Shown here piece after piece: positions 1 to 32,000 of a DNA stretch of 32,000 bases. This DNA is from Nitrososphaerota archaeon. Lineage in GTDB: Archaea; Thermoproteota; Nitrososphaeria; Nitrososphaerales; UBA57. Every line of letters starts with the position of its first letter. Positions within the stretch are counted from its first letter, which is position 1. The notes under the pieces were generated by a model. It was not told where the DNA came from. It made no database searches and saw only the letters and a list, made by a program, of their open reading frames with translations. The position numbers and the translations under genes were made by a program. Location: positions 30,272 through 62,271 of the forward strand of contig PAVW01000013.1 in the NCBI GenBank assembly GCA_002713205.1, in the 5' to 3' direction.

Positions 1-1
1 T

Positions 2-1069
2 GCAAAAAATTTTGCAATGGCTGCCACAAAAAACAATGTAAAAAGAATAATCTATCTAAGTGGACTTGTCAGTATTCCAGACAGGGAAATGTCAAAACAT
101 ATGGCAAGTAGGAAAGAAGTTGGCGAGATATTAAAGACATCAAAAGCTAAGGTTACAATTTTTCGAGCATCAGTAATAATAGGAAACGGAAGTGGAGGAT
201 TTAAAATGATGCATTACTTGGTTGAAAGATTACCTATAATGATATGTCCAAGATGGGTACTAACAAAATTACAACCAATATTTGTCGATGATGTAATATC
301 ATATCTTTTTGAAAGTCTATTTAAAAGAGAAACCGAAGGAAAAATGTTTGATGTGGGAGGCCCTGATACAATACCATACAAAGATCTGATGAAATTGTAT
401 GCTAAAAAAAATAATAAAACAATACGAATGATAATAATTCCATTTTTGAGTCTAAGATTAACATCCTATTGGGTTGACTTGATAACCCCAATGAAAAAGT
501 CACTCACCAGGCCTTTAGTAGAAGGATTAAAAAATGAATCTGTAATAACGGAGAATTCAATTAAAAAAATCATACCATTGAAATTGAAAGGAGTAGATCA
601 ATCATTGGATATTGCAATAGGTACGCAGATACAGAACCAGAAACATACTGCAAGAAAAGAAATTCTATTATCATATTTGCTAATTTTATTAGGAATTACA
701 GGTGCTGCGCATTATTGGGTAGATGAAAGAATAATGTCAATGCATCTTCTGGGACATATAAGTACAGGAATCTGGTTCTTATTGTTATTAGTTGGTTATT
801 TTTTTATAAAGAAAGGAGCTCGACTTGGAGCACTATTGGCAGGGATTGTTGGTTGGACTGCTGCATTGTTTTTGTTAATCGATAGCATGTATTTAATTTC
901 TTATTTGCCAAAAATTGGATCTTATACTGTAAGTAAAGGAATAGCAATTCTAGGTAATTATCCAGATGCAAATACTGTTTTATTGAATATAATGGGTTTG
1001 TTTGTAATTGCAATATTACTAGTTGTAGCACATTTTACATTTTATGATAAAAATAAAAACGTAAAATAA
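2..1069 (+). CDS. NAD(P)-binding epimerase/dehydratase (NmrA/atypical SDR)-like protein, 5'-truncated by the window edge, with a C-terminal multi-TM hydrophobic region
   Basis: The reading frame is open from base 2 (gca aaa aat ttt gca atg), so the ATG at 17 is probably internal. 'VKRIIYLSGL...FRASVIIG' resembles the middle and C-terminal part of extended SDRs, and the Rossmann N-terminus is missing. The last ~135 aa contain about 4 hydrophobic helices. Confidence 0.55.
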   Translation, partial: AKNFAMAATKNNVKRIIYLSGLVSIPDREMSKHMASRKEVGEILKTSKAKVTIFRASVIIGNGSGGFKMMHYLVERLPIMICPRWVLTKLQPIFVDDVISYLFESLFKRETEGKMFDVGGPDTIPYKDLMKLYAKKNNKTIRMIIIPFLSLRLTSYWVDLITPMKKSLTRPLVEGLKNESVITENSIKKIIPLKLKGVDQSLDIAIGTQIQNQKHTARKEILLSYLLILLGITGAAHYWVDERIMSMHLLGHISTGIWFLLLLVGYFFIKKGARLGALLAGIVGWTAALFLLIDSMYLISYLPKIGSYTVSKGIAILGNYPDANTVLLNIMGLFVIAILLVVAHFTFYDKNKNVK

Positions 1070-1122
1070 TATAAAAAGTAAGAAAATATGGGGTTTTTAA
1101 ATTAAAAATTAAGAAGGCCGAA

Positions 1123-1698
1123 ATGATTGGGAAAATTCAAAGGATATCGGGCAATGTTAACAACTTTCCCACATACACTACACAAATAATGAATCTGGCA
1201 AACCAGAATGCCAAAGGAACAAGGCCTAAAGTAGTTGGACAGCTAACTGATTTAATTCAAGAATGTCCATATAATGAACACAAAAAATGGAAAGAATGGT
1301 ATCTTAACGAACAGCCCAATGCAATAGACAATGCAACCCAGAAAGTTCTTGATGGGGTTGAAAAGCTAAAAGATGGAATTAATAAAATAGATGAAAATAT
1401 GGTCCGATCTTGGGTAAAAGAATTAGTTATAGATAAGACTTTCATTGGTTTAAGATTACAAGAAGTAATATTAATAAAATTCTCAGAGATGTTGAAGACT
1501 AAGTATCGTTTAGCAACACCTGAACAGGAAAGCAAAGGTATAGATGGCTTTTTAGGAGATGTTCCTGTTTCGATAAAACCAGTTACGTATAAAATTAAGA
1601 AGTCGTTGCACGAAGATATAGATGTTAAAATGATTTTTTACGATAAAAAGAATGATGAAATTATTATTTCTGATGAATGTATAAATCAATTTTATTAA
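1123..1698 (+). CDS. Putative type II restriction endonuclease, partner of the adjacent methyltransferase
   Basis: 191-aa ORF convergent with a DNA methyltransferase, overlapping it by 4 nt at the 3' ends. It has a possible PD-(D/E)XK-like core '...QESKGIDGFLGDVPVSIKP' (D...S-I-K). The family could not be identified by eye. Confidence 0.45.
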   Translation: MIGKIQRISGNVNNFPTYTTQIMNLANQNAKGTRPKVVGQLTDLIQECPYNEHKKWKEWYLNEQPNAIDNATQKVLDGVEKLKDGINKIDENMVRSWVKELVIDKTFIGLRLQEVILIKFSEMLKTKYRLATPEQESKGIDGFLGDVPVSIKPVTYKIKKSLHEDIDVKMIFYDKKNDEIIISDECINQFY

Positions 1699-2795
1699 GC
1701 GTATTCAATCTCGAATATGTTATCCTTAATTTTGCTAAATGTCTTTACCATGGGTATGACCATTCTTGTTTCTTGTCTTGTCATTACTGGAAATTTATAT
1801 CTTTCATTAAAGTAACTTAGTTTTCCGTTTTCTTTTTCTCTTTTTTTAACGAAATCTAGATGTTGTTTAATTCTTGTATTGTTATATCCGTTTGCTAATT
1901 CTAAAAGATTATCCATACGTAGATTTATTATTTCCATGAAATTCGAATCTATCTCATATCCAATGCTGTTCCGTCCAGATGCCATAGCTCCAAGGGTAGT
2001 GGTACTCGTTCCCAAATATGGATCTAATACTACATCGCCCTGGACCGAAAACATGGTTATTAATCTATACGCTAACTCGAAGGGATAAGCAGCACTTCTT
2101 TCTCTAATGTTTTTATGGTTTAGTTTCTGTCTGTCACCCATTAAGCCTTCCCAAATGTCCGAAAACCATTTATTTCGTTCTTCCCAAAAAAAAGCACTTC
2201 TGTGTCTATTCGATTTTTCTAATTCGGTGTTAAACTCTCTTTTGGCCCCCTTTCTTAAAATTAAAATGTATTCATGTTCTAAAGTTACATAAGCTCCCAC
2301 TGGCAACATCCCAGAACCCATAAATTTGTTCGGTTTATTAGACTGCTTTCTCCAAAGAATGTCGGGTAAAACATGGAACCCTAATTCTGTGCAAAATGAT
2401 AATATTCGTGCGTGATTTGAATATAATTTAAAGGAATTATCTATTTTTCTGGTTGCATCACCAATGTTAATACAAGCAATACACCCAGGCTCTAAAACCC
2501 TATAAACTTCTTTCCAGACTTTATCTAGTTCTTGATGCATTAATTCAAAGGCCGAATCATCATCATAATCTGCAAGGGCTTTTTCTATATCTTTGTTCTG
2601 TTCTGAAAACATCTCATCCCACATCTCTATCATGGGATATGGTGGAGATGTAACAACAAATTGAATAGAATCATTGTCTATATCATTCATAATTCTACTA
2701 TCGTCTATGATTATTTTGTGTGATGTTTTGACACTCCCACTATTGTTTTCCAGTGAATTATTTACATAATAATCTATACTATGACTCTCTTCCAT
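1695..2795 (-). CDS. DNA methyltransferase, beta-class N4/N6 family (N6_N4_Mtase type), probably N4-cytosine
   Basis: Catalytic motif IV 'VVTSPPYP' lies near the N-terminus. The AdoMet motif I-like 'VVLDPYLGTSTTTLGAMASGRNSIGYEID' lies near the C-terminus. The IV-then-I order defines the beta class, and an SPPY-type motif is typical of m4C enzymes. Confidence 0.85.
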   Translation of the reverse strand: MEESHSIDYYVNNSLENNSGSVKTSHKIIIDDSRIMNDIDNDSIQFVVTSPPYPMIEMWDEMFSEQNKDIEKALADYDDDSAFELMHQELDKVWKEVYRVLEPGCIACINIGDATRKIDNSFKLYSNHARILSFCTELGFHVLPDILWRKQSNKPNKFMGSGMLPVGAYVTLEHEYILILRKGAKREFNTELEKSNRHRSAFFWEERNKWFSDIWEGLMGDRQKLNHKNIRERSAAYPFELAYRLITMFSVQGDVVLDPYLGTSTTTLGAMASGRNSIGYEIDSNFMEIINLRMDNLLELANGYNNTRIKQHLDFVKKREKENGKLSYFNERYKFPVMTRQETRMVIPMVKTFSKIKDNIFEIEYA

Positions 2796-2988
2796 CGTTC
2801 TGACTCCTTTTTCTTTGGCTTAACAACAATAATGAAATCCTTTTCCTCGTCATCTTATCTTCCAAGCTAAATAATCTCCCTTCTCAAGTTCAAACTGTTT
2901 AATAATACAAAGGGCATGGTAGTCCTGTTACACACTTTTTGTTTGTTTTATTCAGAATTATAGTCTGTCCATTAACCATGTTTAATAC

Positions 2989-3019
2989 TATGATTGTCTT
3001 TTATATGAATGAAATCATA
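2989..3019 (+). promoter_or_regulatory. 7-nt inverted repeat (TATGATT ... AATCATA) bracketing a TATA-like box (TTTTATAT, 2999-3006) upstream of the B12-binding-domain gene
   Basis: Read directly: tatgatt at 2989-2995 and aatcata at 3013-3019. The TATA-like element between them lies about 57 nt upstream of the ATG at 3063. Confidence 0.3.
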
Positions 3020-3062
3020 ATTAAGAAAAATATGGGATTAGAAAAAACAAGAGAGAAGAATA

Positions 3063-3917
3063 ATGGTATATATTCGAAATAAGCAAGTAAAAGGAAAAAA
3101 TTATGCATATCTAGTTCGTAGTGTTTGGAACAAAGACAAAAAATCCACTAGTCAACAGACAATAAAATATTTGGGAAGATCATCGAAAGTGACGATAGAT
3201 AATATTCCTGTAAGATTTCGGAATAATCCTAATGTAATCAAATTCATAGTTAGAAAGAAACACATACAACATGAAGATTTATCAGAATTAATTTATGCAA
3301 CACAAAAAGAAATCTTAATTAAATTATCAGAATCAGTGACAGTTGATTATACTCGGTTATATGAACAATATAAAAAAAATTTTTCCACTGTAGAATTTTT
3401 TGACAAGATAATTAAACCGATTCTCTATGATGTAGGAGACCGTTGGAAACAAAATAAATTACTCATTGGAACTGAGCATGTAATTAGTAACAGAATTAAT
3501 ACAGTTATTAAACAAACAATAACTCATAGAAAAAAAAGAACAAATTATAAAATTTTGATTTGTAATCCTACTGGTGAAAGACACAACATAGCGTGTAATA
3601 TATTAGAATCAGTATTAATCAACAATGGTTTCAATGTTTTTAATATTTCACCATCAACTCCAAGTGAAGATGTATTACAATACATAGATGAGATAAAACC
3701 GAACTTAATATTGATATCAATAACCTTACCCAATAACATTAAAGCGGGAATTAATTTGGTGGAAAGAACAAGTAATTCATGTAAAATACCTATAATAGTA
3801 GGTGGGCAAGCAATTAATTCTAAAAATTCAAATAAATTTTTATCAGCAACAGTAATGGATTCAAATAACTCATTTAACCAAATTGTGAAAAAAATAACAA
3901 TGATACAAAAAAGATGA
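3063..3917 (+). CDS. CarH-like cobalamin-binding protein (B12-binding_2 helical bundle plus B12-binding Rossmann domain) with a non-MerR N-terminal domain
   Basis: 'VGDRW(128)KQNKLLIGTE(138)H(139)' is a Wx9EH motif. 'NPTGERH(174)NIACN' is an ExH lower-axial-ligand motif. 'ISPSTP', 'LILISITLP' and 'IVGGQA' match the B12-binding Rossmann fold. The N-terminus 'KGKNYAYLVRSVWNKDKK...IKYLGR' is a basic beta-hairpin-like segment. Confidence 0.8.
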   Translation: MVYIRNKQVKGKNYAYLVRSVWNKDKKSTSQQTIKYLGRSSKVTIDNIPVRFRNNPNVIKFIVRKKHIQHEDLSELIYATQKEILIKLSESVTVDYTRLYEQYKKNFSTVEFFDKIIKPILYDVGDRWKQNKLLIGTEHVISNRINTVIKQTITHRKKRTNYKILICNPTGERHNIACNILESVLINNGFNVFNISPSTPSEDVLQYIDEIKPNLILISITLPNNIKAGINLVERTSNSCKIPIIVGGQAINSKNSNKFLSATVMDSNNSFNQIVKKITMIQKR

Positions 3918-4073
3918 TGGGGACGGCAGGATTTGAACCCACGATCTCCCGGTCACTGCTGCTCCAAAGGTGCATCATCCGTTATGTCAGTTACCTAATT
4001 ATACTATTAGCTTCTGGAGCCGTTAGCGGCACAATAATGTGCTGACGCCATAACCGAGCTAGGCTACGTCCCC
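3918..4073 (-). tRNA. tRNA-Trp (anticodon CCA) with two predicted introns: about 21 nt in the anticodon stem (after position 28) and 60 nt at the canonical 37/38 site
   Basis: On the minus strand: acceptor GGGGACG/CGTCCCC plus discriminator A; D arm GCCT-AGCTCGGTTA-TGGC; T arm GTGGG-TTCAAAT-CCTGC. Removing 81 nt restores anticodon stem TCCGG/CCGGG and loop CTCCAGA, giving a 75-nt mature tRNA without CCA. G1:C72 and A73 fit archaeal tRNA-Trp identity. Confidence 0.7.
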
Positions 4074-4142
4074 TGTTATTTGAAATATATATCCAATATT
4101 TGAATGGTAATATATTTCAATAATTATTTATAACATGTATTT

Positions 4143-4745
4143 ATGACAAGTTTCGAATTCAAACCACTTTCACGTTCTTTTTACGATTCAAGTACAGTAC
4201 TAGTAGCAAAAAAATTACTAGGTAAATTAATTATCAGGAAGCTAAATGGACGGATTATAAGTGGAAGAATAGTGGAAACGGAAGCTTATACATCAGGTAA
4301 ACATGATGCTGCAAGTCATGCATGTAAAGGTATAACTGAAAGAAACAAAGTCATGTTTGGTAAAAATGGCATTTCTTACGTTTATTTTACATATGGAATG
4401 TATTTCATGTTTAATGTAGTAGCAAAGAAAAAAACAGAAGATGCAGGAGCTGTGCTAATACGTGCATTAGAACCAATTAATGGCATTAAAATAATGGAAT
4501 TAAATAGACATGTAAAAAATAAATTAAATATAACTAATGGTCCAGGTAAACTTACAAAAGCGCTTGTAATTGATAAGAAATTCAACGGTATAGATATGAC
4601 AAAAAAAGGGAAATTATATATCACAAACTTTGAACGAAGAAGAGAGGAAATATCAGCTTCTACAAGAGTTGGAATATCATCTGCTATGGATAAAAAATGG
4701 AGATTTTACTTGAAAGGAAACAAATTCGTGTCAAAAAAGGACTGA
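4143..4745 (+). CDS. DNA-3-methyladenine glycosylase (MPG/AAG family)
   Basis: 'AKKLLGKLIIR...GRIVETEAYTSGKHDAASHACKGITERNKVMFGKNGISYVYFTYGMYFMFNVV...VLIRALEP' matches the conserved MPG-family core. Confidence 0.85.
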   Translation: MTSFEFKPLSRSFYDSSTVLVAKKLLGKLIIRKLNGRIISGRIVETEAYTSGKHDAASHACKGITERNKVMFGKNGISYVYFTYGMYFMFNVVAKKKTEDAGAVLIRALEPINGIKIMELNRHVKNKLNITNGPGKLTKALVIDKKFNGIDMTKKGKLYITNFERRREEISASTRVGISSAMDKKWRFYLKGNKFVSKKD

Positions 4746-4870
4746 AAACAAGAACATCATGAGTAATTAGTATAAAAATCAAAATTGGCAATCGATATAG
4801 AACAATAAATTATTAACTTAGGAAAAGACAAACAATAAAGTTAATTTACATCCTTTTTCTATACGTTAAT

Positions 4871-4989
4871 GTTGCCGGCCATAGCAATGGTGTTCCACCT
4901 GGTCCCATTCCGAACCCAGAAGTTAAGCCCATTGACGCTGTTGTGTTAGTTAGGTCCGAAAGGTCTTGCGAAGCAATAGTGCCGGCACA
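4871..4989 (+). rRNA. 5S ribosomal RNA; no 16S/23S rRNA gene is present in the window
   Basis: Terminal helix TGCCGGC (4873-4879) pairs with GCCGGCA (4981-4987). The conserved 5S core 'CCCATTCCGAACCCAGAAGTTAAGCC' is present, and GC is much higher than in the flanks. The exact ends are uncertain by about 2 nt. Confidence 0.85.
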
Positions 4990-5045
4990 TTTAATATTTA
5001 ACAAACCTTATTTTCGAGTATTAATTAATTTATAATCTATAACAA

Positions 5046-6191
5046 GTGATTAATTTGGAACTATTATTAATATTAGGTGGAGTAGGTAATGCATTTGGAG
5101 ATAATCCATGGCTCAACAATCCAGTAATTAGTATAATGATTTTTTATCTTCCTTTAGCTCTTTTGATTTTATATGGTCAAAAAATTCAATCATGGATGAT
5201 GTTAAATGACATATCAAAATCAATTGGTAAATTAAAAGAAATGAAAGAAAAAAGCAGAGACGAGGCTATAAATCACATCACTGAAGGAGTAGATAACAAA
5301 GATAACGTAATTAAGAAGATTGATTCATTTTTAGAATATTTTACAATTATGCCAGTTGATTTAGATCCAGCAGGTGTTGTCAACAAATTAGATCATTTAA
5401 TGACAACAAGAGATGAACGAATGAGAATAGAAATAAAAAATATGTTGCCTGAATTAGATTCAATAAAAGCTAATTCTGTAGAAAATATTATTGAGATTGC
5501 TACATCGTATAATTTTGTTTATAAAATTGCTAGGCATTTTTACTTGATAGGAAAAAAATCAAGCAATATTCTAATCTTAGCACAATTACAAATGATTATG
5601 CCTTTTATATTAATGCAGGCAGATGCGTTAACAAAAGCTATGAGTACATTCAGGGAAAGTCAACCGATTGGAGATTCAATAGGTCCGATGATTGTAGGTA
5701 AATTAATGTTAGAGAAAGAAAAACATGAAATAGCTAGAGACACAATTTATGCTGAATCAAATATCGAAAATCGGAAAGTCTATTTAATTACTGCAAAAGG
5801 TCCAGGAGGTACTGTAGGTCAACCAGGAAATGCATTAAAAAATATCATTGAGAAAGGAACTAAGCCTTCTATTTTGATAATGATTGATGCTGCATTAAGA
5901 TTAGAGGGAGAAAAAACTGGAGAGATAGCAGAAGGAATAGGAGCAGCTATAGGCGGGATAGGTGTAGATCGATTTAAGATAGAAGAAATAGCTACGGAAA
6001 ATAACATACCAATTTATGCAATAGTCATAAAACAAACTTTGGTAGAGGCAATATCAATTATGAGAAAAGAAATAGCTGAAACTACAGAACCTGTACACGA
6101 TATTTTGAATCGATTAATAATGGAAAGAACCAAAGAAGGCGATTCAGTGATAATAATCGGAGTAGGTAATACAGCAGGAGTGGGTCAATAG
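5046..6191 (+). CDS. Conserved archaeal protein of unknown function with N-terminal TM segments (possibly DUF1512 family)
   Basis: 381-aa ORF with a GTG start and hydrophobic N-terminus. The Gly-rich C-terminal domain reads 'GPGGTVGQPG...AEGIGAAIGGIGVD'. The DUF1512 assignment is from memory of family size and taxonomy and is unverified. Confidence 0.5.
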   Translation: MINLELLLILGGVGNAFGDNPWLNNPVISIMIFYLPLALLILYGQKIQSWMMLNDISKSIGKLKEMKEKSRDEAINHITEGVDNKDNVIKKIDSFLEYFTIMPVDLDPAGVVNKLDHLMTTRDERMRIEIKNMLPELDSIKANSVENIIEIATSYNFVYKIARHFYLIGKKSSNILILAQLQMIMPFILMQADALTKAMSTFRESQPIGDSIGPMIVGKLMLEKEKHEIARDTIYAESNIENRKVYLITAKGPGGTVGQPGNALKNIIEKGTKPSILIMIDAALRLEGEKTGEIAEGIGAAIGGIGVDRFKIEEIATENNIPIYAIVIKQTLVEAISIMRKEIAETTEPVHDILNRLIMERTKEGDSVIIIGVGNTAGVGQ

Positions 6192-6611
6192 ATGTCAATG
6201 CCGCTTATGGGTGTACCTGACAAAAAACAACGGAAATTCAATATATATACTATAGAGGAATGCGGTCATGGTTCAAAGGACAAAAATGGAAAATTTGAAA
6301 AAGGTACAAAGTCCGAAGGAGAATTTAAGTTTGAAAAAGGTACAAAGTACGAAGGAGAATTTAAGGATGGGAAAAAACATGGTCAGGGAATATTAAAAGA
6401 TTCAGACGGTAAAATTATCTATGAAGGAGAATGGAAGGATGACAAACCAGATGGTAAAGGAACAATAACAATTCCAGATAGTGCGTGTAAAAAATCAATT
6501 AAAAGAAAATTTGTAAAGGGAGATTATGTTCATAAAATTATTGATGAATGTAAAGAATGCAAGAATAACAAGATTATAACAATGATATTTGCAGAAGAAG
6601 AAAAAAGCTAG
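6192..6611 (+). CDS. MORN-repeat protein
   Basis: Repeated 'Y/FEGEFKDGKKHGQG' and 'YEGEWKDDKPDGKG' units match the MORN consensus YxGxWxxGxxxGxG. Its ATG follows the upstream stop directly (TAGATG). Confidence 0.75.
   Translation: MSMPLMGVPDKKQRKFNIYTIEECGHGSKDKNGKFEKGTKSEGEFKFEKGTKYEGEFKDGKKHGQGILKDSDGKIIYEGEWKDDKPDGKGTITIPDSACKKSIKRKFVKGDYVHKIIDECKECKNNKIITMIFAEEEKS
6294..6365 (+). repeat. 2 x 36-bp in-frame tandem duplication inside the MORN gene, with one mismatch
   Basis: 6294-6329 and 6330-6365 are both tttgaaaaaggtacaaagtNcgaaggagaatttaag. They differ only at c6313 versus a6349, a Ser/Tyr change. Confidence 0.95.
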
Positions 6612-7516
6612 GTTTCTGTTAAAATTACGGCGCCATCTTCAGTAGGCGTTATAGTATGTTCAAATTGTGCTACTATTGCATTAGTAGCTTCAATCAGGTC
6701 AGGATACACGCGGAAAATTTTACGTGCAACTAATTTATTTAATATTTCATTTAGTTCTTCTTTAGAGTAATTGTCTAAATACCAACGAGGAGAGAAAGGC
6801 AATGTATTTCGTGTTTTCCAGATTGTGTCAGTGAAATTATCCAATTTTTTATCACCTGTATGTTTTCTTCTAATCAACATGTATATTGTCTTTGTAGTTC
6901 CGTCAACTACATAACCGGCTGCATTTTTTAATGTGAGAAAAGGTTCTATTGCATAAACATGTCCAATATTGAGGTTACTTCCAAATGGAGTAGAAATATT
7001 AGGGATTGAAATCCCTGCATGTATTTTAAACCTTTCAATAGAATGTCCAGAAAGATTAGAAATAGGTTTAAAGCCATATTTATGAGCTGTTTCTTCAATT
7101 ATTTTACCAATAGTTGCTGAAGAAGTTCTATGTTTTACATTTTTTATTGCCTCGTAAAGAACTTTTTCGGTAGCTAAAGTTAATTCATAATAATCAGGAT
7201 TATAAGATATTGTAACTGCTGTGTCTGCTACAAATCCATCAATGTGAGCACCCAAATCCAGTTTTATTACGGAATTATCGGTTATTACACGATCCTCAAA
7301 TAATTCACCACTATAATGTGCTGTTACATCATTTATCGAAACACCGCAAGGAAAACCAGGTTCGGCACCAAGTTTTCTAATCATATCTTCAACTTCAGTA
7401 CATACCTGCGTAACAGTCATACCAATAAGATTTCTTCGTTTGAATTCATCTCGAACTTTTGCTGTTATATTACCTGCTTTAACGAATTTTGGATCAATTT
7501 CAAGCGCCGTATTCAT
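6608..7516 (-). CDS. map: Methionine aminopeptidase, type 2 (archaeal)
   Basis: 302 aa. 'VSINDVTAHY', 'DLGAHIDGFVAD', 'LSGHSIERFKIHAG' and 'VYAIEPF...QFEHT' carry the metal-ligand pattern of type 2 MetAP. Confidence 0.9.
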   Translation of the reverse strand: MNTALEIDPKFVKAGNITAKVRDEFKRRNLIGMTVTQVCTEVEDMIRKLGAEPGFPCGVSINDVTAHYSGELFEDRVITDNSVIKLDLGAHIDGFVADTAVTISYNPDYYELTLATEKVLYEAIKNVKHRTSSATIGKIIEETAHKYGFKPISNLSGHSIERFKIHAGISIPNISTPFGSNLNIGHVYAIEPFLTLKNAAGYVVDGTTKTIYMLIRRKHTGDKKLDNFTDTIWKTRNTLPFSPRWYLDNYSKEELNEILNKLVARKIFRVYPDLIEATNAIVAQFEHTITPTEDGAVILTET

Positions 7517-7612
7517 TAATTCAACGTTAGTATTCTAACTAATAAAAAAATATCAATTAATTCACATTTATATTGGTTAAATCTAAATTTAAGAGACTTA
7601 TAGTAAATATAA

Positions 7613-8089
7613 ATGAAAAAATATGCTCGAATTGCAGTAGGTGGAACATTTGATATATTGCACAAAGGGCATGAAAAGCTGATAAATGAGACATTTAAAT
7701 TAGCAGATGAAGTATTTGTAGGATTAACTTCAGATAAATTTGCAGAGAAACTTGATAAACAATTAATAAATTCTTATTCTAAAAGAAGTAATAAATTAGA
7801 AAATTATATTCGAGATAATTTTTCCAATTCGAGTTACAAAATATTTGAATTAAGTGATTATTTTGGACCGGCAATTTTTTATGAAAATCTTGATGCTTTA
7901 ATTGTCACTGTAGAAAATCAACATAGAATAAATGAAGTGAATGAAGAAAGGGGAAAAAGAGGAATGCCTCTACTAAAAGCAGAGGTTATTGAATTAGTAA
8001 GAGCTGATGATGGCAAACCAATATCAACAACTAGAATAAAGCGTCTAGAAATAGACAATCAGGGAAATTTATTGAAAAAAACAAGTTAA
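7613..8089 (+). CDS. Phosphopantetheine adenylyltransferase, archaeal type (cytidylyltransferase fold)
   Basis: 'IAVGGTFDILHKGHEKLI' is the (H/T)xGH nucleotidyltransferase motif. The ~158 aa size fits the archaeal PPAT family. Confidence 0.75.
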   Translation: MKKYARIAVGGTFDILHKGHEKLINETFKLADEVFVGLTSDKFAEKLDKQLINSYSKRSNKLENYIRDNFSNSSYKIFELSDYFGPAIFYENLDALIVTVENQHRINEVNEERGKRGMPLLKAEVIELVRADDGKPISTTRIKRLEIDNQGNLLKKTS

Positions 8090-8131
8090 AAAACACCTAT
8101 ATTATATTAAGGAATGAAAACCGATAATTGA

Positions 8132-9259
8132 GTGATAAATTTGGCTGAATATTCTGTTACGCCATGGGAAGTCAAGGGAGATTTAGATTATGACAAATTA
8201 GTAAGAGATTTTGGAACTTCATATATTGATGATGAATTACGTACTAGAATTAAAAATCACACAGGTGAACTACACTTCATGTTAAGAAGAAATGTGTTTT
8301 TCAGTCATAGAGATTTGGGATGGATTCTGGATAGATTTGAACATGGCGAAAATTTTTTCCTATATACAGGAAGAGGGCCATCAGGAAATACTCATCTGGG
8401 TCATTTGTTACCATGGATATTTACACAATATCTTCAAGAGAAATTCGGCGCAGAATTATATTTTCAGATTACAGATGATGAAAAATTCTTACATGATCGT
8501 AAATTAAGTCGTAAACAAGTTACTGAATTTACTCATGAAAACATATTAGATATAATAGCATTAGGGTTTGATCCAAAAAAAACATTCGTATTTTCAGATA
8601 CAGATTATATTAAAACACTCTATCCAATTTCAATAGATATTGCTAAACATATTACATTTTCTACAGCAAAATCAGTTTTTGGTTTTAAAAATAGTTCTAA
8701 TATAGGAATGATATTCTTTCCTGCATTACAAGCGGCAACATGTTTTTTGCCATCTATTTTACAGAAAAAAAACATACCATGTTTAATTCCTGCTGCAATA
8801 GATCAAGATGACTACTGGAGAGGAATAGCTCGCGACATTGCACCCAAGTTAGGATATTACAAACCTGCTCAAATTCATTCAAAGTTCTTGCCAAGTTTGC
8901 AAAAAGGAGGAAAAATGAGTGCCTCATCACCAGAAACTGCTATTTTTACTACAGATGAGTTAGAAATTGCGGAAAAGAAAATAAAGAATGCATTTACTGG
9001 AGGTAGAGATACATTAAAAGAACATAGAAAATATGGAGGAAATCCTGATATTGATAGTGCATTTCAATATCTAAAAATGCTAATCGAAGAAGATGATAAG
9101 AAACTTTCAGAAATAGAACAAGAATACAGGTCTGGAAATCTTTTGTCAGGAGAATTGAAGGAAATAGCTGCAGAAAAAGTTAAAACATTCTTAAAAGAAC
9201 ATCAAAGAAAAAGAATGCAAGCTGAAAAGATATTCGATAAATTTATTTTGAGAGATTAG
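8132..9259 (+). CDS. trpS: Tryptophanyl-tRNA synthetase (archaeal/eukaryotic type)
   Basis: HIGH-type motif 'PSGNTHLGHLLP', KMSKS-type motif 'GKMSASSP', class Ic architecture, GTG start. Confidence 0.9.
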   Translation: MINLAEYSVTPWEVKGDLDYDKLVRDFGTSYIDDELRTRIKNHTGELHFMLRRNVFFSHRDLGWILDRFEHGENFFLYTGRGPSGNTHLGHLLPWIFTQYLQEKFGAELYFQITDDEKFLHDRKLSRKQVTEFTHENILDIIALGFDPKKTFVFSDTDYIKTLYPISIDIAKHITFSTAKSVFGFKNSSNIGMIFFPALQAATCFLPSILQKKNIPCLIPAAIDQDDYWRGIARDIAPKLGYYKPAQIHSKFLPSLQKGGKMSASSPETAIFTTDELEIAEKKIKNAFTGGRDTLKEHRKYGGNPDIDSAFQYLKMLIEEDDKKLSEIEQEYRSGNLLSGELKEIAAEKVKTFLKEHQRKRMQAEKIFDKFILRD

Positions 9260-9265
9260 ATTAAA

Positions 9266-10786
9266 ATGAGCGAATTAAATCCTGATTCACTACATGTGCT
9301 AGAAAAGAAGGTGCTAGTGTATCTTCGAGAAAATAGAGAGGCAGAATTAAAGAAAATTTCTGCTGAAGTAAATTTAACTTTAGATCAAGTTAGAAGATCA
9401 ATTGAATGGCTTAAAGAAAAGAATTTAATAAAAATAGATATAACCCAAAAAAGAACAATTTCTCTGGATAAAGAAGGAATAAAAGCTGTAAAACAAGGAT
9501 TGCCAGAAAGACAACTGATTAAGAAATTAGAACAGTTAGGTGGAAAAAGTGAATTAAGGATACTATCTCATGAATTGAAATTATCTATAAATGAAATTTC
9601 TGCAGCTTTAGGTTATGCTAAAGCAGCAAAATGGATCAATGTTAAAAAAGAAAATCAACAAGTAATGATACACAAGAACAATGAAACTAAACTTTCTGAA
9701 TTAGAAAAGTTATTATCAAAAATGAAAAATTCTATGGATTTATCATCTTTTTCGAAAGAGGATATTGTCTTATTAAAACAACTGAGCAGAAGGGCAAACT
9801 ACATAACAGAAACTACCATGAAAAATTACAATATATTATTAACAGAAAAAGGGTTAAAAGTTGCCAATAAAACGAAGATTGATAATGCTTTAGAATCTCT
9901 AACTCCGAAGCTATTGGAAACTGGTACATGGCGTGAAAGGAGTTTCAGGCCATTAAATGTAGAAGCACCTGCACCTCCAATTTATTCAGGTAGAAAGCAC
10001 CCAGTACAAAGATTTATTGATGAAGTTAGGGAAATTTTTGTATCTTTAGGGTTTGAGGAAATTGAGGGGCCGGTTATTCAGTCTTGTTTTTGGAATTTTG
10101 ATGCCCTTTTCACGCCTCAAGATCATCCAGCACGTGAAATACAAGACACATTTTATATTAAAGATGGTATTTCTAGCGAATCAAATTCAGAAAAACTAAG
10201 TAACAATATAGCAAACGTACATGAAAGTGGAGGAAAAACAGGATCAAAAGGATGGGGTTATAAATGGAATCCTAAATTAGCAAATAAATTAGTAATGAGA
10301 ACACATACAACATCGGTAACTGTTAAGCATCTAGCAGACAATATTCCAAAAGAAGCAAGAGTATTTTCAATAGGTCGTGTATTTCGGAATGAAAAAGTTA
10401 CCTTTAAGAATTTAGTTGAATTTCATCAAATAGAAGGAATAGTAGTTGGTAAGGAAGTAACATTAAGAGATCTAATGGGTTTACTAACTAAGTTCTATCA
10501 CAAACTAGGGCTTAAAAAGGTAAAATTTTGGCCATCCTTCTTTCCTTACACTGAACCTTCGTTACAATCTATGGTGTATCATGAGGGTTTATCGAAATGG
10601 ATAGAACTTTGTGGAATGGGAATATTTAGACCTGAAGTGACATTACCTCTTGGAGTAAATAATCCAGTATTAGCTTGGGGTGGCGGCCTTGAAAGACTTG
10701 TAATGTTAAAGTATGGAATAGATGATGTTAGAAAATTATATGAAAATGATCTTGATTGGTTAAGGAGAACTGCATTATGCCCGTAG
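9266..10786 (+). CDS. pheS: Phenylalanyl-tRNA synthetase alpha subunit
   Basis: Class II motifs 'GRVFRNEK' and 'GGGLERLVMLKYGIDDVR', with N-terminal winged-helix-like repeats typical of archaeal PheS. Confidence 0.9.
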   Translation: MSELNPDSLHVLEKKVLVYLRENREAELKKISAEVNLTLDQVRRSIEWLKEKNLIKIDITQKRTISLDKEGIKAVKQGLPERQLIKKLEQLGGKSELRILSHELKLSINEISAALGYAKAAKWINVKKENQQVMIHKNNETKLSELEKLLSKMKNSMDLSSFSKEDIVLLKQLSRRANYITETTMKNYNILLTEKGLKVANKTKIDNALESLTPKLLETGTWRERSFRPLNVEAPAPPIYSGRKHPVQRFIDEVREIFVSLGFEEIEGPVIQSCFWNFDALFTPQDHPAREIQDTFYIKDGISSESNSEKLSNNIANVHESGGKTGSKGWGYKWNPKLANKLVMRTHTTSVTVKHLADNIPKEARVFSIGRVFRNEKVTFKNLVEFHQIEGIVVGKEVTLRDLMGLLTKFYHKLGLKKVKFWPSFFPYTEPSLQSMVYHEGLSKWIELCGMGIFRPEVTLPLGVNNPVLAWGGGLERLVMLKYGIDDVRKLYENDLDWLRRTALCP

Positions 10787-12429
10787 TAACAGTATATTTT
10801 GAAAGACTACTTTCAATGTTAAATGGAAATATTTCAAGAGAGGAACTAATTGATAAAATTCCATATCTAAGCTTAGATATTGAAGAAATTACTGATGATT
10901 ATATAAGAATTGAATACAATCCAAATAGACCTGATTTTTCGACTGATTATGGTCTTGCAAGAGCATTAAATAGCTTTCTTCAATTTGAATCAAAATTTGA
11001 TTCATATAATGTAAAGGAAAGTAATGTATCAGTAACTGTAGACAAATCAACTAGTAAAGTCAGGCCGTATATTGTTGCAGCATTAGTTAAAAACATCAAT
11101 CTAGATGATGAATCCATAAGGCAAATAATTAACATGCAAGAAGATCTTCATAACGGAATAGGAAGAAAAAGAAGAAAAATCTCGATAGGAATTCATAATT
11201 TTGATGTTATTAAACCTCCAATTTATTATAAAACGGTTAGTGAAAATTTTTCATTTGTTACATTAAATAATGCGAAATCGTCAACAATTCGGGAAATATT
11301 AGACAATACTGATGTAGGCAAGTCATATGGTCATATAATATCAGGAAATTCAATTTACCCAATTCTTGTCGATTCAGCAGATGGGGTTTTATCATTTCCA
11401 CCGATAATTAACGGTGATTTAACTAGATTAACAAATGAAACCAGTAATCTTTTTATTGATATAACAGGAACCGACTTTAATGCGGTGAATAATGCACTTT
11501 CTGTATTATTTACTACGTTAGCAGATGCAGGAGGTCAAGTGTATTCTGTTAAAGTGAATTATAGTGATCAAGTTTTTGTTACACCCAAAATCAATCCAAG
11601 TAAATTACCTCTTGATCTGTCATATGCAACATCATTGTTAGGACTTGAAATAAGCGAAAAAGAAGCTGTTAATTACTTGCAAAGATGTAGGATGAATTCT
11701 ATAATTGAAAATAATATAGTTATGGTAGAACCACCTCCGTATAGATTTGATTTAATTCATCCTGTAGATTTAGTTGAAGAAATCGCAATCGGATATGGAG
11801 TTGACAATATCACACCGACTGTACCTAGTACTGATCTAGCAGGTAAGCCAAATAGTAAACAACGAATAATTTCAGCGGTTAAAGAAGTTTTAATCGGTTT
11901 AGGTTTGATAGAAATAATGACATATGGATTAATTAGCAACGATAATTTAATGAAATCAAATATGGAAGATGAACAGATCAAAGTAATTGAAACAAAGAGT
12001 ATTGAGCATGAAATATTAAAAAAATCAAATATTCCTTCAATTCTTTATACGTTATCTCGTAATATACATAATTCCTACCCACAAAGAATTTTTGAAGTGG
12101 CAAAAATATTCAAGAAGTCAGAATCATTAATTATTGAACCATATCACGTTACAGTGGCTTTAGCACACGCTGAAGTTAATTTTACTGAAGGGAAATCTTT
12201 TCTAACTGCTCTGGGACGACAGTTATTTAATCGTCAATTTACAACAAGGAGAATAAATAATGCAGTGTTTTTGAATGGTAGATCTGCTGAGATACTTGAT
12301 TCTGATAAGACAAACATTGGAGTGGTTGGGGAAGTTCATCCAAAGGTTTTAGAAAATTTTTCTATCAGAACACCGGTAGTATTATTTGATATCAACTTAG
12401 AGAAATTAATCAAGTCAGAAATTACTTAA
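10777..12429 (+). CDS. pheT: Phenylalanyl-tRNA synthetase beta subunit
   Basis: The protein starts 'MPVVTVYFERL', the typical archaeal PheT N-terminus. I chose the ATG at 10777 over the ORF-track start at 10756. It overlaps the pheS stop by 10 nt. Confidence 0.9.
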   Translation: MPVVTVYFERLLSMLNGNISREELIDKIPYLSLDIEEITDDYIRIEYNPNRPDFSTDYGLARALNSFLQFESKFDSYNVKESNVSVTVDKSTSKVRPYIVAALVKNINLDDESIRQIINMQEDLHNGIGRKRRKISIGIHNFDVIKPPIYYKTVSENFSFVTLNNAKSSTIREILDNTDVGKSYGHIISGNSIYPILVDSADGVLSFPPIINGDLTRLTNETSNLFIDITGTDFNAVNNALSVLFTTLADAGGQVYSVKVNYSDQVFVTPKINPSKLPLDLSYATSLLGLEISEKEAVNYLQRCRMNSIIENNIVMVEPPPYRFDLIHPVDLVEEIAIGYGVDNITPTVPSTDLAGKPNSKQRIISAVKEVLIGLGLIEIMTYGLISNDNLMKSNMEDEQIKVIETKSIEHEILKKSNIPSILYTLSRNIHNSYPQRIFEVAKIFKKSESLIIEPYHVTVALAHAEVNFTEGKSFLTALGRQLFNRQFTTRRINNAVFLNGRSAEILDSDKTNIGVVGEVHPKVLENFSIRTPVVLFDINLEKLIKSEIT

Positions 12430-13025
12430 GAATCCCTGATAGAAATTCGTTTCACGATCACTTTATCATTTGGATTATCAAGATTATCTCTAGGGACATT
12501 AACTATTTTATCAGCGACATCCATACCTTCAACTACCTTGCCAAAAACCGTATATTGCTTATCAAGAAATGGAGAATCAGAAACAACAATGAAAAACTGA
12601 GAACCAGCACTATTCGGATCATTAGTTCTTGCCATTGAAACTATTCCTCGTACATGACTGATATCATTAAATTCAGCATTTATTGTATAACCTGGACCGC
12701 CTTGACCATGACTGCTTCTGTCATCACTTTTAGTATTAGGGTCGCCACCCTGAATCATAAATCCAGGAATTACACGATGAAAGGTTGTGCCGTTATAAAA
12801 TCCATCATTTGCGAGTTTAATGAAATTCTCAACATGCCCTGGTGATTTATCAGGAAAGAGCTCAATCACTATATTGCCAAAATCAGTCTCAATAACAGCT
12901 ACTGTGCTCATTGTATTAACTGAGTCAGAGTCATTATTAAATGCAAAAAAGTATACAGCGCCAATTAGAACTAGCAAAGCAATAAATCCGCCTATCATTT
13001 GTGTTCTGTTATTACCACTAGACAT
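12426..13025 (-). CDS. Peptidyl-prolyl cis-trans isomerase, cyclophilin type, with an N-terminal membrane anchor or signal
   Basis: 'FHRVIPGFMIQGGDP...GIVSMARTNDPNSAGSQFFIV' is the cyclophilin core. The hydrophobic 'MIGGFIALLVLIGAVYFFAF' precedes it. I chose the ATG at 13025 because the GTG at 13088 abuts a TATA-like 'ttatata'. Confidence 0.88.
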   Translation of the reverse strand: MSSGNNRTQMIGGFIALLVLIGAVYFFAFNNDSDSVNTMSTVAVIETDFGNIVIELFPDKSPGHVENFIKLANDGFYNGTTFHRVIPGFMIQGGDPNTKSDDRSSHGQGGPGYTINAEFNDISHVRGIVSMARTNDPNSAGSQFFIVVSDSPFLDKQYTVFGKVVEGMDVADKIVNVPRDNLDNPNDKVIVKRISIRDS

Positions 13026-13094
13026 AAAGTAAGGAAAGACACGATTGTTATTTATTTCTTTAAAAATACATAAATTAGAAAAACGCACTATATA

Positions 13095-13275
13095 ATTTGA
13101 CTGTATTAAGCACTGAGACGGCCGATTACGAGTTAAGTATAAACATTATACATCGATGATTAGTTGGCCACCCAGCAGTGTTACAGGTCACAAAAACCCC
13201 GATTTAAGAAGGCCTATCAAGTTAAGCTAATTTAGCGAAACGATGAGATATTTCTGTCAGAGGCGGGGTACAATC
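13095..13275. other. GC-enriched intergenic island with no convincing ORF; candidate structured ncRNA of unknown class
   Basis: By hand count, about 42% GC over 13111-13270, against visibly more AT-rich flanking spacers. A potential closing helix ACCCCG (13196-13201) / CGGGGT (13264-13269) is present, along with several GGCC-containing segments. Confidence 0.2.
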
Positions 13276-13368
13276 AATAATTTATAATCAGATTAAATAA
13301 TTGACAATAAATTAATTTTTTAATTATTGAAGTTATATAAATAAGTAAATGAATTTTATAATGAAATC

Positions 13369-14220
13369 TTGAATCGAGATGAATTATCCAGAGCATTAGA
13401 ATTACGTTCAAAGGATTATAAAGAAAGATTAGATGATAAATGGGAAAAAGTTCTTGAGAGTCACAAGTGGTCAAGTTTTTATGAACCGTTAAGATATGCA
13501 ACTAAAGACGGTAAAAGAATTCGACCTTTGATTCTTATGTTAGCTGGTGAAAGTGTAGGAATTCCTGGAGGTAAAACTGACTTAGCTGCTGTAGCGGTAG
13601 AATTATTGCATACGGAATCAATAATTCATGATGACATAATAGATAACCAAATACAAAGACGAAACAAGGATTCGTTTCATCTTCGATATGGTAATCATAC
13701 AGCCTTATTAACTGCTGATTTTGTTTTTGGTATTATTCTCGAAATAGCATCACGATATAATGATCCACGTATAGCAAAAGAACTATCTTTAGCTGCATTA
13801 AAAATGTGTGAAGGGCAACAGAAGGAATTAAATGTTAATTCTAGAAGAATCCAATGGATAGAATATCTCACTGTAATTAGTCAAAAGACAGCATCACTAT
13901 TTCAAACATCTTCAAAGTTAGGTGCTATTATTGGTGGTGGAAATGAAAGCGAGATTAATGCATTAGCGAATTATGGCCTAAATTTAGGCATAGCATACCA
14001 AATCCATGATGATATACTTGATTGGGAAGAAGATGATAAATTTTTAGAATCAACACAAGATAAAAGGATACAAGAAAACATTGTAAGTTTAAAAAAACTC
14101 AGAGAGCACAGCACATTATACTCAGAAAATGCAAAAAGACAATTAGATAAAATTAAAGAATCAGATTATAAAGAATTTTTATATTATCTGGCTGATTTTA
14201 CAGTTAAACGAGATTATTGA
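13369..14220 (+). CDS. Polyprenyl diphosphate synthase (geranylgeranyl diphosphate synthase-like)
   Basis: First Asp-rich motif 'LLHTESIIHDDIIDNQIQRR' and second 'IHDDILDW'. The apparent start is TTG. Confidence 0.85.
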   Translation: MNRDELSRALELRSKDYKERLDDKWEKVLESHKWSSFYEPLRYATKDGKRIRPLILMLAGESVGIPGGKTDLAAVAVELLHTESIIHDDIIDNQIQRRNKDSFHLRYGNHTALLTADFVFGIILEIASRYNDPRIAKELSLAALKMCEGQQKELNVNSRRIQWIEYLTVISQKTASLFQTSSKLGAIIGGGNESEINALANYGLNLGIAYQIHDDILDWEEDDKFLESTQDKRIQENIVSLKKLREHSTLYSENAKRQLDKIKESDYKEFLYYLADFTVKRDY

Positions 14221-15656
14221 TTAAAAAAAGAATTTGTGATTTCTTGTGACAAGTCATAAATCAAATTCGGAAACAAACCTGTTATTATAATAACTATTGT
14301 AGCAAATAACAGAACAGATTTGAATGACATAGGTTCTATTATATTACTGACAGTCTTTGGTTCGTCCATATACATTCTTTTTATTACAAGAAGGTAGTAA
14401 GCAACAGAAATTGCACTATTAATCAAACCAATAAAAGCTAACCAAGCATAACCCCCATCAACAGCAGCACCGAATAATACTAATTTACTCCAAAATCCGT
14501 TCAAAGGAGGAATACCAGCAAGGCCCAATAAAGAAATTGCTAAGCAAAATGAAGTTATTGGCATTATTTTAGAAAGACCTTGATAGGATGTTAGATCAGT
14601 ACTAGAAGTTTTTAATCGAACTAAAGCGGCTGCAATAAAAGCAGTGGCTTGTAATATAGCATGATTTAAAGAATGATATAATAAACCGATCAAGCCCAAA
14701 TCAGAATATGGTAGAACTACTAAACCTATCAACAAATAACCTGCTTGAGCTATACTAGAATATGCCAGAAGTCTGGTTATTGATTTTTGAGTTAAAGCTG
14801 CTAAATTACCTAAACTCATTGTAATTACAGCTACTATAGCAAGTGCAAATGACAAATCAAAGGAGAATAAAGGGAAAATAACAGCGAATATTCTTATAGC
14901 AGCTGCAAAACCAGCTTTCTTAGTAGCTGCAGAGAGTAAGGCACTGATTGGAGTGGGTGAACCTTGGTATGTATCAGGAATCCACATATGAAATGGCACG
15001 ATTGATAATTTTAATCCAAGACCAGCTAGCAATGCTATAGTTGCAAACATAACCAATGGAATTAGATTCGAATTGAGACTTGCAAGATTATCTGCTATTA
15101 CATATAAATTGGTAGAACCAACTAAACCGAAAATTAATGAAATGCCATAAAGTAAAATTCCTGATGAAAGTGCTCCAAGAACGAAGAATTTTACTGCGCC
15201 TTCATTTGATAGCTTATCTTGTTTATTAAAACCAGCCAGAATAAATGTTGGAAGGCTCATTAGTTCCCAAGCAACAAATATTAGAAGTAAATCTATTGCA
15301 AATGAAAGGAGCAACATTCCAATGGATGTGAAAAGTAGCAGAGAATAATAAATTGCTTCATTACTATGATCTTTTACATAATCAAAGGATGAAATTACTA
15401 CAAAAAGTGAAACTAGTATCACAATGAAACCAAAAAAGGAACCTAAAAGATCAGTTCGAAGTAAATGCGGTAATGTTGATTCTTGTGAAATTAAACCAAT
15501 TAATGAACCAAAGAGCAATAATAAAGAAATTGATAGAGAAATAGCAGTCAAATACCTGATATAACTTATGCCTTTTTTACCGAATAGAATATGTATAATC
15601 GGTATAGAAAGTGCAGTAATTGATAATAAAACTAGTAAAATAATTGGAATATTCAA
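14214..15656 (-). CDS. nuoN: NADH-quinone oxidoreductase (complex I) subunit N
   Basis: Antiporter-like subunit containing 'HMWIPDTYQGSPTPISALLSAATKKAGF'. It is the last gene of the nuo operon. The TTG start directly follows the nuoM stop. Confidence 0.85.
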   Translation of the reverse strand: MNIPIILLVLLSITALSIPIIHILFGKKGISYIRYLTAISLSISLLLLFGSLIGLISQESTLPHLLRTDLLGSFFGFIVILVSLFVVISSFDYVKDHSNEAIYYSLLLFTSIGMLLLSFAIDLLLIFVAWELMSLPTFILAGFNKQDKLSNEGAVKFFVLGALSSGILLYGISLIFGLVGSTNLYVIADNLASLNSNLIPLVMFATIALLAGLGLKLSIVPFHMWIPDTYQGSPTPISALLSAATKKAGFAAAIRIFAVIFPLFSFDLSFALAIVAVITMSLGNLAALTQKSITRLLAYSSIAQAGYLLIGLVVLPYSDLGLIGLLYHSLNHAILQATAFIAAALVRLKTSSTDLTSYQGLSKIMPITSFCLAISLLGLAGIPPLNGFWSKLVLFGAAVDGGYAWLAFIGLINSAISVAYYLLVIKRMYMDEPKTVSNIIEPMSFKSVLLFATIVIIITGLFPNLIYDLSQEITNSFFNQ

Positions 15657-17144
15657 TTATGCGACACCACTAGAAATCAAATTCACGTAAACTTCGGCAA
15701 TAGGATTAGAAACACCAAGGATTAACCAAGGCACAACTAAAGTCAAAACTAGAGGTATTAAATATAAAACAAGAGTTAAGGTAGAAAAATTACCCAAGTC
15801 ATGATGACGGATACGAGAAGTAGTTGGATCAGACATAACTACTCGCTTTAACATCCATAAGAAATATGCAACTGTAATAACAGGTATAGCAACTATTACA
15901 GCATAAATTGGATTCACAGCAATAGCTCCCACTATAACCATATATTCGCTAAGAAAACTACTGAAAATTGGAAGTGCCATAGCTGCCATAGAACCGAAAA
16001 CTAAGAGACTGGCAAGTCGAGGACTTGTGAATTTAAGTCCTTTAATAACAGTAATATCTCTAGTTCCTGAAACTTTATGCAAGTAACCAGATAGCATAAA
16101 CATCAATCCAACGGCTGCTGCATGTGTAAACATTTGAAAAATAGCACCAGATATTCCAAATACTGTCCCAGTAAATGCGCCAAGAATCACAAATCCCATA
16201 TGATTTACACTTGTAAGGGCAATCATTTTTTTAATGTCTGTTTGAACTAAAGCTACAAAAGCGCCATAGAACATTGTAATAACACCAATTAAAATAAAGA
16301 CCCAAGCGTACTGAGCTGAAGCTTCTGGGAGAAGTCCTATATTAAATCGTAAAAATCCATAACCGCCCATTTTTAAAAGAAGACCTGCCAAAAGAACGCT
16401 AATCGGTGCAGGAGCTTCAACATGTGCATCAGGTAACCAAGTATGAAATGGAACTATAGGTAATTTAACTCCAAATCCTATTAAGAACAATACCGAAGAA
16501 ATAATTTGCAATCCTAAAGGAATTCTTCCAGCAACATCAGTAATATTAAATGAATTAGGGGCGACTGAGAAATAAATTAAGATAAATGCAAACAGCATAA
16601 AGATACTACCGACAAATGTGAATAAGAAAAATTTTATCGCTGCATATTTTCTACGTGGCCCACCCCATATACCAATGAATAAGAACATGGGAATAAGAAC
16701 AACATCCCAGAAGACATAAAACAGAATCATATTCAACGAAGTGAAAACTCCCATTATTGCACCTTGGAAAAGTAATAGAAGCGAATAATACAGAACTTTT
16801 CTATCAGAAATTAAATCTCTTGATCCAATTACTACTAACAAAGACAACATAGAAGTAATAATTACAAGAGGTGCGCTAAGACCATCCATTGCAACATAAT
16901 AATCTATTCCAAAATGTCGAATGATAGAAATTGGCCCTTCAATAAAATTGTAACTTCCACCCGTTCCATTAACTAAAATTAATCGATATGCATAAAATGA
17001 TAATAATAATTCAATAAATGAAATTATCGCTGCATAAATTACAATATATTTTTGAGAAGTTTTAAAAATAAGTGGCATAAGTGAAGCGCCTAAAATTGGC
17101 AAAGCAATTAAAACTGAAATTATTGGGAAACTAAGCTCTATCAA
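15657..17144 (-). CDS. nuoM: Complex I subunit M (canonical)
   Basis: 'FHTWLPDAHVEAPAPISVLLAGLLLKMGGYGFLR' matches the NuoM signature. Confidence 0.88.
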   Translation of the reverse strand: MIELSFPIISVLIALPILGASLMPLIFKTSQKYIVIYAAIISFIELLLSFYAYRLILVNGTGGSYNFIEGPISIIRHFGIDYYVAMDGLSAPLVIITSMLSLLVVIGSRDLISDRKVLYYSLLLLFQGAIMGVFTSLNMILFYVFWDVVLIPMFLFIGIWGGPRRKYAAIKFFLFTFVGSIFMLFAFILIYFSVAPNSFNITDVAGRIPLGLQIISSVLFLIGFGVKLPIVPFHTWLPDAHVEAPAPISVLLAGLLLKMGGYGFLRFNIGLLPEASAQYAWVFILIGVITMFYGAFVALVQTDIKKMIALTSVNHMGFVILGAFTGTVFGISGAIFQMFTHAAAVGLMFMLSGYLHKVSGTRDITVIKGLKFTSPRLASLLVFGSMAAMALPIFSSFLSEYMVIVGAIAVNPIYAVIVAIPVITVAYFLWMLKRVVMSDPTTSRIRHHDLGNFSTLTLVLYLIPLVLTLVVPWLILGVSNPIAEVYVNLISSGVA

Positions 17145-17152
17145 AATATCAC

Positions 17153-19258
17153 CTAACCAAATAACAACAATGTTAACAATATAATTCCTAGTGCAAAGAA
17201 GAATACATATTGTTCAGTAATTCCAGTTTGAATCTTACGAACATTACGAGAAATCAATATATTAAAATTAGCAATTCGAGTTGCAGTGCCGTCAACTATG
17301 TATTTATCAAATTTCCCTCCTAAAGTTGATAAAATAATAGAAAATTTTGGCACCACTGTATTCAATTTATCAAGAATTCCAACTTCAACATGTTTATGTA
17401 TTAACTGTGAAAGTTTTAATGAGCCATTAATGAATACGATATAATAAAGTGAATTAATATACCACCTATTAACAAAGAATTTTTGCAAAGTTAATAAGCC
17501 TGGAATATTTTTTACCGTTTCAATAGGGTTTAATTTTCCATTAATATAAAATAAATAGCCAGAGCCACAACCAACTAGAACTGCAAGAATAGATGTAGAA
17601 ACAGCAATTAAATTAATAGAAAACACATGTTCGTGAATTTCCATACCAACAGCATATTCAAGATGATGTCCCAGTGAATTCGCTAAGAATCCTTCATAAA
17701 TAGGTCCAGTAAATCCAAGGGCGAGTGTAAGTATGGCAAGAATAACATATGGTGCATACATTAGAACGGGTGCTTCATGAATATGTTTGCCACTCGACTT
17801 TTCTAATTTAGAAAGGTGTCTGCTTTTTTTCCCGAAAAAGATCATTCCAATCATTCTGAAGCTATAAAACGCAGTCATGATAGCAGTAATACTTGCTAAT
17901 CCATAAAGTGCTATTAGAGTAAAGGAACTTTCTACGCCAAGAATTGAAGCTAAGATTGCATCTTTACTCCAGAATCCACTAAGAAGCGGAATGCCTGCTA
18001 ATGATGCAGCGCCAATTGTCATTGCAATAAAAGTTAAACGCATTTGTTTACGTAATCCACCCATTTCATTCAGATATTTAGTGTGTGTTTGATGAATTAT
18101 TGCGCCAGCTCCCATGAATAATGAAGCTTTAAAAATTGCATGACTGGTCAAATGAAAGAATCCTGCAACATACCCTACAATAAAGTTTGAAGTTAATCCT
18201 GCAACACCAAATGCAAGCATCATAAAACCAATTTGAGATACAGTAGAATAGGCAAGAACTTTTTTCAATTCATTTGATACCATAGCTTGGGACGCAGCTA
18301 GAAATGCAGTAATGGCTCCTATCCAAGCTACAAATTCGAAGAAGGGCATAATTAGAGAAATATTTTCAACTGCAGTAACAAAAATCGGACCAATACGAGC
18401 AATTAAGAATACTCCTGCTTTAACCATTGTAGCAGCATGAATCAAGGCAGATACAGAAGTTGGGCCGGCCATTGCATCAGGAAGCCATTCCTGTAAAGGA
18501 AACTGAGCTGATTTTCCAATTGCGCCACCAAAAATGAAAAGTGCGACGGGTATCAATAATCCTGACTTTGCTAATTCAACAGCCCAAGTATGAGATTTTG
18601 ATAATTCCATGAAATCAAATGTTCCTGAGAAATAGAACAATGTAAGAATTCCAATTAAAAATGATGCGTCGCCAACTCTAGTCATTAAGAAAGCTTTGCT
18701 ACCAGCATGTGTAGGAGAATAAGCTAACGGAATTCCCCAAGCTTTCTTTCCTACGGTTCCAACATAATCTTTTTTGTGATCTTTATTCCAGAAGCTAATT
18801 AATCCATATGAACATAATCCAACACCTTCCCAGCCAAAGAATAGTTGAAGAAAATTATCGGAAAATATAATTAATTGCATACTTCCTATGAAAAATACCA
18901 TTAGGAACCAATATCGGGTCATATTATTTTCACCTTTCATATAACCCATACTGTAAACCATAATTGAGAATGAAAGCCAACCGACAATATTTGACATTAA
19001 AATACTAAGTGGGTCAGCTAAAACTCCTGCAGTTATATCTAATGCAGAGATCCACATAACTTGATGATGAAATGTTTCACCAGCTAGTGCAATAGGTAGC
19101 ATTGATGCACAAAGAATTGCAGAAATTAATGTAATAAATATCGCATAATAATCTCTAATTTTTTCGCCAATACGTGCAACAATTGGCATTAATAAAGCGC
19201 CAAGTATTGGAATGGCAAATACTAACCATGGAATTAAATAATTAATTTCAGTTGACAT
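17153..19258 (-). CDS. nuoL: Complex I subunit L, unusually long at 701 aa
   Basis: 'QEWLPDAMAGPTSVSALIHAATMVKAGVFL' is the NuoL signature. A long C-terminal amphipathic region precedes the final TM helix ('...FFVNRWYINSLYY...FDKYIVDGTATRIANF...IQTGITEQY'). Confidence 0.88.
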   Translation of the reverse strand: MSTEINYLIPWLVFAIPILGALLMPIVARIGEKIRDYYAIFITLISAILCASMLPIALAGETFHHQVMWISALDITAGVLADPLSILMSNIVGWLSFSIMVYSMGYMKGENNMTRYWFLMVFFIGSMQLIIFSDNFLQLFFGWEGVGLCSYGLISFWNKDHKKDYVGTVGKKAWGIPLAYSPTHAGSKAFLMTRVGDASFLIGILTLFYFSGTFDFMELSKSHTWAVELAKSGLLIPVALFIFGGAIGKSAQFPLQEWLPDAMAGPTSVSALIHAATMVKAGVFLIARIGPIFVTAVENISLIMPFFEFVAWIGAITAFLAASQAMVSNELKKVLAYSTVSQIGFMMLAFGVAGLTSNFIVGYVAGFFHLTSHAIFKASLFMGAGAIIHQTHTKYLNEMGGLRKQMRLTFIAMTIGAASLAGIPLLSGFWSKDAILASILGVESSFTLIALYGLASITAIMTAFYSFRMIGMIFFGKKSRHLSKLEKSSGKHIHEAPVLMYAPYVILAILTLALGFTGPIYEGFLANSLGHHLEYAVGMEIHEHVFSINLIAVSTSILAVLVGCGSGYLFYINGKLNPIETVKNIPGLLTLQKFFVNRWYINSLYYIVFINGSLKLSQLIHKHVEVGILDKLNTVVPKFSIILSTLGGKFDKYIVDGTATRIANFNILISRNVRKIQTGITEQYVFFFALGIILLTLLLFG

Positions 19259-20763
19259 TATCCTATACCTCCAAATACATTTTGAAGTAACGGGACTAAA
19301 TTATCAGTAATAACAGATGGATAGATACCAATTATGAGAGTTAAGGCAGAAAGAAAGAGCAATGGAATGGTTATATGAAATGATGGATCTTTTATATTTT
19401 TAAATTCTGATGGTAGTTCGCCAAAGAAAACTTTACGTATAGTAAGTAGAGCATATCCAGCAGTAATTGGCGTACCAGCTAGAGCAATGGCTGTAAGAAT
19501 AAGTTTACCAGTAGAACCAGTCTCAAGTGCGCCAGCAAATGAACCTGCAAAAATCATCCACTCAGATTGAAATCCACTTGTAGGTGGAACTCCAACTATT
19601 GCAAGAAAACCTATCATTGCTGCAATACCTGTTATTGGAAGTTTGCTACCAAGTCCTCCGAGTTTTTTTATGCTTCTTACACCACCAGTTTGCATTATGA
19701 TAGAACCAGCAGCCATGAACAGAAGAGCTTTTCCTGTTCCATGACTAACATAATGAAACACAGAACCAGTTACACCCAAGTAATAGAGCGAACCCATTCC
19801 AAAGATGATATAACCCATTTGACTTACACTGGAATAAGCCAATAATCTTTTCAGATCGTCTTGAGCATATGCCATTAAGCCACCATAAATCATTGTCAAT
19901 AATCCCCACAAACTAATTGCAAATACAATAGTTGGATAAATTGAAGGGAGTATAAACAGAAATATTCGTAGAAATGCATATGCACCAATACCAATCATAG
20001 CTGGTGAAAGTAAAGCACTTATTGGAGTTGGTGATTCTGCATGTGCGTATGGTAACCAAACATGAAGTCCTGCAGCAGCTAATTTAGTCAATAATCCAAC
20101 ACTAATTGCAATGCCAACCCAAACGCGTAGTGAAGAAGGCAATCCACTTTCATTTAAATCAAAAAAGTTGAAACTTCCTCCAAAGAATCCAATTGTTAAA
20201 ATTCCTCCAAGAAGAAAAATTGCTCCGACATGAGTCCATAAGAAATACATTAATGAAATTTTTTGGCGTTCTCCATAACCAAATTCTGCTATTAAAAAGA
20301 ATGAAGGAATAAGCATTAGTTCAAAGAATATATAAAATTGGATTAAATTTGTGGCAAGTACAGTTCCAAGCATTCCTGCAGCATAAACAAGATACAAAGC
20401 ATAATATAATGAAATTTTTCGATTGATGGTATCACTAATTGCCTTTTTAGAATGAAGATCTTCTTTGATTCTATGGGCCATGTAAGGAATAGAATACATT
20501 GCAATAACGGTAGAAAGAATATAGATAAGTGCTGCAAATGGAAAACTTAATCCGTCAAGAAATAATCCAAATTCGCCAATAGGTTCCCAATTATAGCTTT
20601 CTAAGTGTTCTGGGGATGAAAATCCTGAATAAAGTAACAAAGACGTGCAATAAAAAAGAATTAGAAATACTAACCATCCTACATTCTTGCCAATTCTTAA
20701 TCCAATAAAATAAATCAGAGGGGCTAAAATTATTGGTAAAAACACGGCTTGTAAAAGTAGCAT
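19258..20763 (-). CDS. Additional NuoM/MrpD-like antiporter subunit of complex I
   Basis: 501 aa with about 14 predicted TM helices. 'HVWLPYAHAESPTPISALLSPAMIGIGAYAFLR' is closest to the NuoM/MrpD pattern. The gene sits between nuoK and nuoL, and its stop overlaps the nuoL start by 1 nt (TAATG). Confidence 0.8.
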   Translation of the reverse strand: MLLLQAVFLPIILAPLIYFIGLRIGKNVGWLVFLILFYCTSLLLYSGFSSPEHLESYNWEPIGEFGLFLDGLSFPFAALIYILSTVIAMYSIPYMAHRIKEDLHSKKAISDTINRKISLYYALYLVYAAGMLGTVLATNLIQFYIFFELMLIPSFFLIAEFGYGERQKISLMYFLWTHVGAIFLLGGILTIGFFGGSFNFFDLNESGLPSSLRVWVGIAISVGLLTKLAAAGLHVWLPYAHAESPTPISALLSPAMIGIGAYAFLRIFLFILPSIYPTIVFAISLWGLLTMIYGGLMAYAQDDLKRLLAYSSVSQMGYIIFGMGSLYYLGVTGSVFHYVSHGTGKALLFMAAGSIIMQTGGVRSIKKLGGLGSKLPITGIAAMIGFLAIVGVPPTSGFQSEWMIFAGSFAGALETGSTGKLILTAIALAGTPITAGYALLTIRKVFFGELPSEFKNIKDPSFHITIPLLFLSALTLIIGIYPSVITDNLVPLLQNVFGGIG

Positions 20764-20766
20764 AAA

Positions 20767-21075
20767 TTATCCCCTTAACTTTTTGAGTTCCAAAACGTCA
20801 ATATCGTTGTTCAGTCTAAATGCTTGTACAATTATTGCCAATCCTACTGCAGCTTCTGCTGCTGCTAATGCTATAGCAAAGATAGCAAATGTTTGGCCAG
20901 TAACAATAGGAGTTTCAGAATATCTTGCAAAAGCAACGAAATTAATTATTGCAGCATTAATAATTATTTCAACTGAAAAAAGAAGTCGAATCGCATTACG
21001 TTTAGCAATTAGTCCATATATCCCCACGGATAATAAGGCCAACGATAAAATAAAGTAATTAAAAAGCGGTTCCAT
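20767..21075 (-). CDS. nuoK: Complex I subunit K
   Basis: 102 aa, 3 TM helices, 'AIALAAAEAAVGLAIIV' conserved-Glu region, and the expected operon position. Confidence 0.85.
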   Translation of the reverse strand: MEPLFNYFILSLALLSVGIYGLIAKRNAIRLLFSVEIIINAAIINFVAFARYSETPIVTGQTFAIFAIALAAAEAAVGLAIIVQAFRLNNDIDVLELKKLRG

Positions 21076-21076
21076 A

Positions 21077-21580
21077 TCAATTCTTCCTCTCTATCTTCGC
21101 CATAGTTAATGCACCAATAACTGAGACTGCAAGAACTAGACCAGTGACCTCGAGGATTAACCAATAATCGTTAATCATTTGGATTCCAATATCATAAAAA
21201 TCTGGAATGGATGAATTTGGTGTAATTATATTAGATAGACCTGAATTATATGAGACGTATCCAATAACAAGAAAGAATGTAAGTGCGGTAACAATTCCAA
21301 CAATTCGTTCATTACCAGATTTAATTGTTGACCATTTCTCTCTTCGGACAAGCATTATAACAAATATAATTAGTACTGAAATTGAACCAATATAAACAAG
21401 AATCTGGAACATAGCTAAATATAACGCGTCTAGAAGAATGAATATTGCAGCAACACCAAGAAAAGAAAGAGCTAGAGCTACCGCACCATATACTAGTTCC
21501 CGAGATTCTAATGATAGAATTGCAGCAATTAACGTAACAAGAGATATTACCAAAAAAACCAAATCAGTCGTGATGAGCAC
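21077..21580 (-). CDS. nuoJ: Complex I subunit J
   Basis: 167 aa, 5 TM helices, 'LAMFQILVYIGSISVLIIFVIML' typical of NuoJ. A GTG start overlaps nuoI, and an alternative downstream TTG is possible. Confidence 0.8.
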   Translation of the reverse strand: MLITTDLVFLVISLVTLIAAILSLESRELVYGAVALALSFLGVAAIFILLDALYLAMFQILVYIGSISVLIIFVIMLVRREKWSTIKSGNERIVGIVTALTFFLVIGYVSYNSGLSNIITPNSSIPDFYDIGIQMINDYWLILEVTGLVLAVSVIGALTMAKIERKN

Positions 21581-22064
21581 CTCGTTTACCAGGTACTAAT
21601 TTAACAGTGCCTTTCTTTTCTGGAAATACTGCAAGTTGAAAAGGCGTATGGACAAGTTTTCTTTTGTCAGTGACAGAGAGTTCATATTCTGGAGTCATAA
21701 ACAAACAATCAAATGGGCATGCATCAACACAAAAACCACAAAAAACACATCTGCCATAATCAATTTGAGGCATAATACTTCTTTCATTAATTGGCCAGTT
21801 ACCCTCTACACGGACCATATCAATGCAATCAGCAATATTTTCACAGGCAATGGCACATAAGGAACAACCTGTACATTTGTCTGTATAAAGAATATGCCTA
21901 CCCTTAAAACCAGGACTTCCAGTATCGGTTTTGTAATCAAAAGTATAACCTGAATCTATCTCCAGTTTTTCTTCAGGATAACGTAATGTCATTCGTTTTT
22001 TAAATATATTACGAATGCCTACAGCAAATGCAATAAAAATTGCTTTAATAACGGTATAAATCAT
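21564..22064 (-). CDS. nuoI: Complex I subunit I (2x[4Fe-4S] ferredoxin-type)
   Basis: Two cluster motifs, 'CTGCSLCAIAC...C' and 'CVFCGFCVDACP'. The ATG at 22064 overlaps the nuoH stop (TGATG). The ORF track starts one codon earlier, at a TTG. Confidence 0.9.
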   Translation of the reverse strand: MIYTVIKAIFIAFAVGIRNIFKKRMTLRYPEEKLEIDSGYTFDYKTDTGSPGFKGRHILYTDKCTGCSLCAIACENIADCIDMVRVEGNWPINERSIMPQIDYGRCVFCGFCVDACPFDCLFMTPEYELSVTDKRKLVHTPFQLAVFPEKKGTVKLVPGKRGAHHD

Positions 22065-23233
22065 CAAATCACTCCTAATGATACTTCAATTACGGCAATA
22101 AATAAATTTATGAAAGAGAGTACAATTAACCAGACCCAGCCAAGACGTATCAATTGATCAATTCGAAGTCTTGGCATTACTGCTCGTGGAAGAATTACAA
22201 TAGTAATAACAAAAAATAGCTTAATGAGCAACCAAGCTAATGGTGGAAGAAAAGCAGGTCCATACCATCCTCCAAGAAACAATAAAGTAAACAATAATGA
22301 AAGAGCATAGAACTTAATATACACACCAAGTTGTAATAAACCAAAGTGCATTCCGGTATATTCTGTCAACCAACCCGAAACTAATTCTGTTTCAGCTTCT
22401 GGAATATCAAAAGGTACTCGTTCAAGTTCGGAAAGAATTGTTATATAGAATATAATTGCTCCAAGTAACTGAGGGAATATAAACCAGACTTGTTGTTGGG
22501 ATTCAACAATACTAATTAGGTCTAATGATCCACTTAGAATAACTACTCCTAATACTGAGATTAACATTGGTATTTCATAAGCAACAAGTTGGTGTAAAGC
22601 TCTTAATCCACCAATAAAAGCAAATTTATTACTACTAGCCCATGCAGCAATCAACACTATCAATGGACTAAATCCAATTATTGCAAAAGGAATTAATAAA
22701 CTAACATCTGAACGTGCAATGTAAATATTTGGAGACAATGGCAATACTGCTAATAGAGCCGCACCGAGTCCAATAGACAAAATAGGTGCTGACCAAAAGA
22801 AGAATTTATCTGCTTTTTCTGGTACAACAATTTCTTTACCTAGTAATTTAAAGAGATCGGCAATTGGCTGAAGCACTCCTTCAAATCTTCCTGCGTATAG
22901 AGGACCAACTCTTAATTGTACTTTAGCAATCAATTTTCTTTCATATAAAATGGTTATAGTAGCAATTAATGCAGCAAATGTAAATCCAGGAAAAGCAGCA
23001 ATTTTAAAGAATGTGGAAGAGGGGCCAACCCCATATTTATTTGCAAGTTGAATGCCCTTTATTGGATCAATTAATGCAGTAAGGAATTCATTGGTTGTTG
23101 GAACTGATATTCCAAGTAGTGGGATAAGAAGAAAGAATACAGGAAATATAATTACTGGAGATAGTAACAGTAACCAGAATAGAATTGAAAGTATACGTTT
23201 TAAAAAATCTTCAAATGTTTCCATAATTCTCAC
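22064..23233 (-). CDS. nuoH: Complex I subunit H
   Basis: 'AAWASSNKFAFIGGLRA' and 'DIPEAETELVSGWLTEYTG' are NuoH/ND1 signatures. The GTG at 23233 overlaps the nuoD stop, with an alternative ATG at 23224. Confidence 0.9.
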   Translation of the reverse strand: MRIMETFEDFLKRILSILFWLLLLSPVIIFPVFFLLIPLLGISVPTTNEFLTALIDPIKGIQLANKYGVGPSSTFFKIAAFPGFTFAALIATITILYERKLIAKVQLRVGPLYAGRFEGVLQPIADLFKLLGKEIVVPEKADKFFFWSAPILSIGLGAALLAVLPLSPNIYIARSDVSLLIPFAIIGFSPLIVLIAAWASSNKFAFIGGLRALHQLVAYEIPMLISVLGVVILSGSLDLISIVESQQQVWFIFPQLLGAIIFYITILSELERVPFDIPEAETELVSGWLTEYTGMHFGLLQLGVYIKFYALSLLFTLLFLGGWYGPAFLPPLAWLLIKLFFVITIVILPRAVMPRLRIDQLIRLGWVWLIVLSFINLFIAVIEVSLGVI

Positions 23234-24336
23234 TTATCTGCTTCTACAGGCCAATAGTCTAGACTCCAATAAATAGCAGGCATATCAGCTAATCTGCTAC
23301 CTACAAGCAAGTGAGACATTCCAATTAGATTTCTAAAAGAAGGAACACTAATTTTTACGCGGTAAGGAAATCTTTCACCATTACTAACAATATGATAAAA
23401 CATTGTTCCACGAGCAGCTTCAGTTCGTACAAATGCTTCACCAGGTTCTCCTCGCATAACTCCACGAATAACGTGTTTTATAGGACCGGGTTTCATACGA
23501 TCCAAAACTTGCCGAATTATATCCATACTTTGTTGTAATTCTCTTAAACGAACCATACATCTGGCATATGAATCACCTTCTTTGTATACAGGAATATCGA
23601 AACGAATTTTATTATAAAAACAATAGGGTTCATCTTTACGTGTATCTGAATTTATTCCAGATGCTCGAAGATTTGGTCCTGTAATACCCAATTTTACAGC
23701 ATTTTGTTTTTTCAGAATTCCAATTCCAACAGTACGACTCTGCATTAAAGGATTATTGAAGAAGATTTCTTCATATTCTTTAATTCGTTTTTCAAAATAT
23801 TGAAAGGTCTTGAGAGCACGTTCTTTAAAACCTCCTGGGATATCATTTCTCACTCCGCCTGGAACCACATATGAAAAGGTAACTCGAGTTCCACCAATAG
23901 ATTCAGCCAAGTCAATAAATAACTCTCGATCGCCCATTGGCCACATAAACATAGTTGAATGTCCAAGAAAAATCCCATATATTGCCAACCAATACAAATG
24001 AGAAATTATTCGATTTAATTCTGCCATTATCATTCTGATATATTGAGCTCTTTCTGGTGGTTCTACATCCAGTATTTTTTCTGCAGTTAACACATATGGT
24101 AATGTTATTCCTGTAGCATCGATTATAACAGGTCTTTCTAAATGAGGGATGTTTTGAATATAGGTTCTATATTCAGCCATTTTCTCTGCACCACGGTGAA
24201 CGTAACCAGGATCAGGTTTAGCATCTATTATGTAATCACCATCAAGTGTAATAACAATACGAAAATGTCCGGAACCTGGATGTTGCGGTCCCACATGAAG
24301 AACCATTTTGTCTCCGCCTTGATCAACGACTTGCAT
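23230..24336 (-). CDS. nuoD: Complex I subunit D
   Basis: 'GPQHPGSGHFRIV', 'YVHRGAEKMAE' and a C-terminus 'SLDYWPVEADK' are typical of NuoD and the [NiFe]-hydrogenase large-subunit fold. Confidence 0.9.
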   Translation of the reverse strand: MQVVDQGGDKMVLHVGPQHPGSGHFRIVITLDGDYIIDAKPDPGYVHRGAEKMAEYRTYIQNIPHLERPVIIDATGITLPYVLTAEKILDVEPPERAQYIRMIMAELNRIISHLYWLAIYGIFLGHSTMFMWPMGDRELFIDLAESIGGTRVTFSYVVPGGVRNDIPGGFKERALKTFQYFEKRIKEYEEIFFNNPLMQSRTVGIGILKKQNAVKLGITGPNLRASGINSDTRKDEPYCFYNKIRFDIPVYKEGDSYARCMVRLRELQQSMDIIRQVLDRMKPGPIKHVIRGVMRGEPGEAFVRTEAARGTMFYHIVSNGERFPYRVKISVPSFRNLIGMSHLLVGSRLADMPAIYWSLDYWPVEADK

Positions 24337-24337
24337 A

Positions 24338-24817
24338 TTAGTCCCTGCCTGGAAGTGAAAAATCCTTTCTTAGAGGAGGTATATCATCCCAATCTTCAGG
24401 AAGAAGTAATCTTTCCATACGGGGATGATTGAGAAATGTAATTCCAAAATTTTCAAATGTTTCCTGTTCATGAAATTCTACACTGGGCCAAATATCAAGT
24501 AAAGTTTCAATCTCCGGTTTGTTCTTAGGAATAGTTGTCATTATAGCAAACATAATACGTCGAAATTTTTTGATTGAAACACATATAGCATGATATTCAA
24601 CTCGGAATAAATTATCGTCAGGATAATCTGTTGCACCTTGGGAAATTATTTGATCAAACCCAAGTTCCTTAATTGCAAGTGCAACTGCTTTGAGATTAGT
24701 TGGAGAAGTTGAAATTTTTATTCTATTAGGTTCTACATACTCTTCAGTTATTTGTTTATTAAATTTGGTTTTTAGACCTTTAACTAATTTAGTTTCGGTA
24801 ATTGTATTTTTGGACAT
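24338..24817 (-). CDS. nuoC: Complex I subunit C
   Basis: 'WPSVEFHEQETFENFGITFLNHP...LLLPEDW' is the NuoC (30 kDa subunit) signature. Confidence 0.88.
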   Translation of the reverse strand: MSKNTITETKLVKGLKTKFNKQITEEYVEPNRIKISTSPTNLKAVALAIKELGFDQIISQGATDYPDDNLFRVEYHAICVSIKKFRRIMFAIMTTIPKNKPEIETLLDIWPSVEFHEQETFENFGITFLNHPRMERLLLPEDWDDIPPLRKDFSLPGRD

Positions 24818-24829
24818 GTTTTAAATTTA

Positions 24830-25342
24830 TTACACCTTAGATTTTCTTATTTTGTTTTGTAATTCAATTATTCCTTGAATTAGTGTTTCTGGTCTAGGAG
24901 GACAACCAGGAATGTAAACATCAACAGGAACTATTTTATCAACTCCTTGTAATACATTATATGAATCAACATACAAACCGCCAGAAATAGCACATGCCCC
25001 CATTGCAATAACCCATTTAGGTTCTGGCATTTGTTCATATACCCATTTCATTCTAGGTGCCATTTTTCTAGTAACGGTACCTTGAACTACTAAAATATCA
25101 CATTGTCTTAAGGATCCAAAAGCTTCTAACATACCAAATCTTTCAAGATCATGGCGTGGACCTGAAGCAGCTCCAAACTCAATACTACAGCAAGCAGTTT
25201 CTAGATGTACTGGCCATAATGAATAGAGTCTACCCCAATTAATTAAATAACGAATAGGTTCTCTAACGTTTTTTTCTATAACATTGGCAAATAAATCACT
25301 AGCTTTTCCAACCAGTAAATTTAGTGTAGGATCAGTTACCAA
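24830..25342 (-). CDS. nuoB: Complex I subunit B
   Basis: 'LETACCSIEF', 'GACAISGG' and 'IPGCPPRPE' are the N2 cluster ligand motifs. I placed the start at TTG 25342, overlapping the nuoA TGGTAA. The ORF-track N-terminal extension to 25459 lies inside nuoA. Confidence 0.85.
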   Translation of the reverse strand: MVTDPTLNLLVGKASDLFANVIEKNVREPIRYLINWGRLYSLWPVHLETACCSIEFGAASGPRHDLERFGMLEAFGSLRQCDILVVQGTVTRKMAPRMKWVYEQMPEPKWVIAMGACAISGGLYVDSYNVLQGVDKIVPVDVYIPGCPPRPETLIQGIIELQNKIRKSKV

Positions 25343-25698
25343 TTTTCTCGTTTTCCTGCTAATGTAAGTGCATATGCCATAGGTATAAGAACAATTGCTA
25401 AGAATGGTAACAAGACTTGTAAACTCTGAATTCCTAATTGGGAAAATGATACGCCCCAAGCGAACAAGAACATGATTGTAACATCAAAAACTACGAACAT
25501 AATCAAATAAGAATAATACTGCATGATTAAATGGATACGTGATTCACCGGTTGGGGGCTGGCCAGACTCAAAAGTCTGTAGTTTAATAGGATTCCTTTTT
25601 TTTGGTGCAAATAAAGTAGGTAAAAGCAACATAGGAAGCGAGGCCAGAACGCCAAATAATCCCAAGATTATAATAAAGGCGAATTCGCTTGTAATCAT
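25336..25698 (-). CDS. nuoA: Complex I subunit A
   Basis: 120 aa, 3 TM helices, 'FESGQPP...YYSYLIMFVVFDV' (the NuoA YECG/FDVE-type region), first gene of the operon. Confidence 0.85.
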   Translation of the reverse strand: MITSEFAFIIILGLFGVLASLPMLLLPTLFAPKKRNPIKLQTFESGQPPTGESRIHLIMQYYSYLIMFVVFDVTIMFLFAWGVSFSQLGIQSLQVLLPFLAIVLIPMAYALTLAGKRENW

Positions 25699-25731
25699 TT
25701 TGAATACAATTGATAAATCGGTAAATTTGTT

Positions 25732-25739
25732 TATTTAAA
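25732..25739 (-). promoter_or_regulatory. Probable TATA box of the nuo operon (TTTAAATA on the minus strand)
   Basis: An exact archaeal TATA-consensus-like octamer lies 33 nt upstream of the nuoA ATG at 25698. That implies a short leader. Confidence 0.4.
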
Positions 25740-25760
25740 GATTAAGTAAAAATTTAATGT

Positions 25761-25829
25761 TATTTCTAAATAATAAGTTGTAATATTTCTAAATAATAAG
25801 TTGTAATATTTCTAAATAATAAGTTGTAA
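25761..25829. repeat. 3 x 23-bp perfect tandem direct repeat (tatttctaaataataagttgtaa) between the TFS-like gene and the nuo promoter
   Basis: Units at 25761-25783, 25784-25806 and 25807-25829 are identical. Each contains the inverted repeat TATTT-ct-AAATA. Confidence 0.97.
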
Positions 25830-25835
25830 TATATG

Positions 25836-26183
25836 TCAATTAGCACGCCAAGTATGAGAACATGAAACACATCGAAAGAACTGCGTAGAAGCCCGTTCTA
25901 AACTACTTGTTTGTTTATCCCAGAAATATGCAAAATTGTGACGGCATTTTGGACATGTAATTTTAGTAGTAGGAAGTGAACGTAGTTTTTCAGCCTTGGC
26001 ATCTACAACTTTAATGGTTGTTGCAGGTTCAACAGGTACTTCTTTAATTTTTACTCTTTTTGTTTCTTGGGAATAATCACATGATATGCAAGACAATAGG
26101 AGTTTAGTTTTGGGTTTAGAACCAGATGTATCTTCAAACTTTTTAGTTTGGAGTTTTGCGTTACATTTAGGACAAAATTGCAA
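25836..26183 (-). CDS. Transcription factor S (TFIIS/RpoM)-like double zinc-ribbon protein with a non-canonical hairpin tip
   Basis: The N-terminal ribbon is 'FCPKC...CISC'. The C-terminal ribbon 'CPKCRHNFAYFWDKQTSSLERASTQFFRCVSCSHTWR' aligns with the TFS/TFIIS domain III consensus CPKCG...QTRSADEP.T.FY.C..CGH.W. The start is TTG, the only in-frame option after an upstream TGA. Confidence 0.75.
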   Translation of the reverse strand: MQFCPKCNAKLQTKKFEDTSGSKPKTKLLLSCISCDYSQETKRVKIKEVPVEPATTIKVVDAKAEKLRSLPTTKITCPKCRHNFAYFWDKQTSSLERASTQFFRCVSCSHTWRAN

Positions 26184-26257
26184 AGCCCATCATCGACCTG
26201 AAACAATGCAATAATAATAAGTAAAAAGTTTTACGGAATTTCTTAATTTTAAAATTC

Positions 26258-26665
26258 TCATATATAACAATTATTGTTATGATAATCGGGAAATTTATTC
26301 AGTTCTTCTATATATCGTATTCTGCCTCTCGAAGCATATGATAATTCACGTCTGTAAGTTACATCAACTAAAGCTCTTCTTTCCAAGGTTTTTATTGCTC
26401 TACTTGTAAGATATCTTCCTTGACGATCATAATCAAATAATAAAATAGTTTTTTTGTATAACAATGTTTTATCCACGAATTTAGAAAGAGTATTATTATT
26501 GCAATAAGTAAATATGTTGCCAGAAAATCCTAAAGAAAAAAGCGCTATGGCATCATTTTTTCCTTCAACAACTATTAAAGCACCATTCTGAAATTCATGA
26601 TTCAATCGAGAAATAAATCTTGTAAGAAAATTAATAAAATCTGAGTCGTAATGAAGTATGTTCAC
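26258..26665 (-). CDS. Small Toprim-domain protein (RNase M5/primase-like small Toprim family)
   Basis: 'ALIVVEGKNDAIAL' carries the conserved Glu and 'ILLFDYDRQGRYL' is a DxD motif. 135 aa, GTG start. Confidence 0.6.
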   Translation of the reverse strand: MNILHYDSDFINFLTRFISRLNHEFQNGALIVVEGKNDAIALFSLGFSGNIFTYCNNNTLSKFVDKTLLYKKTILLFDYDRQGRYLTSRAIKTLERRALVDVTYRRELSYASRGRIRYIEELNKFPDYHNNNCYI

Positions 26666-26703
26666 TAGATAAAATAAATATCAATGTACTAAAAATGTAT
26701 GTA

Positions 26704-26979
26704 TTATTTTCGATTTATTATTTTTTCAAGAATTGGAATAAATAATAAAGGAATCATGGTCCCTATAATTATACCAATTACCATATCATTCATAGAAGGA
26801 TCAAGAATCGCACCAAGACCATTAGAGAAAGTATGTCCAACGCCAGCACCAATTAATCCGCCAAATAATCCTTTAGACTTATTATCAAAAAATTTTTCAA
26901 TATTAATACCTGTATAAGCTCCAAGTAGTAACAAAAAATTATCAATGAATCCAAAAATGAATCCATCAGGTAATATCAT
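26704..26979 (-). CDS. Small (91 aa) Gly-rich integral membrane protein, paralog B
   Basis: Three hydrophobic segments. 'LPDGFIFGFIDN', 'GGLIGAGVGHTFSNGLGAILDPSM' and 'IIIGTMIPLLFIPILEKI' are all shared with the upstream paralog. Confidence 0.6.
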   Translation of the reverse strand: MILPDGFIFGFIDNFLLLLGAYTGINIEKFFDNKSKGLFGGLIGAGVGHTFSNGLGAILDPSMNDMVIGIIIGTMIPLLFIPILEKIINRK

Positions 26980-27251
26980 TTATTTCGAATTCTCTCAATT
27001 ATTGGAACAAAAAAGATTGGAATAATAGTACCAAGTATTATACCAAACAACATACCACGCATTGATGGATCTAAAATCGCACCAAGAGCATCAGAAATAG
27101 AATTTCCAATAGTAGCACCCAATACACCACCCAATACACCACTGCCTTTTTTGTTCATATATTTTTCAATACTAACTCCGGTATAAGCTCCAAGTAATAG
27201 AATAGAATTATCAATAAAGCCGAAAATAAGACCATCAGGAAGAGCTAACAT
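26976..27251 (-). CDS. Small (91 aa) Gly-rich integral membrane protein, paralog A
   Basis: Same length and architecture as 26704-26979. Its stop overlaps the downstream start (ATGA). 'LPDGLIFGFIDN...GGVLGATIGNSISDALGAILDPSM'. Confidence 0.6.
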   Translation of the reverse strand: MLALPDGLIFGFIDNSILLLGAYTGVSIEKYMNKKGSGVLGGVLGATIGNSISDALGAILDPSMRGMLFGIILGTIIPIFFVPIIERIRNK

Positions 27252-27361
27252 AACAATAATGTAATTATAATGATATAAAATCTTGTAATTAAAATATTAA
27301 TAATTAAATAATTATTAATTATTCATATATTTTAAAAATAAATTATTAATTTCTATAATAA

Positions 27362-28585
27362 TTATAATCCTAAACCGAGTAATTCTTTAGCAATTATCAT
27401 GCGTTGTATGTCATTAGTACCTTCATAAATTTCTGCAATAAATGAATCTCGAAATCCTCGTTCAATTTCTGAACCTTCTTTTATTCCAGAAATGCCCTGA
27501 ATCTCAATAGCACGAATAATTGCACGAGAAGCTACTTCAGTTACATACGCTTTTGAAATTGCAGAACCTCGAGATATGGAATCACGTAATCGTCGAGGAA
27601 CCTTTTCACGAGATTCAATAATTTTGTAATACTTTTCCAATTCTACAAGATTATTATAAACAAGATACTTGGAAGCATATACCTCCATAGCTATATCAGC
27701 AAGTTTCCATTGTACAGATTGTCGATTTGATAAAGAGCCGCCTTCGGATTGATTTTTTCTAAGAAAGTCAACGCATAGATCTAAAGCTCTTTGCGCAGCA
27801 CCAAGTGCACCAACAGCCAATGAAACTCTTCCACCATCCAAAGTGGTTAATGCTACCATAAATCCTGCACCAACATCTCCCAATACATTAGACTTGGGAA
27901 TTTTACAATTTTCAAAAATTAATTCTGCAGTTGAAGAAGCTTTCAATCCCATTTTCTTCTCAATTTTACCAACTGAAAAACCAGGTGTGTTTTTTTCCAC
28001 TAAAAATGCAGTAATACCACCCATTGGTCCTAAGTTTTTATCATTTGTTGCAAAAACAATTGTTAAATCAGCTTGGTCTCCGTTTGTACAAAAAATCTTG
28101 CTTCCGTTAAGAATGAAATCCTCACCGTTAATATCAGCAGTTGTTTGGATATTAGCTGCATCACTACCAGCAGCTGGTTCGGTTAATGCAAATGCGCCAA
28201 GTGAATTTCCAGATGCAAGAGAAGGAAGATATTTCTTTTTTTGTTCTTCAGTGCCAAATAGCACAATAGGCGTAGCACATAGACCAAGATGAGCGCCAAG
28301 AATTGTTCCGTGGGAACTACAGATTCCTCCAATCTCCTCCAATAAAATTCCATATTCGATCTTGCTTAATTCTTGACCACCATAATTTTTTGGAATTGTT
28401 AAACCAAAATATCCTTGAGATGCCATTTTTTGAATGTTATCAAGAGGAAACTCTTCGTTTTTATCATAATCTTGCACAGTAGGAAGGATATTTTCGTGTA
28501 GGAATTCCCGAACTGTCCTTCGAAATTGTTCTTGTTCCTCTGTAAAAGAGAATTCAAAAGGCATTGTATAAAAAAGGAAATCCAA
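27362..28585 (-). CDS. Acyl-CoA dehydrogenase (canonical)
   Basis: 'GAFALTEPAAGSDA', 'TLDGGRVSLAVGALGAAQRALD' and 'RDSFIAEIYEGTNDIQRMIIAKE', the last carrying the catalytic Glu in the YEGT motif. Confidence 0.9.
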   Translation of the reverse strand: MDFLFYTMPFEFSFTEEQEQFRRTVREFLHENILPTVQDYDKNEEFPLDNIQKMASQGYFGLTIPKNYGGQELSKIEYGILLEEIGGICSSHGTILGAHLGLCATPIVLFGTEEQKKKYLPSLASGNSLGAFALTEPAAGSDAANIQTTADINGEDFILNGSKIFCTNGDQADLTIVFATNDKNLGPMGGITAFLVEKNTPGFSVGKIEKKMGLKASSTAELIFENCKIPKSNVLGDVGAGFMVALTTLDGGRVSLAVGALGAAQRALDLCVDFLRKNQSEGGSLSNRQSVQWKLADIAMEVYASKYLVYNNLVELEKYYKIIESREKVPRRLRDSISRGSAISKAYVTEVASRAIIRAIEIQGISGIKEGSEIERGFRDSFIAEIYEGTNDIQRMIIAKELLGLGL

Positions 28586-28620
28586 TCAGTATAAAGGTTA
28601 TCGTTATAATTTGAACGGAA

Positions 28621-29751
28621 TCAGCTCGTGAAGTGTTTTGCAATTAAAACTCTAAGATCATCATTCGAGTCTATGAGAGATTTTACTGCTTCTGCATCTC
28701 TCACAAAGCGTTCAACAGGATAATCCTTAATGTATCCATATCCACCATGAATCAAAAGTGAAAATTTTGTATTTCTTTGTGCCATTTCTGAAGATGCGAT
28801 CTTTATCATTGCAGCTTGAATATGAACATCTAAACTATTGTCTTTATTATTAGAAATATTACCAAGCATTGCGGAAGCAGCTTCAATATCCAAAGCTATA
28901 CTTGCAATTTTATGTTGTATAGCTTCAAATTTTGATATACGTTTAGAAAATTGTTCGCGTTCGTTAGAATATTTAATAGCTTGGTCCAAAGCAGATTGCA
29001 TTATTCCAATACTAATAGCACTAATACCCAACCATATAGTCTCTTGTATAATTTTAATAATGTCTGGTGTATCTTCAAATTTTCCGATTAAATTAGTTTT
29101 TGGCACCTTACAACTATAAAATGAAATAGAAACTAATTCATTGCCGTTTAATCCAATCGTCGATATTGGTTTACTAAAAGATATATCGGGATTGTCTTTT
29201 TCTACCAAAACAAGTCCAGAATCTTTTCCAAAATTACATAAAACAATAAAAAAATCCGATAATGCACCATTCAGTACAAAAGATTTAGTTCCACTGATTG
29301 AATAGTAATCGCCTTCTTCCGTTGCTTCTGTACGGATGTTGTCTACATTTATAAAACTTCCATCATCCCCAAGCACTGCAGTGCCTATCTTTTTACCAGT
29401 TGTTAGTTCTGTGAGAAGATTACTTTTCTGTGAATCTGTGCCAAATTTGTTAATAAGTTGGACTGACAAGATATTATGAAAAATCAATAACGAAGACAAT
29501 GCTGGTGAATACTTTGTAAGTTCAAGCATTCCATGAATAAAGGTAGAGAAACTGGTTTCAGCGCCACCAAACTCACTTGAACCTAACATTCCGTACAAAC
29601 CGAATTCAGAAACCTTTTCGAGAATAGAGATAGGAAGTTCTGAATTGCTATCAATATCTGAAACAATTGGATTAATTTCGTTTTCGCCAAAATTCTGTAT
29701 TACTTCCTTGATCATTTCGATTTCTTCGTTCAAAGATGACAATTTATTCAT
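28621..29751 (-). CDS. Acyl-CoA dehydrogenase-like protein, divergent, without the canonical YEGT Glu
   Basis: ACAD fold is evident ('ISAISIGIMQSALDQAIKYSNEREQF', 'IHGGYGYIKDYPVERFVRDAEA'). The C-terminus 'VKSLIDSNDDLRVLIAK' aligns without gaps to '...EIYEGTNDIQRMIIAK', placing Ile where the Glu should be. Confidence 0.75.
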   Translation of the reverse strand: MNKLSSLNEEIEMIKEVIQNFGENEINPIVSDIDSNSELPISILEKVSEFGLYGMLGSSEFGGAETSFSTFIHGMLELTKYSPALSSLLIFHNILSVQLINKFGTDSQKSNLLTELTTGKKIGTAVLGDDGSFINVDNIRTEATEEGDYYSISGTKSFVLNGALSDFFIVLCNFGKDSGLVLVEKDNPDISFSKPISTIGLNGNELVSISFYSCKVPKTNLIGKFEDTPDIIKIIQETIWLGISAISIGIMQSALDQAIKYSNEREQFSKRISKFEAIQHKIASIALDIEAASAMLGNISNNKDNSLDVHIQAAMIKIASSEMAQRNTKFSLLIHGGYGYIKDYPVERFVRDAEAVKSLIDSNDDLRVLIAKHFTS

Positions 29752-29875
29752 AATAGATTCTCATAACATAATAATCTTATCCATAGAAAACCGTCTGGTT
29801 ATGATGAACAATAAGAATAAATAATGATTTATCAACTGCCAAGAACAACAAGTTGTTGTCAGTGTGTTGTAAAAA

Positions 29876-30463
29876 ATGATTATGACAGGAACATATATTC
29901 TATTAGGAATTAACTTTCTATTCTTTTTAGTTCTAAATGTCATACTAGGCAGTACAGTATGTGGAGACATACCATGGAGAATGTTTTGCATAAAAAGCAA
30001 TTACCTTTTTCAATTTGCACAAGTTAATCAATTCATATTTGCAGGAGAAAATCTATATCAATTAATTACAAAAATGTTTGTTCATCTAGCTATATTGCAT
30101 TTTGTTTTGAATATGTTTTTTTTATGGTTTTTCGGTATAAGATTAGAAAAAATTTCTAGTTCAGTATTTCTTATTCTTGTATTTTTATTATCAGGTATTT
30201 CTACGAGTATCGCAAATTTATTTCTTGGAACAATTATTTCTGCAGGGGCATCAGGAGCAATTTTTGGTATTGTTACAGTATTCACAGTTCTAAATTGGAA
30301 TCAAAAAAATACAAAATTATTGTTTCTAGCTTTTTTGATCTTTATACATGCACCAGCATTACTAGGATCTAGCATTAATTATCTTTCGCATTTTACTGGA
30401 TTGGCATGTGGTGCTTTGCTTGGACTAATTAGGTTTAAAATGTCAAGTAAAAATATCAAGTAA
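29876..30463 (+). CDS. Rhomboid-family intramembrane serine protease
   Basis: 'HLAILHFVLNM' (HxxxN), 'GASGAIFG' (GxSG catalytic Ser) and 'LSHFTGLACGALLG' (catalytic His in TM6); about 6 TM helices. Confidence 0.8.
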   Translation: MIMTGTYILLGINFLFFLVLNVILGSTVCGDIPWRMFCIKSNYLFQFAQVNQFIFAGENLYQLITKMFVHLAILHFVLNMFFLWFFGIRLEKISSSVFLILVFLLSGISTSIANLFLGTIISAGASGAIFGIVTVFTVLNWNQKNTKLLFLAFLIFIHAPALLGSSINYLSHFTGLACGALLGLIRFKMSSKNIK

Positions 30464-30497
30464 TTACTTTTTTATTGCGCTAAATTAAAGATAAAAC

Positions 30498-31655
30498 ATG
30501 AACAAGGTATTTTTGCTTAGTGCTGCAGGAACATCATATGGAAAAACAGATTTAACTGGAAGAGATTTATCAATGTTAGCTTCAAAACATGCAATAGAAA
30601 GAGCAGGAATAAAATCACAAGATATTCAAGCCGCGTTTATAGCAAACGCATTTGGCATGGCTGAGAAGCAAGGTCATTTGGGCCCATTATTGATGAGTAG
30701 CTTGGGTATTCCTCATGCCCCGTCATCAACTATAGAAGCTGCTTGTTGCAGTGGAGGATCAGCAATTAGGGAGGCTTACATTAACGTTGCATCAGGTTTT
30801 TATGATGTTATTTTGGTTGCTGGAACTGAAAAAATCAGCCACCTAGATACGCTTACAGCGACAACTTATTTTTCATATGGGGGAGACTATTGTTTCGAGG
30901 GAAATTCAGGTGCATCTTTTCCTGGATTATATGCCACAATGGCAAGATCTCACATGCATGAATACGGTACAACAGAAGAAGAATTAGCTGCCGTTGCTGT
31001 AAAGAATCACGATAACGGATTTTTGAATGATAAAGCGCATTTTCAAAAAAGGATTACAATAGATGATGTGTTGAAATCCGCAGTAGTTGCAGATCCATTA
31101 AAGCTTTATGATAGTTGTCCTTTCTCAGATGGTGCAGCTGCAGCAATAATTGCTAGTGAAGAGTTCATGGATAAAAACAATTTACAGAAACGTGTATCTA
31201 TAAAAGGTTCAGGAAGGTCAGGAGGCTCTGGATCATTACACACTCGAAAAGATATGACCAGTTTAGAATCCACCATTAGAGCATCAAGGGAAGCACTAAA
31301 ACATGCAAATATAAATATTAAAGATATAGACTTCGCCGAAGTTCATGATTGTTTTACAATCGCTGAGATAATTGCAATGGAAGATTTAGGAATATTTGAA
31401 AAAGGTGAAGCTGGTAAGGCAGTAGTTGAAGGGAGAACTAAAATCAACGGAGACATTCCAATAAATCCGTCTGGAGGTCTCAAATCAAAGGGTCATCCTG
31501 TTGGTGCAACTGGAGTTGGTCAGGTAGTTGAAGTCTTCGAACAATTAACAAGAAATTCTAAAAAAAGACAAGTTGAAGATGCAAGAATTGGATTAACTCA
31601 TAATGTTGGTGCGACTGGAGGCAGTTGTGCAGTTCATATATTCGAGGGTGAATAA
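30498..31655 (+). CDS. Thiolase (acetyl-CoA C-acetyltransferase, archaeal SCP-x-like type)
   Basis: 'IEAACCSGGSAIREA' (active-site Cys), 'AEVHDCFTIAE' (His) and 'HNVGATGGSCAVHIF'. Confidence 0.9.
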   Translation: MNKVFLLSAAGTSYGKTDLTGRDLSMLASKHAIERAGIKSQDIQAAFIANAFGMAEKQGHLGPLLMSSLGIPHAPSSTIEAACCSGGSAIREAYINVASGFYDVILVAGTEKISHLDTLTATTYFSYGGDYCFEGNSGASFPGLYATMARSHMHEYGTTEEELAAVAVKNHDNGFLNDKAHFQKRITIDDVLKSAVVADPLKLYDSCPFSDGAAAAIIASEEFMDKNNLQKRVSIKGSGRSGGSGSLHTRKDMTSLESTIRASREALKHANINIKDIDFAEVHDCFTIAEIIAMEDLGIFEKGEAGKAVVEGRTKINGDIPINPSGGLKSKGHPVGATGVGQVVEVFEQLTRNSKKRQVEDARIGLTHNVGATGGSCAVHIFEGE

Positions 31656-31656
31656 A

Positions 31657-32000
31657 TTGGCTGAGGATTCTGTATTTGTAGGAGATATATATGAAGGCAC
31701 TAGAAATGGAAAGATCAGAGCGTATGAATGTACTGAATGTAATCATCAGGGAGTAGCAGTACAAGCATTTTGTGATAAATGTGGGAATAATAAATTAACT
31801 ATTAAAGAAATTGGTAACATTGGTAAAGTAATTACTTACACAATTCAAACAGTTGCTCCAGATCCATTTGTTAATGAAGTTCCATATGCATGGGTAATTG
31901 TAGAACTCGACAATAACGTTAGGATAACTGGATGGATACCATTTGTTTCTTCGAGAGAAGATCTGAAGATAGGAGATAGGGTAAAGCTTGTAAAGTCCTA
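31657..32000 (+). CDS. DUF35-type Zn-ribbon/OB-fold protein, thiolase-associated, 3'-truncated by the window edge
   Basis: This ORF is not in the supplied track because it is open to the window end. A TTG at 31657 lies 1 nt after the thiolase stop. My own translation gives '(M)AEDSVFVGDIYEGTRNGKIRAYECTECNHQGVAVQAFCDKCGNNKL...VPYAWVIVELDNNVRITGW...IGDRVKLV', which is a CxxC...CxxC ribbon followed by OB-fold strands. Confidence 0.75.
   Translation, partial: MAEDSVFVGDIYEGTRNGKIRAYECTECNHQGVAVQAFCDKCGNNKLTIKEIGNIGKVITYTIQTVAPDPFVNEVPYAWVIVELDNNVRITGWIPFVSSREDLKIGDRVKLVKS

Follow-up and report, generated by a model that had tools for sequence, protein, structure and literature searches.

A large part of the nitrification in the sea and in soils is the work of ammonia-oxidizing archaea. 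They are also major producers of cobalamin and are inhibited by light, and we know of no light sensor in this group. How such organisms might perceive light is the question raised by a gene in the 32,000-nucleotide stretch of Nitrososphaerota DNA analysed here (the window). The gene encodes a 284-residue protein that joins a cobalamin-binding module to an N-terminal beta-sheet domain, and we regard this protein as a strong candidate for light detection by light-sensitive ammonia-oxidizing archaea. The open reading frame (3063..3917, forward strand, 284 residues) and its residues match the initial annotation exactly, AlphaFold2 models the whole protein with a pLDDT of 86.7, and the same architecture occurs in 486 homologs. 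Its parts are listed below, each with the evidence for it.

3063..3917, forward strand: gene of the 284-residue protein, an N-terminal beta-sheet domain followed by a CarH-type cobalamin-binding module (open reading frame, ATG start, Pfam, AlphaFold2)
3063..3260, forward strand: N-terminal domain, residues 1-66, presumed DNA-binding head (AlphaFold2, invariant residues, shared hosts)
3270..3518, forward strand: four-helix bundle, residues 70-152, with G125xxW128 and E138-H139 (secondary structure, CtMerR and photocobilin alignments, family invariance)
3549..3911, forward strand: Rossmann-type B12-binding domain, residues 163-283, with G171-E-R-H174, S196xxxP200, S219-x-T221 and G247-G248 (Pfam PF02310, alignments, Foldseek)

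The cobalamin-binding module

Read directly from the sequence, the segment DRWKQNKLLIGTEH contains Trp128 (tgg, 3444-3446) and Glu138-His139 (gagcat, 3474-3479), and the segment GERHNIA provides His174 (cac, 3582-3584), which lies 35 residues from His139. Two Pfam models exceed their gathering scores: B12-binding_2 (PF02607, E 7.8e-5) over residues 99-149 and B12-binding (PF02310, E 2.7e-9) over residues 163-251. Among NCBIfam models the CarH equivalog NF052513 ranks first (E 1.8e-14); it places residues 104-270 on model positions 107-269, and this three-residue offset sets Trp128, Glu138, His139 and His174 on CarH Trp131, Glu141, His142 and His177. The match scores 53.7 bits against an equivalog threshold of 400, which is not reached, and only the B12 module aligns. 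With HMMER, the same four residues align with Trp156, Glu166, His167 and His204 of the AdoCbl photoreceptor CtMerR (PDB 8JBS). The NF052513 offset agrees with the correspondence to CarH residues that the initial annotation had drawn for the Wx9EH motif and His174. The four-helix bundle, through Trp128 and Glu138-His139, would cap the adenosyl group in the upper axial position.

The module also carries the motifs described for such domains. The classical B12 motif, ExHx2Gx41SxV/Tx22-27GG, in which the histidine is the lower axial ligand (PMC8156234), reads E172-x-H174-x2-A177-x41-S219-x-T221-x25-G247G248, with Ala177 at a glycine position that is occupied by Gly, Ala, Ser or Pro in orthologs. 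The SignatureFinder signature of light-responsive cobalamin domains consists of GxxW, EH, GxxH and GxxxP (PMC11796333); G125DRW128, E138H139 and G171ERH174 are present and the fourth element is S196PSTP200. Across orthologs the proline of this element is invariant, while its glycine is Ser or Thr in most and kept in some (P0082, P0085), and no direct contact of that glycine with AdoCbl has been reported (PMC11796333). Thirteen positions are invariant in 22 orthologs of 39-87% identity, namely G125, W128, E138, H139, G171, E172 and H174, along with S198, P200, S219, T221, G247 and G248. The Wx9EH motif is found in 119/120 of the homologs listed and in 37/42 diverse full-length representatives. 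Given this conservation in orthologs and homologs, the motif match exceeds chance.

Structural comparison points to the same group of proteins. The nearest relatives of solved structure (photocobilins, CtMerR and CarH) are each a demonstrated B12 photoreceptor module. Foldseek matches the B12 module to CarH, CtMerR and photocobilin structures with a probability of 1.00, and TM-scores are 0.64-0.66 to 8j2w and 8jbt (rmsd 1.8-2.6 Å). A family profile run against the PDB ranks photocobilins first (E 2.5e-20), followed by CtMerR (1.6e-17) and then MetH (7e-14), and in the profile alignment MetH has Phe and Leu-Gln at the Trp and Glu-His positions. From this ranking and the missing Trp and Glu-His of MetH, the C-terminal 200 residues are supported as a CarH/photoreceptor-type cobalamin module, as the initial annotation had proposed, and not one of the methionine-synthase or methyltransferase type.

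Each of the known photoreceptors differs from the protein in its accessory parts. The photocobilins SasPcob (8J2W/8J2X) and AbDPcob (8J2Y; PMC10979010) are the best match both by profile and by Foldseek (rmsd 1.8-2.0 Å over about 210 columns) and conserve the AdoCbl signature residues, but they have a biliverdin-binding region at the C-terminus, in some cases with a diguanylate cyclase, and no DNA-binding head, whereas the 284-residue protein ends directly after its Rossmann domain. The B12 domain of CtMerR from Chloracidobacterium thermophilum (8JBS/8JBT; PMC11796333) is the best single-sequence match in the PDB (E 2.4e-11), aligning residue for residue at G-x-x-W, EH and G-x-x-H with a TM-score of 0.63-0.66, but it sits behind a MerR head and its GxxxP element reads G-P-N-T-P in place of S-P-S-T-P. 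With CarH and class I LitR proteins (Thermus thermophilus, Myxococcus xanthus, Bacillus megaterium), the protein has in common the four-helix bundle plus Rossmann module, the Wx9EH cap, the lower axial histidine, the 35-residue His-to-His spacing and the classical B12 motif, at a sequence identity of 16-19% and the same 53.7 versus 400 bits for NF052513. The one-component regulator plan is also alike, with the sensor C-terminal to a (here presumed) DNA-binding head.

Some automatic annotations call homologs "methanogenic corrinoid protein MtbC1", which would make the protein the corrinoid carrier of a methyltransferase system. Methionine synthase and the corrinoid proteins MtaC, MtbC and MttC do share the overall fold and bind cobalamin in the His-on, DxHxxG-type manner, there are weak NCBIfam matches to pyl_corrinoid, MtgC, MtbC and MtaC (E 1e-8 to 1e-6), the fold resembles that of MttC (7xcn), and JGI uses the name for some homologs. 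Those matches, however, reach 24-34 bits where the cutoffs are 215-450, and superposition on MttC gives an rmsd of about 9 Å and a TM-score of 0.39, compared with 0.63-0.66 for photoreceptor modules. The carriers and methionine synthase lack a DNA-binding head and occupy a different genomic context, the latter with Phe and Leu-Gln where the Trp and Glu-His stand, and no methyltransferase genes lie in the neighbourhoods examined. The Wx9EH cap, the additional basic N-terminal domain and an operator at the gene's own promoter, described below, further oppose such a role. With NCBIfam scores, structural comparison and neighbourhoods all against it, we rejected the carrier as extremely improbable.

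The N-terminal domain

The initial annotation had noted that the N-terminus is not of the MerR type, and this is borne out: residues 1-100 yield no match to MerR or to anything else in Pfam or NCBIfam, and the domain is predicted as an all-beta, three-stranded sheet. Modelled as an isolated domain by AlphaFold2 (pLDDT 94.7), it has long antiparallel strands at residues 2-9, 12-23 and 28-39, followed by short turns with the invariant Ile48-Pro49 and a helix at residues 56-66. Residues 1-42 hold 11 Lys/Arg against one acidic residue, and R5, K7, V9, K10, Y14, Y16, L17, V18, S20, W22, Q31, K35, Y36, L37 and G38 are invariant. This sheet stands where CarH has its MerR winged helix.

An hmmsearch with a profile of residues 1-62 (alignment A2) against 1.84 billion proteins returns 591 proteins at E <= 1e-3. 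The profile matches an IS1634 transposase (P0267, E 7.7e-8; itself NF033559 at 1.6e-63), the HNH proteins P0225 and P0226 (about 1e-10) and an AbiEii protein (P0245, 4.9e-9). A likeness to transposase N-termini had been pointed out in the initial annotation, and the domain is indeed homologous to the N-terminus of the IS1634 transposase. The shared pattern is [FVY]-[IV]-R-x-K-x-[IV]-K-x-x-x-Y-x-Y-L-V-x-S/N-x-W/R...K-Y-L-G, and while the IS1634, HNH and AbiEii proteins fuse this domain to DDE, HNH or nucleotidyltransferase catalytic parts, in the 284-residue protein it precedes a cobalamin sensor. Foldseek finds no significant known DNA-binding fold for it (best E 0.31 in the PDB and 0.07 in BFVD), and the searchable literature and databases yielded neither a Pfam or NCBIfam model of the domain nor a solved structure or a publication on it. 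The domain is presumed, from its basic character and its other hosts, to be a DNA-binding head of a new beta-sheet type. Such a reading would propose a DNA-recognition role for a widespread unnamed domain of IS1634 transposases and HNH endonucleases.

The operator and the proposed regulator

In orthologous loci, a conserved operator adjoins the TATA box of the B12 gene. As a consensus it reads TTAGCACTAG-N9-TTAGCAYYAG-TTAAATA, and the ATG follows 28-30 nt beyond the start of the TATA box. In 34/79 species loci the 100 bp upstream of the gene contain an exact TTAGCACTAG, and in 63/79 a copy with at most one mismatch; its density is 4.3 per kb upstream of the gene and 0.10 per kb in the remainder of these loci. 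Spacing between same-strand pairs is 19 bp in 53 of 70 cases, and an operator pair is present at -120..-1 in 40/79 loci, compared with 11 of 1473 random 120-bp windows. The range covers Nitrosopumilus, Nitrosarchaeum, Nitrosotenuis, Nitrosocosmicus and Nitrososphaeraceae. As in CarH, the operator is a direct repeat overlapping the promoter, but it has two 10-bp repeats 19 bp apart where CarH has contiguous 11-bp repeats, and it lies in an archaeal host with TATA/BRE promoters, unlike that of the bacterial CarH.

The operator is assigned to the 284-residue protein only because of its location at that protein's own promoter, and we infer that the protein itself binds it. The initial annotation had suggested a B12- or light-responsive regulator with a different DNA-binding head; that the head differs from MerR stands, and its role as a DNA-binding regulator now has strong indirect support from the conserved operator. 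It is also conceivable, if improbable, that the protein is an AerR-like co-regulator without DNA binding of its own, with the N-terminal domain making protein or RNA contacts and the operator belonging to another factor. The PDB matches include AerR (7te2, E 8.4e-9), and the N-terminal domain has no structural match to a DNA-binding fold. Against a co-regulator of this kind stand the strongly basic domain with its invariant R5, K7, K10 and K35, its place at the head of proteins that recognise DNA (IS1634 transposase and HNH endonucleases), and an operator kept at the gene's own promoter over family-level divergence, as is typical of DNA-binding factors that regulate their own genes.

Sites are also found beyond the gene itself. 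A mirrored operator pair adjoins the TATA box of a divergent NmrA-like gene, and 55 exact sites were counted in the locus flanks, against about 1.2 predicted by base composition. Flank sites precede recurrent families, including CrtI/HpnE-like, TspO and small membrane-protein genes. Sampling of the regulon covered the locus flanks and 120 metagenome stretches, in which the genes behind the operator encode oxidoreductases of the SDR and FAD types, TspO or small membrane proteins. By this footprint, the predicted regulon comprises the gene itself and the adjacent NmrA/HpnA-like membrane oxidoreductase, together with a CrtI/HpnE-like FAD oxidoreductase, TspO, a protein resembling class III cyclases and several small proteins that are membrane-bound or secreted. 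This predicted set of targets suggests a photo-oxidative-stress response.

On balance, the best explanation is that the protein is an AdoCbl-dependent, probably light-relieved, autoregulated one-component repressor of ammonia-oxidizing archaea. The Rossmann domain is predicted from its motif to bind cobalamin with His174 as lower axial ligand, and alignment to CtMerR, CarH and photocobilins suggests that Trp128, Glu138 and His139 cap a 5'-deoxyadenosyl upper ligand, which would make the ligand AdoCbl. CarH needs AdoCbl to bind DNA (PMC8156234). By analogy, the AdoCbl form may oligomerise head-to-tail into dimers or tetramers; in CtMerR, a proline of the adjacent monomer contacts the adenosyl group (PMC11796333), and the invariant Pro200 occupies the GxxxP proline position. 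The basic N-terminal domains, as footprinting and the domain's other hosts suggest, would bind the 10-bp TTAGCACTAG repeats 19 bp apart, and the proximal repeat, overlapping the BRE/TATA recognition region, would block transcription initiation in the dark. Green or near-UV light would then cleave the Co-C bond, loosening the oligomer and releasing the promoters. The model for this is the behaviour of CarH and class I LitR proteins, which bind AdoCbl and, on light-induced Co-C cleavage, pass from a dark tetramer to a light monomer and lose DNA binding. Residue 129 is Lys, while its TtCarH counterpart, His132, serves the bis-His light state; the residue after the Trp is likewise basic in CtMerR, where it is Arg. 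With Lys129 in place of His132, any light state is expected to resemble that of CtMerR and not that of TtCarH.

A light-independent role has also been considered, in which the AdoCbl-bound protein represses the same operator at plentiful cobalamin, as a sensor of B12 status, a stand-in for a riboswitch, and light is not the signal. Ammonia-oxidizing archaea synthesise cobalamin, and we know of no B12 riboswitches in archaea. Ammonia oxidizers universally have the family, and among them are soil Nitrososphaeraceae and Nitrosotenuis that are not obviously illuminated; its occurrence in groundwater and soil lineages with scarce light would fit this role equally well. The conserved B12 motifs and the AdoCbl requirement of CarH for DNA (PMC8156234) are compatible with it too. 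Behind the operator, however, the sampled flanks and stretches hold no gene for cobalamin biosynthesis, salvage or transport, nor a B12-dependent/independent isozyme pair. In the literature consulted, descriptions of Wx9EH are confined to CarH and to light-responsive modules related to it (PMC8156234, PMC11796333). Protein-bound AdoCbl would be photolabile in any case, so the two roles are not exclusive. We consider a purely B12-sensing protein rather unlikely.

A wider version of the light-relieved repressor can be offered more tentatively, and we consider it possible without leaning towards it: that a previously unrecognised AdoCbl photoreceptor-repressor is present in all ammonia-oxidizing archaea and some Thermoplasmatota, with a beta-sheet head shared with, or co-opted from, IS1634 transposases, and that light releases a photo-oxidative-stress regulon (an HpnA-like SDR membrane protein, a CrtI/HpnE-like isoprenoid oxidoreductase and TspO). 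An oligomer would sit in the dark on paired TTAGCACTAG repeats over BRE/TATA, and the four sites of a divergent promoter might be bridged by a single tetramer. The literature search found nothing relevant on a CarH-type receptor of archaea or ammonia oxidizers, or on the N-terminal domain, most subscription-journal papers lying outside its scope. If true, no earlier light sensor of ammonia-oxidizing archaea would be on record in the searchable literature, and the photoinhibition of marine nitrification would gain a molecular point of entry. If confirmed, it would widen the reach of B12-based photoreception to include Archaea and TATA/BRE promoters. A CarH-type module in the core genome, with a predicted operator and regulon, makes light or B12 perception directly testable, and the protein could serve as a compact green-light optogenetic module with a different DNA-binding specificity.

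Distribution and the locus in this strain

A relative is encoded by 280 reference species representatives, and 80/80 of the loci listed belong to ammonia-oxidizing archaea. An NmrA-like gene adjoins the B12 gene in 57/79 loci (35 on the same strand and 22 divergent), so that the linkage persists despite inversion. Because of this spread and the conserved synteny, the regulator gene is a core gene of ammonia-oxidizing archaea. The initial annotation had suggested an accessory gene from its position between a restriction-modification (R-M) pair and a tRNA gene; the 280-species spread, the synteny and relatives free of the R-M genes rule this out, and it is the R-M pair that is variable. For the tRNA, ARAGORN reports none and Rfam one. 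The upstream features in the window are as follows.

2..1069, forward strand: NmrA-like/NAD_binding_10 oxidoreductase partner, C-terminal 355 residues, its start outside the window (68% identity to L009:4526-5869)
1123..2795: strain-variable R-M insertion between the partner and B12 genes (Pfam; absent in relatives)
1123..1698, forward strand: MjaI-type restriction endonuclease (Pfam RE_MjaI, 3.9e-64)
1695..2795, reverse strand: N6_N4 DNA methyltransferase (Pfam N6_N4_Mtase, 1.3e-40)
2979..3007, forward strand: native promoter remnant (alignment with L092)
2982..2991, forward strand: degenerate proximal operator half-site TTAATACTAT (alignment with L092)
3000..3007, forward strand: TATA-like box TTTATATG (alignment with L092)

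The partner oxidoreductase, whose Pfam family was assigned on a full-length ortholog, has a hydrophobic, apparently membrane-spanning C-terminal region. At the same spot in close relatives, the loci L091-L093 have no R-M genes and L094 has the methyltransferase only; the R-M pair is an accessory element outside the regulator system. Avoidance of CTAG was considered as a cause of operator loss, through a CTAG-specific, MjaI-type R-M system, and rejected, with 65 CTAG observed against 70.5 expected.

In the window, no TTAGCACTAG with two or fewer mismatches lies in the 300 bp upstream of the gene, operator pairs at 17-21 bp are absent throughout, and tblastn finds no match within the window to any of 11 candidate regulon families. 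The 32 kb contain three one-mismatch sites, which is chance level (28/100 shuffles reach three); two of the three sit in a cyclophilin-like coding region. Direct repeats upstream of the gene are weak. Homology with R-M-free relatives begins at the promoter remnant (2979..3007), and L092 has CTAGTGCTAA-TTAT-TTAAGCCTAG directly 5' of TTTATATG. The R-M insertion has displaced the distal operator repeat. With that repeat replaced, autoregulation in this strain may be weakened.

A photoreceptor-type cobalamin module

The initial annotation had recognised a CarH-type signature in the open reading frame at 3063-3917 (+), which has an ATG start and encodes 284 amino acids. Direct reading of the window sequence returned its residues and coordinates exactly, and both expected Pfam domains lie above their gathering scores:

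3444-3446, +, codon of W128
3474-3479, +, codons of E138-H139
3582-3584, +, codon of H174
Residues 99-149, B12-binding_2 (PF02607)
Residues 163-251, B12-binding (PF02310)

Among NCBIfam models, the CarH equivalog NF052513 ranks first (E = 1.8e-14), aligned over the B12 module only (protein 104-270, model 107-269), and its three-residue offset places W128, E138, H139 and H174 on CarH positions 131, 141, 142 and 177, as had been proposed. The score of 53.7 bits does not reach the equivalog cutoff of 400 and the MerR head of CarH/LitR proteins is absent, so the protein lies outside that family. The protein carries the classical B12 motif, ExHx2Gx41SxV/Tx22-27GG (PMC8156234), Ala177 replacing Gly, and the GxxxP element reads SxxxP, its Pro invariant. 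The signature residues are unchanged in orthologs of as low as 39% identity, and occur in 119 of 120 homologs among those listed and in 37 of 42 diverse representatives. Automatic labels on some homologs include “light-induced transcriptional regulator”, “MtbC1” and “B12-binding domain-containing protein”.

In a single-sequence search, the closest solved relative is CtMerR (8JBS, E = 2.4e-11), an AdoCbl domain whose light response was shown by experiment (PMC11796333); GxxW, EH and GxxH align with it residue for residue. A family profile built from 22 sequences ranked the photocobilins 8J2X and 8J2W (2.5e-20), CtMerR (1.6e-17) and 8J2Y (1.9e-14) above methionine synthase (7e-14), with corrinoid proteins, CarH (2e-11) and AerR (8e-9) also below 8J2Y. 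The AlphaFold2 model (pLDDT 86.7) comprises a four-helix bundle (70-152) and a Rossmann domain (163-283), for which photocobilin and CtMerR are the top Foldseek matches (TM 0.63-0.66, rmsd 1.8-3.2 Å). These nearest structures and the conserved signature agree with the photoreceptor-type module first suggested. In the profile alignment, methionine synthase (MetH) has Phe and Leu-Gln at the positions of the family's W and EH, and MttC superposes poorly (TM 0.39, rmsd ∼9 Å); that the protein is a methyltransferase corrinoid protein is hardly conceivable.

After the Trp, TtCarH has His132, which gives the bis-His light state, and CtMerR has Arg (PMC11796333), whereas the 284-aa protein has Lys. 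A representative search returned four distant full-architecture members (P0246, P0247, P0255 and P0219, one from Thermoplasmatota); in three, His directly follows Trp, as in TtCarH W131-H132, so these could form a bis-His state. Judged by this residue, the ammonia-oxidizer proteins, unlike these three, presumably cannot.

A basic N-terminal domain

The N-terminal domain (residues 1-66) matched no Pfam or NCBIfam model. AlphaFold2 predicts a three-stranded sheet (pLDDT 94.7) of long antiparallel strands (2-9, 12-23 and 28-39), after which come short turns and a helix, consistent with the original view that this head is not MerR. It is strongly basic, with R5, K7, K10, Y14, Y16, L17, V18, S20, W22, Q31 and K35-Y-L-G38 invariant. 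Searching 1.84 billion representatives with a profile built on residues 1-62 gave 591 proteins at E <= 1e-3. Among them, in addition to members of the B12 family, are the IS1634 transposase P0267 (NF033559, 1.6e-63), which bears out the suggested likeness to transposase N-termini, the HNH endonucleases P0225 and P0226, the AbiEii nucleotidyltransferase P0245, a tandem duplicate (P0216) and a family of ∼170 aa. Mainly because it is fused to enzymes obliged to recognise DNA, we infer that the domain is a candidate DNA-binding module. An AerR-like co-regulator, with no DNA binding of its own, is improbable.

A core gene with a conserved putative operator

At E <= 1e-3, 486 database proteins share the full architecture, which one Thermoplasmatota representative also has. 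The suggested survey of distribution found relatives in 280 GTDB species representatives, and each of the 80 loci listed belongs to ammonia-oxidizing Nitrososphaeria (Nitrosopumilus, Nitrosarchaeum, Nitrosotenuis, Nitrosocosmicus and Nitrososphaera), and some genomes have two copies. The protein is 97-100% identical over many contigs, and is therefore maintained. Of the 79 loci whose upstream sequence is long enough, 57 have the B12 gene next to an NmrA-like/NAD_binding_10 gene, which encodes 450-485 aa with a hydrophobic C-terminal region and lies on the same strand in 35 loci and divergently, across a shared 200-500-bp intergenic region, in 22; the linkage has thus outlasted inversion. In the window, two restriction-modification (R-M) genes separate the partners:

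2-1069, first open reading frame, C-terminal part of the partner gene (68% identity to the NmrA-like gene)
1123-1698, +, MjaI-type restriction endonuclease
1695-2795, -, N6_N4 methyltransferase

Both R-M genes are missing in relatives of 87% identity (L091-L093), and a 98% relative (L094) has the methyltransferase without the endonuclease, so the pair is an accessory, strain-variable insertion. The window shows no shortage of CTAG, with 65 sites against 70.5 expected. The B12 gene, once thought possibly accessory, is instead a core gene of ammonia-oxidizing archaea with conserved synteny.

Upstream of the orthologs we found a putative operator that the initial annotation did not include: TTAGCACTAG-N9-TTAGCAYYAG, followed at once by a TATA box (TTAAATA or TTATATA) that starts 28-30 nt before the ATG.

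Operator occurrence at B12-gene loci
Exact 10-mer in -100..-1: 34/79 species loci
10-mer with <=1 mismatch in -100..-1: 63/79 species loci
Site density: 4.3 per kb upstream, 0.10 per kb elsewhere in the same loci
Same-strand pairs with exact 19-bp spacing: 53/70
Pair in -120..-1: 40/79 loci
Pair in random 120-bp windows: 11/1473

In divergent loci, a mirrored pair on the other strand (TTAGCACTAG-N8/9-TTATCACTAG-TTTAAATAA) abuts the NmrA-like TATA box. The operator persists across the range from Nitrosopumilaceae to Nitrososphaeraceae, and one marine clade carries an inverted pair, likewise next to the TATA box. The operator's position over BRE/TATA at the gene's own promoter suggests the usual layout of an autoregulated archaeal repressor.

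The window itself holds no operator pair within its 32 kb. Homology with an R-M-free relative, which has CTAGTGCTAA-TTAT-TTAAGCCTAG just 5′ of TTTATATG, starts at ∼2979, and comparison shows the distal repeat displaced by the insertion. Autoregulation may be altered in this strain, where the following elements are found:

2982-2991, degenerate half-site TTAATACTAT, the sole repeat kept
3000-3007, TTTATATG, 3′ of TTAATACTAT

The N-domain also occurs by itself, as proteins of 73-87 aa (P0327, P0319, P0330, P0276, P0312 and P0364), on Nitrosocosmicus-like and Nitrososphaeraceae contigs (up to 117 kb for the first three). Truncation or frameshift may account for some; the 73-aa form, present on several contigs, might compete for the same operator without having a sensor.

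Putative regulon and mode of action

Base composition predicts ∼1.2 exact operator sites in the flanks of the 80 loci; 55 are present. Candidates comprise recurrent gene families behind paired sites <=4 kb from the B12 gene and those from a metagenome scan with a strict pair pattern (at least 120 stretches).

Regulon candidates
Locus flanks: NmrA-like gene (best NCBIfam similarity HpnA-like, sub-cutoff)
Locus flanks: 450-aa Amino_oxidase-family FAD oxidoreductase (sub-threshold HpnE, phytoene-desaturase and CrtD similarity)
Locus flanks: Guanylate_cyc-like protein
Locus flanks: DUF6789
Locus flanks: type-II NADH-dehydrogenase-like protein
Locus flanks: secreted protein, ∼300 aa
Locus flanks: small membrane proteins
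Metagenome: 203-aa membrane protein, at least 24 cases
Metagenome: 83-aa Cys-rich protein, at least 11 cases
Metagenome: 190-aa protein (weak DICT hint, E 0.048), at least 6 cases
Metagenome: TspO/MBR (E 6.9e-51), at least 2 cases

Four bacterial SusD-like cases among the metagenome matches listed were taken as chance hits. The ∼190-aa family with the operator pair upstream (L106, L196, L210 and others; L055:965-1570) is the one with the sub-threshold DICT-domain hit, and DICT is listed among domains fused to light-responsive cobalamin-binding domains (PMC11796333).

These genes resemble a stress response involving membrane, redox and tetrapyrrole functions, and in this partial sampling of locus flanks and metagenome stretches no cobalamin-synthesis or transport gene stands behind the operator. 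We read this combination as favouring light over B12 homeostasis, and a B12-status sensor acting in the dark is unlikely. On balance, we lean towards an AdoCbl-dependent, light-relieved repressor, CarH-like in action through a different DNA-binding head. The protein would presumably bind cobalamin with its adenosyl group and oligomerise, the AdoCbl-bound form repressing via the N-domain until light, the probable signal, relieves repression as in CarH. The earlier reading as a regulator is largely supported, and extended by operator, regulon, synteny and core distribution. In the literature, incompletely covered, we found no description of an archaeal Wx9EH receptor, this N-domain or the operator.

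In marine oligotrophic clades (L005, L009, L012-L017), genes for 1-Cys peroxiredoxin (AhpC-TSA), TusA and DsrE-like proteins lie divergently beside the NmrA-like gene, and L005 has a TTATCACTAG-like site in the intervening region; through these, the regulon may connect to peroxide defence.

Further features of the window were also noted:

3918-4073, -, tRNA gene directly past the B12-gene stop codon (Rfam RF00005, 35.7 bits)
4871-4990, +, 5S rRNA gene standing alone (Rfam, 84.8 bits)
13100-13250, G+C-rich patch inside an AT-rich divergent intergenic region

ARAGORN, unlike Rfam, reported no tRNA in the window; the gene spans 156 nt and so probably holds a long intron. The G+C-rich patch, between genes named by eye as cyclophilin-like (12426-13088, -) and polyprenyl-synthase-like (13369-14220, +), matched nothing in Rfam, even with E relaxed to <= 1, and could be an undescribed small RNA. 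The 5S rRNA gene is flanked by a methylpurine-DNA glycosylase gene (4143-4745) and a DUF1512 gene.
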